DNA of 63,986 nucleotides, filler included, from Reticulomyxa filosa (lineage: Eukaryota > Protista > Foraminifera): NCBI GenBank assembly GCA_000512085.1. It is 17 parts of 17 records of this genome, joined end to end, with 100 filler letters (N's around TTAATTAATTAA, not from the genome) between each part and the next. Parts side by side here need not be neighbours in the genome. Positions count along the whole stretch, not along the records: positions 13,704 to 38,926 come from ASPP01010646.1; 16 more parts are not named here. One strand, written 5' to 3'. The notes beneath the pieces were generated by a model. That model searched no databases. It was not told the origin of the DNA and saw nothing but the letters and a program-made list of their open reading frames with translations. Below are positions 1 to 63,986 of the stretch, one piece after another. The position numbers and the translations under genes are program-made. The stretch's first letter is position 1. Every line of letters begins with the position of its first letter.

Positions 1-49
1 TTTTCCCAAAAAAAAAAAAAAAAAAATTTTTTTTTTTTTTTTTTACTAC

Positions 50-752
50 AAGATTTGGGGGCTTTTCCAGGCAATAAAAAGATTGGAGAGGCATTGGCAA
101 CGGGGTTGTTAGTGGCGTCAGTGATCTGCGAAAGGACGAGCAACTGCTGTAATAATCGACGAGCATGTCCCCTAGGGATGTTCATAGCAATGAGATCAGT
201 AAAGGTCATCCGCTTCAAGTCGTCCATAGTTTGGAATCCCTCTTTTGTCAACGTGTCAAAATATTTGTCCAAATGATTCGATTGCAAAAAACGCAGCATT
301 TCATGCTCTTTCTTTTCGTCATCGTTGTCCTTTTTATCTGCATTTGCATCTGTCTCGTTGTTACTGTTGTCATTGTCATCGTCGTCGTTGTCGTCATTAT
401 CACGCTCTTTCGACTCGGGTATAACGATACTGTTCTTTTGGGTCTTTGCTTTGTTTAGCTCTTCTTCGAATTTACGCTTCAACTCTTTGTGCTCGCTTAC
501 ATACTTTGTGTAGCTTTCTATGGCTTGTCGCAGATTATAGTTAGGCTTCGTCTCTTTCGTATGCAACTCCAGTCCTGTTAACGGGCTCGTGTTATGCTCG
601 CTCAACCAGTCTTTCAGTGCGCTCTCTTCGTACGTTGTTCCGTCTGCTACAAGAATCGTTGGCTGTACCATCAATTCTTTCGTTATTGGGCACAGAAATT
701 CTTCGGGATTCATCAATAATGAATCACCCAGGCTTTCCTCTTGCCAGCTCAT
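50..752 (-). CDS. U-box E3 ligase domain + SAM domain protein (3' partial)
   Basis: Manual minus-strand translation from ATG at 752 gives MSWQEESLGDSLLMNPEEFLCPITKELMVQPTILVADGTTYEESALKDWLSEHNTSPLTG (U-box consensus), an acidic linker, then FLQSNHLDKYFDTLTKEGFQTMDDLKRMTFTDLIAMNIPRGHARRLL (SAM). It is missing from the ORF track because it has no stop before the window edge. Confidence 0.85.
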
Positions 753-1315
753 TGTTGGAATATGTAAATACTAAAAAAAAAAGGGAACAAAGATATTTTT
801 AAAAACTCACTGACAACTGAACCCTCGCACTATTATACAGTAAGGCAAAGACTGTATGTAATTTTTTGCTAACAGAGTCTATCTCTAAATACGTAACTTT
901 CTTTCTTTGATGAAACTATGTATTACTTGATATACAAAAAAAGTATAACTTTTTCTGTTCGTCATAGCGTTCTCTGCAAGACAAATGACTCCAAAAAAAT
1001 TATTGCACTTTTACCACTTCTAGTTAGTTAAAAAAATTTATATTTTTTTCAAAACTTTTTGCTATACATCGTCGGTAAAAACTATTTCCCCTTTGTTTAT
1101 CTCTAATGACAAGTAATTTTTTTTGAGGCTGTAGAAAAATAAATAATTTTTAAACTGATATTGTCACAGATACAAAAAGTATATAACTGATTTGTCGTTG
1201 ATTTTGGTGAAAACTGCTTATTTTAATTCGATAAGTGGCTTTCAAAACATGTGTTCACGTAAACTTTGAGCCCAATTTTTTTTTTGATAATTATTTTTCT
1301 TCAAATCACGATAAA

Positions 1316-1992
1316 ATGTCTCTTCCATCAGGAGATTACAGATTTTCATGCAAAGTGACTGTTTTTTTGTATTACTTAGTGTATTCAAACGTGTTATTTT
1401 TGTTGTTGTAGGTTTAAGTGTTAAACTGGGTCAAATATTTGTGTTCTCGTTTTTGCAATTGAAAGACTATTGACAAATGAAAAAATAAAAAACAAAAATA
1501 AAGGGCACTGGAATGTATTTGACAATACTCAATGGGAGTTATTCAGATGGCAAACCGCTTGTGCAAAGTAAACTGACGAACCCAAGCGATCAAGAGAGTA
1601 TATTTACAATTGAACCACAAGAGGACAGAAACGTGCGTATTAAGGTGAAACACAGCGGTAAGTATTGGACAGTCGCGGACGGTAAGGAAGACAGCGGTGC
1701 ATTTATATTGCAAATGCCATTCAAGAGTTCAGGAAGAGAGCAGCTCTTTTCTTTCGAGCAGCAAACGGGGGCAACCTATCGAATCAAGTGCGTGCATAGC
1801 GGCAAATATTTGGAAATTGCTAAGTAATATATCTTCGAAAGTTTGTTTTTTCCTAATTTGTTAATGTACACACACACACACATACATACATATATGTACA
1901 TATATATGTGTATATATCACATGTGTTTAATATGTAACATCTTCTGTACGTATAGTGAAATGGCAAAACAAATAAACTAATTTTTTATTTTT
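1316..1992 (+). CDS. Ricin-B (beta-trefoil) lectin domain protein, spliced, probably 3' partial
   Basis: Short exon MSLPSGDYRFSCK, then the ORF 1513-1827 with repeated IKVKHSGKYWTV / IKCVHSGKYLEI and QLFSFE motifs typical of RICIN-type repeats. Confidence 0.75.
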
Positions 1993-2092
1993 NNNNNNNN
2001 NNNNNNNNNNNNNNNNNNNNNNNNNNNNNNNNNNNNTTAATTAATTAANNNNNNNNNNNNNNNNNNNNNNNNNNNNNNNNNNNNNNNNNNNN
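1993..2092. other. Artificial contig linker (44N-TTAATTAATTAA-44N). The same linker recurs at 5901, 7261, 9765, 12163, 13604, 38927, 40250, 46136, 49914, 51108, 54285, 55385, 59677, 61682 and 62842.
   Basis: Identical 100-nt N-flanked six-frame-stop spacer repeated 16 times. Confidence 0.98.
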
Positions 2093-3304
2093 TTATAATA
2101 GGGACTTTCTCTACAGTATTAAATATCAACAATAACAAGAATTCCACAAGTACAAATATCACAACAGACAAACAAGTGACGTCAGAATCAATTAATCCTC
2201 AGCTCAGTAAAATTGTTTGTATAACTTTTCAAGTGCAATAAATATATAATATTTTGCTGCTCTTCCACTCTTCAGATGAAGGCCAAAAATCTTCTACTAT
2301 GATGAAATGTACTTTTAGAGTTGATTCAAAACAAGTAGATGAAATAAACATTTTGAACAAAGAACCACTGTAACGTTGTTGCGTTTGCTTTCACTACAAA
2401 AATTTTTCAAAATGAAACATTAATTTGATTATTTTTATTTATTTAATGTCGGTTTTGCAATATTGTGCAATTGAGAAATTCTTATACTTTTCAAAATTTT
2501 ATTAATTCCTCTTTTTGAGATAATGATTATGTAATCATGCAAGATGATGAATATAAATGGATCATACAAATAAAATCATCTGTAGAAAAAAGGATATTTA
2601 TTATCCTTTCAAACAAAAGAAGTGAGTTGTTTACTTTGTCTAATATACAAAAAATTTACTGATATCTGGATACTTTTATTTCAAATAATGTTTTCGCAAA
2701 GATAAAAAAAAATCCTTTATGACGTATATTCTTTGCATTGTCAGCGTTTTTCTGCAAAAACGATATTATGTTTTAAATTTCCGTTATTTTGTTATTAGAG
2801 GTAAACTTCAAAAGTCTTCGACTTTTTGTAATGCGCATATCCTTCTGAGAGATTCAAAAGATGTTTTCATTTAAAATCCAAAAATGAACAAGTCCACTTC
2901 TCGGATAATTCCGCAGACAATAGAAAATGTATTGTGTCTTGCAATCAAATGTTATCAAAGGATAAATAGAAAAAGAACAATTGCTTTCCAATGAAAAGTT
3001 TAAGCATTGGAAACATAGCACTAAAACCGTTACAGATCACATTGCATTGCATACATCAATACAGTGATTTTAAAATAATATTAATGAGCTTTCGCTGGTC
3101 AAATACAATATTCTACTTGCTTGGACAATGATCGATATGTGACTCTTACAAAGTATTCAATCACACAATAATGATAATTAGACCATTCATTTTTTTATAT
3201 ATTGTCAAGTTTGAACTAAAATCTTACAAATTCCATTATCATTACGCAATTTCTTTAAAACTTTTAGTAAAAATTTTTATTATGATAATGATAATACGTT
3301 CGTA

Positions 3305-3623
3305 AAAAAAGTGTCATTTGTGTACTTATTTTCGAATGTATGAAGTCATATTAAATATTTAATAGCAAATTGAAGATTAATCTTAATTGATTTACCAATT
3401 ACAGCTAAATTTAATTTATGTTGCAAATTATAACATTATTTAATGCAAATATCTTTTCAAATTACAAATGAATATAAAATCCATCAAAATAAACTTAAAA
3501 TTATTTTATTTCATTTCTTCGATGAAATTGTTCGTATGTAAATATAATATTATCAACTCATAATCTATTTATTTAAATATATAAGAATATATTCAGAAAT
3601 AAGCACGTTCAATGCACATTTTT
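3305..3623. repeat. Putative degenerate MITE-like element bounded by inverted AAATAAG(C/T)AC...CA(C)TTTTT motifs
   Basis: The motif lies on the - strand at ~3305-3340 and on the + strand at ~3592-3623. The same inverted arrangement occurs at ~43879-44173. Confidence 0.4.
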
Positions 3624-3727
3624 GAATAGTTGGATATTTTTTTTAATTCAATGAATTCTAAAGAATTATATACAATAATAATGTTTAAAAAAGATTTTGA
3701 AATTAGTTATATGAATGATTTCATTTG
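3570..3727 (+). repeat. Dispersed ~160 bp repeat, copy A (copy B at ~5115-5273)
   Basis: Shared blocks ttcagaaataagcac, aaagaattatat, ataatgtttaaaaa and atgatt(t)..atttg occur in the same order in both copies. Confidence 0.75.
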
Positions 3728-5114
3728 CCTTATTAGAATATCAAATCTTACAGTTTTGACAATGTCAAACCCTTTATTGGCAAATACGTATTCTTTTTCT
3801 TTTGTAATTGAATTGTGAATTGTTCAATAGATTTGGATAAATTCTATGCAAAGTATTGAACATAGTTCAAACATATCTACAGTAAAAGCGTGTGGTTATT
3901 TAAATTGTAAGTAATTTACACGCTATATCCTTGCATTAATTTGAGCAATCAATCGCTGCGAAGATTGCAAGGATACAACGTTCAAATACAGAAATCAATG
4001 TGTCTATTTTGAAATATGTTACATGCTTTGCAAATTGTACATTCTCTTTAGTATAACCATTGTGTCAATTTGTTAAACATAATAATTTGCAATAAGGTAT
4101 TTTCTTCTTTCTGCCAAGTGTTTTTGTTTTATACAATCATACAAAGTTAAATCATCAAAAGTGATTCCAAATGTATCTAGAATCTTTTTTTATTCAAATT
4201 TCCAACGAAAGAAAGTTCAAAAAAATGATTTTTTTCTTTTTAAAAAAGTTTCAATTTTCCGTGTTATCATTTTCTTCGCTGTCACGTCATTGCTTTAGAA
4301 AGGAAAGATTCTTGAAGATTTTTTTAAATCTTGCTGACAAAATGATGGAAAAAGATACAAAGAATGACAATGCAAAAGAGTATACGTCATAAAGGATTTT
4401 TTTCTATCTTTGCAAAACTTTATTTGTTATTTAATGATATCGTTTCCATTTTTTGAAAAAAGTATTCAAATATCTTGTACAATGGACAAAGCTTCTTTTG
4501 ACTTGAAAGAATAACAAATACACGTTTTTCTGCAGATGATTTTCTTTGCATGATATTTGACAACTGATTGAAGTGGTGCAATAACTAAATTGTTACATGG
4601 TGTCATCGATATCTATTTGCGATGCATTTCAGAGAGAAATTGATAATACTGTTATTTTTCTTTAAAAATGTGGTTATAATTATTTTTTTGTTAAAGTGGA
4701 AATGTAGCAAATAAATCTTGATAAATGTGAGAATTTCTCAAAAAATGTTTTGTTATTTTTATTTGTCAAAGCAATCACTTTTTTCAAATAGAGACTTGTT
4801 TTTCATCAATTCTCTTAACAAACAGAGATAAGGCGTTTAGCTTTTCAAAAAAAATTTGATCAAAAAGTAACTTCTTTCATTATGGGAGAGGCCTTCTGGC
4901 AGTCTGTGGATGTTGCCTTTCACATCAAGAGTTCATTTATGGTAATGAATTCTGATGTTACTTGTACCTTTCATCATTTGTAAGCACAACCCAGCAAAAT
5001 AAGTACATGAACAACACTTTTTAAAAATTATTTAAATAAATTTTTTTTGTTTTGAACAGAATTGTCTTTTGCAACAAAAGTTTGATTATTATTACGAAAT
5101 TTGAACATTATATT

Positions 5115-5273
5115 TATTATTTTAAATAAATAATCATATGTTCAGAAATAAGCACATTCAAGACATATTTTTAAATAGTTGAATATGTTTTTTAAGTCAA
5201 CTAATTCCAAAAGAATTATATGCAAAGATAATGTTTAAAAAGATTTGAAGTTGTTATAAAATGATTTTATTTG
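5115..5273 (+). repeat. Dispersed ~160 bp repeat, copy B
   Basis: Colinear similarity to 3570-3727. Confidence 0.75.
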
Positions 5274-5529
5274 AAATATCAATAAAGTGTTCTAAAAAGG
5301 GTAGTTACATTTTTTTATTTTTTTATCTTTCATGTTCTTACTTAAGTTAAAGGAGTAAAACGCTGCCTTTGCACCAACTTAGATAAGTTAAAAGATAAGG
5401 TAATTTTTAGAACAAATTGAAAGAATAGTCCAAGCTGCTTTAAAAAAAAAAGACATGCAGAAGTGAAAGAGCACTAACATTACTTTTGATATCATTTACA
5501 AGAGTAAACTGTTTCAATACACTACTAAT

Positions 5530-5900
5530 CTATTTATCAAAACATTGAAAACTTTTTCTATTTGTCTCTCAGTTAAGTTTATTCAATCGTTTCAATGACT
5601 CCATAATCCACTGGTATATTTATCTTCGTCTTTTAGTCCGTTCACCAGAATATTAAATAGCTTTTTCAGTTATTTCTTATTCAGTTTTGTTGAAATTGTT
5701 CCAAGGAATTCTGCACATAGTACACATAAACATAACTATTGTCATCTTTTAATCCACTCAGCAAAGCATCAAACGCTCTCTTCAGTCGTTTCGTATTCAC
5801 TTTTGTTGCAATTATTCCAAGTGATTTTGCACATAATCCACGATAATGATTATTTGTATCGTTCAATTTTGTTAAAATTATTTTGAGTGATTTTTTAACA
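5530..5900 (-). pseudogene. Degenerate HEAT/PBS-lyase-like repeat gene fragment
   Basis: RGLCAKSLGIIATKVNTKRLKRAFDALLSGLKDDNSYV-type repeats interrupted by frameshifts and stops; same family as 62942-63986. Confidence 0.65.
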
Positions 5901-6000
5901 NNNNNNNNNNNNNNNNNNNNNNNNNNNNNNNNNNNNNNNNNNNNTTAATTAATTAANNNNNNNNNNNNNNNNNNNNNNNNNNNNNNNNNNNNNNNNNNNN

Positions 6001-7260
6001 AAATGCAAATGCAAGTGGTAATACAAATTTGCAATTGCGCAGTGATGATGATGATGATGATGATATGAATGGATTGGAGGATAAGGAAATGCACTCGAAC
6101 GGAAGGATGGATCCACCAATGGCAATTGCATGGAGTGTTGGGGCAGCAAGCCAGCCATTGAAAGCAATTGGGTCCAAAAAAAATATTCCCAAGCTGTTTG
6201 CAATAGAAGATGAAAAGAAGGAAGAATTACAACACGTGAAATCTGAACAGAAAGAATTGCCCATGGCCGAGACCATTCAGAAGCAAATGTCAATATCAAT
6301 GTCAATGATGTCGATGCCAATACCATTGAAATATAGACATGGTGAAAATGACAAATTACATTCCAAAATGAAAGAATTGGAAAATGGAAGCAATGAAACG
6401 GAAAATGGACATTTTAATCGCACAAAACATTTGTCGTATCAACAACTGCCAGCTGTGTCCGAAAGTGATCACGGATTGAGATACACCCCAAAGCAGTCTG
6501 CTCCCGGTCAACATGACACACTTGTGGCGAATCGTGTTTCCTTCCATCGTACCAACATTGGAGACATTGGACACTCCTCCGGATTTGGAGGATGGACTGC
6601 CGAACCAGCCTTGCAGACTGCCAATAGCACGGCAGGCAATAATGGCCGTGCGACCATCGAAAGGAAGAAAAAGACCATTTTCGAACAATTGAATGCTTTT
6701 GAGTTGGAATTGCAGCAAGACTGGAAGAGGCTGGCCAAAGAGTATCAAGTCTTGGTCAATAAGCAACATCAATGCGAGTACGTGTTTTCCTTTGTCTTTG
6801 TTCAATTTAATAATAATAATAATAATAACAAAAATAATGATAAATGAATAAATATTTATGTTATTATTTTTTTTTTTTGTATTATTTATAAAATGAAAAT
6901 TGAATCAAAATAAGACTTATTATAGTTTTCTGAAAAAGCGACATTCCTTGTTTCTCTCTTCTCTTCTTTAAAAAAAAAAAAAAAAAACCAAAACATATAC
7001 AGATACATATTTATATAAATATACATATGTATATATATATAAAAGAAAAGAAAATAAGGAGAAACGGACGGAAATGGAACAGCGAATATCACTAGAGGAA
7101 GAGTTGAAAATGATCCAAGCCAGACAGTTTTTTGGGGAAGAATACGTGAGAAAATACAAAAAAAAAATTGGCGATGTGGTGGCATTTCGTGACCGAATAA
7201 TGGCACAAAGAGACCTCCAATTCAAAAAGCATGTGATCGTGGTTTTTCACACTGAAAATT
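6001..7260 (+). CDS. Hypothetical protein fragment (low complexity + coiled coil), spliced, partial at both ends
   Basis: 272-aa ORF with coding-like composition, then an AT-rich intron and a second exon at ~7059-7260. Confidence 0.55.
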
Positions 7261-7360
7261 NNNNNNNNNNNNNNNNNNNNNNNNNNNNNNNNNNNNNNNN
7301 NNNNTTAATTAATTAANNNNNNNNNNNNNNNNNNNNNNNNNNNNNNNNNNNNNNNNNNNN

Positions 7361-8766
7361 TTTTTTGTATTCCTTTATCGTCAATCCATTCACAAATAAT
7401 ATCATTAATTTTAGTCAATGTTTGATCACTTGCTTGTTTTAAATCTTCTTCTTCTTCTGCTTGTTGTTGTCGTGATAAAGTATTTGGTTTCCATGCTCGA
7501 ACTAATTCATAAAACAAATGACTTAATTTTGGATTTTCAATGATAGTATATCCTTCCAATGTTGTATAATTCTTCAATGTTGCTTGCATCTCCACATATA
7601 CATCATGTTTTGGAACATATAATTTAATATTATGAAATCGGTGATGTGTTTTTGATTGTCTTTCAAAGAAGTCTTTATCTTCAGATACAACCAGATTGAA
7701 TTGCTCAGCTTGCTTCATCACTGCCACTGCAGTCTGTAATTTGGTTGCATTATCACACAAAATTGTGAATCTTCCAACATCAAATACTTGATTAAAATCG
7801 CCATTATAATCGCATTTTATCTTTTCCAATAGTCTAATCTTATCCTTTACTTTAGATGGCTTCACCACCGTTATCAAATACTTTTGCAATTCAGTCACCA
7901 AATTTATTATCTCATTGCTCACCATTGCATGTTCACTTCGATTTATCAAATCTTCCAAACTTGTCGCATGTTGTCTGATCTTCTTGGCTGTCAATGAATA
8001 CGATAATCCCGTTTTGATGGCATAAATGCATTGGTAGTGATTGTCCTTCACAGGCGTAGAATTGTCACTTGCACAAATCGAATGTTCGGAATTGAAAATC
8101 ATTGCTTTCATAATTAGTGCTATAGTCGATTGTCTACAATCCGGACAACAATATGACGTTTTATCAGATGTAAATGCAATATCTCCAAATCCAATATTCA
8201 CCCATACTGGAAGCTTTGCTTTTGCCACCAAACAATTTGGATTTACACAATAACCCTGCAAATTAATACCTGGCTCCGTTTCTCCAACCTCCACCTTTTC
8301 CTCTTCTTTTCTTAATTTTTCTGCTTTCTGTCCTGATTTGCTATCAGTTTCTAATTCTTCATTTTCTTTTGCCTTTTTTTTTTTTGACAAAACAAAACAA
8401 ACAATGACAATTGATTTGAAACTAAATATAAGTTATTGCTATAACCTGTATTGCTCTATTTTCTAAGTGTTGCATCTGATCTTTAATATCTTCGTCTTGA
8501 ATTCTCATCTATGTTTGGATTTTTATTTTGTTGGAAAAGGAAATTGTCTATGCACTAATCTCTCTTTTGTGTTGTGCAACAAAATACCAAACGTGTTCGT
8601 TTTGGGCCATCAATTTCGAAACGATCTGCTCAATCACCATTGATACATTGCCATTACTTTCTTCGAGTTGTTTCTTCAACTCTTCCTCGTCCATTACATC
8701 ACCACATAATCTCATCAATGCTTTCATTTCTATTGTGTGTTTTCCTTCTTCAAATCGATTCTGCAT
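7361..8766 (-). CDS. CUE/UBA-like + Cys-rich Zn-binding + RelA/SpoT-like nucleotidyltransferase domain protein (3' partial)
   Basis: Exon 8548-8766 has MKALMRLCGDVMDEEELKKQLEESNGNVSMVIEQI (CUE-like). The main ORF has PGINLQGYCVNPNC...CPDC, then VKDKIRLLEK / FDVGRFTI / KDFF / HHRFHNI / VEMQAT / SHLFYELVR, matching the order of RSH synthetase motifs. Confidence 0.7.
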
Positions 8767-9248
8767 TCCTCCGAACAGCCCTGTATCGGGATATATTGAC
8801 GTTGATGTTTTTCAACACAAAATTTTTTTGAAATAAAAGAGGTTCCCCCTAACCAGTAGGGGCCCTACCCTTACAAGTGTACAAACCACATCAACAGCTA
8901 TTCCAAAGAGGGATTTAAAAAGTTAAACGTTAATTTTTTAATTGTTGTCACATTAAGTTTTGGTCATTTTTTTTTTTCCAAAGCAAATCACTCTTGAGTG
9001 GAAACAAGGAAGAGGATATGTAGAAAAGGGGGGATCCGAGTTTAGACGTATTAGTTTCAGGAGTCCCAAAGCATATGGTTGAAGAAAAAAATCTTGCTCA
9101 AAATACTCTGGGAGAAAAAAAATTACAAAAACATCAACAAAAGGAAATACATGACCAGAAAAAATTACAAACAGCAAACCATGTTTTTTTTCTCCCTTTT
9201 GTTTTTTTACACAATATAAATGCCTTTTTTTTTTTTCGCATTCTCAAA

Positions 9249-9725
9249 TTAGATTTTGTTAATCCCTTTGGAAGTGGTTAACAATGAAACGATGTCCTCA
9301 TAGTTTTTAGCCTTTGGGGACGCTGCCTTTGCAGCTTCTGCCTGTTCCACAAAGTAATTACTGCCAATTTGTTCATTGTGTGTGTTGATCATTTGGATTA
9401 TTGCTTCTTTCTGTTGCCATTTTTTTTTTTTAACTATATTTAATACACTCGTAAGGTATATTATAAAAATATAATACATATGTATACATACATATATATA
9501 CATACATATATGTATATATATGTATGGCCTATGTAACGAGTAAACAAAGAACAACAGAGACCTGCAAAAGTAACTCCACCACGTCTTTATGTCCCTCGTT
9601 AATGGCCACAGTCAGACAATACGTTTCATCGTCGGACGAGTGATCGCATGGATTTGCGCCTGCGTCCAACAACGCTTTTACAATTACTTTGTGGCCAGTT
9701 GTACACGCACGTCCAAGCCATTGTG
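9249..9725 (-). CDS. Ankyrin-repeat protein, C-terminal part (5' partial)
   Basis: Manual translation LGRACTTGHKVIVKALLDAGANP...LTVAINEGHKDVVELLLQ, an intron, then a last exon ending ...YEDIVSLLTTSKGINKI*. Confidence 0.8.
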
Positions 9726-9764
<39 letters not shown>

Positions 9765-9869
9765 NNNNNNNNNNNNNNNNNNNNNNNNNNNNNNNNNNNN
9801 NNNNNNNNTTAATTAATTAANNNNNNNNNNNNNNNNNNNNNNNNNNNNNNNNNNNNNNNNNNNNAATCG

Positions 9870-10882
9870 ATTTTCTTCATGAAAAATAACCACAAATCTT
9901 ATAGTTTTAAAATATGGAATTGGTTTTATAATCACTTTTTTCTAGATTGATCAAAAAAGTTTTTTCAAAATTTCACAGAAATGCATATAAACCAAACCTT
10001 TAAATCTTTTTATTTCTTTTTTAGGAATCTTCAAGTCACATAGATACACTTTTTTAAAAAAGAATTGGACTTGTACCTTTCGTATTTTTTGAAAAAAATT
10101 AAAATAAATTGAACTTTTTAAAAATTTACTTTTAACAATTAATTTTTTAATTTTTATTTTTGCTAAGATTTTATCATTTTTTTTAAACTAATTTATTAAT
10201 TTTTTAGCTTTATGGCATATTGCATTGTTTTATTGGAATCATCTACACAATAATTAACACTGTTTAACATGTTACTCCTTTATAAATTTCCGAATTTATT
10301 CTATTATCTATCTTGCATGCATTCACAACGCCTTTTGCAGCAAAACAGCTCAAATCATGATACTGCCTCTACCGGACTTTGATCTTTTAATCATACCTTT
10401 ATCTACTAAGTCTGTTTTGGCTTTTTCCAAACGTATTTAATTCTATCACTTTCGCACAAATTAATCTTTATTTCATCTAAAAAGATCACTTTCTTCAAAT
10501 TATCTACAGTTTAATTTATAACAATTTACAAATTCGAGTCTTGAATCGACATTGATGTCTTAGTGCAGTCAAACCATTTTTTTTAGCATTCTTGTTATAA
10601 TTTCATAATAAACTTAATTTTACCACAATCATTCAATTATTTCTTATACTTTTTGCAGTTTCACACTTTACAGGAACAATCCACTTTACAATTTTTACAC
10701 TGAGCTCCTGAGGGAATATTTTCTAATTTGACAGAGCCAGTATTTCTCAAAATAACAATTAAAAATGTCAGCGATACAAAAAAATTGAACAAACACACAA
10801 AAAAAAAGGATTAAAAAAAACACAAGATTTGTAGATACTTTTTAAAAAATTAGGTTTAAATGTTATTTTTCATGAAGAAAAT
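9870..10882. mobile_element. Putative non-autonomous TIR element (MITE-like, ~1 kb)
   Basis: Perfect 21-bp inverted repeat ATTTTCTTCATGAAAAATAAC at 9870-9890 and 10862-10882 around a non-coding AT-rich core. A related right end occurs at ~46291-46360. Confidence 0.6.
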
Positions 10883-11195
10883 TGCTTTTATTCATATAGG
10901 TACCATTTAGGTATGGCAGTTTTTTAGAAATTTACTACAGTATTAAAAACATTGTCCGCTTTTCAAAATAGTCTTAATCACGCCATTATGTTTAAAAAAT
11001 TGAAACAGCTTCGTTCAATGTTTTTTAAAGAATTTAAAAGCATGATAATAAAAATTATATCACAACAAAGTAAGATAGAACAAATCTTTCAATGCTTACA
11101 TTCAATCAAATCAACAAGTTTAATATCAACTTACTTTTCTTTTAATCAAACTTTTCAAACAAAAACATTTTCATTTCTTATCCGACAAAAGTAAA

Positions 11196-12162
11196 TTATC
11201 CCCAAATATGAATAGGACCTTTACTTGAGCCATAACACAAATTCAAGTCATATATAACATTCGTTGTATTATCTTTCTTTTTCAATCTAATAAATTTAAG
11301 ACAAGTTATTCCCTCATCTTTTTTATCATTTCTTTTGATCACATACAATTCATTCTTATTTGATCGAATATCCCAAAAACGAATTGTATCCCATGATCCA
11401 GAACATATCACATTTGAATTACCAATGCTCTTCTTTATCACAAATGGTGAATATTCAGCAGCATACACAGGATTTGTATGTCCATTGAACACTTGAATTT
11501 GTTGACCAGATCGAATATCCCACAAACGAACAGTTTTATCTTCTGATCCAGATAATATTGTATTTGATAATTCATTTGATCCATATTTTACACTCCACAC
11601 ATAATTGTCATGTCCTTTGAGTACATTTAATTGTTTGGCTGTTTCAATATCCCATATTCGAATGGTTTTATCAAATGATCCTGAACAAATTGTATATCCA
11701 TTTCCACCAATTACACCAATATTATTACTTTTATTTTCATTACTATTGTTGCTTTGCAATGGTGAAATATCAACACACCAAACACCACCTTCATGTCCAT
11801 TGAAAACGCGTAATGATTTTGATGTTTCAACATCCCATAAACGAATTTTGTAGTCATATGATCCAGAACACAAATATCTACCATCACTAAATGGTGAAAA
11901 TTCAATACCATTAGCACCATAAGCATATTCATTGAATATTTGTAATTGCTTATTATGTTTGAAATCCCAAAAACAAATGGTTTTGTCCAATGATGAAGAA
12001 CAAACGACATTTTGACGATTATTATAGTAATGATATAATGAAAATTTCACACATATCACATAATTTGAATGTCTATTGAATGATTGAATTTGTTTGTTGT
12101 TATCAACATCCCATACACGAACTGTGTTATCATGTGATCCAGAACAAATGAATTGGCAATCA
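11196..12162 (-). CDS. WD40-repeat protein of a lineage-expanded family (5' partial)
   Basis: Multiple GH...SGS.D.TIR.WD repeats in the ORF 11196-12059, continuing to the contig edge. Confidence 0.92.
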
Positions 12163-12604
12163 NNNNNNNNNNNNNNNNNNNNNNNNNNNNNNNNNNNNNN
12201 NNNNNNTTAATTAATTAANNNNNNNNNNNNNNNNNNNNNNNNNNNNNNNNNNNNNNNNNNNNAAAATTTTCCAATTCTTCTCACGCAAATTTCACTCTAG
12301 TTCCCGACAAATTTCAATTATTTTTTTAAAAATGATAAATAATTTGCATAATTAAATAAAATGTTTTATGTTGTTACATATCTTAATAGCTGAGTAAATC
12401 TTTAATTTTGTTAAATTTTCAAAAATGAAAAACATCAACAATTTCGTATGCATGCTATGTGTAAGTATCATTGTCAAAAAATTTTGAAAGAATACTAATT
12501 TTTTTTTGTGGTCCAATATTTAAACAGATTCCAAGGGAGCAGTTGAAAAAGGGAAAGAAAAAATAAAAATAAAAAATAATAATAAAAGAAAACAAGACAT
12601 TAAG

Positions 12605-13603
12605 ATGTTTCGATGCCATTCCTCTCCAGAACATCGTTCGCATCAGTCAAACGTAGTTTCTTCTCGTGTTTCCCGCTTAGTAAGTACAGGACATGCAGCG
12701 CTAATGCTAAAAAACGCGAAGATAATAGAGAGCACAGGGGATCCCAGTTCAGGGGCCCCTTTAAAAACAACCGGTATTTTTTTTGTTTGAAGACGAGAAG
12801 ACAGAACAACAAACAAAAAAAAAAAAAAAAAATTGGGATGGGCATAACAGATATGCGTGAGGGATTCAAAAAGATAGAAGATTATTTAATGCACAAGCGA
12901 ATACTGAAAGAAATGAGTTCAGGAGCAATAGTGGAAGGGAGTTTGATAAACCGAATGGAGGACGGAATTGTAATACGATTGTATAGTGTGTACGACTATC
13001 CGGACACATTACGCCTGAAATATACGCACATCGACCGTCTAAAAATCGACGCGATCGGCCTGTACAGTGAATTGATGGAGAGCGAATATGAGCAAGAGAA
13101 CAGCCACCACATATCGGCAGTCAAGCAACAATGCGAGCAATTCGAACTGGGTTCCAAGGTCAAAGGTATGGTGCTCAAAGTCGACTATCATACGGGCGAG
13201 CTGTTCATCACGTGTCATGCCAAAAAAACCCTTATTCATCCCTTTCATCAACTAGTTTTCTTTTTTTTTTTTACAAAAAAAAAAAAAAGGAGTGTTTTTG
13301 AAAGTTCAGTTCAAGTTACAAAAAAAAAAAAAAGGGTTTTTCGTCGGGTCAGCCAGACGAAAAAAAAAATGAAGACGGACAATGACGAGGATGAAGATGA
13401 GAATGACGACAACGATCACGACAAGGGGAACGAGCATGAGAACGACCACGACAATGGCCACGACAATGACAACGAGAGTTACGTGAATGACAATGGCAAC
13501 AATGACGACAATGACGGCAGCGGCGACGAGGATAACCGAAGCGACGATATTTTGCTGAATAGTTTACCCTTCACGTATGAGCCGTTATACACATCCACGA
13601 ACG
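12605..13603 (+). CDS. S1/OB-fold domain protein, TTC14-like N-terminus (3' partial)
   Basis: GAIVEGSLINRMEDGIVIRL...IDRLKIDAIG...FELGSKVKGMVLKVDYHTGELFIT fits an S1 domain with a TTC14-like insert; an acidic low-complexity region follows. Confidence 0.55.
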
Positions 13604-13756
13604 NNNNNNNNNNNNNNNNNNNNNNNNNNNNNNNNNNNNNNNNNNNNTTAATTAATTAANNNNNNNNNNNNNNNNNNNNNNNNNNNNNNNNNNNNNNNNN
13701 NNNTTTTTTTTTTTTTTTTTTATTCGATGATGGAGTCGTTCCCAAACACGTTTTTT

Positions 13757-14329
13757 TCAAAAAAAAAAACAAAACCTGTTCATAATTTCGTACAGTGCAC
13801 AATCATACGATTGATCACTGATCGTTTCTTTGAATAAACCAAATGGCATGCACCCTTTCCAAAACCTTTTTTGAAAATCTTCAATCTTCTTAGCGTCGAA
13901 GTCGTTGGCTTCTGCTTTTGAATTCATGTCTCTGCTTTTGTGCAAGCACTCTTTGCACCCTCTCCTTGGGCACGAGCCATATTTTTCCTCAGTGTTTTGT
14001 GGAGCTAATTGTAACAACGTTGTTTCGGTTTTCTGCTTCTCCTGTTGAGAAGCTGCTCGCCCTTGCTGAAAGATTTGTGAAAAGGTAACTTCATTCTCAA
14101 TATTTTTAAAAAAGATACATTTTTTGAAAAACTCCCGTGTGGACGTCCAACCTGCGGCTGTACTTCAATTGCCTTGTTTGTAACCGGACCACTTGTGCTT
14201 TTATTTTTTTTTTTCCTTTTTTCTCATTTGCTATTTTCATCTTTGTACCAGTGCAAAGGAAACAATAGAAAAAGACCATCTCTAAGAGACAACACAAAAT
14301 TTAAGTCAACACATTTTGAGCGCGACATG
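13757..14329 (-). CDS. Hypothetical protein, spliced, 3' partial
   Basis: Coding-like exons (ORF 13757-14017 and upstream pieces) separated by poly-T/A introns; no recognisable domain. Confidence 0.35.
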
Positions 14330-14606
14330 ACGCAACCACTTCAATTTAAACTCCAATGTTAATATTTAGAATCTTAAGGGAACAAACGTGAAAATAAGAA
14401 CAATTTGCTTTGAAGAAAATGTTTGATTGCTTAATTTCAGCAAACAAGTGCAAATGCTTATAAAGATTTTTTTTCAACTAATAAAACAAAAAAATACAAA
14501 GTTCTATATCAAACTGACTTGTGAGTTAAACTAAAGAAGTTTTTTAAAAAATTGTAAAACCCCAAATTGTTATTAACAACCATCTTACTACACAAACGCT
14601 ATTCTG

Positions 14607-16742
14607 ATGTCCATTTTTGAAAACCTTGACAATGAATCTGAAATGAAAACATCAATTTTGAGACTGGATACTCAAAAAATAGTGGACACAATAACAAGGT
14701 CCTGGGACGAAACTGTACTCGAAACGTTTCGTTACACAATAAATTGTACTCTTCTTGTCACACACTTTTATTTTTGCACTAAAAAAGGTTGAAAGCGTAT
14801 ATTCGGATTGAAAATCAATCACCGAGTTTTGATGAAAAAATCTACGAAAATGGAATGCAAGAGAAGGCATTAAATTTATTGACAAATTGGGTGAAAAAGC
14901 AGTCAATAAAAGGACTGAACATGCAAATTTTGAAAGAAAAGAACATGACTCCGTTTATTTTTATTGAAGTTGAAGCATTCAACACGAAATGTAATGAGTT
15001 GAGTTTGTCTTGAGAATCGGAGTGTGTAAAAAAAAAAAGAGGGACAGAGAATTACATAACATTAACACGTACATATACACATACAAATGGTAACAAAGGA
15101 CGGTGCTAATATATGGTCACTTTGACAAACAACCAGTTAAGCAAAAGGGACTCCAAATCATCCCCTCCGGAAAAGAATGACAAAAAAAAAATTTGATGAA
15201 TAGCCATTAACGCAGCAGTGGGATAGCGAATTAGGACCGTATAAACCTGTGATTAAAGATGGAAAAGTTGAATTGTGTGAATTGCCTCTTTCTTATTGTT
15301 GCAGAGTGAACAAAAAAAAAAAAAGCACAAAATGAATGAATAGTTGTACGGACGAGGTGGTGCAGATGATGGTTATAGTATCTTCGCCGCAATCGATAGT
15401 ATTCGTGCGTTACAAGTGCAAAACGCATCCCATCCCAGATGTGTAATAACTATCGAAGGAAGCGAAGAGTCGGGCAGTCCACATTTGAACCACTATTTGG
15501 ACCAGTTGAAAGATCGCATTGGCACACCATCGTTGAGGATTACCTTTTTTTTTTTTTTTTTTTTTGCGTTTGCATTTCTAGGCACGCCATAACATCTCTT
15601 TCTGTTTCGATTGAGGGGGTGATACAGCTTGGTTATATGTTTGGACTCTGGTGCTGGAAATTATGAGCAGCTGTGGCTCACTACTTCGGTTTGAAACTGT
15701 CTCTGTTTTGTTTGACCTTGTCGCGAGTTAAGCGACACTCAATTCAAAAAAAAAAAAAAAGAGTGGATCGTATTTTTTTTTTTTTTTTTTTTAGAGTGCG
15801 TCCACAGAAAAATGCTAAAAAAAAAAATGTGCACTTTTAGCTACGTGGAGTGATGTCCGGAAAATTGCGAGTGCAATTGTTGAAAGAAGGTATTCACAGT
15901 GGCGAAAGTGGTAAAGTACGAGATTCGTTTCATGTAATGCGAAGCTTGCTGGACAGATTCGATGAGGACACTGGCGAGTGCAAAGTGAAAGAGTTAATGA
16001 GTAAAATCCCCTCCAACCATGTAAAATACGCGCAAGAGATGGGCAAGGTCGTAGGAAAGGACGTATGGACGACACTGCCACTCTATGAACATGCACAGTG
16101 CCAATTGCCAATGACTTTGGAAAATGTGCATGAAATACTGTTAAACAGTACGTGGAGGCCGCAATTGTGTATTGTCGGCTGTGACGGACTTCCTGATTTG
16201 AAAGGAGGGAATGTGCTGCGCCAATTCACCACGCTAAAATTATCGGTCCGCTTGCCTCCAGATATCGATCCTGAACATGCGTTTTATACTTTAAAGCGTT
16301 TGTTTGAGTCCGATCCTCCTTTCAATGCTAAAGTGGAGTTCACCAAAGGTATACACACATCTTTTGTTTCATTTATATGTACGTAACTCTGTTGTGACTT
16401 GAAAAGAGTTTATTGTTACGTTTCTTTTTTTGTTCCTTACATTGGACAGGATCATGGGGAAATGGATTTGTCTGTCCCGATTTCGATCCGTGGCTCATGA
16501 CGGCATTGCAAAATGCCTCCAAACTTTTTTTTCATAAACCTGCTCTAATGATGGGCGAGGGTGGCACGATCCCCCTAATGGGCCAATTGCAAGCAAAGTA
16601 TCCTAAAGCACAGTTTGTTGTGACTGGAGTGTTGGGCCCAAACAGCAATGCGCATGGTCCAAACGAGTTTTTACACATTGATTTTTGCAAAAAGATTATT
16701 TGTTGTATTAGTTATGTCTTAAATGCCGCTGCGACACATTGA
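14607..16742 (+). CDS. M20/M25/M40 family metallopeptidase (DapE/ArgE-like dipeptidase), multi-exon
   Basis: Motifs YGHFDKQP, LYGRGGADDGY, IEGSEESGS, CLDSG, HSGESGKV, GEGGTIP and NAHGPNEFL across exons. Confidence 0.92.
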
Positions 16743-17161
16743 TTTGTTTTTGATTGCAATGCTTTTACCAATTTGATTTAAACTGATGCCTTCTTTCAAG
16801 TGCGAATATATGTTATATTATTAGACTTTATCACTGTAATACAAAATTTTTCTAAAATTTTCATCAGTTTTCAATAATACATTGGGATTGAATTGCTCTA
16901 CTTTTAAATGTATTAATAATATTGGCAGAGTTTCAATAATGCTCTGTTATGTGTCACATTTCCTGAGAGTAATTAAAAGTGAATTGAATTAATTGTTCTA
17001 TTTACATTGTTTATACCTTGGCCTTGCAGAATGTTTAGTTCATTTTTTAAACTGATAAGCACCCACGCTAACATTCCTTGCCATAGCATGTTGCAAAAAA
17101 CTGAAGATGATGCTATTCATTAATCAACCATTTCATTTCATTAGTACATTCCAAACAATAA

Positions 17162-17468
17162 GATGTGGCGTAGCTTAATATGTAAAGCCCGCCGAACTTA
17201 CAGTGACTTGATCACATTATGGCTAAAGCCATCTTTGGAGCGTTCTTCAGAACCTGGAAGTGGTGCAAATTCAAGGGTTAATAAGTTGACAGTGTGTTGG
17301 TGTGCATCTTATGTATACTAAGTCGCATGGTCATATACATTCTTGCCTACGCACTAACACACGATCGTTTATATTGCTGTTGGCAATATTGACAATGTAA
17401 GCGGTCGTGCAATATGAAACTCCATATAATTTAGCGGGGATTTGTGTTCGATTCACAAAATCGACATT
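17162..17468 (+). ncRNA. tRNA-like structured element with ~240-nt insert, copy 1
   Basis: A box TAGCTTAATATG at 17171, D stem GCTT/AAGC, T arm TTTGTG-TTCGATT-CACAAA at 17441-17459, A-rich tail; colinear with copies 2 and 3. Confidence 0.7.
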
Positions 17469-18803
17469 AAAAAATAAATTGTTTTTAAAAAAAACATTAC
17501 ATAAATTTGGACATACTTTATAGTATGATGATTTGTATTATATATTCTAGATTAAACATTTACTATTGTTCGATCGCAATAAGTATAATTTGGACAATTG
17601 TCAATAAAGGATATACTCTGTGCAAAATTCACGTTAAAATTGTCGTTATCATTTTTTTATTTCAACATTTTACAAAAAAATAAAATGGAAATGACAAAAG
17701 AAATGTTCTATATGATGAACAACGATCAAAGAGATCCAAAAGTGGGTGAAAACCTGATTATTAATCAATTTTAATGAGTCCTTTGACTTTGCAATTATTG
17801 TTTTGAAAGGTAATGCGATGAAATGATTGATTAATGAATAACATGACCTTCAGAGTCTCAATGACATATCACAAAAACGATGGAAAAGAAAATAAATCAA
17901 TTACTCAAACATTTTGAAAAAATGAACGTAGTTGAACATGTACAACAGTTAAATGCTGTCTCAAGATAAAAAAGATTTTTTCCACTCAAGTTATCAACTT
18001 TGAATGGTCACGTCATTTTATGATCATCAAACAAAAGAGAAGTTAAAAAAACCGTAAGTTTACTTTTTTTTGACGGAGCATTAAACATATTTTTTTTTTT
18101 TATACTATGTTAAATTAAAAAAGATTCAAAATTACAATTGAAAAAACTTTTTTGGATTTTTGTGTTATCATTTTTGCCAATTAATATTCTTTAAAAATGT
18201 TGAATATTGTATAAAAACAGATAAATAGTAAATAATAAGAACATATCATATCTCTACGAACATGGACTATTTCTTCAATCAAGTCTACATCACAAAGATG
18301 AAAAAGAGAACCGAATATCTACACAACAGAATTACAAACTGATTTTAAGTCTTGATAAATTAAGAATGCAATATTACGGACACAATTTGCAATGCACAAT
18401 GAAATGAAAAGATTGATGAAATGATGGAGAAAAAAAAGAATAATATTGTGACAATAAGTCACAGTTGGAAGTAAAGTTTTGTGATATGTCTTGTGAATAG
18501 TACCACTTTTAAAAACAACAAACCAAACGAAAATTACATAGAAAAGAGAAAGTGGAATAATAAATGCTGCATCTCAGCCAAAGCAGCAAGCAAATATTAA
18601 ACGAAGATTATTTCTAACGCTAATCAGGCAGTTTATTCTAATATCGACAATTGCACAAATTATACTTATTGCGTTCAAACTAATGGTGAATGATCACAGC
18701 ATAGTCTGCATAATATTTCTACAATATGAACAAACTATCACAACAAAGTATGTCAATGTCTTTAATTTTTTTTATAAAGTTAATAACAAATTTTTTTTAT
18801 TAA

Positions 18804-19103
18804 TGGCATTGGTTGGACTCGAACCAACATCTCCGCTACATTATATGGAGCTGTCGTATTGCACTACCTCACACATTGCTGATATTACTATCAACAATAT
18901 AAACGATCTTGTGACAGTGCATATGCAAAAATACATATTGCCATGTGACTTTACACATATTTACACAATAATCACCCCAATACTGGTCAGCATATCAACC
19001 CTTTTGAGGTCGCATCATCTCCAGAAATTACGAAGACTGATCGCCATAATCCGATCAAGTCACTATAAATTCAGCTTTATTTACTCATTAAGCTACGGCC
19101 GCC
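18804..19103 (-). ncRNA. tRNA-like structured element with large insert, copy 2
   Basis: Reverse complement reads GGCGGCCGTAGCTTAATGAG...TGTTGATA-GTAA-TATCAGCA...GTTGG-TTCGAGT-CCAAC-CAATGCCA followed by an A-rich tail. Confidence 0.7.
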
Positions 19104-20544
19104 TCATTGTTAATATTTAATTTATTTTTTCCACTTATCACTTTCACTTTGCCAATAAGTCATTTTATTGACAACAATGAACATCTTTAAATAATTTTTT
19201 ATATAAAAACATAAATAAAATCCGACTCCGCAAAAGAATGTTTTCTGAATTAAAAAATTGCGAGAACAAAACTTGATTGACATCTGGCAGCGAACAATCG
19301 AAAGGTGCATAATCTGTATTAAATCAAAAATATCACCATTTTATAGATCTTGTTCACATAACAATAACACCTTTTGACTTGTTGTTCTTCGGTCCAAGTC
19401 CGAACGTAACAAAGTCATAAAGATTAAACAAAGAAATAAATTTAACTTTTACTTTCTTTATTGTTGAATATCAATAAAGAAAGTGATTTGCAAAAACAAA
19501 CTGAAACAAACGAAGTAGCAAACGACAACGTCAACAAAAAAAAAGCAATTCAGACATTACTCATAACTTATAAATTTTATTTTGTTTCTTTTGTGTTTTT
19601 TCGAATTACAGATTCCGCATTTGGTCTCAGCTAATCTCTTTCAGTGAAAAAAATTGTATTACACTATTTAGAAATTATTGAATAAAACTTAATTGAACTT
19701 GCAAAAAAACTATTGAAAAAAACATTTATAAAAATTACAACAATAATGATTATTTGTTTGAATGTCATACTCTTTTTAATTGGTGATAACATTATGAAAA
19801 TGTGACTTTGCATCATATATAAATTTGATGGTCGTATTTCCTATTTGTTTGTAGTATTTTTCCATTAAATTAATTGTTGCCATTCAACATTTAAGTAGGT
19901 ATTACAAAAAAATGAACAATTGTGCAAGTCTTAAAATTTTTCTAATTTTGGTTTTTCCTACAGCTTGGTTACTTATTTTTTTTGTTTGTTGATTCCTGTT
20001 GTGAAAGATTGACCTACTAAAGACTTGCACAAAGCATAATAAGAAAAGAAGGACTATATTTCTCTGAGTTTCGTTGTTGCAAGAGCGATTTGTACTGTAC
20101 TGTTGATTTTGCTTGTTTCATGGAAAAAAAACACATCCTCTCTTTTTAGATAGATAGTACTGTTTAATGCCAAGGCTCAAGTGAACATGAAATCCTTGTC
20201 GTTTACTTATTGAACGATCGCTCAGAGAGCAATACCTTTCGATTACATATTTTTACTTGAATAAATCATATCAGTTATAATAAAAATTTGGTGTATGTAT
20301 TGTATTTATTATTTTGGCTGCAATTAAGTAATTAACTAAAAGTTTATAACGTTTTAGCCCGCGGACAATAGATTATAAATCTTGAAAATAGCAGGAAAGG
20401 CAGAACGATGAAGGATAAAAAAAAATATTTTAAAATACCATTGTATATATTAAACAATATAAAGTTAATATTTTATTACATGAACAATTTCAATTTTGTT
20501 TTTTGAACTTGGTCAACATATTAAAAAAAAGGTAAAGCATTCTC

Positions 20545-22176
20545 ATGATGGCTGAGCCAGAAGAAAAAACGAGCAGTGATTTGGAAGAAAAAAAGGAAGT
20601 TGTGGTAGAAGAAAGTGGTACTAGTGTTCATGTGACAAAAGTTCCTCTCTTTACAGTGGCTTTGGACGCAGATCCCTCCGTTCGTTGGAAGGAGATAATC
20701 ACAGCATACAAAGTTAACAAAATAATGGCTGAACAATGCAACACACACCAAATCCAAATAAACTCATATGAATATATTCAACATATACAGAAAGATTTTG
20801 AAAGAGTGAGGAAAGTGATAAATCAATTTGTGGAAAATGAAGGTGGCAAAACGGGTGAAATATTGAAGTCAATAATAACAGGGACGTTGAAGCAATTCAA
20901 ATGGATGGTATATTATAAAGAAGATTTAGAGGCTATTTCAGCGCTATCTGGCATGCCAATTGGTAAAATTTCTTTTCTTCATATATGTACATATATATAT
21001 AAACAACAAACAAGATTTTTTTAAAAAAATGAAAGGTGAATTAATAATGATGCAATTGATATACGAAGCAACGGCATTATGCACAAGCATAGTAACAATT
21101 GATCGAAAGAATGAAAGCAAGCCAATCCATATCCGAACGATGGATTGGGAAATGGAGTTTTTGCAACCTTTAACGATTGAAATTCAGTTCACGCTCCAAA
21201 ATCAAGTGATCTGTCATTGCACAACTTGGGCAGGATATGTCGGTATTTTGACGGGACTCTATTTTAATCACTCCGAGTCTTCCAAATCCTTTGAATGTGT
21301 CAGCGTTAGTGTGAATTTTCGTGTGACAGGAACAGGCTATTGGACGAACCTTAAAAAAACTTTAAGTGGTAGTTGGCCCATTGGATTCAAACTAAGAGAT
21401 TTGTTGACCACGCCACATCAATCATTTGACTCCGTTGTTTCTTCCCTGAAAACGGCAGAGTTTATTGCGCCAGTTTACTTTACTATTGCTGGAAGTCGTC
21501 TCGGTCAGGCTATCATTATTACTCGTGATCGCACCGAACATGAACAACCTTATTCCTTCACTGATGAAACACCTTTTATTGTTCAAACTAATATTGGTTT
21601 GCAAATATTTATATACATTGCTTATTTATTAATTTTATATAATTTTTGTTTGTATGAATTAAAAAAGATCATTGGTCCAATAAACAAGAAGATGATATCA
21701 TGTGGTCGATCAGTCGAAGACGTAATGTGAAGAAACAATTGCTCCAATTACTGGAACAAAACAAATTGGGTGTAAATAGTGATGAATTGTGGGATTTAAT
21801 AAGTATGCCTCCAATCTTTAATGATATTACTGTTTATGGCACTTTGATGATTCCATCTTTGGGATACCTTGAAACCAGAATACCTCATCCTCAACTAGGA
21901 TTCAAACCCGTCTCTCAAAAATTCGCACAAGACTCTGAAAAGCTAATTTGGAAAACCTGCACAAAGTGCAATACTCGAGTTCATGTTTCATTAAATGTGA
22001 AAGGTGAATGTGTTCATTCAGGTGAATGGCATGACGACTATGACAAATGCAGTACTGTTAAATGCGGTTGGAATTTAGGACTTTCAAAAATTGGAAAATG
22101 CCATTGGTCTTGTTGCTTTAATACCAATTTCGATTCTTTTTGTGTCAAGAGTGACTTTCATATTGTTTCTGATTGA
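20545..22176 (+). CDS. Acid ceramidase/NAAA-like Ntn hydrolase with a C-terminal Cys/His-rich domain, multi-exon
   Basis: LDADPSVRW, nucleophile CTSIV, HIRTMDW, TWAGYVGILTG, APVYFTIAG, ITRDR and VQTN motifs; C-terminal CTKC...CVHSGEW...WSCC. Confidence 0.88.
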
Positions 22177-22380
22177 GACATATATTTTTTTCTTTTGCTT
22201 ATTTTCATTGAATATAACTTCATCATTTCTGGAAACAAAACAGTTATGACTTCTCTTGAAAAATTCAGAACAAAGTGTAATAAAAAGGCATTTCAGAAAG
22301 TAATTTGAAACATTGCTAGTATAAATACTTTTTATTTTTTGTTCGTTTAATTTAAAAAAATATTCCATAAAATTTAAGGA

Positions 22381-23145
22381 TTAAATTTGTGAAAAAAAAG
22401 GTTGTGATGTAGGTAAGTCTGGAATGTCCAAACCCCAAAATCCTTCAGGAGTATTTTCTTTTTTGAAAGTGCTTCGATGACGTGAAACATGATTATGCAA
22501 CGAAGTATTCCCATTGACTGCACCAATGCCATTGTAAAATTGTTGGCATTCATAACATGCATGTCCAGGCAATTTTTGTTTTTCTTTACCACGAGTTCCG
22601 GTTTCATAATATCTGGTTTGTGGTTTCTGTGATTGTAAAGGAAAAGAGTCGTCATGACATTGTTGATGTTTGTTGATTGGTTGAGAATTGAGGTTGATCT
22701 TTTCATAAGAGATCCTAGTTATTGATTGACTTGAATTAGAACTGGGTTTTTTTTGTATCAATTCAATAGATGAATCACTATCTTTGCAATGACCATCATA
22801 CATGTCATTATTGTTTATGATTGCATTCATCTTTGTATGTAATTCAATTCTATTATCTTTTAGATTTTGCTGAGATAACAATTCTTGAAACTTTTGAAGT
22901 AATTGCTCATATTCTTTTTGTAATGCCTCATGTGATCTTGTTACACATTTCAATTTATCTTTCAATTTTTGCTCTTTTCTTTGGTAATGTTCCTTCATTT
23001 TATTAAGTTCTATTTCGTATAAACATTGTTGGGGCGTGTCTTCATGATTGGTTGATACTTGTGCTGTGTTCCCGGAATATCTTGATTTTCGGCGTTGTAG
23101 TGACCGTGATGAAAATAATAGTGGTGAGAGTTGTTGTTGTTGCAT
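22381..23145 (-). CDS. COM1: CtIP/Sae2/COM1 DNA end-resection protein
   Basis: N-terminal coiled coil plus the C-terminal signature LPGHACYECQQFY...VSRHRS...NTPEGFW. Confidence 0.85.
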   Translation of the reverse strand: MQQQQLSPLLFSSRSLQRRKSRYSGNTAQVSTNHEDTPQQCLYEIELNKMKEHYQRKEQKLKDKLKCVTRSHEALQKEYEQLLQKFQELLSQQNLKDNRIELHTKMNAIINNNDMYDGHCKDSDSSIELIQKKPSSNSSQSITRISYEKINLNSQPINKHQQCHDDSFPLQSQKPQTRYYETGTRGKEKQKLPGHACYECQQFYNGIGAVNGNTSLHNHVSRHRSTFKKENTPEGFWGLDIPDLPTSQPFFSQI

Positions 23146-23279
23146 TTTGTTATTTTTGTTTTTAACTAAAGTTGGTTGTGATTGTCGTAAGTTATAGCAA
23201 GTTTTTTTTTCTGTTTCTGAGAGACTCCTTTTTGTCTTACTGTTTTCCGTTTTAAAGAGCAACAATTTTTTTTTAATTT

Positions 23280-23520
23280 AAAACAGAATCTGAAGTTATT
23301 CAAAGAACTAATCATACTAAATTTGGTTTTGCTGCTGGTATTTTAACACAAGATCCACAAAAAGCAATTAGAATTGCTCAATCTTGGTTTTAAACAATCT
23401 GGAATTGGTCGTAAATGGGGTAAAGAAGGGCTTATTTGTTATACTCAAACTAAATCTATTTTTACAAATAATCATATTATTCCAATTTCTTATCTACCTC
23501 ATTTATGGTATATATAATCT
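23280..23520 (+). pseudogene. Aldehyde dehydrogenase C-terminal fragment (truncated, internally deleted)
   Basis: [33 protein letters not shown] joined directly to [24 protein letters not shown]. The intervening ALDH segment and the whole N-terminus are absent. Confidence 0.75.
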
Positions 23521-24432
23521 TAATTGTCCTTTTTATTCAATTGTTTTTGTTTTATATTTTTAATTTTGTGACATTTATACTTTTCACGAACATTTTATTT
23601 CTTCTAAGATAATAAATTCGTAAATCCAAATCAAAGATTGCAGCATCATTTATATTTGTAATTTTGTCTCAATTTTTTATATCAAAAAATCTCAACTTTA
23701 CAACTTTTCCTTTTGTCATGCAAGTCAATAATTTTGATTAAACTCTGAGTCATTCCTTTTTTTGTTCATAAAACGATTTATTCATACACATTTATTATTA
23801 AATTACAATACATTCAAAAGTGATAACTTGAATAGAAATATACTTTTTTATTCTTGAGATGGCGCTAAATTGTTGATACGAGTTTCTTTCAACAATTTTG
23901 CAAGTTCAATTAAGCTTTATAATAATTTCTAGATAATGTAATAAAATTTTTTTGCTGAAAGAGATTACAGAGTATTTCGATTCAAAAAACTACAAAAGAA
24001 ACAAAATTCGTAAGTTATGAGTAAAGTTCTGAGTAAAGTTCTGAGTGCCCTTTTTTGTTGTTGTCGTTGTCGTTTGTATCTTCTGTTGTGTTTTTTAAAC
24101 TGCTTTCTTTATTTATTCTACAGTAAAGAAAGTCAAAGTTAAGTTTGTTTTATTTGTTTAATCTTTTTGACTTTGTTACTTCGGACTTATGCCGAAGAAC
24201 AGGTGAAAAAAATTTTATTGTTCTATGAACAACATTTTAAAAAAATTCCATTTGATTTGATTAATATATTCTGGACCATTACATTGTTGCTACCCATACT
24301 GAACAAAGTTTTGTTCTTGGAATTTTTTATTTCTCCGAAAAAATACTCGGAGTCGGACTATTTTAATATTTTTGTTATTTAAATGTTTTTTATCTTATTG
24401 GGAGAAAAATACATCAAGTCTTAACAATTAGT

Positions 24433-24746
24433 GGCTGCGTAGCTTAATATGTAAAGCCCGCCGAATTTATAGTGACTTGATTACATTAGGGCCAGCCATC
24501 TTTGGATAGTTCTTCGGAACTTCTGGGGGTGGTTCAATCTCAAAAGGGTTGATAGGTTGGCCAGTGTGTTGGGGTGCGTCTTGATTGTATATTGTACTAA
24601 GTCGCAGGGTCATATACATTCTTGCCTACACACTGACACACGATCGTTTATATTGCTGGTAGCAATATTGGCAATGTGAGCGGTCGTGCAATGTAGCAAC
24701 TCACTATAATGTAGCGTAGATGCGGGTTCGAGTCCTGCCTCTGACC
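24433..24746 (+). ncRNA. tRNA-like structured element with ~240-nt insert, copy 3 (best preserved)
   Basis: A box at 24440; B box GGTTCGAGTCC at 24725; GTTC-TTCG-GAAC hairpin at 24509-24520; long GCAA-capped hairpin at 24639-24688; TTATAGTGA/TCACTATAA closing helix. Confidence 0.75.
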
Positions 24747-25908
24747 TTTATTAAAAAAAAAAACAAAATTTATTTTATTTTTTAAAGTTAATAGCAAAAA
24801 TATGTGCTTTTACATTGTAGTGTTGATTTATTTAAATTTAGAAGTTCCATATGGATTGTTGGTGCTGTTCACGTGATTGTGGCTATTGTAATGGTAAAAT
24901 GATTGAGGCTGTCGCAATTGTTTTGGACACAGTGGGGCGTTGTTAAGTGTTTTATGGCGCACTACGCAAATACTTGCTATCACTTGGAATTGGCCGATGC
25001 GTTTGTAAAAGTAGTAGATTGATCATATATGTCAATGGTAAGAATGTACTTACAATGATGATCCAAGATTTGAAATTTAGGTTTTATCTTCTTGGCACAG
25101 CGAGCAAGTTGTTACATCCGGCATTTTTCTCCAAAATCTGCATGTGATCTTTTGACAGCGTCGCCATAACCAAACGAGGTCCATGCGTAAATCAACATGT
25201 CATTGTCTTTATGGATTATTGCCCATTTTTTTGCAACTTTCATCATCTCCAATAGCTTTCATAAATATTGGCTCCTTTTTGTTTTGTTTTTTTTAAGTTT
25301 CATCTTCAAGTTGTGTCAACATTTTCATTGTTTATTTGTTTTAATCAACTCTAAAGATCCCACATTTGTAAAATCATAAGCATAAATCAATAAATCTACT
25401 TTGGGTAAATCAAATTAATACATTTGTATTATGAGTAGGAATCAATTAAAACTTATTTGATGGTAATGTCCAGTCTGTAGGAATTTATATTCTTCGTGTA
25501 GAAAGGAGTAATAGACCTTGAGAAGAAAAAAGACGAACGACGGCCTACCAAAAAAACGAGGACGATAGGATGAACAATACCAGTTCTGTGCTCGGAGGGA
25601 TACGTCCAATCGATCCTTCTGCAGTTAAGCTGTTCGTTGCAGTAGTTTAGTTTCAAAAGTTCAAAATCATCCCCCAAAGTACGTTGCAACATTTTTTTTT
25701 GGAAAGCTCTTTTTTTTAAATGGACTTCTTTTTTGTTTTTTGTTTGTCAAACTTTTTTTACTTTCTTTCGCGTCGGCTGTAGTGGTAATGCAATATACAT
25801 TATGTTTTTATTGACCACGCAGGTTAAAAAGGCAAACAAGGATTTTTTCAAAAGATTGATATCTAACAATTCGAAATATTTATCAATATTTTTCTTCAAA
25901 ACAGGATA

Positions 25909-26793
25909 ATGACCGCAGAACCAATCAAAAGTGAAGAACAATGCGTATCACTTCCAATCCCAGCTGGAGACGACAATAAGCGTCTATATGAAATTCCTCC
26001 GACATACTCTGGTTGTGTCGAAAATGTAATAATTGTGTTGGGCCAATGTCTACAGCCAGACGGTTCCCCGCATCCATGGCTGATCGACAGGGTCAACGGT
26101 GCTACGAGCCTGTTGAAAACAAGACGTTTACCTCTTCCGCACTCTCCAACAAAGCCGATGACAAAGCAAAAGCGTCAGAGCAAATCAAGACATTATTTAT
26201 AGTGACAGGAAGTGACGTTTCTAACACAAAGACGAAAGACGAGTCTACCAAGCACGTCATATGACCGAAGCGAAATGATGTACCGTCTTCTGAGAGAGCG
26301 TAATATTCCTTCAGAAAACATAGTTTTAGAAGGCAAAGCAACAAACACAATGGAGAATTTTTATTATTGTTTCCTGCTTTTGCACCAAGCACATGTTTCG
26401 TCTTTGAAGTTGAGATGTTAGAATTGTTCATGGACAGCCAAACCAAACAATTCTTTCCAAAAAAAAAAAATGGGAGGTAGGTCACTATTTGTCGTTACCA
26501 GTGACTTTCATATTAAACGGTCCCGTTATTACTTTGGACATCTTTTTCGGGTCGAGTTATTTTCTATTTCAAATCCCAAGCAATCCATTATAGAAACTAC
26601 AGTGAAGGCTGAGCTTGTGGATTTCATTGCTGCTCGTTCCAACTGCGGAAAATGGAAATTCGAAAAAGAAGAAAACATACTCAAACACAAGCTATATAAT
26701 GAATTTTCTAAAGAAACGGCAAAGACATTTTGGAGCAATAAGTTGGCCGACGAAAAAAGAGACAAAAGCTGGAAGGTGTCGATCATTTCTTAA
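25909..26793 (+). CDS. DUF218 (YdcF/ElyC/SanA-like) protein; frameshifted in this assembly
   Basis: IIVLGQCLQPDG..WLIDRV, LFIVTGSD, TEA/EMMYRLL, IVLEGKATNTMEN and VVTSDFHIKRS motifs, spread over three reading frames. Confidence 0.8.
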
Positions 26794-27183
26794 AACTATT
26801 AACGCATAGTGCACAGTGCAATGGATAAATAAATTGCGTAAGGATGTGCAATCTAATAATTTTTGTGATATCCATTGTCAAATTCATTCTTTGCTAGTTT
26901 TTTTGTGCAATAGAAAACGTTTTTTTTTTAGATGCAAGCCATAAACAAGCCTAAGTTTTCATGTAGATTCAAGGGAGAACCTAAATATATTACAAAAAAT
27001 TATTCGATATTTTCTGGTCACACACTTATTTTTTAAATAATATTAACAAATGATGCTTGATAATTTTTTTGCCTTGTTCAATTTTATGTGCTTTAGTTTG
27101 TCATGCAACTGCTAATTAGAAAAATAAACAAATCTAGAAGTGGAACGTTCTAAACGGAGGGGAAAAAAAAAAAGAGGATTCTG

Positions 27184-28095
27184 ATGACCAAAGCAGTATT
27201 TTCCTGGAAAACTGGCATCAGTGGACGATCATCAGTTCGTTTATGGAAACCATTGGAAAGAATCCCACGAGTGTATGTTGGCGTTGGAAATCCCACAAAT
27301 GAGTACAAAGACTGTCGGCACAACATAGGTAGGGATTTTTTGGATTATTTTGCAAAGCAATTGTGTTTACAATGGCACAACATCGCAATTAATGAACAAG
27401 AAAACAAGAAAGAGAATCATGCACATAAAAATCAGCTCCCCAATCAAAACATCGGTTTAGAGTGCCAAGTGGCATATTTTCGAGAAGGATCGCTCTTATT
27501 TGTGAAATCCAACCGATACATGAACATGACGGGGGTAGTATTATCACAATTGCTAAATGAAATGCGAAGGCCAATCCAAGACGTAGTAATAATCCACGAC
27601 TGTTTGTACACCAAATTTGGAACATGGAGACATCAAAGAGGCAAAGGACATTTGTAAGTCATTTGTTTGTTTGTGGGAAAGTCGAAATGTCCGAAATTTC
27701 CAAATATTTCTGTCCACGAAGCTACAAATTTTGTGTGTGTGTTTCTGCGTTCGGGTAATCGATCTAGTGGTCATCCCGCGATAGAATCAATAATTGAGTA
27801 TTGTGGAAACGGATTTGAACGTTTTCGTGTTGGCATTGGTAACCCTCCAGTGATGCGTGACGATCTTCTTGCAAAATATGTTTGTAACAAATGGACTGCC
27901 AAAGAGAAACAATGGCTGTACAATCAAACATTTGATTCCATAATTTATCATGTGCTGAACAGTGTGTTGGCTGAAACAGAACATATCCCATGGACTCCAG
28001 AAATGGACAAAATAGATCCCACTTTACGATTTTACAAGCCGCATTTGTTACCACCGGCCGAAGGATATTGGCCAGAGGTTAATGACAAAGTGTAA
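27184..28095 (+). CDS. PTH1: Peptidyl-tRNA hydrolase (bacterial-type Pth, probably mitochondrial), one intron
   Basis: VGVGNP..Y...RHNIG, YMNMTG, IIHD, GH and RFRVGIG motifs; basic N-terminal extension. Confidence 0.88.
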
Positions 28096-28491
28096 CTGTA
28101 ACAAAACTAATCAATTTCTGGGTTTTTTCAAAAAATTTATTAATAAAAGTAAAACTAAACTAAATGCCTTAAAATCGATCTCCTAAAAAAAATTGAGTCA
28201 TTTTTACTTTCATACTTTTACCTCGAAGCATGACACTTTTTGTGATGCTTTTGATTATTTTAATAATACTGCTCTACTTACGAATTATTCATCTGTTCAC
28301 TTTCCCATGTGCAAATCAATGCGTCTGTTTTTTTGGATTAATTCATTTTAACTTTGTTTTATACTGAAGTTGGGATTTGCATTAGGAAAAATTGAAGATT
28401 TGGTTATATGTTTTCGCTTACTTTGTATGCGGCCTTAATAAAAATTTTTAAAAGTCTGGAAGTATTTCTTTCGTTTTTCTCAGAGGTCGAT

Positions 28492-31400
28492 ATGTCTCAA
28501 ATATCGTCGTTTTGTACACTCAATAATTGCGTACAAGGATGTCCATTTCGAGACTATTGTGCTTGGACTCACATTATCCCAGGACATTTTGTAACTATTC
28601 GTAATATTCAGAACCAAGATGATTTAGGGATACTAAAAAATTTACTAACACGTAATTTGATGTTTTAATCTTTTCTTTTTGTATACGCCGTAAACTGAGT
28701 TGTATTAACCAAAAAAAAGTGGTTCTCCAGAACGAATTTTACCATATGCACGGATATTCGGATCAACCAAAGTGTTGCACGATTGAATTTTGTTCTGCAA
28801 AGGTCAGATATATCCAGTTCTGAGAGAGGAGAGAAAAAGATGTACAACACGTACAAAGACGACACAAAACATAACAATGAGAATAGACACGTGATGAGGC
28901 AATTTACAAGTTAAAAATGTGGGGCAGCGACAAAGGCGTCCTTTTTTCAACTGAGTCCCCTAAAGAAGTCGATTCGAGTTCTTTTTTTTATTTCGCAACT
29001 TTTTTTTAACATTTTCAATTTACATAAACAAACAAATAAAAAAATAATCATATAGAATCGGTAATTTTATTAAATTGAACACGTTTTTGAACATACAGCA
29101 AAAAGAAAAACGTATACACGTTTTTTTTTTTGTGTGTGCGTATATAGGGGAAAAAAACTGAATCGAAACAAAGAAAACAATTATGTCGTAACTTCAACAG
29201 TGTTCAGGGTTGTCCCGAAGGAAAAAATTGCGAACAGCGACATATGACACGAAGCAAGTTTTTGACGATAACAAATCTCCCAGACGTAATCAATAGTTTT
29301 TCTAAACTCAGAACGTTTGTTCGAAGTGCGTTTGATCGGCCTCCCCAGTTTAATATTCATAGTTGCGGTAATTTTCGCAAGTGTTATTCCCTGGAATTTG
29401 CCACCGAAAAAGTGTGTGGCATTTTTCCTTGCCTTTTTATAATCTATCTTTTCCGCGTTTTTCACAAACGCAAATTATAACAAACGATATATTTTGTATT
29501 GTTTTCGATTGTGACAAACTTTGCTTAGCATCGCGCAGCAGTGGAAAAGAAGCTTGAACCATTTGTGAAGAATGGAATTCAAGTAAATTACAATTCTCCA
29601 AAACAGACTTATTCTATTCTCAGTTGATACTACCTTTTCTTTTTTTTTTTAATGAAAATAGAAAATATTTAGGTTGGATTTTATGAAATATAGATCACGA
29701 AGACAACCCAGAAACAAGACCAAGAAAGATATGTAATCACTTTAACACCCCGAAAGGATGTTGGAAAGGTAATAATTGCCCGTTTCAACACGTGAACAAC
29801 AACTCATCCCAAATTGACAACAACCCGTTTCAATCAGGTATTGCTAATCCTTTCCAACAAGGCATTACTAATCCTTTCCAACAAAATGTTATTAATCCTT
29901 TCCAACAAGGTGTTATTAATCCTTTCCAACAAAATATTACTAATCCTTTCCAATACATTGATAACCAGTCATCGTCAAAGCACTCCGAATACAAGCCATT
30001 TCCGAATGGCGTGTGCTGGTATTTCAACACTCCAAAAGGTTGTAGTGCCGACAAGTGCGAATACAGCCATGTGCAGATCAGTGTGGAAGAGAAAAAAATG
30101 ATCAAATGTCCACAAAAGAAGTGCTCAGGTCGATGTCCCTTTGCACACAACAATGTCAATCACGACGATGCTGAGACAAACACATTTTGCACAAGATTCA
30201 ACTCCACACAGGGATGCAGAGGCAATTATAGATGCTTGAAAAAACACATTAAACCACCTATTTGTCTTACTGTTTATCATGTTCCATCGTTTATGAACAA
30301 ACACGAATATATTCTCTCATTGTTGGTAACTCCTCTCGGCAAAGAGTTTATCTTTGTCCACAGCCATCCTGATTTTCCTGATTGTTACACAATCGAATTT
30401 TCTAATTCTGAGGTTTGTTCAAACTCTATTAAATATTTTTATACGTATGTATATCTTTAACATGCTTCTTTTGGTTTTGATCAGTCACGAGACAAAGCAA
30501 AAAATTATTTGCAAAATAAACTCGAGAATGAAGATATCAAGTATTCCGAACATTCACCGCTCGAAGCGGAATTTGAATGTAAAAGTTAAGATCTTGGTTG
30601 TTGTATCTCCTTTCCCATGCTTTTTTTTTTCTTTTTCTTTCGCCAAACTATTTGTGTAATGCAATGATACAACAGAAATGCGCTCCTCCAAGTCGACAAA
30701 GCGAGAAACAAAAGAAGACGAAAAAACCGAATCTCTTCTCCCCTTGAAGAAATTGGAAGCTGTTTGGGTAATCATATATATATTTTTTTGGATTTAATTT
30801 CCATTTCATTTTTATTTCACTTGCGAAACAGCGCAACAAAAAAAAAAAGGAATGGAGAGACGATGATACCATATTACGACCTTATCCCAAAGACGTGTCC
30901 AATCAATTGGAACAAGCAAAATTGGGCGAGAAAGTTAAGCATTTTTGGACTGGACTTAAACAAAATCAAATTTTTTCATTGCAATTTATGTATGTACGTA
31001 TATGTGTATATATACGCACACGTACGTGTTATAGGTAACACATACCACATCGGGATGGACTTATGAAATTACAAAAATTGCGAGTGGCAAAGCAATTCAA
31101 AGAAATGTTTCCAGCAAAAGAGAGAGAGAAGTATTGAGAACAGTCGTGGAAAGTTACGTTTTTTTAATTTCAAAGCACAACTCACAATTGACAATTCGCC
31201 AATGCATTACATATAAATAACAGTCACGTACACGATTTCTGGTTCCCCGGATTGGTGGGATGTGACTCGTTCGTCAAATGAAACAGTAGAATTTATGCAA
31301 ATCAGTTGGAAAAATCAAAAAACTGCCGTGGAAAAGTTTGCTGCGCAAGCGGTAAATGAATTTTACAGCACTTTGGATAAAAAGCAGTATGAAATTGTCG

Positions 31401-32135
31401 CTGTCTATTTCGTTCAAAATCAAGGGCTTTGGAAACTCCACAAAGCTTTAGAGAGTTCCTTTTTTATTTTTTTTTGTCCGACTGACTTTATATGTGATTT
31501 GATAAAACAATATAAAGACCATTGGATCCAAGATCAAAGGCTTTCTGATCAAACAATAAATGTTCGTTACTTATGGCATGGTAAGCATTTCATATGTCTA
31601 TTGCAAAACTCAATTTGACAAATATGTTTAACATGTATAGGTACGGATACAGCGACTGTGAAAAAGATTACAGAAAGAGTTTGTTTTTGCTTACTCTTTT
31701 TTTTTTTTTTTGCAAAAACAACCGATTATTGTTTGGAATGATCAAAAAAGGGCTTTTTACGAGATTACAATAAAACCCATGCTTATGGCAAAGGTGTTTA
31801 TTTCGCAAAAAATGCACAATATTCTATTAACGGTTACGCAAAGTTCGATAATCCCGACGGATATGCCGAATTGCTATATTGTCGCACCATATGTGGTGAA
31901 AGCGTGCGCGGAGCAGGAAGTTATATCAGGCCTCCTGACAAAAAACACGTGAAAACCCAAGAACATGAAACTATGGGTTGATAATGACTCTGATCCTACT
32001 ATATTTGTCACTTGCAACGATAATCAATGTTTGTTCTGTGCTTTTCTTTCTTTTATTTCTTTGATACATTTTTGAGTTGTTTTGTTGCTTACAGCTTATC
32101 CGTGCTTGGAGCTTATAGTCAAACGATTGAACTGA
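28492..32135 (+). CDS. CCCH zinc finger / RRM-like / PARP catalytic domain protein (PARP12/TIPARP/ZAP-like architecture), multi-exon
   Basis: CCCH fingers (CTLNNCVQGCPFRDYCAWTH; CWYFNTPKGCSADKCEYSH; CTRFNSTQGCRGNYRCLKKH). PARP core RYLWHGT, AYGKGVYFAKNAQYS, LLYCRTICG and DNQAYPCL. Could be more than one gene. Confidence 0.75.
29822..29953 (+). repeat. Coding 24-bp tandem repeat (six NPF motifs, NPFQQxxx)
   Basis: aatcctttccaacaa units spaced 24 bp apart, in frame with ORF 29792-30460. Confidence 0.9.
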
Positions 32136-32710
32136 ACACCACTTTCGCAAGATTGAAAATTTGTAAAAAAAAAACATTTTGACATTCAAGTACCTTTCTT
32201 TTCTTTGGTGTTTCTTTTGGCTTACTCATGAATTACAAGCATTTAATAGCTCGATAAATTAATGCCATTTTTACTTGTTTCTTCAAATCGAAAATTTTGA
32301 TATAATTAAACACGATAATGTTAGACAACATTTGTTGTGTTTTATTCGATAAAAAGCAGGAATACGATGACTATGAAGCATATTTTTAACTTCAATACTG
32401 CATTTGGCTTTGCTTTTTGGGAAATACCCCCAAACATGTAAAATATAAACGATTGGAATTTAGGACCTAGTGCAACCTTGCATAGTAATCATTGCTGATT
32501 AACAAAAGCAGGATAATATAGCAGCTTCAAAATAGGAAAATTTATAAAAAAGATAGCACAAATTTTTTCTTATTTCTTCATTTCATTATTTATGAAAAAT
32601 AGTGTGTTCAATTGTTTTGCCAAAAAAAAGTTGAAACAACACTGGAAAAGGCTAAAGGAGTTTTTTTTTTTTGCGCTTTTTTGGGTTCTGGTAAGGAGAA
32701 GGTTTTTATC

Positions 32711-34199
32711 ATGTCGGATCTGTCGGCAGCTCGTAGCTTTAGTCGCAAGCAAATTGAAAGTGCGGTGACTTGCGCGTTTGAGTATTTGCGTAAAGGTGAA
32801 AACGAAGGCCTAGAGCTTCCCAACGGCAAAGGCCTATTGTTGACAAAGAAAATGATTTAAACCTATTGATTGAATTAAAAGTGCTGCCACGTCGACGACT
32901 AACGTTTATGTCAATACCAATTCCATTAAAGCACAGCTTTCGAACAAAAGATGAGAATCATACATTGTGTGTGATCACTCGAACGAAAGATGCTCAAATT
33001 TGGGAAAACATTTTGCTGCACGATTACAAAATCAAAAATTTGGCAAAAATAATGGGTGTCAAAGAATTTTTGGCTCTTTACAAAGACAACACAGATGTAC
33101 AAAATTTGTGTGACATCTTTGACCTATTCATTGTCCATCCTTCCGTTTTCCATTTTGTAGTTCCGGTATTAACCGTTCCTTTGAAACAGAGAAACAAGTT
33201 ACTTAGAGTTACTTGAAAAAAAAAAATAATTTTTTTAACAATTACGATAATTCGCATGTTACATACTCACTTCTTTTGAACAACTAAAACTTAAAAAATA
33301 TGTGTCTGGCAAAAACTACAAAATAAGATATTGTTGTCTCGATTGAGATGGTATATTTGTATACATATAAAAGTAATTTAAAAAAATTAACAAAAAAATG
33401 AACATTCAGAGCACTAGCGATTTTGCCAGATGACAAATTCTTGAATGGAATGTACAACCCAACCAAAGTTCCACGGGAATTATCAAAGAGCGATGAGAAA
33501 GAAATGAACAACGAGTTAGAAAAGATCCGACAAAAATTTGAAACGACTTTGGAAGAGGATGAGGAAGCCCACGATAACAAAAAAGAGTTAGCAAAGAAAT
33601 TGACCAAAGAGGAGAACGAAATTACAAAAAAATATCAAAAAAAAGCACAAGACCAATACAACGAACGTTTCATGGATTTACAGAGCAGAATTCGAGAGTC
33701 ATTGGCTAAAAAAATTGCAATGTATCGTGACAGTACATTTTTGTCGAATTATCATCATACACATAAATTTGTTAAAATTGCGGAATGGGGAGGTGGAGAT
33801 GACACTCAAAGCACCAATCAGCAGATCAAAGAGGTGATTGAAAATATTGAATGCGTTTTAAAATATTTACCTATGTTGATCCCCAACGGTGGCCTCGATA
33901 ATATATTGAGAATATCTTTGCACATTGGTAATACCACTCTACAGCTTCCATTTTATCATAACATTATGCCGCATCCATTATTTACAATCTCAGAGTTATC
34001 CAAGAACGAGGGGCCAGATACAAATGGCGCGCAAATAGATTACAGTTGCAAAAGGGATGAAAGTGCGTTACCTTCCGATAGCAAAGATATGCTCATTAAA
34101 ACCTTATCTCATTGCAGGAATTTGGTGGATTTACATAAGAAAGCTAACATTTCTCAATGCTCGAACCCAGTTCTTAATGGAAATAAAAACTTAAAGTAA
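32711..34199 (+). CDS. RSL1D1: Ribosomal L1 domain-containing protein (RSL1D1/Utp30/Cic1-like), spliced, one apparent frameshift
   Basis: SRKQIESAVTCAFEY, IPIPLKHSF..LCVITR, LCDIFDLFIV and VIENIECVLKYLP..GGLDNILRISLH..LPFY fit the Ribosomal_L1 nucleolar family. Confidence 0.7.
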
Positions 34200-34965
34200 A
34201 ACTTAAAAAAAATGTTGTTGATTGTTATTTTCTTCGTTTTTTGTTTTATCTTGACGTTATTCGAAGTCAATTTGTAGTGCCTCAACTGCATTATAATACT
34301 AAAATTCCACTTTGTGCACATATCTTGTACTTGCAATATACAAAAAAAACCCTTACAGACATCGCAATTTTATTCATAAAAAAGTAAATTTTTAAAAATA
34401 TTTGAGAAAAAAAACAAAGATAGGAATGCCTTAGCTTTTGATTTTAAATGTGAGATGAAAGGACATACTCATATTATTGAAAAGAAAACATCTTGCTTTC
34501 TGATTTTCACTTGAAAAGCTTATAATTCATCTGACTTGGGTATGAGACCATTAACAAACAGATGCAGATTAGATTGTATAAATACCTTTCTGAAACTTTC
34601 CATGACTTGTTTGTGTATAATATAACAACAGATTGGACGTTGTGTTTAATAAATATGTTTCGCATTTGTTCTAGTTGATTTTTAAAACCAAAATATTTGA
34701 CGAATTATGAACACGTTCAAATGGAATGTTAAGCCCAATGATCACAAAAACATTTTTTGGAAAAGTAATAATTTTTATTATCAATGAGTACGAACGCTTG
34801 AAAGGTTCAATTGTCTTAGAATAGGCTCAATTTTTCAAATTGTGGCTTATAAATGTCGGTCATATACACAGATAAACACTGTTATAATATATTTTTTCTT
34901 CAAGGGTTTTGTGATTTTGCATTCTTTTTTTGAAAAGAGGTCTATTTTGTTGCGAAAGAAAAAAG

Positions 34966-36301
34966 TCAGTGAGATAAAATATAATCAATAAGATTAGAAA
35001 ATTTATTGGATTTATGCCATTTCTTTTTAAAAACAAGTGTAGACTCCAAGAACCACTTATTTAGCGACACATTAATAATAGAATGAGTTGGGGGCAAAAT
35101 CTCGCTTTGGATAGTTTCATTTACATGTTGAGAAAGAAAACTCCACGGGCCTATGTCAGGTAAAAAGCTACGCAGATTATTTCCAGCAATGGCAGCATGG
35201 AGACAAAAAGTAGAAGTGCCACAAATCAAATAGGGAACATGCATCATAAGATTGAAATCACTGACAATATTATTATTTATTAGTTGGAAAGTTAAATTGA
35301 CGTGGTGATTGGCATAATGTTCATGTAATTTATCGCGAAAAGCAGAAACAAGTCGACGACAGGAGGGCAAGTTCACTTGGTCTGAATGTCTGTGGACACC
35401 ATTTGTTGAAAGTTGCGAAATGATGTATATGTTTAACTCTGTTGTTGAGTTGCTATTCATTTCCGCAAGTATTTGATCAAAAATGTGAAGATAGTAATTG
35501 AGTGTCATAAAATGGTATAATTCGTGGCCAAACAGTATATCACCACACCGGAAGTGAATTGCAATGATACTATTTTTGCTGTTTTCATCAAATATCAATG
35601 ACAGATCGTGATTGATAACCGAAAGAAAAGATGTTTTTTTTTTTTAAGTATGTCCAAATAAAAATTACGTTATTTTTTTGTTTACACTGAGAGTATAAAA
35701 AAAATAATAACCTGGACAGACTTTCGTTGTGAATTGTCTTGACATCAGAGTTATTTTTGGACTGAAAGTATTCTGCAATTGCTTTGCGGGTATCTTGGCG
35801 AAGAATCGGAAGAAAATATCGGTTATAAAATGTGAGCAGGAATGCTGATGAGTGAGGATACCTCATTTCATAAATCAATTCAAAAGACACTCCCAATTTT
35901 TTCAATTTTTCTTTGAAAAGTAGTGTCGCACTATCTGATAGATTTTCGTCTGTGGAATTGTTCCAGTTCGATGTATACAGCGTCCTCATTGGCAAATACG
36001 GTAAAAATGTTGTTTGGTACGAGCCAATCCAATTATCTCGCATTTGTTGCGGCATTTCAAAGCCCTTTTGTTCCCAGAAAGATATCGATCGGCCATACCA
36101 ATATACAGAGAGACGATTCCCAAAACCTGACGTTTCTCGCACTGGTATGACGTTGAACACCATCGTTTCATTATATACTTTGCGTGAATAGAAAGAGGTG
36201 TTACAGCTTTGGCACGACGAAGAGAAGTAAAAAAATAAAGAGACAGCACTGGCCAGTGTAAACAAGATGAAGGCAATAATAGAGCGTTTACGAAAAATCA
36301 T
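34966..36301 (-). CDS. Type II membrane glycosyltransferase, alpha-1,2-fucosyltransferase (GT11)-like, one intron
   Basis: N-terminal signal anchor; GFGNRL motif; IAIHFRCGD (HxRxGD GDP-fucose motif); DF.LM...LICGTSTF. Confidence 0.75.
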
Positions 36302-36708
36302 AATAAAATACCTTCCAAGCTGGTCGATAGCTTTAACAACTTGGGGCTCGCAAAAACTAAGTGTTCCGTTCCTTTCACTTTTCTTCTACTTTCCCAAAAA
36401 ACAGGAATAAATGATCGAGGTTGCATTTTTCAAAAGTATTTGTTGAAAGAAAGATGATATGTTAAGTCTGAATGTGAAAATTAAATTCAGAGTTCATTTG
36501 TTTTCACAATACTGCATTTTAAAAGCTCACTTTTGATATGATATCGCATATATAAATTAGTCTTCCAAAGCGAAAATAAAGAGATATCACAGATTAAATA
36601 AGCTGTAATTAAAATGGAAAGTGTTGAACACAAGGAATGAGGGAAATTGAGTTGGTAATTTACTTGTTCCCCCCAAATAAATCAAACATCAAACACTAAA
36701 CACCAAAA

Positions 36709-38926
36709 TTAAAATAAAATTTGTAATTTTTTACCAGCAATAGTGGTTGGAAAAGCTTTGAAAAGTGTTTCTCTTTTTGTTTTTTTTAATCGCATAGCCT
36801 TGATTTTGGAAGCGCAGAGTTGACATAAATGAGACGAAGGAAGAAATAAATGAATATCTTGAATGGAATGAAGTAGATGAGCAACAGATAAAAAGATATG
36901 ATGAGTGAGATCAGAAAAATCTTTAATATCAGTAACAATTTCAGTATAAGCATCAAGTAAAAGATCCCAAGATACTCCACAATAACGCATAATATGAATA
37001 ATAGTATTATTTTTTGAAGATATTGGAATAGGATGTAGAATAATTTGTTGTTCTAAAAATTGAATAATAAAAGAAATAGGAAAAATAAAATAAGAATCTT
37101 TAGAAATATCATGATTATCAGACCACCATTTTAATTCATTAGTAACAGTATCAATCCAATTAGTAGTATCAGAAATAGAAGAAGATAAAGTTTGATTAAT
37201 AATATCAGTAATCCATTCTTGCCAAATTTTTTTAATTTCTTGTTGATAACGTCGTGATGATTGAAAAGCAAGACATTCTAAAGCAATATTCCAAATATGA
37301 TAAAATTTAGCAATATCAAAAATATTAGAAATATCCATAAATTGTTCTTCAATATTTTTACATACAGTTAAATATTGTTTACGTTCAATAGAAAAAGGAA
37401 GAGAAGATTCATCTAAATCATTCATACGTTTTAAAGCAATTAAAAGTTTTTTTTGAATAATACATATTTTATATAATTTATCAAAATTATAAATAGTAAT
37501 ATCTTGTTCTAATTCTTCATTAAATGTATATTGAAAATTAGAAGAAGAAGAAGAATATATATTATCATGAATAATTTTTGTAATCATAATACCATCAAGT
37601 AAAAATTGTTCTCTTTCATGTAATGATATACCAATAACATGATTACAAATATAATTTATAAAATGTATATAATCTTTATATCTTTTTAAATGTAAATAAT
37701 ATTTTAATAATTGTTTCCATTTATTTAATTTATATAATAAATTTTCTTCTTCTTCTTTTTCTTCTTTTAAAAAATCTTCTAATCCTCTAGGTTTTTTAGA
37801 AAATATAATATATAATAATTGTCTTTCACAAAGCCATTGATATAATTTTTTTAAAAAATATATATCACCATTAGATAAACAAATATCTAAAATTTTTTGT
37901 ATATTTAAATCTTTATTTAATATATTACTATTATTATTATTATTATTATTATTATTATCATCATTTTCTTTTTCAAATAATTCTTTAATAGTAATAAATA
38001 TTTCATTATAACATAAATTAATCTTATTTTCTATATATTGTATATCTAAATCAGGAAATGTACCAGTCTTTAATTGATTTAACATATAAAAAGATAAATC
38101 AATAGCACCACTATAAAAATTAATATTACGAAGTGTAGAACATATTGATTGTAAATCAAAAGAAGGATCATCACATGCTTTTTTAAATAAAGATAATGCT
38201 TTATTATAATTTATTTCATTATATTCTTTATTTATAAATATTTTATTTGCCATAAAAGAAATTAAATCTTGTGATGAAAATAATCTAGGTGCACTTAAAT
38301 GTAATTGTTCTATTTGTCCTTCATTATTCATTATTTTAATTAATGCACGAATAATACATTTTATATTATTTATATTATTATCATTATTACTATTTATTAT
38401 AATAGAATTTATTATTTCAAATGATTGTAATATAATTTGTTCTTGAGTAGATAATGAATTATACATTTTATTAAAATATGTTGGTGTTGATACAAAAAGT
38501 AATATATAAAATAATTCTATACATATTTCAATACAAGCTAAAAAATATTGTATTTGTTTATTAATAATAGATAATTTATTATTATTATTATTGTTATTAT
38601 TATCATTTGATTTTGTCCATAAATAAATATTTGATTCTACAAATTGTTTTAAATTTGATAATATAGATAATGTTTTTTTTAATTGAATACAATTCCAACG
38701 AGGATATGATATATCATTAGAATCAATAATAATAAATGAATAATATAAATATGGACGAAGAATTCTAGATAAATATAAATATAATGAAAATATTTTAGAA
38801 CCATTACAAATAGAATTAAATGGAATCCATTGATTATTTTTAACTAAAAATTGTATTTTTAATTTATCACTAGTTTTAGAATTAATAAAATAATGTATAG
38901 CAATAGAAGATTCTGTATTATTATTA
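36709..38926 (-). CDS. NUP155: Nucleoporin Nup155/Nup170 C-terminal helical region (5' partial)
   Basis: LYLYLSRILRP upstream, SAPRLFSSQD, KALSLF..DLQSICSTL..FYSGAIDL, LYQWL, ISLHEREQFL and FPISFIIQFLEQ match Nup155 landmarks. Confidence 0.7.
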
Positions 38927-39224
38927 NNNNNNNNNNNNNNNNNNNNNNNNNNNNNNNNNNNNNNNNNNNNTTAATTAATTAANNNNNNNNNNNNNNNNNN
39001 NNNNNNNNNNNNNNNNNNNNNNNNNNCCTTTAAAATAAAAAATTGTTAATGTCTTTATTTTTTTTTTTTTTTACCATCGTAAAGTATGGCATTTTCCCCT
39101 AGTCTTTCACTCAACTAAATTTCAACTTGGAAATGACTACTCTCGTTGTTGAAATTTCAAAATTGAACGGATTTGGCAAGTAGGGGGGGTGGGTAATAAT
39201 AAAAAAACATTATTATTGAAATAA

Positions 39225-39645
39225 ATGTCGGCAACCTGTTTAATAGTTGCAGAAAAGCCCTCAATTGCCTTGGCAATAGCCGAAGCCTTGGCAGGAGGCC
39301 GCTATGAGACTCGCAAGCTGGGCACTCCTGTGCACACATGGCGAGGGCGCTTCGGGAACCAAAATGTGCAATTTAAATGTACGGGTGTGACAGGACACAT
39401 ATTCGAGGTGGACTTTTCACACGAGTATCGCGATTGGAATAGCTGTGACCCGAGCGAGTTGTTTTACGCGCCAACAGTGGTGAAGCCGGTGTCAGGAGGG
39501 AAAATGGTGAGACACTTGCAGAAATTGGGGGAAAATGTGGACTACCTGTTGCTTTGGTTGGATTGCGATCGAGAGGGAGAGAACATTGGGTTTGAGGTTA
39601 TCCGTATTGTGCACAAATTGATGTCCCGGCGTGGTGGAGGCCAAG
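39225..39645 (+). CDS. TOP3B: DNA topoisomerase III beta, N-terminal TOPRIM exon (3' partial)
   Basis: VAEKPSIA, PVHTW.G.F, TGVTGHIFEVDF..W..DPSELF and LWLDCDREGENIGFEV. Confidence 0.88.
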
Positions 39646-40524
39646 TTCTTTATGCACGTTACATATACATATACATATATATATATATGTATATGTATAT
39701 TTTCCACCAAGTTTAACATTTCAAAAAAGTTGTTTTTTTTTAGAAAATATTTCATTGGCAAAAAAAAAATAGAATATTCAATTGTAGAGAAAAGTTTATC
39801 CAAATTAGGGGATCTACAAAAATAATTTTTTCTTTTTCAACCAAAGGAAGAAATGGATCTCACAAAAATCGTCACTAAAACATATACTTTCAATACTGTC
39901 GCATCTGTGAAAAAAATTGGCGACTCTATGCAATTGTTTGCAAATGGTCTTCTACCCCAAATGTGGAAAATTTTTGCTTGCCAACGCAAGACTAAATCTT
40001 TCCGATTTTGCACATGGTGCTGGAAAATGGTAATCCACAAAAATTATTTGTGTGTACTTAGTTTTTTTTTTCCTTTGAACGAATCAAACATTGTGATGAC
40101 ATGGCTACTGGCAATATAATAAAACTAACAAACAAATGATTAAAAAAAAGGTTGGTTGGTAAAAAAGTCAGCAAATGAGGAAAAAATCGAAACTAGTGCA
40201 AGTAATGATAAATTTCATCCAAGAAAATTTCAACATCAGCAAAACGAACNNNNNNNNNNNNNNNNNNNNNNNNNNNNNNNNNNNNNNNNNNNNTTAATTA
40301 ATTAANNNNNNNNNNNNNNNNNNNNNNNNNNNNNNNNNNNNNNNNNNNNCACAGAAAAAAAAAGAAAAATCATGAAAAATTGTTAATGTAGATTTCCTAC
40401 TTGAAACAAAGTTAAAAAAAAAAAGAAAGGGTCCAAATTAAGACATATTCTCTCGGATTCTGTTTGTGGTCAAGAACAAGACGAGAAAACTTCTCCAAAC
40501 AAACTATTTACTAGAAAAAAAAAA

Positions 40525-40852
40525 ATGGCAGTGAAAGAGCTCTTTTATGGGCTGAAAAGGGAGGATGAAACAATAACAGAAGAAGAGCAAAGAAAGCAAG
40601 CACTGTTTTCCTGTATGATGAATGGTGACATGGAAAAATTTGATGCGCTTTTGCCGTTAATTGATGTGAATGACTTGAAAATCAAGCCATTGCGTAGTCC
40701 GTTGAGTATGGCATGCCAATTGGAAGAGCCATTATTTGTAGCAAAATTACTCAAAAAAGGAGCCGATCCAAATTTAGCAGATCAAATTAATCGAACTCCG
40801 TTAATGGAGTGTTGTTTAAGAGGTATGATAGATTAAAAAAATTTAATAATAA

Positions 40853-40883
<31 letters not shown>

Positions 40884-41746
40884 TAATAAAGGAGGTTCAG
40901 AAATAGTAGAATTATTATTAATGCATAATCCCAGTCCAAATAAAAATGCACAAGATATAAATGGAAATACACCATTGATTTATGCCTGTCAAAAAGGACA
41001 TTTGGCAACAGTAAAATTATTATTATCACAAAATTCAAATTCAGTGCCTTGTAATGTAAATATTCAAAATAAAGTGGGAAAATCAGCATTATTTATAGCG
41101 ATTGAAAATTCGCACAACGAAGTTGTAAAATATTTATTGGAAGAAGTAGATTGTGATTTAGAATGTACTTTACGGGTTAGTAAATTTATATCATTTTTTA
41201 AATAAAAATAAATAAATAAAAAGTCATTTATGTACATATCATTTTTATAGAATGGAACTACGTTATTAATGCGTGCATGCACAAAAGGATCTTCTGACAT
41301 TGTAAATATGTTATTGAATCATAAAAATTCTCCAGATATAAATCGTGCTGAGGTATACGTATGTAAATTTATAAACGTGTGTAAAGAATATATACATATA
41401 TTTTGAATATTTATATATATACATATATATATATATATAAATATATAATATTTATACAATTATAAAGCCCTCTACCAATAAAACGTGTATAATGATGGCC
41501 GCTCATAAAAAAAATAATGATGTTTGCAAATTATTATTGGACAATCAACGACAAAAATGTAATTTATGGGTACTTACTTCAGATGATAAGTCTATCGTTG
41601 ATTTTGCTCAAAAAAATGTTAATTCAACTATTGTTCGCCAAATTCGCACACAATTGCATTCTATGATTGTTCAAACTGTTTCTTCTTTACATGATGACTC
41701 CATTCCTATTGATGTCATTCAAATTGTTGCAAAATGGACTTATTAA
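40525..41746 (+). CDS. Ankyrin-repeat protein, multi-exon
   Basis: SPLSMACQ, GADPNLAD..RTPLMECC, GNTPLIYACQKGHL, GKSALFIAIENSH and GTTLLMRACTKG repeats. Confidence 0.9.
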
Positions 41747-41992
41747 ATTGTTGTTTCTTGTTTTTTGTAGATTGAAATATCAAAATCAATTTATCAGTAC
41801 AAATAACTCTCAAATAACAACTTGGACAAATTAATAAAGAAAGATCAAATGACAATTCCTAAATTGAAAGTTTTTCCATATTTATTATTACAATTAAAAC
41901 TGTACAACGGTACACAAACCATTGAACTACGTCTTGCAAAAAAAGGTTTAAAAGCTCCAGCTAGTTGTTCGACTCTTTTTTTTGTTTCAATT

Positions 41993-42971
41993 ATGACCCA
42001 AGAAACTGTCGTGAACCATGGAAAACCATTGATAGTTATTACCGGTGCCTCTTCAGGTATAGGTGAAGCATGTGCAAAGTACTTTCACAAAGAGGGGCAT
42101 CCTTTGTTATTACTAGCTCGCAGAGTAGACAAAATGGAAAAAGAATTTGGTAAGCTAAAAAATGTTCTCATTGCTAAAGTGGACGTGACAAAGTATGACG
42201 AAATGCATGCAGCTTTGGAAAAGGCAGAGCAAATATATGGTCCATGTGATTGCTTAATCAATAACGCAGGGATTTTTTTGGGTGGAAAAATAGTAGGTTT
42301 TGTTTATTTGTTTACTGCTTTTGACATCTTTGCAAATAAATGACAATAATAACAAATAAAAGGACGAACAAAAAAAAGAAGAGTGGGATACAATGTTGCA
42401 AGTCAATGTTTAGTGTTTTCTTATTTATTTTTTTTTGTAATTTTTGTTGTATATTTTTTAACGGACCGAAAAATAAAGGTATTTGGTGTATTAAACGGCA
42501 TAAAATGCGTGTTAAAAGGAATGAAAGAACGTAAACATGGAACGATTATCAACATATCATCCACTGCGGCAAAGAAACATTCCAACGGTACGGTTGTATA
42601 CTGCGCAAGTAAAGCTGCTGTTAGCACCATTAGTGAGGGAGTGAGGGCAGAGGTTGCTGATAGTGGTGTCAAAGTCACAACTATTTGTCCAGGCCTTGTG
42701 CAAGTTTAATGTTACTTATTTGTAAAGGAATGTATGGATGCATTGCTTTTAACTTGCTCTGGAAAAAAAATAGACGGAGCTACTCGAAACGAATAAAGAA
42801 AAAAATGAAATTTATAATGGATTTACTGGTTGGATGAAAAGCTTACCGAATGGTCCATTGCTGCCTGAGGATGTTGCTGACGCTTGTTTGTATGTTTACA
42901 AACTACCCAAAAGAGCCTGCATTCGTGAACTTGTTATTGCACCCGTTGACCAAACTGTTCGAAAAAATTAA
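41993..42971 (+). CDS. Short-chain dehydrogenase/reductase (classical SDR, YdfG/DHRS11-like), multi-exon
   Basis: ITGASSGIG, INNAG, GTIINISS, YCASK and ICPGLV motifs. Confidence 0.93.
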
Positions 42972-43878
42972 ATAAATATATTCATTAAAAAATAGATGTT
43001 TAAATCCTTCTTTAACAAAAGAAGTAATAAAAAAAGTTAGTGCTTGCAAAAAGAAGATATTTTTTTTTTTTTTTAGTTGATTTCTCATTTCTAAGATTGC
43101 TCCAAAAAATTGCTAGTCAATCTGTATGTACTGATCCTCGTGTCTTGTGAGACATTTGATAAATCTGAAAAATTATTAACCAAAAAGAGTGAACGTTTGA
43201 GCAATCAAATTGCTTTTCAAAAAATAACAATATCTAAAAGAATTTTTGAAAACTGTGCAATTTACCATTTAAACATTTTTGTTGCCTTTTTTCTCCTCTC
43301 AAATATTTCACCTTTGCTCTAGCCTTTTGTCTGTCACAATAAATCATAATTGCAACTAAATTTTCTCCCGTTAACATTTTTCATTTTTTGAGACTATCTT
43401 AACATTCACTTCTCTGGAAACGTTAAATTATGACATTTTTGTTTGTTCAATTCAAAAATGAAACTGCATTAATTGTTCAAATATACTGGCTACTGTGTCA
43501 TGTCTATGGTAATTCAGGTAATATCTAACGGTCATACAAAATTGTTCTGGTCACCATTTTAATTTTTTGCTGTTTAGTGGTCTGATTCGTATTATTTTTG
43601 TTTGTCTGAGCCGTAATTGTATATCACATTAGCAAGAACCATGCTTAATATTTTCGTTTGTCTCTGTATTTTCACCTTTTCTTAATGGTTCATTTGTTTC
43701 TCGGAATTTTTTATTAGAGAAACGTTTACGTTGTTTCCTTTGACACTGGTCTCTTTTAAATCTATGCATTTTCCCGTTTATAGTCATTTTACTTTTTTTT
43801 CTAGTGTAAATATTAATATGATAAATAAATCTTGTTTTATTTTTGAACAATTCCATTACCTTATAAGAATGTCGTTAC

Positions 43879-44173
43879 AAAAAGTGCGATGAAAGTGCTT
43901 GTTTTTGGTGACATACTTTTATTATATAAGTTAATGATTTCTAATAAAAAATTTTTTGAAAATTGTTTTGTTTTTTAAGTTTCAAATTTTTTTTTTAACA
44001 TTGAAAAAAAAAATGATTTGAAATATCATAAACTTATAATTTCATTTAACTTAATAATATAAAATCGAATGTTTATATTCATTCAAATATTGTAATGCAT
44101 TACATTATTTTATTTTAAAATTTTATTCATATATCATCATGTGCTGAAATAAGAACATACATAACACTTTTTT
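43879..44173. repeat. Second putative degenerate MITE-like element of the 3305-3623 type
   Basis: aaaagtgcgatgaaagtgcttgttttt on the left is inverted relative to gaaataagaacatacataacacttttt on the right. Confidence 0.35.
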
Positions 44174-44587
44174 AAAATATTTTTCTATATAAAATTTGAA
44201 CATTTATTACCAAAACAAGATATATTTTGTCTTTAAATAGAAACTGCAAGTTTGACGTTGCAGTACAATTCTAATACAAAAAATATTGTGAGATTAGAAC
44301 TTCAAGATAAAAGAAAAAACATCGTATACGTATTGATATCCCAATTGTAGACGATGTGGCAAAAGGATCCTGACTAAAGTAAAAAGACTCTTTATGTTTT
44401 ATTTTTTTTATGAAATTATTGAAGAAGTTTTATTTTCATTGCGGTATATTTTTTTATAGAACAAAAAATTTGAGAATTGTCCATGCATTGTTTACATTTT
44501 TTTTTAATATAGGAAAAGAAAAACCTTGGCCTTCACACATTACAAAACCAAGCCAATTTGAAATTAAAACCAATCCAAGAAAACAGT

Positions 44588-45388
44588 TTAACCACCTCCG
44601 GCGGTTTTCCAAAATTCCTCAAAGGAAATTTTTGAATCTTTGTTGATGTCAGTTTGGTGCCACATATTCTTTGCGTCTTCTTCTGTCATGCCTATTGCAA
44701 ACCCACGCACAACAATCAAAATTCGCAACTATTTTATTTTCTCATCTTATACGTGTTGTTTAACGCATCAAAGGTAATTAAACAACAAAAAACATACCAA
44801 ATTCCTTGAATTTTTCCACCCATTCAGACCAACTAATCGTTCCGTCGCCATCTTTATCGTAGGTTTTGAATAGTTGTGTTACTTGGCACAGTAACTCAAA
44901 TCTTTTATTGTTGTATACGTTGTTCAACTTTCATTTAAAAAAGGTAAAAAAATCCTTTGTGTCAGAAATACAGATAACAAAACAACGATCTTGAAATATT
45001 TTTTGTTGTTAGACTTTTTTTTGACTCACCGAGAATTATTGCTTCGCAATTCCTTTAATTTTGATTTTTTAATCCAATCTTTAAATTCTTTCAAACTGAC
45101 TTTTCCGTCACTGTCTTTATCTGCTAAATGTTGAAGTCCTTCTTTGGCAGCAGTGTCATCCAAGCCAATGCTTTCACACAATTTTCCAAATTCCTCTGTG
45201 AATATGTAAACAAGTCAGGCGGATGTGGTCATGGAACATAACATATTATTGTTGGACAAAAAAAAAAGTTAAGCCACTCTTTGCGTATTACTTTGGTCTA
45301 TAGAACCGCTTCCGTCAACATCAAATTGTTTGAAAACAGAGTTCAAAACAACATCAGGTGCGTCTTCATCCAAAAAACTTCGCGCCAT
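44588..45388 (-). CDS. Four-EF-hand calmodulin-like calcium-binding protein, 4 exons
   Basis: EF loops DVDGSGSIDQ, DKDSDGKVSLKE, DKDGDGTISWSE and DINKDSKISFEE, read manually across introns. Confidence 0.88.
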
Positions 45389-46290
45389 GGTTATGTTATT
45401 ATTAGAGACACTGAATTTGTTTATGGTCCCCTCGCTTACACAGAAAAAAAACAAGAGGAGTGCCTAAAAATAAGCCTTTTTAACTAAAATTGCTACATTG
45501 ATGTCTTTATTTTCAAGGTTAAGCAATTTATCCACCAGGCTGAAAACAGCAATGGAATGGCAATATACATCAAACAATAAATACGCTTCTCTTTACAAAT
45601 TTTGTAGCGCAAAATTAGCTTTTAAACATCTCTGGTAGTTGATTATTGACACCAAAAAGATCTAAATAAAGCCAGTCTAATATTGGAGTAGTTGTGCTTC
45701 AAAAAAAAAAACATGCTAAATAAAGAAGTTGATGCATTAATTGAAACATGTCACAACAACAAAGAAAATGTGCATTGGTATTAATAAACCAAAACAAATA
45801 TGATTTCTAATGTGTAAACGTGCACTGATCGTAACATTTTTTTTTGTGGACTCTAACAAAGGTGGTATTTGGGAGGAAAGAACGTCAGGGCTTTGGGAAG
45901 AGTAAACAAAAAAAAGGGGGAGGGAAAGAAGGAAAGAGGAAAAGAAAAAAAAAGAAGAAACAAGATCATATGAACAAGAAAAAAATCAAACAAATCAAAG
46001 ACATCACCAAGTAAAAGCATTGCAAACGAATGGACATATGGATAAATAATCACTCACAACAATTCAGAATTTTCAATCCCCCCTTTTTTTTTTTTTTTTA
46101 TTTTTTTTACATTTAAACTTAAAAAAAAAAAAAAANNNNNNNNNNNNNNNNNNNNNNNNNNNNNNNNNNNNNNNNNNNNTTAATTAATTAANNNNNNNNN
46201 NNNNNNNNNNNNNNNNNNNNNNNNNNNNNNNNNNNTTTCATCCAACAAAAAAAAAAGTTATTAAAAAATCAATATCATATTTAAAAACTA

Positions 46291-46360
46291 CAAGACTTGT
46301 AGATATTTTTTAAAAAAAAAATTAGGTCTAAATGTTGCTTTTTCATTGAAAAAATCAATT
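46291..46360 (+). repeat. Homologue of the right end of the 9870-10882 TIR element
   Basis: caagacttgtagatattttt..aaattaggtctaaatgttgctttttcattgaaaaaat resembles 10823-10882. Confidence 0.6.
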
Positions 46361-46386
46361 ATCATCATAAGATATGTTTTATGCTT

Positions 46387-47980
46387 TCAGTTTTCTTTGC
46401 AACCTAATGTATATCTTTTATAGTATTCATATAAAATCACGTAAATAGCTTTTCCTTTTATTTTCTCTATGATGAATTTACATAATTGTTCATACACAAA
46501 CTGTGCCATTTTCAATAGCACATTCTTATTTATTTCTAATTCATTTTTGGATAATTGTGGTGGTTTCAATATTCCAATATCCAAATGTGATCTATAACGA
46601 TTTGCTAATTTTTGTATTCCTTTATCATCTATCCACTCACAGATAACGTTATTAATTTTGGTTAAAGTTTCATTGCTTGCTTTAAATTTTCTTCGAATTA
46701 TTTGGTTTCCATGTTCATAGAATAAATGACTTAATTTCGGATTCTCAATTACTGTGTATCCTTCCAATGTTGTAAAGTTTTTTTAATGTTGCTTGCATAT
46801 CCACATATACGTCATGTTTTGGAACATGCAATTTAATATTGTGAAATCTGTGATGTGTCTTTGATTGTCTTTCAAAAAAATCTTTATCCTCAGATACAAT
46901 TAAATTAAATTTTTCATTACTGTCACTACTGTTTGCAATTTGGTTGCATTATCACATAAAATCGTAAATCTTCCAATATCAAATACTTGATTATAATCTC
47001 CATTATAATCACATTTAATTTTTTCCAATAATCTTACACTATCCTTTAATTTGGGTGGTTTTACAACTGTTATTAGATATTTTTGTAGTTCAGACACCAA
47101 ATTGATTATCTCATTACTGACCATTGCATCTTCACTTCTTCTAATTAAGTCTTCCAGATTAGTTTCATATTGTCTTATTTTCTTGGCTTTTATTTCATAA
47201 AACAATCCTGGTTTAATTGAATAAAAGCATTGATAATGATTATCTTTCACAGAAATAGGGTTATCATTTGCATTGGTAATGTGCTCTGAATTGAAAATCA
47301 TTGCCTTTGTAATAATGTAACAGTGGGCTGTCCACAGTCTGTACAATGATAGGACGTCTTTTCTGAGTTGAATGAAATGTCACCAAATCCAAGATTCACC
47401 CATACTGGTAACTTTGCTTTTGAAGCTAAACAATCAACATTTGTGCAATAGCCTTGTAGATTAATTCCAGTTTTAGTTTCTCCAATTTCTGCCTTTTCCT
47501 CTTCTTTTTTTAATTTATTTGACTTTACTCCATCATTGTTATTTCTTACCTTTTTTATCCCCTCCTTCCCCCATAGTCAATAAATAAAATTCATGTTATT
47601 ATGCAAGTATGTCAAAAAAAGAGAATATTAATAATCCTAACTTGTTCAGTTTTTTTTTTCATCAATTGAACCTTGGACAGCAATCTATTTTTTGCTTTGT
47701 AATGCAAAAGTAATATTTGTATGTATTGTATTTTTGTCGTGCAAATTACATTCTGATCCAACAATGTGGCTGTGATCTGATCAATCACCGCTGACACGTT
47801 TCCATTGCTTTGTTCGAGTTTTTTCCTCAATATATCTTCTTTAATCACATCACCGTATAATTTTATTAATACACTCATTTCCGCTTCATACTTTTTTATC
47901 TTTGATTCATCTTGCGTGCATCCTGCAATTTTAACATGTAATTCATTAACAAAGGATAACATATTTGCATTGCTTTGCAC
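46387..47980 (-). pseudogene. Paralogue of the CUE-like/Zn/RelA-SpoT-like gene, frameshifted
   Basis: Colinear with 7361-8766: [22 protein letters not shown]; GINLQGYC; LKDSVRLLEKIKCDYNGDYNQVFDIGRFTI; EGYTVIENPKLSHLFYEH. Several frameshifts and deletions. Confidence 0.8.
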
Positions 47981-49070
47981 GAGTAAATGTATTGCCTCTT
48001 GAGTCTAATCGAACAATGTAATTACGTAAATTGGTCATGATATACCTGTTTTAAAAAAAGGGGAAGTATAAATATACAATTTTATCTAAACTTTAATACA
48101 AATATTATCTTGTGCGTCCATAAGTAATCCACAATCGTTAAATTCAAATTTGATTATATTCTGTCGTCTCAGTATATCTGCTTCTTAAATAATTGTTTTC
48201 ACGTTTTCGTTTCAAGTGGTTCTTTAGTTTGGAAAAAAAAAAGAACGCAAATGCATGAATACGCGTACCCTCGTAAGTCGTGTCGAGTAATTGCCCCACC
48301 AGAATTTACACTAAATTTCCATCTATTCTGACTTGATTGTCTTTTGACTGGAAAAGGCATGTTTAAAGGAATTGAAAAGATCAATTGTTTTGATCTTGCC
48401 GGGAATTAAAGATTTTTTGTGAATAAAAAAACTTGGTTGTCAACGTACAGTGTTTTGTTTGCAGCTTTCTATAAAACGCATTGTTTCTCCTTGTGTACAC
48501 CTTACTAAGTTTGTGGATATAAAACAGTGAACAAACCACAGAATCATCAACATGTCAGCATTAGAAATGAATGCATTGTTAACGCTTTCGTTACAAAAAA
48601 ATAATTAATAAATATTTTGTCCAGCTGAAAAGTATTGAGTCGTTTCAATTGTAAATCTATTTTTTGATTAAACGCTTTTTTTTAAAGCAATCGATGATTT
48701 CAATTTTATTTTCTTTATTGAGTAATCAATCACTAAAATTACTCACCTACTACTTTTGCAATTATCATATTTGTTAAAATTTTGATTCACGTCTTCTAAG
48801 CGAACATGCCTCCACCCAAAAAAAAAAAAAAGGGCCTTTAATGTATTCATGCCCAGGGATCTGATTTTATTTACAACAAAAAAAATTTCTTTCGCTTTCT
48901 TTTGCAAAGGGCAAGGCTTTGAGAAAAAAAAAGAAAAAATAATTTTTACACCCAATTCGATCACTGAGAAAAAATAGCCGCCACAAACACCAAAAAACAT
49001 TAAGCACAAAAAAAAAAAAAAAAAGGAAAAATATTATAAATTCTATAATTCATTTTCACCTTATTGCTTG

Positions 49071-49876
49071 TCATTTATCTTCTCGTCTCATGCGTCGAGT
49101 GTTGTTTGCCTTGGAAATGACATTTAATTTCAGCTTAAATTTTCTTGGCATTTGATCATATGCTTGCTTTCCAACAACGTATCCACAAGATACGACAGCC
49201 AAATAGAAAACAGGTTTCATGGCAAGTGACGCACAATAATATGACGACAGACGTTTGTTAGTATTTTCAATGTAATCAGTCAAATACTTTATTGTTGTTT
49301 ATTGGTTTTGTTTCTTCTTTGCAATTTTTTTAAAAGCAATTCGTCGACGTATAAAAAACAAAAAAAGTACACTAAACCTGGTAGCGGAAGTAGGCTCCCA
49401 CCAAACTTAAGGCACCAACGGTACGTGCGGCCCATGCGCCAAGCAATTCACGACCAAAGGTAGACGCAATAAATATGGATGGTGCATACATCAAAAATGA
49501 CTCTTTACAATCTTCCTTTTTTTTTTTTTTTCTCGTTCCTTTCTCTCTTTCGAAAGGATCTAGAAAAAAAAAAAAAAAAGGAATACAAAACTTGTGCACT
49601 GAAAGTACGATACCATAATTGTGCTTTTTGTGGATCAGTTCCTTGCGGAGGATCATGACTTGGTGCAGTAATGCCCAACTGGCTTTTCAGTTGACTAACT
49701 TTGGAAATACTACTTATTACAACCGCAGAATGGGCCAACAGTCCCAAGGAAGGGAGACCTAGATCTGAGACAGCAGAAAATGTCGGAGAGGTGTAATAAA
49801 ATTTTATTCCCCAAATAACTGTGATACCTCCCAATGTTCCAGTGTATGTAATTATATCTGTCCATTCATACGCCAA
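49071..49876 (-). CDS. MAPEG family membrane protein (MGST2/LTC4S-like), multi-exon
   Basis: GITAP...WYRTFSAQ..CKESFLMY...AARTVG...FRYQYLTDY....KRL matches the MAPEG pattern with hydrophobic helices. Confidence 0.7.
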
Positions 49877-50013
49877 ATTATTAAATACTCTGGTTTTTGT
49901 TTTTTTTTTTTTTNNNNNNNNNNNNNNNNNNNNNNNNNNNNNNNNNNNNNNNNNNNNTTAATTAATTAANNNNNNNNNNNNNNNNNNNNNNNNNNNNNNN
50001 NNNNNNNNNNNNN

Positions 50014-51107
50014 ATTGCTTTGTAATGGCGAAATATCAAACACCAAATAGTATCTTCATGTCCATTGAAAATATGTAATGATTTTGATGTTTCAACATCC
50101 CATAAACGAATAGTGTTGTCAAATGATCCAGAGCACAAATATCTACCACCATTAAATGATGAAAATTCAATTTCCAAACACCTTCTGTGTGTCCATTAAT
50201 ATTTGTAATTGATTATTATGTTTGAAATCCCAAAAACGAATGGTTTTGTCATATGATGAAGAGCAAATATATTTTGACGATTGTTATGATAATGGTATCT
50301 TGAAAATTTTACACAACACACGTAATCTGAATGTCCATTGAATGATTGAATTTGTTTGTTGCTGTCTATATTCCATACACGAACTGTTTTATCATCTGAT
50401 CCAGAACAAATGAATTGAAAATCATCAAATGTTGAATAATCAATACTATTCACAGTATTAGTGTGTCCATCGAATGTTTTGATCAATTTGGATGATACAC
50501 TGGAAGATTCATGAGTTTGTTTTTTGTCTTCTTCTTCTTTTTCTTTTTGTTTGTATTGAAGATTTAATTTTTGAAGTAATTTGGTATTTTTTTCTTCCAA
50601 TAATTTGACTATTTTTTCATGATTAGATGAAGCTTGTTGTTCTTTATCATTAAAATCTTTTTTTATTATCTCAATATCTGCTCGATACTTGAGTAATTCT
50701 TGTTGAAAATCTCTTTCCATTTGTTTGATTCTATTATCTTTCAATTGAATTTCTTGTTTCATGGATTGTAATAATTTAGTTACTAAATTAAAATGTAATT
50801 TCATTTTTGATATGAGATGATCATCTATATTTTGCCTGACGCAGGTATGATTGCAGCCAAATGGTTTGAACCAACAATCAATTAAATTTAAAGTGCATTC
50901 ATTGATTAAATGATTATTTAAATCTTTTAATTTTCCTTTGAAATCACATTTAGATATTTCTCCTTCTGTTCCAGTTTCGTGTAAAGTTTTCAGATCTTGT
51001 TCAAATTGTTTTATGCACATTACTGTTAAATCGCCAATGTATTTTCTCACTGCGTTACTTCTTGAATACTGACAATTGTCATGCAGTTGAATTGGACAAG
51101 AGTTGTT
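50014..51107 (-). CDS. TRAF-type zinc finger + coiled coil + WD40 protein (partial, frameshifted)
   Basis: CDFKGKLKDLNNHLINEC...CWFKPFGCNHTC...DDHL followed by WD40 repeats very similar to those at 11196-12162. Confidence 0.85.
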
Positions 51108-52006
51108 NNNNNNNNNNNNNNNNNNNNNNNNNNNNNNNNNNNNNNNNNNNNTTAATTAATTAANNNNNNNNNNNNNNNNNNNNNNNNNNNNNNNNNNNNN
51201 NNNNNNNTCCAGGTAATTCTGATTAAAGTAACTATTAACGAAATGTTTTGAAATAGTGTAAGCATAGTGGTAAAAAAAGCAAAGTGAAAAACATTTTACC
51301 TTTATTTATTCTAGCGAAAGGTTGAAATTATAGAAGAAGCAATAAGAAAAATGTGTTTGACAGTTTGAAATTTTTAGAAAGATTTATATTTGGCAATTGT
51401 GCATATTATAATCATTATTAAGCAATAACAATTTTTCATTGACAGAAAATTAAGTTAAAACTACTGTAGTCAATAGGCACTAGCTTTGTATAATAAAAAA
51501 TTATTAAGAATGCATAAACTTGTTATGGATTATTAACACAACAATTTTGGTGGCGTGGTGTTTGGATTTCTGCTGAAATTACATTGAAAAACTTGGACAC
51601 AAATAACAGTTAAAAAAGTGTCCAAAAACAAACATAAACGATACTTTGTCTTTGGTAATGCATGGGCATATGTATATTCAAGTTTTTTGTATGTTTGGTA
51701 CAAACAATTGTACCATTCATATTTGTCAGATTTTTTTTGTTGTATATCAACACAAAAAGTTTTTGAAAAAGGCAAATGGCTCTATATTTTCGTAATTAAG
51801 AAGAATAAAAGTGGGGAAAAAAGTCCACTGCAATGTTAATTGCGCTAAGTAATTAAGACATAAATGGTACATTGGCAGCACACAAAATAAAAACAAACAA
51901 AAAAAAAAAGAAGTGCTTTGAACATGTAGAAACAAATAGGAAATGGCGAAGGAGGAGTGAAAGAAAAAAAGTGCACGAATATCCAATTTTTTTTTTGGTA
52001 CGTTAA

Positions 52007-52756
52007 TTACTTGACGTCTTCATTGTTGATATACGAGCCTGGTTCAACTTTGATGATGTGATTCAAGGCACAATGCATAGTACTAACATTGTATCCGACG
52101 TCAGTCTTAAGTAAACCCTCATCATTAAACCTAGACATGATATAGACCGCCCGATGGGGCATGCAAACACTGCTGTGAACCAAGATATAAATGAATAAAG
52201 GGAAAAAGGTATCAGCGCCAATCATTCCACCACCACTCATCCAAGTGGAGTTCGAGTCTAATGAATACCTTTGAGCATGATGAACCAACATCGAGTTCAA
52301 ATGTTGCCAATCATTGCTTCTGTGGGTTGATGTTTGTCTTAAATGTTTCCGCTTCTTTGTGTGTTTAGAGTTGTATTTGTAATGTCGTTGAGCTGTTGTA
52401 AAAATGCATTGCACGCTATCCTTTAAGCATTCATTCCTAGAATATAAAGCAACAAGAGGAAAATAAATCGATCAGCGCACACACACATAGCACATATATG
52501 TACAAACATTTTACAAAAAACGTTAAAAAAAAAAAAATTTCTTTTTTTTTTTTTTAACAAGTCAAATGGAGTCGTCAATTTATCCAAATATGAAAGTATT
52601 TCCAGAGCGTTATTGTATAAGTTATTAAATTTTTTAATCTTTTCGGAGGGACTACTGGTCGTGTTTATTCTCTCCATCCGATTTTCAAACCTTCGGACAT
52701 CTTCACGACCATCTGCTTTCTCTAATATGCAATATACACATATAAATATACATGTG

Positions 52757-52794
<38 letters not shown>

Positions 52795-53314
52795 CATATA
52801 TACATGTATATGTATAAATGTGTGCACATAGTATGAAATACAATAAAAAATACCTTGAGCATGTGGTGTAGTCAAGGAATGATTTCCACTGGCACGATGG
52901 ATGTGATCACACCAATAATTATCGTCGATTCCCATCATTTGTGGCGTCAGCGTTTTCATCCACGAGCACTGATAACAAAAGTATTGATCAAGGAGAGCAA
53001 ACTCATCCAAAGTGTTTCTTGGAAGTTCTTCAGTCCGAAACTTGGGCAGTTTGGGTCGTGTGGGTGTTCTGTGGCTTTGTAATTCACTGATTTGACTATT
53101 CTCTTCTTCTTCTTCTTTGTCCTCCTTTGCGTTGTCTATCACAAGTTCACATGTGGTTTCTCTCTTCGGACTTTCCTTTTCATCGTCATCATACTTGCCG
53201 TCATTCTCATTATCATTCCCATTACTATTGTCATTTTCATTATTACTTTGATTTTTGTGTTTATCATTATCATCTCCATTATTATTCTTCTTCTTCTTTG
53301 CCTCCTTTTCATCT

Positions 53315-53349
<35 letters not shown>

Positions 53350-54284
53350 ATCATCATTATCGTCATCATCATCATTATCATCATCATCATCATTGTCATC
53401 ATTGTCATCATTGTTATCACCATTGGCAACATGAGTGGGGCCATTTGTATTGACAACAGCTGAGATATTGGAAGTGTGACTTTTGAAAAGCGCAGACTCG
53501 TGAGGATTGGCGTTGCATTCGTCAAGACTTGGGACGACGGACTTTGGAAAGGAAAAGGCCTTTCGTGGCGACAAGCCCGGATTGTGTTGCACTTCGTCAA
53601 AGGCACGCTTGAGCGCATATTTGGGAGGGAGGATTTGCAACACATAGAACTGGTTGTAAATGCAGTTTTGCAAGAGCACATCCAGCGTAGCTCGCAGTGC
53701 GATCGTATTGACCGTGTCCATTGTTGGACTTCGAGCGCGACTAAATAAAGGATTGTGCGAGCAAACAATTTGATTCAAAATGTGATATTTGTTGTTGTTG
53801 TTGGTGGCAATGTCCACCAGTATATAATAATACTCGCGAGTAAAGTTAAGAACGAACGATTTTATATGATTCAACAGAGTCTCCACTTTCAATTGATGAG
53901 GGTCGCGTGTTTTCAGTACTTTGAAATACTCTTGCAATGCCTCACCAAACTATTGTGTCTCAACACAAAGACAATACATAATATGTATAATGTATTGGTT
54001 AAAGTTTTTTTTTTTTTTCCCCTATCTATCTTCTTTCCTTCTCCAATACTCACTTTGTGACGACAATCCAGAGCCAAAGAGTCAAACTTGCTTTGGATAC
54101 CTTGCAACAGCGGATGACACAATGGATAACACCAAGACAATTCATTTCGAAATCCTCGCTCATGACTCGGGCCATTTTCATTTACACTCATATATAGCGT
54201 CTGACTTTCATTGCCATTGCAGTTTGTGTTGCCATGGCCATTTGCATTCTTATTTTCACTTTTATTGTCATTGTCATTGTCATT
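52007..54284 (-). CDS. VPS9-domain (Rab5 GEF) protein, multi-exon, 5' partial
   Basis: C-terminal GADTFFPLFIYILVHS...DVGYNVSTMHCALNHI VPS9 signature; upstream LDKLTTPFDLL helix. Confidence 0.85.
53314..53415 (-). repeat. Coding trinucleotide repeat (poly-Asp/Asn)
   Basis: (TCA/TCG)n run within the VPS9 gene. Confidence 0.85.
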
Positions 54285-55484
54285 NNNNNNNNNNNNNNNN
54301 NNNNNNNNNNNNNNNNNNNNNNNNNNNNTTAATTAATTAANNNNNNNNNNNNNNNNNNNNNNNNNNNNNNNNNNNNNNNNNNNNTTTTTTCTTTTTAATT
54401 TTTTTCCCATTGTCATTTTTATTTTTTTTTCTTTTTTCCATTTTCTTATTTTCATTTTTTTATTTTTCATTTTCTTAAATAAAATTTTCACCCCCTTTTT
54501 TTCACTTCCCTTTTCTTTTCCCCACCTTTTCTTTTCCCCCTTTTCTTTTCCTCCAAGTTTTCCCTCTCAACCTCTTAAACAAAAATAAAAATAAAAAATA
54601 AAAAACAATAAACTTCCCAATCCTCATTGACTCTTGCAATCCTATAGACATAGTCACAAATTAAATAATTTTTCATTTTTAAAGAAAAAAAAAAAAACAA
54701 TATACTTTGCTGTTGAGCTAAAAGCTCCAATTCCAATCAACCTATAATTTTTTTTTCTTGCACGGGGAAGGGGGACCAAACAATTTTTTTTTGAAGGGTG
54801 CATGCCTATTGACAAACAGACAAACATTTGATTAAAAAAAACATAAAAAAAAATAAATACTAACTCTTTTATTTTTTTTTCAATGCGGTATGGCTTCAAC
54901 CCCTAAGTTTTTCTTTGGAGGGAGTACGTATATTTTTTTTTAATGGACGGGTTGAGGCTATTATTAAAAAAAAACAAAGTTAATATGTCAAAAAAAAAAA
55001 AATATTTATATAAATAATATAACAAACCTTTTCTGCTCCTTGCGGAGACGGGGGGCCTTACCCCACATACAATTTTTTTTTCTTTTGCTGAAGGATGCAA
55101 AGCATCCATTAAAAAATCATTCATTTTTTTTTCAAAGTGGGAAGCTGTTCAAAAGAAAAACAAATCACTTTTTTAAGCTGAAAAGTTAGAACAAAATCAT
55201 AAAGACATACCAGTGGTGGAGAGGGTGTTATCACCCTAATTTCGAGCTGGTACACAAACAACAAAAAAAAAGAAAAAAAAACCCTTTTTTTCAGTAAGAC
55301 ATTAGCACAACTCACAAAAGTTTATTCCAAAATTGCAATTTTTTGAACATTTTGACATTTTTGACAAACAACTTGGAAAAAAGANNNNNNNNNNNNNNNN
55401 NNNNNNNNNNNNNNNNNNNNNNNNNNNNTTAATTAATTAANNNNNNNNNNNNNNNNNNNNNNNNNNNNNNNNNNNNNNNNNNNN

Positions 55485-56368
55485 ACCAACATCAACATCA
55501 ACACCAACACCAACAACTTCAACATCCACACCAACATCAATCTCATCAACACCAACATCAGCCACATCAACATCAACAACACCATCAACATCCACATGCA
55601 CATGCACATCCATACCAACACCAGTATCAGTCACACCAACAACAACATCCACATTCACATCAGCATCCCATTTCACTTCCGATTCAACACTCGCTTTCGC
55701 ATCAGCATTCAATGCCACCACTGCCTGTCGGAACCATTTTGTCCTCGATGACAAAAAGGAACCTTATCCAAATGACGGAGCCAAAAACTGTTAATGCATC
55801 CATGATGGATCCTTCTTTGGCTATGCGCGAAAAACTTGGCATGAATGCTCCATCATTTCCAACACTGGTCAGTTTGCACCCATTTTTAACAATTTTTGTA
55901 TTTCTCATTTTGTTGCTATTCCTTTTGTCCATTTACTTATTATTTGTTTCTTAGATGCTGAAGGACACAAGCAAGGATAGTTCGACTCATCGCAAAAAAA
56001 GTCGAAGTCGTAGTGGGGATGAAGATAGTAGTAATAATGATAGCTCTGGGGAGGATGAAGAGGAAGATGAAGACAAAGGCAAATATGATTTTGAAGATGA
56101 AAACAATGGAGAGTCATCAGAGGACATGAGGTCAAACCACTCACCGTCCTCGTCACCATCATCAAGACCACGAGAGCACAATAAAAAAGGAACTCGAAGT
56201 AGAAAAAGTCGAGATAAGGATAGAGAAAAAACCAGAAGTGGAAACAGAACTAGGGTTAGAGACAGAGATAGAGATAGAGGCAGGGATAGAGGAGATAGGG
56301 ACAGACACGGGAAGAGTAAAGAAAATTGGGCCTCCAGGTCACGCTCGAGGCATAAAAGATTGAAATAG
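55485..56368 (+). CDS. C-terminal part of a Thr/Pro-rich, acidic and RS/RD-rich protein (possible splicing-related factor), 5' partial
   Basis: ACATCA-type repeats, an intron at ~55868-55954, then a last exon with RDRDRDRGRDR and SRSRSR. Confidence 0.5.
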
Positions 56369-57436
56369 TGTTCTCAATTGTAGCTGACAAAACTAGAATT
56401 GTTCTTTGTTTTTTTTAATCATTATTATTTTGTTTCTTTATTTTTATTTTCCCCCTCATTTTTTTTTATTTTGCTTTGACATTATTCTTGTTTCACCATT
56501 TTTGTTTATTCAAACAGATTTGGCCTTTCTCTCGACTGAAATGACGGAAGGTGGGAGGACTGCCTAAGACTTTTTGTTTTTGTTTGTTCCGTTTTTCTTC
56601 CCTTGTTTTTGGTTTTTTGGTTTTTGGATGACTCTCAATAAAATTGATAATGAATGAAACAGAGTGCTAGACCTTGCAGCGGTCTTGGTGTGGTGTAAAA
56701 GAAAAATTTAAAAAAACGAGGTTACAATTTTTTTTCTAAAAAGACAACACGCGAACCAAAGTTTTTGTGTATGACCTTTGGTCTGGGAGAAACGTGTTGG
56801 TGGGTTCCGGTTGTAGAAAGAAAGAGAAATTGTGTGTGGAGAAATATTTTTTTACGTTTTTTTGTTTGGTTTATTTAAGGCTAACATACATACGTTTACA
56901 GTTTGAGCAACCAAAAAGCTGCAATGGTTATTCACAAAATAAAAATACTTTTCTTCAAAGAGACAGTCATCCAAAACAAAAAACGCATAATGAGTATAAG
57001 AAGCAAAAAAAGGCAAATATCATGTCCACATTGTTCACAAATCAAAGTTAAAAAAAAATGCATACAAATAAAAATGTATGATTGGTATTATTCGGAATGT
57101 GCTAATAACACTTTACCAAATGCAAAAAAAAAAAGTTTCCATACACAAAAATACACACTCTTCGTTGTGGTTGTCCTCGTTTATCTTTTATCATTGAAAG
57201 TAAAAAAACAGTTTCAAAGGCAGGATAAAAAACACACAACGCAAACATTTTACTAAACCACTTGTAAAACCACTTCGAAGGGCGCGAAAAAGGAAAAAAA
57301 AACACAAAACATACAACTATTGTCTTTTTCACAAACGAAGTGAAGGCAAATAAAATTGGTACTATTATTAGAAACAAAAACAAAAAAACAAAAAACACAA
57401 AATATATTGAGAACGGCTCAAAAACCTGAACTTTTA

Positions 57437-59676
57437 TTACTGTTTAGAAGCACTATCTGCCGGTTTTGTAGCTGTCCTTATTGCATTCCTGAGCAACAAC
57501 AAAAAAGTTTGTCAAAATGAATAAGAAGAATGTAGTAAGCTAAAAGAAAAGACATTGAATTATACCTGCTATCTCTCTTTTGTTTTGCTTTTTTCATTTG
57601 ATGTTTGGGAAAATTGATTAATTCTTCATACATCATATGCCGCACTCCAAACAAGGTGTTAATTTGTCTTTCAAATTCGAAGGACAAATCAAACACTTGA
57701 ACAGGTCGATTTGCATCTTTTTCACGATACATCAATTTTAGCCACGGATGTCTCATGGCAGTTCCAGCATCAGGTCGTTTCTTTGGATCCAATTCTAGCA
57801 ATTGGTCCAGCAAATCTGCTGCGTCAACACCAATTCCAGGCAACAATTTTAACAAATCTTGTTTTGGTTTTCGCTCCATGCCTTCGACCCATTTCTTTGC
57901 ATCTGTTGTTTTGATCCACTCAATGTCGTCTGGCACTCCACGATAATGGAATATCAAATTGAGTTGGTCAATGTGATTGGACCCACGAAACAAAGGTTGA
58001 TTATAGTACAATTCTGCCAAGATACACCCAACACTCCACAAGTCTACTTTTTCATCGTATTGCCGAGACGAGCACATAACTTCCGGAGCGCGATACCTTT
58101 AACATGTGAAGGGTGTAATAAAGGATATTGTCAAGAAAAAAAAACGCACTTCCACAACAACAACAAAAAAAAAAAAAGGGTACAATATGTCAATACCAGC
58201 GAGTGACCACATATTCGGTCAATTTAGCGTCAACATTGGCCTCTTTGCTAACCCCACGAGCCAGACCAAAATCAGTGATTTTCAACCGACAATCACTACC
58301 ATTGACCAAAATGTTGTCCGGCTTCAGATCTCTGTGCCACACTCCAGCGTCATGCATATATTTCAATCCTCGCAACAGTTGGTAGATAAAGTACTGCTTG
58401 TGCTTTTCACTCAATTGTTGCTTGCTTCGAATCAGCCTCGCCAACGTGGTTTCCATGCGTGGCATTACCAAATACACTTCATCAAAGTCGTCTTGCTCAC
58501 ACGATTCTGGTGGAATCACTCCAATCAATGATATTATCTGTCCCAAAACAAAAATAGGAGGAAGGGGAACAATGGAAGGAAAATATTCGTTCATGTTGTA
58601 GTGTCCCAAAAGGGAGGGGGGGGGACAACAAAAAAAAAAGGTAACACGGAAAAAACGCAAGTGCGTACACAGTGAAAATACACACAAAACATTTTCATGA
58701 TCAAAATGCAATAACAACTTGATTTCTCTCAAAATCCTCTTGGCATCGGACAACGCACCAAACACACCTTTATTTTTTTTTATTGCCACTTTGTGACCGG
58801 TCCGTGTGTCCAGTGCTTCGCTAAACAAAGTATTTTTTTGTTCAAACAAAACAAAAAAAAAACGAATCATTAATTTTTTCCTTTCCTTCCCGAGTCCCCT
58901 CTCCCCCTTTTTTTTTTAAAAAAAAAAAAAATTGGAGAAAAAAAGAAAACAAATTAATTTAAAAAAAAAAAAAAATACACGCATTTCTAACATGACAACG
59001 GCATAAGCACCTTGACCAATTTTTTTGAGAGGCTTGAAATAGTCATAAATGACAAACTTTTCCCCGTTCAAACGATAAGCAATTTTTTTCTTATCTTGAC
59101 CTTTTTTTTTCTGACGTTTGTGATTGTAACTTTATCTTTGACGACACGTGCTATGCATATGTTTGCGTGTGTATGTATATGTGTTTATCATGCAGCCAAT
59201 AAAGGGTCTTGCATGTGTATAACATGTCCAACTAAAGCTGTTGCTGTGGACAACAAAAAAAGAGGAGGGTATGTGTATAGCAAGTAGCGGAGTTAGATTC
59301 CGATGTCAATTGTATGTGATTGCGTATACATATACATATATATATATTTATTTGTTTATTTGTGTATATTTGCATTTCTTTTTTTTAATTAACAAAAAAA
59401 AAAAAAAACCTGAACAGACTCGGACGCAGTTCGGAAAAGGGTGTGTTCATGTCCATCTTGTTGTGATTGGAATGAAGCTTGATACTGATGGGTATATGTG
59501 ATTTGACTATAAAACTCTGGGTTTTGACCAGACGAATGCTCTTTTTTTTTGTAACCTTTGTCCAAAGTCTTTTCTTTTTTCTTCTCTTTGCCATCACTAT
59601 TGTTATCATCTTCATCGTTGTCATTACTATTATCAGTGCTATTGTTATTATTATGGTTGTTGTTATTATTATTATT
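57437..59676 (-). CDS. Mitogen-activated protein kinase (TEY activation loop), multi-exon
   Basis: [52 protein letters not shown] and [12 protein letters not shown]. The 5' extent beyond ~59150 is uncertain. Confidence 0.93.
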
Positions 59677-59776
59677 NNNNNNNNNNNNNNNNNNNNNNNN
59701 NNNNNNNNNNNNNNNNNNNNTTAATTAATTAANNNNNNNNNNNNNNNNNNNNNNNNNNNNNNNNNNNNNNNNNNNN

Positions 59777-60579
59777 AAAAAAAAAAAAAAAAAAGGGGAA
59801 GAAAGAAGGGAACGTCTGAAAAGCAACAGTGGTGCATTAGTAATAATGTTGTTTTGGGACACAGTGGTGCTGCAATTTGGCAGAAACAAGCAAAACTTGC
59901 TGTGATCAATTACCAATAAAATTTGCATGTGGATGTGTTGGTTGGGTGTCGACATTTAGCGCGATTGTGGCAATGTTTATGACACAAGTTGTGCTTCAAG
60001 GCTTTTATAGCTTTTGTTCACGTCGAAATGCTTGGTGGGTTGCCTTAATGTCCATTCCGACATTGTTCCTTCGCTTACTCTTGTTCGTTATCATGTTTTA
60101 TATCTTGTGGGGATTCATGTTTTCATTCATCTTTTTCTGGGTCGCTATGTTCTATTGTGACAATCCTTACGTGTTAAGTAACCGTAAACATACTCCTGTC
60201 GTTGTGTTCTGTGTATACCACTTATACATACACATATTTTTGTTTATATATATACATTTGTATATATTAGTGTGCATGTATAACTATATATTGCATATGC
60301 CATACACAACGTATGTTTTGAACATCGGATCACACTTAAAGGATTAATTGGTACAAGTTTGGAGCATACTATATGTATTACTTTTTCATTCACATTGAGA
60401 GAGTCTTTCGCTTAGGATTCACCAAATGGAATGGACATATGGATATGGACGCACTGGTTGGTGCGCACACTGTTTATGCTTTCTCAGTAGACGTTGTGTT
60501 TGGGGTTGGATATGCCCTTTTAAATACGCAACAAGATGGCTCTGGAAAATATCTTGATCTTACCTTCTTTGATCTTTGA
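59777..60579 (+). CDS. Multi-pass membrane protein fragment of unknown function
   Basis: Hydrophobic ORF 59877-60347 plus a downstream exon ending at 60579. Confidence 0.5.
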
Positions 60580-60775
60580 AAAAGCGTCCAATTGTGCAGT
60601 TGTTATTTTTTTTGTGTGTCACATACTTTGAACTCCTACTATTTTCAATATCTTGGATTCATTAAGAAAGGTCCTGCGTTTAGTGTAAGGGAAAGGGGTT
60701 CCAACACTTTTGTTCGAAAAAAAAAAACTCTCATCCATTCCTGGCAAAAATAACATAATTCTGATAATATATTGA

Positions 60776-61640
60776 ATGGATACTTCTCCTTGGGGAAAAG
60801 GCAATATTCGCCCCAAAGCAATAGGATCTGTTGATCCAGCAAAAAAAAAACGGGTTACGTTAGTCCCGACCACCAATAAGTCTAAACCTCGAGTGGAACT
60901 CAGTCACTCGAAAAGCAGTAATACAAAGCATGTCATTCTAGACTCGGGAGTATTTATAACAGGACTAAACATAGCAAACTATTTCACATCGGACACAAAG
61001 TACTATGTAATCAAGGGTGTCGTCGATGAACTTCGTGATGTCCAAGCAAGAGCTTTTTATGCAAATTTTCCACACAAAATAACGGAAAGAATTCCATCTA
61101 TTGTGTCACGAAATTTCGGTAAAGCAATGTTTTTCTTTCAAAAAATAAAATAAAAACAAAAATAATACAAAATCTCATTCCTTGGTTAAAAAGACACCAA
61201 ATCATCAAATTTATACACAAAAAAAAAAAAAAGTGAAACAATGGATTCAAAGAGTACCGGAATATCGGCAATTGTCGGTGACAGACAGAGATGTGATAGC
61301 CTTAGCATTGGATATCGAGGAGGAGATGCATGGGGAAGAGAACGTCAACAAATTGCCAACGAAGCAACTGTGCAAATTGAAGACATTGGCGCAATTGGCA
61401 TTGGAAAACAAAGTCAAGTATGCAGGAGCACAGCCGAATAAAGAAAAAGGAGAGGAAGACGCAGGCGATGACAAGTTGTCTGACCATTACAAACTGGATG
61501 AGTCGCTTATCATGACCCGTCGGGATAAAATCACCGAGCCTTTACAAGACACTGGTTTTCGTGTTGCAAAAACTAAAACCATTATTCCATTTGTTTTGGA
61601 TGATTTCCTTTTATTGGTTCAAGAGCAATGTTATTATTAA
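60776..61640 (+). CDS. NOB1: NOB1 PIN-domain 20S pre-rRNA endonuclease, N-terminal part (3' partial)
   Basis: HVILDSGVFI...VVDELRDVQAR...LSVTDRDVIALALDIE is the NOB1 PIN signature. Confidence 0.85.
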
Positions 61641-62014
61641 TTTTTTTTTTTTTTTTGAAGGGGGGGGGGGGGGGGGGGGGGNNNNNNNNNNNNNNNNNNN
61701 NNNNNNNNNNNNNNNNNNNNNNNNNTTAATTAATTAANNNNNNNNNNNNNNNNNNNNNNNNNNNNNNNNNNNNNNNNNNNNTCACCATTTTACCTAATAT
61801 TTTTTTTGTTGTAGTTTAAGACACTCAATTAACTTTTCAAACAAAAAAACAAAAAGAGCACTTGTTGTGCAACCAAAATCTCAGCGGATTGGTATGTCTT
61901 GCATTTTTTTTGTTTGCGAGCATCGCAATGTAATTTAAAAGTAACACTTGTAGAGCTGTGTTTTGAGCAATAATAATTATTTTTATTCCTTCTGTTATTG
62001 TGTCTTTTAGCAAC

Positions 62015-62786
62015 TTACCTTCTCATTTTTTGAAACTTTTCGACAAATGTAATATTAATTGTTGAAAGTTGTGTATCAAAATCCACTGAGATGTTCAAAA
62101 TTTTTTGGCAAAGAAGTGTGGTACCAGTTCCAAACGTGTTTTGTTGTAACAGTTCCCAAAAAAGTTTTTTTGTAATAGGTGCTTGTGTTTCAGACAAGTA
62201 TTGCAAAAAAAAAAACAATGATAAAAGTGAAGCTAATATGTCGGAGAACGAGAGAATGAAAGTAAAATCGGTATGCATACGACTTATTGTACTTGACATG
62301 AAAGTGAATGGATGCTTACAATTTGGATGAGTCACAAGGTTCAAGTGGGAAGAGCTCGAAGCTGAAAAAAATGAAAGTAATACCAGTCCAAAGGAATCCA
62401 AGAATGCCTTTTTCGATAGGGACAAAATGTATTGCGTCACGATCAAATAAGCAAACATACAGAGAGACAGAATTGAATTCCATCAAAATAACAAAAAAAT
62501 GAAGAGAAAAGAAAAAATAGAAATAGAAGCGACCTCCAGCAATGACATCTGAGTAATGATGCCAATATTGAATAAGACGAGTGATGGCGACATAAGTGGA
62601 CAATACAAAAGGGAGAACGACAATGCAAAGAGGAAGAACGGTAGAAGGAAAAACGCTTTCGAACAGTCTACCTAGAAATAATCCGTGTACATTGCTGCAA
62701 CTCCAATCTATTTTCGTTGATTCACTATTCGATGAGGTGTCTATTTGGACAATTCTTTTTGTGCGTGTGTGTATAATATTGTTCAT
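62015..62786 (-). CDS. PAP2-family lipid phosphate phosphatase, C-terminal part (partial)
   Basis: YVAITRLIQYWHHYSDVIAGG (SRxxxxxHxxxDVxxG) flanked by transmembrane segments. Confidence 0.8.
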
Positions 62787-62941
62787 GACATTTGTATATT
62801 TGATGTAAATATATATATGTGTGTGTGTGTGTGTAGAAAGGNNNNNNNNNNNNNNNNNNNNNNNNNNNNNNNNNNNNNNNNNNNNTTAATTAATTAANNN
62901 NNNNNNNNNNNNNNNNNNNNNNNNNNNNNNNNNNNNNNNNN

Positions 62942-63986
62942 AATAATGCCTTTGACGATGGAAAAATTCAAATTTGTGATAAATGGCACATACACTTGCA
63001 ATGTCTTCCAATATTTGATCAATAGACTTCATATATATTTTTATAATAAATATTATTCTACAGATCCAACTCAATTCATAATGAAATTGAAAGAAGAACA
63101 ATCAGACAATGTTTTTAAAAGTTGATTAACAGATTGTCCGATAAAAATGAAGATAAATTTGCCCATGGCAGATGTGCGGAATTGCTAAGTGAACTTTCAA
63201 TAAAATGAAATGAAAAACAATTAAACGACGCTTTTAATTCTTTAATGGATAGGTTAAGTGATGGAAATGAAAATGAGTTAGTACGTACAGAATATGCACG
63301 TTCACTTGGAACAATTACAGTGAAACTGGATGGAAAACAATTCGATGATACTTTTTAATCATTTGATGGATGGATTTCAAAATGAAAAGGAGTATATTTA
63401 CGAACATTTACCACATTTACTTGAAACAATTGCGATGAAATTAAGTGAATAAACAAGACGATACTATCTTCAAGTATTTGATCAATGGACTCAAAAATAA
63501 CAATAGATATATTCGTTATTTCTGTGTAAAATCTATTAGATATCTCATAACAAAATTAAATGAAAGACATTTGAGTGATGATGAATGGATTAAAAGATGA
63601 GATATTTCAGTGAAATTGAATGAGACGCAATCGGAGGAGATTTTCAACGCCTTCATAAAATTCTTGAACACCAATCACTTGAAAAAATATCTGTTGTTTG
63701 GGAATATGAAAAAAGAAATAGAATTATTTGCATTTGGTTTGGTGACATATAACGCACAGATTGGACGTCATAGAGAGTGCTTCCATTTTTCGAACTCCTT
63801 TTGAAAATCTCATGGAATTGATTATGAAACACAAAAATGACAAGAATAGTAAGAATATCTGCAAATAGATATTAAAATAATCCAATGAAGAGAATTGAAT
63901 ATGCAATGGACTATGTGAAAGACAAATTGGTTGATGAAAATAGTATTATCAAATCCATTGATGGAGAGAGTTATGAAACATTATTG
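62942..63986 (+). pseudogene. Degenerate HEAT-repeat gene
   Basis: Repeats such as VRTEYARSLGTITVKLDGKQFDD and LINGLKNNNRYIRYFCVKSI, broken by many stops and frameshifts. Confidence 0.75.

What the first reader, a model, noticed from the sequence alone, without database searches (positions are those of the whole stretch)
17162..24746. Compensatory base changes among the three copies point to selection on RNA structure
The T stems differ in sequence but all pair: TTGTG/CACAA (copy 1), GTTGG/CCAAC (copy 2), GCGGG/CCTGC (copy 3), each around TTCGA(T/G)T. The long hairpin keeps a GNRA loop (GCAA, GTAA, GCAA), with stems TGTTGATA/TATCAGCA in copy 2 and TGCTGGTA/TATTGGCA in copy 3. Neutral decay of a single SINE source should break pairs rather than swap them. 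Inference: either several functional paralogues or several structurally constrained source genes. The seven bases 3' of the T arm differ in each copy, and copy 2 ends in GCCA, so 3' ends may have been exchanged with different tRNA-like donors.
Basis: partly seen in the sequence, partly recalled or inferred. Interest (0 to 1): 0.8.

Follow-up and report, generated by a model that had tools for sequence, protein, structure and literature searches.

The report
Three tRNA-framed structured RNA copies
Three neighbouring ~310-base copies in the foraminiferan Reticulomyxa filosa have tRNA-like promoter ends around a strongly folding core; one looks like an intact gene for an unknown small RNA and the other two look like decaying duplicates, so the reported compensatory changes are real but only partly show selection.

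Summary
The piece is a whole 25-kb nuclear contig of Reticulomyxa filosa.

Each copy has a tRNA-consensus D arm (A-box-like) at its 5' end. At its 3' end it has a 5-nt variable loop and a canonical T arm; c2 and c3 have a perfect B box. About 245 nt of hairpins lie between. No acceptor stem forms, and ARAGORN and Rfam find nothing.

The T stem took about 9 substitutions without losing a pair (P about 1e-4 under random point changes).

Only c3 is well folded: z -6.0 sense against -2.2 antisense, with 22 G.U pairs and no A.C mismatch. c1 and c2 show AT-biased decay and broken helices, and they keep c3's pairs no better than random placement of the same substitutions. Their flanks are as conserved as the element.

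Flanks were duplicated together with the copies and there are no target-site duplications, so these are local DNA duplicates, not SINE insertions.

Best reading: one unannotated Pol III-type structured RNA gene (c3) plus two degenerating duplicates. No genome-wide copies and no RNA reads could be reached.

The parts
24431..24746 (+). Copy 3 (c3): the intact-looking copy, 316 nt, GC 46%
   Evidence: MFE -120.7 kcal/mol, z -6.0, against antisense -78.3, z -2.2. It has 94 WC and 22 G.U pairs and no A.C 1x1 loop. It is the best-folding element-sized stretch with strand asymmetry in the contig.
17162..17466 (+). Copy 1 (c1): a decaying duplicate with a weakened B box (UGUUCGAUUCA). It lacks the upstream block shared by c2 and c3.
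   Evidence: About 86% identical to c3, over the element only. z -3.4. 26 specific substitutions, S>W 19 to W>S 7. 10 of them lie in the last 34 alignment columns.
18804..19102 (-). Copy 2 (c2): the most diverged duplicate, with a perfect B box but a damaged D stem, long hairpin and closing helix
   Evidence: 75-77% identical to c1 and c3. z -2.4. 44 specific substitutions, S>W 27 to W>S 11. It has a 14-nt deletion in the 5' domain.
24440..24457 (+). tRNA-like D arm / A-box-like block of c3 (UAGCUU..GUAAAGC), preceded by the variable 7-nt 'acceptor-like' patch at 24433-24439
   Evidence: Nearly identical to positions 8-25 of the Rfam tRNA consensus line printed. It is conserved in all three copies, while the 7 nt before it vary in every column.
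24467..24487 (+). 5' strand of the 19-bp helix that closes the ~245-nt core in c3. It pairs with 24690-24709.
   Evidence: c3 MFE. Two of its pairs exist only in c3, through an adjacent CA>AC change at alignment columns 275-276.
24509..24520 (+). Small hairpin capped by a C(UUCG)G tetraloop in c3
   Evidence: c3 MFE. The loop is altered in c1 (UUCA) and c2.
24639..24688 (+). Long hairpin: 23 bp with a GCAA loop in c3, holding 7 G.U pairs and no mismatch
   Evidence: (helix 10). Its 5' strand GAUCGUUUAUAUUG is invariant in the three copies. c1 and c3 are 96% identical here.
24690..24709 (+). 3' strand of the closing helix in c3
24712..24746 (+). tRNA-like 3' module of c3: UAGCG (pairs 4/5 with CGCCG at 24459-24463), 5-nt variable loop, T arm 24722-24738 holding a perfect B box at 24725-24735, then an 8-nt tail
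   Evidence: B box with 0 mismatches. Weak tRNA covariance-model match of 13.1 bits over 24683-24739, below the gathering score of 29. T-stem covariation.
23868..24430 (+). Upstream block shared by c3 and c2 (c2 side: 19105-19736, minus strand)
   Evidence: Blast match of about 1 kb at 69%. Alignment with long identical blocks. About 82% identity without gaps, against 68% for an unrelated AT-rich control.
17467..17650 (+). Downstream block shared by c1 and c2 (c2 side: 18630-18803, minus strand)

Best explanation
This is a small local family of a previously unannotated gene for a structured RNA of about 315 nt in Reticulomyxa filosa. The gene is built on a split tRNA-derived frame.

Anatomy (shown):
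- The 5' end is a tRNA-type D arm that looks like an A box.
- The 3' end is a variable loop plus a canonical T arm that holds a B box.
- The place of the anticodon loop is taken by a ~245-nt domain. That domain is closed by a long helix and holds a UUCG-capped hairpin, a 7-bp-closed subdomain and a 23-bp GNRA-capped hairpin.

Mechanism (inferred, not shown): RNA polymerase III is recruited by TFIIIC through the A and B boxes, which lie about 275 nt apart. It starts near the conserved AACAAT just upstream and stops in the T runs 30-40 nt after the T arm. The T-arm hairpin would then act both as promoter DNA and as a 3' RNA hairpin.

Status of the copies: c3 is the intact copy. c1 and c2 are duplicates made by local inverted DNA duplications that carried flanking sequence, and they have since drifted toward the AT-rich background. 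The element-only similarity of c1 and c3, and the mutation cluster in the c1 T arm, suggest later patchy gene conversion or templated mutation among family members.

The cellular function of the RNA is unknown.
For: - Organism and contig: ASPP01010646.1 of GCA_000512085.1, Reticulomyxa filosa.
- Anatomy and conservation of the A-box-like and B-box blocks.
- Strong, strand-specific folding of c3: z -6.0 against -2.2; 22 G.U pairs and 0 A.C.
- Control: the homologous upstream flanks of c2 and c3 fold alike and about equally on both strands, so c3's advantage is specific to the element.
- The element has 39-46% GC in a 26-28% GC intergenic background. c1 and c2 decay toward AT and c3 does not.
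- The 19 changes on the c3 branch separate a -109 sequence from a -120.7 sequence. Random placement of the same changes gives -101 +/- 6, with 0 of 200 reaching c3.
- T-stem pairing is kept at P about 1e-4.
- Flanks were co-duplicated and there are no TSDs.
- Only three copies, all within 7.6 kb, and none in the other 17.6 kb of the contig.
- No gene model overlaps them.
Against: - No expression data: no sequencing run was listed.
- No other copy or orthologue could be fetched, so everything rests on three related sequences.
- For c2-c3 and c1-c2 the flanks are at least as similar as the element, so purifying selection is not shown for those pairs.
- The c3-branch result depends on rooting. 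Read in the other direction it is ordinary neutral damage on a common c1+c2 stem.
- No acceptor stem forms (3-4 of 7 pairs), so tRNA-type processing is not expected.
- c2 has no run of four or more T near its end.
- The G+U-rich composition explains part of the strand asymmetry: shuffle means are -91 against -68.
- No Rfam family matches, so no function can be assigned.
Confidence: 0.45

Rival explanations
1. The copies belong to a tRNA-derived SINE-like retroelement. Their RNA fold is inherited from one or several source genes, and the different T arms mark different source subfamilies. The three copies here are insertions that were later caught up in local duplications.
For: - A-box-like and B-box blocks and tRNA-like pieces.
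- An A-rich run directly after the 3' tail in all three copies.
- c1 and c3 share only the element, with sharp borders at 17154/24423 and 17478/24762.
- 30.5% of the assembly is reported as repeats (PMC13746701, Table 1).
- Strand-specific fold, as expected of a transcribed source.
Against: - No target-site duplications of 8 nt or more.
- c2 shares 620 nt upstream with c3 and about 190 nt downstream with c1, so DNA-level duplication is needed anyway.
- The three copies sit within 7.6 kb, with none in the remaining 17.6 kb.
- The B box sits about 275 nt from the A box instead of inside a ~70-nt tRNA head.
- Sequence homology among the copies continues through the A-rich run.
- Copy number could not be measured.
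Confidence: 0.25
2. There is no RNA function. This is a tRNA pseudogene that carries a TA-flanked insertion with terminal inverted repeats (MITE-like). Replication template switching between nearby inverted repeats created and repaired the stems. That mechanism yields 'compensatory' double changes in a single mutational event.
For: - The core of c3 is bounded by TA|TAGTGA ... TCACTA|TA. c1 reads TA|CAGTGA, like Tc1/mariner ends (that resemblance is from my own knowledge).
- An adjacent CA>AC change closes two pairs at once in c3.
- 10 of the 26 c1-specific changes cluster at the T arm and tail (p 2e-4). The c1 tail AAUCGA is the exact reverse complement of its own T loop UCGAUU.
- The neighbouring upstream block is full of short palindromes that fold on both strands.
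- The mechanism is documented in PMC8794818.
Against: - DNA-level inverted repeats should fold equally on both strands and should decay into G.U-type and A.C-type mismatches alike. c3 has 22 G.U pairs and no A.C. Its long hairpin has 7 G.U pairs and 0 mismatches. Sense z is -6.0 against -2.2 antisense.
- The flank palindromes are symmetric, but the element is not.
- The inside of the core is several separate hairpins, not a fold-back.
Confidence: 0.15
3. One reading: all three copies are functional paralogues, each under selection for the same RNA fold.
For: - All three T arms are perfect hairpins with canonical T loops.
- All three fold better in sense than in antisense.
- c1 and c2 are somewhat more stable than random placement of their own substitutions would give (P 0.11 and 0.085).
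Against: - AT-biased substitution in c1 and c2.
- The closing helix is broken in both, and c2's long hairpin has four mismatches.
- Pair retention is no better than random.
- The element is no better conserved than its flanks.
- c1 has lost the upstream block and two B-box positions. c2 has lost the D stem register, 14 nt of the 5' domain and a T-run terminator.
Confidence: 0.1

Closest known systems
tRNA-derived SINEs (Pol III retroelements with a tRNA-related head)
   Same: tRNA-derived A-box and B-box sequences, size of about 300 nt, an A-rich run at the 3' side, several copies with about 75-86% identity.
   Different: The B box and T arm are at the extreme 3' end, about 275 nt from the A box, not within a ~70-nt head. 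No target-site duplications. Flanks are co-duplicated. The copies are clustered. Copy number is unknown.
tmRNA and tRNA-scaffold RNAs (a tRNA-like domain carrying a large insert)
   Same: The two ends come from a tRNA (D-arm side and T-arm side) and a large structured domain lies between them.
   Different: No acceptor stem, no tag reading frame, and no ARAGORN tmRNA call at default settings. Nuclear eukaryotic context. The D loop lacks the GG needed for the tRNA elbow.
Intron-containing nuclear tRNA genes
   Same: D arm, a 4/5-bp anticodon-stem-like pairing (CGCCG/UAGCG), a 5-nt variable loop and a T arm stand in tRNA register around the insert.
   Different: The acceptor stem has only 3-4 of 7 pairs. 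Position 33 in that register is A, not U. The insert is about 245 nt. ARAGORN with introns allowed finds no gene at default stringency; at relaxed stringency it pairs these T arms only with unrelated upstream sequence.
Pol III genes with widely spaced or tRNA-borrowed promoters (yeast SNR6; herpesvirus MHV68 tRNA-miRNA units; plant tRNA-snoRNA dicistrons). Comparison from my own knowledge.
   Same: Internal A and B boxes drive a non-tRNA structured RNA. A long perfect hairpin lies next to a tRNA-like module.
   Different: Here the tRNA-like parts bracket the structured RNA instead of preceding it. Nothing is known of transcription or processing.

Membership tests
tRNA gene (with or without intron) | Detected by tRNA finders or the covariance model at standard thresholds | tested here: not met
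   ARAGORN finds 0 genes at default settings, also with introns allowed. The Rfam tRNA model gives 13.1 bits against a gathering score of 29, on the 3' 57 nt of c3 only.
tRNA gene (with or without intron) | 7-bp acceptor stem between the 5' end and the 7 nt after the T stem | tested here: not met
   Read in register: c1 3/7, c2 3/7, c3 4/7 pairs. No consistent alternative partner was found.
tRNA gene (with or without intron) | Canonical T arm (5-bp stem, UUCRANN loop, G53-C61) and D arm | tested here: met
   T arm present in all three copies. The D stem is 4/4 in c1 and c3 and 2/4 in register in c2.
tRNA gene (with or without intron) | Anticodon loop with U33 and an intron at 37/38 | tested here: not met
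In the tRNA register the loop reads AA(C/U)UUA(C/U), with A at position 33.
tRNA-derived SINE | Target-site duplications and a simple-repeat or poly(A) tail at the end of homology | tested here: not met
   No shared 8-mers flank c1 or c3. An A-rich run is present, but the three copies still align (partly) through the 20-30 nt after it, and c1-c2 homology runs about 190 nt past the element.
tRNA-derived SINE | Copies share the element but not their flanks | tested here: inconclusive
   True for c1 against c3. False for c2 against c3 (620 nt upstream shared) and for c1 against c2 (about 190 nt downstream shared).
tRNA-derived SINE | High, dispersed copy number in the genome | not testable with these tools
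   No genome is held and no runs were listed. Within the contig there are only three copies, and they are clustered.
tmRNA | tRNA-like domain with acceptor stem, tag peptide frame, bacterial or organellar setting | tested here: not met
   ARAGORN finds none at default settings. The contig carries intron-containing nuclear genes: nucleoporin, SAE2/CtIP, NAAA-like.
MITE (TA-targeting, terminal inverted repeats) | Terminal inverted repeats flanked by a TA duplication | tested here: inconclusive
   c3 has a 19-bp terminal helix with TA on both sides. This cannot be told apart from an RNA closing helix. In c1 and c2 the repeat matches only about 11-12 of 20 positions (read).
MITE (TA-targeting, terminal inverted repeats) | Structure is a DNA-level property, equal on both strands | tested here: not met
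   Sense against antisense MFE: -120.7/-78.3, -91.3/-70.2, -84.8/-56.5. 15-22 G.U pairs in sense against 3-8 in antisense.
Any Rfam family (SRP, RNase P/MRP, snRNAs, 7SK, vault, Y, ribozymes, group I intron) | Covariance-model match at or near the gathering score | tested here: not met
   No match at gathering score. At E up to 10 there are only chance-level hits.

The most novel reading that the evidence does not exclude
c3 encodes a natural 'tRNA-scaffolded' RNA. In this reading a tRNA body (D arm, anticodon-stem remnant, T arm) has been turned into the promoter and terminal clamp for a new 245-nt structured domain. That would be a eukaryotic nuclear counterpart of the tmRNA layout, possibly specific to foraminifera. 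Its T arm would evolve by whole-stem replacement while keeping its shape.
Probability: 0.15. Interest if true: 0.75.

Novelty: new variant of a known kind. Interest (0 to 1): 0.45.

Why it matters
Almost nothing is known about non-coding RNAs or Pol III genes in foraminifera, or in Rhizaria generally. If c3 is expressed, it would be a new class of structured small RNA. Its tRNA-derived promoter halves are pulled about 275 nt apart around a new domain.

The triplet of one intact and two decaying copies is also a clean small case for a general question: how to separate true compensatory evolution from patch conversion or template-switch mutation.

If it turns out to be a SINE, it would be the first described for this group, with an unusual 3' T-arm module.

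Tried and rejected
- ARAGORN at default settings, with introns, and in mitochondrial and tmRNA modes. Nothing at default. At relaxed thresholds there were dozens of false calls, some anchored on the three T arms but paired with unrelated 5' halves.
- Rfam at gathering score and at E up to 10, on 8 kb and on c3 alone. No family matched. By hand I rejected SRP RNA (no helix-8 internal loops), RNase P/MRP (no P4 partner for the CR-I-like GGAACUUCUGGG), a telomerase template (not conserved), H/ACA RNA (the ACA is only in c1) and a group I intron (no P1 guide).
- Whole-genome search: no genome is held.
- Sequencing runs: none was listed.
- Metagenome scan with an invariant 14-mer plus the B-box core gave 11 loci. 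All were chance matches by blastn, and the contig itself is not in that collection.
- Protein route to other copies. The 145-aa antisense ORF over c2 has no relatives. No gene models overlap the copies. The nucleoporin ORF found only itself.
- Search for an acceptor partner of the 3' tail anywhere in the element gave only G/U-rich chance matches in shifting register.
- The genome paper (Glockner et al. 2014) is not held. No paper on foraminiferal SINEs was found.
Full report
WHERE THIS IS. The piece (window 13704-38926) is one complete 25,223-bp contig, ASPP01010646.1 of assembly GCA_000512085.1. A paper names that assembly as the freshwater foraminiferan Reticulomyxa filosa. Window coordinate equals record coordinate plus 13703. 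The contig carries ordinary nuclear genes with introns: an NAAA-like amidase, SAE2/CtIP, peptidyl-tRNA hydrolase, ribosomal protein L1 and a nucleoporin. Intergenic DNA has about 26-28% GC.

THE OBSERVATION. There are three copies of a ~300-nt element: c1 17162-17466 (+), c2 19102-18804 (-) and c3 24431-24746 (+). An nhmmer profile finds no further copy or fragment in the contig. On the three-way alignment a consensus fold has 79 pairs. 92% of cells pair, against 34-47% when partners are slid by 1-3 columns. Eight pairs changed on both sides, four of them in the 5-bp T stem.

ANATOMY. The 5' end (UAGCUUAAUAUGUAAAGC in c3, 24440-24457) is almost the Rfam tRNA consensus for positions 8-25, that is a D arm and A-box-like block. 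The 3' end stands in tRNA register. It holds UAGCG (4/5 pairs with CGCCG just after the D arm), a 5-nt variable loop, a canonical T arm and then 7+1 nt. c2 and c3 have a perfect B box, GGTTCGAGTCC. About 245 nt lie between the two ends. In c3 this core is closed by a 19-bp helix (24467-24487 with 24690-24709). It contains a C(UUCG)G-capped hairpin, a subdomain closed by 7 bp, and a 23-bp hairpin with a GCAA loop (24639-24688).

It is not a tRNA. The acceptor stem has only 3-4 of 7 pairs in each copy. Position 33 would be A. The D loop lacks GG. ARAGORN, with or without introns, and the tRNA covariance model do not accept it. No Rfam family matches, even at E up to 10.

IS THE STRUCTURE SELECTED?

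Evidence for:
- The fold is strand-specific. c3 sense is -120.7 kcal/mol (z -6.0) and antisense is -78.3 (z -2.2). c1 and c2 show the same direction.
- c3 has 94 Watson-Crick and 22 G.U pairs and not one A.C 1x1 loop. Its long hairpin has 7 G.U pairs and no mismatch. A decaying DNA palindrome should give both kinds of mismatch.
- The T stem absorbed about 9 substitutions (four double changes and one wobble change) with no broken pair. Under random point substitution this has P about 3e-5 to 1e-4.
- The element has 39-46% GC in a 26-28% GC background.
- The 19 substitutions on the c3 branch separate a -109 kcal/mol majority sequence from c3's -120.7. Random placement of the same substitutions gives -101 +/- 6, and 0 of 200 trials reach c3.
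- As a control, the homologous upstream flanks of c2 and c3 fold alike and roughly equally on both strands. c3's advantage therefore belongs to the element, not to the locus.

Evidence against a general claim:
- When c3's own MFE structure is taken as reference, c1 and c2 keep its pairs no better than random placement of their substitutions (P 0.11 and 0.14). The reciprocal tests are also unremarkable.
- c1 and c2 have 26 and 44 lineage-specific substitutions with a GC-to-AT bias of 19:7 and 27:11, the pattern of unconstrained drift toward the background. c3 has 8:9.
- For the pairs that share flanks, the flanks are at least as similar as the element: about 82% against 75-77%. Gapped global alignment inflates identity in AT-rich DNA, since an unrelated control gives 68%.
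- The c3-branch result depends on the root. Read from c3 toward the majority sequence, the loss of stability is ordinary.
- So either c3 kept the ancestral fold while a common c1+c2 stem decayed, or c3 improved. Both readings make c3 the constrained copy. Neither supports three functional paralogues.

HOW THE COPIES AROSE. c2 and c3 share about 620 nt of upstream sequence, with long identical blocks. c1 and c2 share about 190 nt downstream. c1 and c3 share only the element, yet they are the most similar pair: about 86% overall and 96% over the long hairpin. No target-site duplications are present. c2 and c3, with their upstream blocks, form an inverted ~1-kb repeat around the NAAA-like and SAE2 genes. 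c1 and c2 are convergent. This mosaic fits local inverted DNA duplications followed by patchy conversion among the copies. It does not fit three independent retropositions.

THE T ARM. Variation is concentrated in three places: the 7 nt before the D arm (7 of 7 columns vary), the T stem (8 of 10) and the tail (7 of 8). The T loop (1 of 7) and the D-arm block (5 of 21) are stable.

In c1, 10 of the 26 specific changes fall in the last 34 columns (Fisher p 2e-4), and eight of them are G>T or C>A transversions. The c1 tail AAUCGA is the reverse complement of its own T loop UCGAUU. That looks like one or a few patch events, meaning conversion from another family member or a templated (template-switch) mutation. 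Template switching is known to create and repair hairpins in one step (PMC8794818). It does not look like four separate compensations. Whether real tRNA genes were the donors cannot be tested without the genome.

VERDICT. There is good evidence that the family's RNA fold matters, or mattered, on the plus strand, and that c3 still keeps it. c1 and c2 look like decaying duplicates. The T-arm swaps may be patch events.

The best reading (about 0.45) is an unannotated Pol III-type structured RNA gene on a split tRNA-derived frame, with two pseudogene duplicates. Transcription, processing and function are all inferred. The rivals are a tRNA-derived SINE family (0.25), a DNA-level palindrome or MITE-in-pseudogene history with template switching (0.15), and three functional paralogues (0.10).

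The decisive data could not be reached: genome-wide copies, the organism's tRNA genes and RNA reads.

Noticed in passing
window 29810-29953 (ORF 29792-30460, +): Six or more tandem 24-nt units encode an octapeptide repeat of the type NPFQQ(G/N)(I/V)(T/A/I) inside a 222-aa ORF with no Pfam match.
   Followed up: no
window 17101-17143 and 17811-17853: A 43-nt inverted repeat, 86% complementary, brackets c1 and its downstream block as a ~750-bp unit. c1's homology to the other copies stops 10 nt inside the left arm's end. This may be the insertion or rearrangement that removed c1's upstream block.
   Followed up: partly
window 23868-24430 and 19105-19736 (-): The ~620-nt block upstream of c2 and c3 is as conserved as the element. 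It is full of short palindromes that fold on both strands, for example CTTTCTTTA..TAAAGAAAG, TTCGG..CCGAA and, in c3 only, CTCCGA..TCGGAG. z is about -2 to -3.6 on both strands in both copies.
   Followed up: partly
window 18717-19736 and 23868-24843: c2 and c3, with their upstream blocks, make a ~1-kb inverted repeat facing outward around two convergent genes: NAAA-like (20408-22176, +) and SAE2/CtIP-like (22381-23315, -).
   Followed up: no
window 17590-17640 and 18640-18690 (-), approximate: About 130-180 nt downstream of c1 and c2 lies a block that is better conserved than its surroundings: CGCAATAAGTATAATTTG.(A/G)CAATTGTC, 27 of 29 identical.
   Followed up: no
window 36709-38926: The contig's end drops to 16-23% GC, yet it holds a 585-aa single-exon ORF with a Nucleoporin_C domain. 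A search of 5.8 billion proteins found only the ORF itself.
   Followed up: no

Follow-up and report, generated by a model that had tools for sequence, protein, structure and literature searches.

The freshwater foraminifer Reticulomyxa filosa carries a real, undescribed, multi-copy tRNA-derived element. We analyzed a window of 63,986 nucleotides, i.e., the whole stretch of DNA along which positions are counted here, in which the element lies on contig ASPP01010646.1 (25,223 nt). R. filosa has at least three related tRNA-shelled genes, referred to as copies A, B and C, all of them intergenic and all on this contig. Judged by their sequences, the copies probably encode an undescribed ncRNA, because no working tRNA can be formed from them and no known RNA family was matched. 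Our best explanation, held tentatively and with somewhat less than even confidence, is a small family of tRNA-scaffolded ncRNA genes transcribed by Pol III.

Copies of the element and their flanks

Copy A spans positions 24433–24746 on the plus strand (314 nt), from tRNA position 1 (24433) to N73 (24746), and is the best-folded copy. It lies outside every annotated gene, and its neighbors are an annotated CtIP/SAE2 gene (22381–23315, minus strand) and a gene at 26076–26793. The locus described in the initial annotation is real at these coordinates, but self-comparison of the contig revealed two paralogues 5–7 kb away that had been overlooked. Copy B (17164–17466, plus strand, 303 nt) is 81% identical to A, is followed by a T5 run 15 nt downstream and has a 5′ flank unrelated to that of A. 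Copy C (18804–19102, minus strand, 299 nt) is 72% identical to A and 68% to B, identities being given with gaps. No ORF of more than 80 codons was common to the copies or their common flank. A profile search of the remaining ~17 kb of the contig found no fourth copy, and none was present in four other, paralogous R. filosa contigs (14.5 kb in total); together these make ~31 kb of other sequence, a small sample.

A and C have a common 5′ flank of at least 550 nt (23882–24432, plus strand; C side 19103–19723) with about 71–77% identity, which is evidence of a duplication at the DNA level. Identity between A and C is 77% in the element and 77% in the 5′ flank, i.e., the element is no more conserved than its flank. 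B and C share about 140 nt of 3′ flank (17467–17606, plus strand; C side 18642–18803), and the 3′ flank of A matches that of C through a 30-nt micro-inversion. Since flanks are shared between A and C on both sides and between B and C, we conclude that the copies arose mainly by DNA duplication. The homology between A and B, in contrast, has sharp edges at −10 and about +73, beyond which the flanks are at shuffle background; it starts at an AACAAT motif 10 nt before position 1. Copy C carries clear lesions: its D stem is half broken, it has a 14-nt deletion and an internal T5, and no T4 run follows for ~260 nt downstream. Because of these lesions, and because its likeness to A is no greater than that of its flank, copy C is probably a recently dead copy.

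Several smaller observations concern the surroundings of the copies. The micro-inversion (24769–24798 versus 18761–18790) places a T run, a candidate terminator, on the sense strand in A and an A run in C. In the interval between B and C, fragments at 17795–17853 (minus), 18386–18420 (minus) and 17943–18006 (plus) repeat the 5′ flank of B and the far 5′ flank of A; the repeat of B's 5′ flank runs up to AACAATAA, without the element. These fragments are signs of repeated inverted duplication. The neighboring NAAA-CtIP segment has paralogues on two other contigs, ASPP01022119.1 and ASPP01023286.1, with 66–87% identity to window positions 19670–23372; segmental duplication is common in the R. filosa genome. 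On ASPP01022119.1, the annotation joins the NAAA part to an aldehyde dehydrogenase in a fusion, and CtIP is present in truncated form; the contig stops shortly before the expected sites of copies A and C, and further copies may sit at assembly breaks. The 5′ flank common to A and C contains two hairpins (24164–24235 and 19340–19430), with z scores of −4.1 in A and −1.6 to −1.8 in C; between A and C their loops differ but the stems are preserved. They may represent a regulatory element or else another small RNA.

The tRNA shell and its insert

All features of copy A are given on the plus strand. The 5′ part of its tRNA shell comprises the acceptor 5′ strand (24433–24439) and T8A9 with the D arm (24440–24457), which includes the A box (24440–24451). 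The 3′ part consists of a 5-nt variable loop with U48 and the T arm (24717–24738), with the B box at 24725–24735. T8A9, the D stem GCTT/AAGC, the 5-nt variable loop, the T arm GCGGG/CCTGC and the B box were all found where the initial annotation had placed them. It had also described a D loop without G18 and G19; G18 is indeed missing, but G19 is present (24451) and matches C56, and A15 and A21 are present as well. All three copies have the elbow contacts U8–A14, A15–U48, G19–C56 and T54–A58, and also A21 and A9–U12–A23; A15–U48 is the alternative Levitt pair. Compared with published consensus sequences (PMC7954030), the A box matches in all copies and the B box has 0–2 mismatches, at a spacing of 271–286 nt. 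Another B-like site, 91 nt away from the A box, has 2–4 mismatches, which is within chance.

Each copy has its acceptor stem broken in a different way. In the tRNA register, its 5′ strand pairs with 24739–24745 at four of seven positions in A, and only three of seven pairs are formed in B and in C. The anticodon stem is kept at 4/5 pairs in each copy; positions 32–33 are AA throughout, i.e., U33 is absent. No A-I pair is possible, as A32 faces an A, and no 3-nt bulge is found at the 3′ splice site. ARAGORN, run at default and with introns of up to 400 nt at relaxed thresholds, produced nothing but spurious folds at the 3′ end. When each copy was spliced in silico at 180 junction pairs, no construct reached either the default or the 95% threshold of ARAGORN. 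Because the acceptor is broken, positions 32–33 read AA, the A-I pair is lacking and no spliced construct passed ARAGORN, we conclude that the element gives no tRNA product, and the earlier judgement that it is not an ordinary tRNA was borne out. The more specific suggestion of a tRNA-Ile(UAU) with a giant intron did not survive: besides the missing U33, A-I pair and spliced tRNA, positions 34–36 in the tRNA register are TTT in A (24467–24469), CTT in B (17198–17200) and TTT in C. All three are lysine anticodons, which is perhaps a coincidence or else a clue to the parent tRNA. BLAST against phage sequences did not identify the parent tRNA, since all matches were generic ones to the T arms of many types of tRNA.

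The T stem differs in every copy and yet is paired in 15 of 15 cells, with four of the five pairs changed on both sides. Shuffling, a control in which relatedness is ignored, reached this pattern in 8 of 500 cases, and random placing of the same number of substitutions keeps all five pairs with a probability of 0.011–0.026 per pairwise comparison. Between A and B, the T stem differs at seven of the eight positions outside the B box, compared with 14.5% in the body (Fisher P = 1.6e-5), which looks like old paralogues whose T stem is constrained in structure only and whose body is conserved in sequence. Since the B box alone needs no stem, the compensatory changes point to the shape of the RNA having been selected separately in the lineages that followed the duplication. 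The T-stem changes could, with lower probability, also come from repair templated by the hairpin or from recombination with ordinary tRNA genes at their 3′ ends; the similarity between A and B could stem from gene conversion instead of selection. We regard the conserved contacts and T-stem pairs as good evidence that the tRNA elbow is under selection, and the evidence that the insert is a folded domain as suggestive.

The insert lies between tRNA positions 37 and 38 and has 241 nt in A (24470–24710), 230 nt in B and 226 nt in C. As first read, the tRNA halves enclose a multi-branch domain within the 314 nt of copy A: its minimum free energy (MFE) structure of −120 kcal/mol (z −5.7, none of 100 shuffles as low) shows a long helix, a multiway junction and arms. 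The fold is strand-specific (z −5.8 for sense versus −2.4 for antisense), which fits an RNA rich in G·U pairs, not a DNA inverted repeat. The long helix is formed by the 5′ strand of the anticodon stem with its extension (24459–24487) pairing with 24690–24716. Although it is present as described earlier, its middle is perfect only in A (9/9, versus 6/9 in B and 7/9 in C); its lower part, next to the junction, has three two-sided changes in B/C. Arm 1 (24490–24562) contains the UUCG hairpin noted before, but instead of one 8-bp stem the MFE structure has a 5-bp closing stem (GGCCA/TGGCC) and two hairpins, at 24495–24533 (UUCG loop) and 24534–24552. Arm 2 (24563–24634, apical loop 24599–24605) and arm 3 (24639–24688), a 23-bp G·U-rich hairpin capped by GCAA, appear in the MFE structure as proposed. 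The hairpin of arm 3 is significant in all copies, with z scores of −7.8 (A), −4.4 (B) and −3.7 (C). Tetraloops had been cited as marks of function: arm 3 retains its GNRA loop (GCAA, GCAA and GUAA), but cUUCGg occurs in A only, and because it is private to this copy it is no evidence of function.

Covariation, which was clear for the T arm, is weak for the insert when judged from three sequences. In copy B, changed pairs of A's fold are kept at 0.35 versus 0.32 by chance (P = 0.35), i.e., B is neutral in this respect. In copy C, changed pairs are kept at 0.49 versus 0.38 (P = 0.045), with six two-sided changes where 2.3 are expected (P = 0.015). Measured against A's fold, 35 of the 170 non-gap cells in the insert are broken. 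Five helices of at least 7 bp are kept in all copies, compared with 0.8 in column shuffles, and several of them are mutually exclusive. One of the five pairs 24472–24478 with the arm 2 loop (24599–24605), the two being complementary in all three copies; this pairing may be a pseudoknot or a switch.

Expression model and rival explanations

The AACAAT motif (24423–24428, plus strand), which is common to the three copies, is a candidate Pol III start site. CAA is a promoter element of tRNA genes (PMC13578239), and we infer a role as CAA motif for AACAAT. The 3′ trailer of copy A (24747–24783, plus strand) consists of a short T/A stretch, an A11 run (24753–24763) and T4 and T6 runs (24773–24783). 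T runs 15–30 nt past N73 are candidate Pol III terminators in A and B; the absence of internal T4 runs in these two copies is not significant (P about 0.2). In yeast SNR6, a distance of 202 bp between A and B boxes is functional and bridged by TFIIIC (PMC9136082). A spacing of 270–290 nt is therefore plausible, although it exceeds that precedent.

We propose that the anticodon loop of a tRNA gene may have been replaced by a folded domain of ~230–240 nt, which would make the element a natural 'tRNA scaffold'. TFIIIC would bind both boxes across 271–286 nt by looping; Pol III would start at AACAAT and stop, in A and B, at the T run downstream of N73. The D and T arms would fold into a tRNA elbow that stabilizes the RNA and perhaps allows its ends to be trimmed by RNase P and RNase Z. 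The product, neither aminoacylated nor spliced, would accumulate as an RNA of ~300–350 nt, in which the tRNA shell would serve as promoter and chassis and the insert as the working part. The insert would most likely be a protein-binding scaffold with arm 3 as a double-stranded recognition site, which is the weakest step of the proposal. The family would grow by local segmental duplication and lose copies, C being probably dead. It appears possible, though short of probable, that the functional form is a full-length unspliced eukaryotic RNA, nuclear and uncharged, in which a tRNA elbow and a split internal promoter carry a multi-arm domain of ~240 nt. [quoted passage not shown] The reading as a Pol III gene family has its limits in that there are three copies only, from one species, with B neutral and A and C equally identical in element and flank.

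The initial annotation had offered a new Pol III ncRNA, a tRNA gene with a giant structured intron and an atypical SINE. The first of these is the best supported, by the compensatory T-stem change in three paralogues and by the intact boxes. An atypical SINE, i.e., a selfish Pol III retroposon with its whole body within the tRNA shell, is rather unlikely; its copies would go back to separate master genes, or to a single old insertion that was duplicated at a later time together with its flanks. Such an origin would agree with the A-rich run that, as in retroposed Pol III RNAs, directly follows N73 in all copies and is preceded by two or three T, but A runs of at least six are common in this DNA (4.5 per kb). 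Sharp A–B homology edges, intact A and B boxes and unshared damage in the copies also speak for it, and the segment at 17795–17853, which repeats the 5′ flank of B up to AACAATAA, lacks the element. This segment, however, does not run on into the 3′ flank of B, no clear target-site duplication was found, and A–C as well as B–C share long flanks. The small sample of ~17 kb of the contig and 14.5 kb of four others held no further copy. Moreover, T stems that are perfect but different in each copy do not result from neutral decay, and the boxes lie 271–286 nt apart instead of together in a 5′ head.

We consider it still less likely that the element is a pre-tRNA-like host from which TSEN excises the ~240-nt insert as a functional RNA, linear or circular, like Drosophila tric31905. 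The tRNA exons would then be only a processing cassette, so that the acceptor is free to decay, which fits an elbow that is conserved and an acceptor that is not. The insert sits at the canonical place in the anticodon loop, with 4/5 anticodon stem pairs in each copy, and a covarying tRNA intron of 113 nt that gives a stable circle is known; it was called unusually large (PMC4536317). But TSEN requires the A-I pair in a bulge-helix-loop (PMC10275265), whereas here both the A-I pair and the 3-nt bulge are missing and, in every copy, the 37/38 junction is within a helix. None of the 180 spliced constructs per copy was accepted as a tRNA, and the insert contains no conserved C/D boxes, which also rules out a box C/D RNA.

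That the copies are dead relics strikes us as improbable. They would descend from a former gene or from a tRNA gene hit by an insertion, would have been spread by segmental duplication, and would be silent or act only as TFIIIC-binding DNA. The equal A–C identity in element and flank, the neutrality of B against A's fold, the lesions of C and the decayed paralogues of neighboring genes would all agree with this. The compensatory T-stem changes, however, postdate the split of the copies, copy A is near-perfectly folded, and A and B keep both boxes and a candidate terminator.

A highly diverged housekeeping RNA (SRP RNA with a tRNA-like domain in place of Alu, RNase P/MRP RNA or telomerase RNA) or a group I intron in a tRNA is very improbable: ~300 nt with a long helix ending in a multi-arm junction is SRP-like in outline, but there is no Rfam match even at E 5–10, no SRP54 motif of SRP helix 8, no CR-I or CR-V (P4) motif of RNase P/MRP, no R and S elements forming a group I P7, no Sm site and no common telomere template in the element.

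Comparison with known RNAs

The earlier statement that the element belongs to no known family was upheld by Rfam searches at E up to 10 for the locus and up to 5 for the contig, in which nothing came near a gathering score. A pattern for arm 3 had one match in viral and five in metagenome contigs; all were chance matches that lacked the hairpin, the T arm and any wider similarity. A pattern for the 5′ half had no match in prokaryote genomes and viral contigs. No homologue outside R. filosa was found in viral, metagenome, prokaryote and phage collections, which contain almost no foraminiferal DNA, so that this result says little. The loci of NAAA and M20 homologues in other organisms had no tRNA-bracketed element.

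In its way of working, the element comes closest to tRNA genes that bear introns or to engineered tRNA scaffolds. In intron-containing tRNA genes such as Drosophila tRNA-Tyr CR31905 (tric31905), too, the boxes are spread by a structured insert in the anticodon loop and the geometry of the mature domain is kept. Unlike CR31905 with its 113 nt, however, the R. filosa insert has 226–241 nt, there is no A-I pair or bulge-helix, and the acceptor and U33 are lost. Engineered tRNA-scaffold RNAs are laboratory constructs with their cargo in the anticodon stem and an intact acceptor stem. The R. filosa element likewise encloses a foreign folded domain between tRNA ends and elbow, but would be a natural eukaryotic case and has a broken acceptor.

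The initial comparison with tmRNA and vault RNA holds for the topology, but only there. In tmRNA, tRNA-like ends enclose a large domain via an extended helix at the anticodon position, and the size is similar. The R. filosa element, in contrast, has a D stem and no paired acceptor, and is nuclear, lying between intron-containing genes. A tmRNA was rejected as identity because of the D stem, the absence of G3·U70 in A and C and of a tag frame, and because neither ARAGORN nor Rfam made such a call. Vault RNA, which was rejected for lack of an Rfam match, comes from a small clustered Pol III gene family with internal boxes near both ends (PMC10498592); the R. filosa element is about three times longer and has real D and T arms instead of the vault RNA's terminal panhandle.

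With tRNA-derived SINEs, BC1 and snaR-like Pol III RNAs, the element has in common the type-2 internal promoter, the diverged copies and the A-rich 3′ run. It differs from tRNA-SINEs in that the tRNA part is split around the body, copies share flanks and no target-site duplication was seen. YrlA Y RNAs and mascRNA/menRNA use a tRNA elbow for stability and processing without aminoacylation (PMC10424219). Their likeness to the R. filosa element lies in this uncharged tRNA mimicry, and neither has a 240-nt insert at the anticodon. The free ends of YrlA are located at the Ro60 stem, and mascRNA, of ~60 nt, is cut from a Pol II transcript.

If transcribed, the element would represent a new architecture for tRNA-derived RNAs, in which a laboratory trick for stabilizing RNA cargo has evolved naturally in a eukaryote, and proof of a full-length transcript would establish a new RNA class. 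In the literature, coverage of which is incomplete, we found no lineage-specific ncRNA family in foraminifera; within that coverage, a transcribed element would be the first candidate found for this group. The proposed mechanism, if true, would stretch the A–B range of TFIIIC from the 202 bp of SNR6 to 271–286 nt, and the element would stand, as a form still alive, midway between tRNA genes with introns, SINEs and new Pol III RNAs. If it is a SINE, it would still be one of a split-head type. As ARAGORN and Rfam are blind to the element, similar genes may be missed in other protist genomes.

Three further features of the contig were noted. A separate contig of 1153 nt carries a copy of the M20 peptidase gene (15746–16557) with 99% identity, which is an allele or a recent duplicate. 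An annotated gene at 29792–31952 encodes a 762-aa protein with NPFQQ repeats, CCCH-like zinc fingers and a PARP-like YLWHG motif; by eye it resembles ZAP/PARP12-type proteins, and its first exon had no match in Pfam. Finally, the contig end (36709–38926) has 16–20% GC compared with about 33% elsewhere and contains an intronless Asn-rich ORF of 585 aa, so that it is possibly a chimera or foreign DNA.
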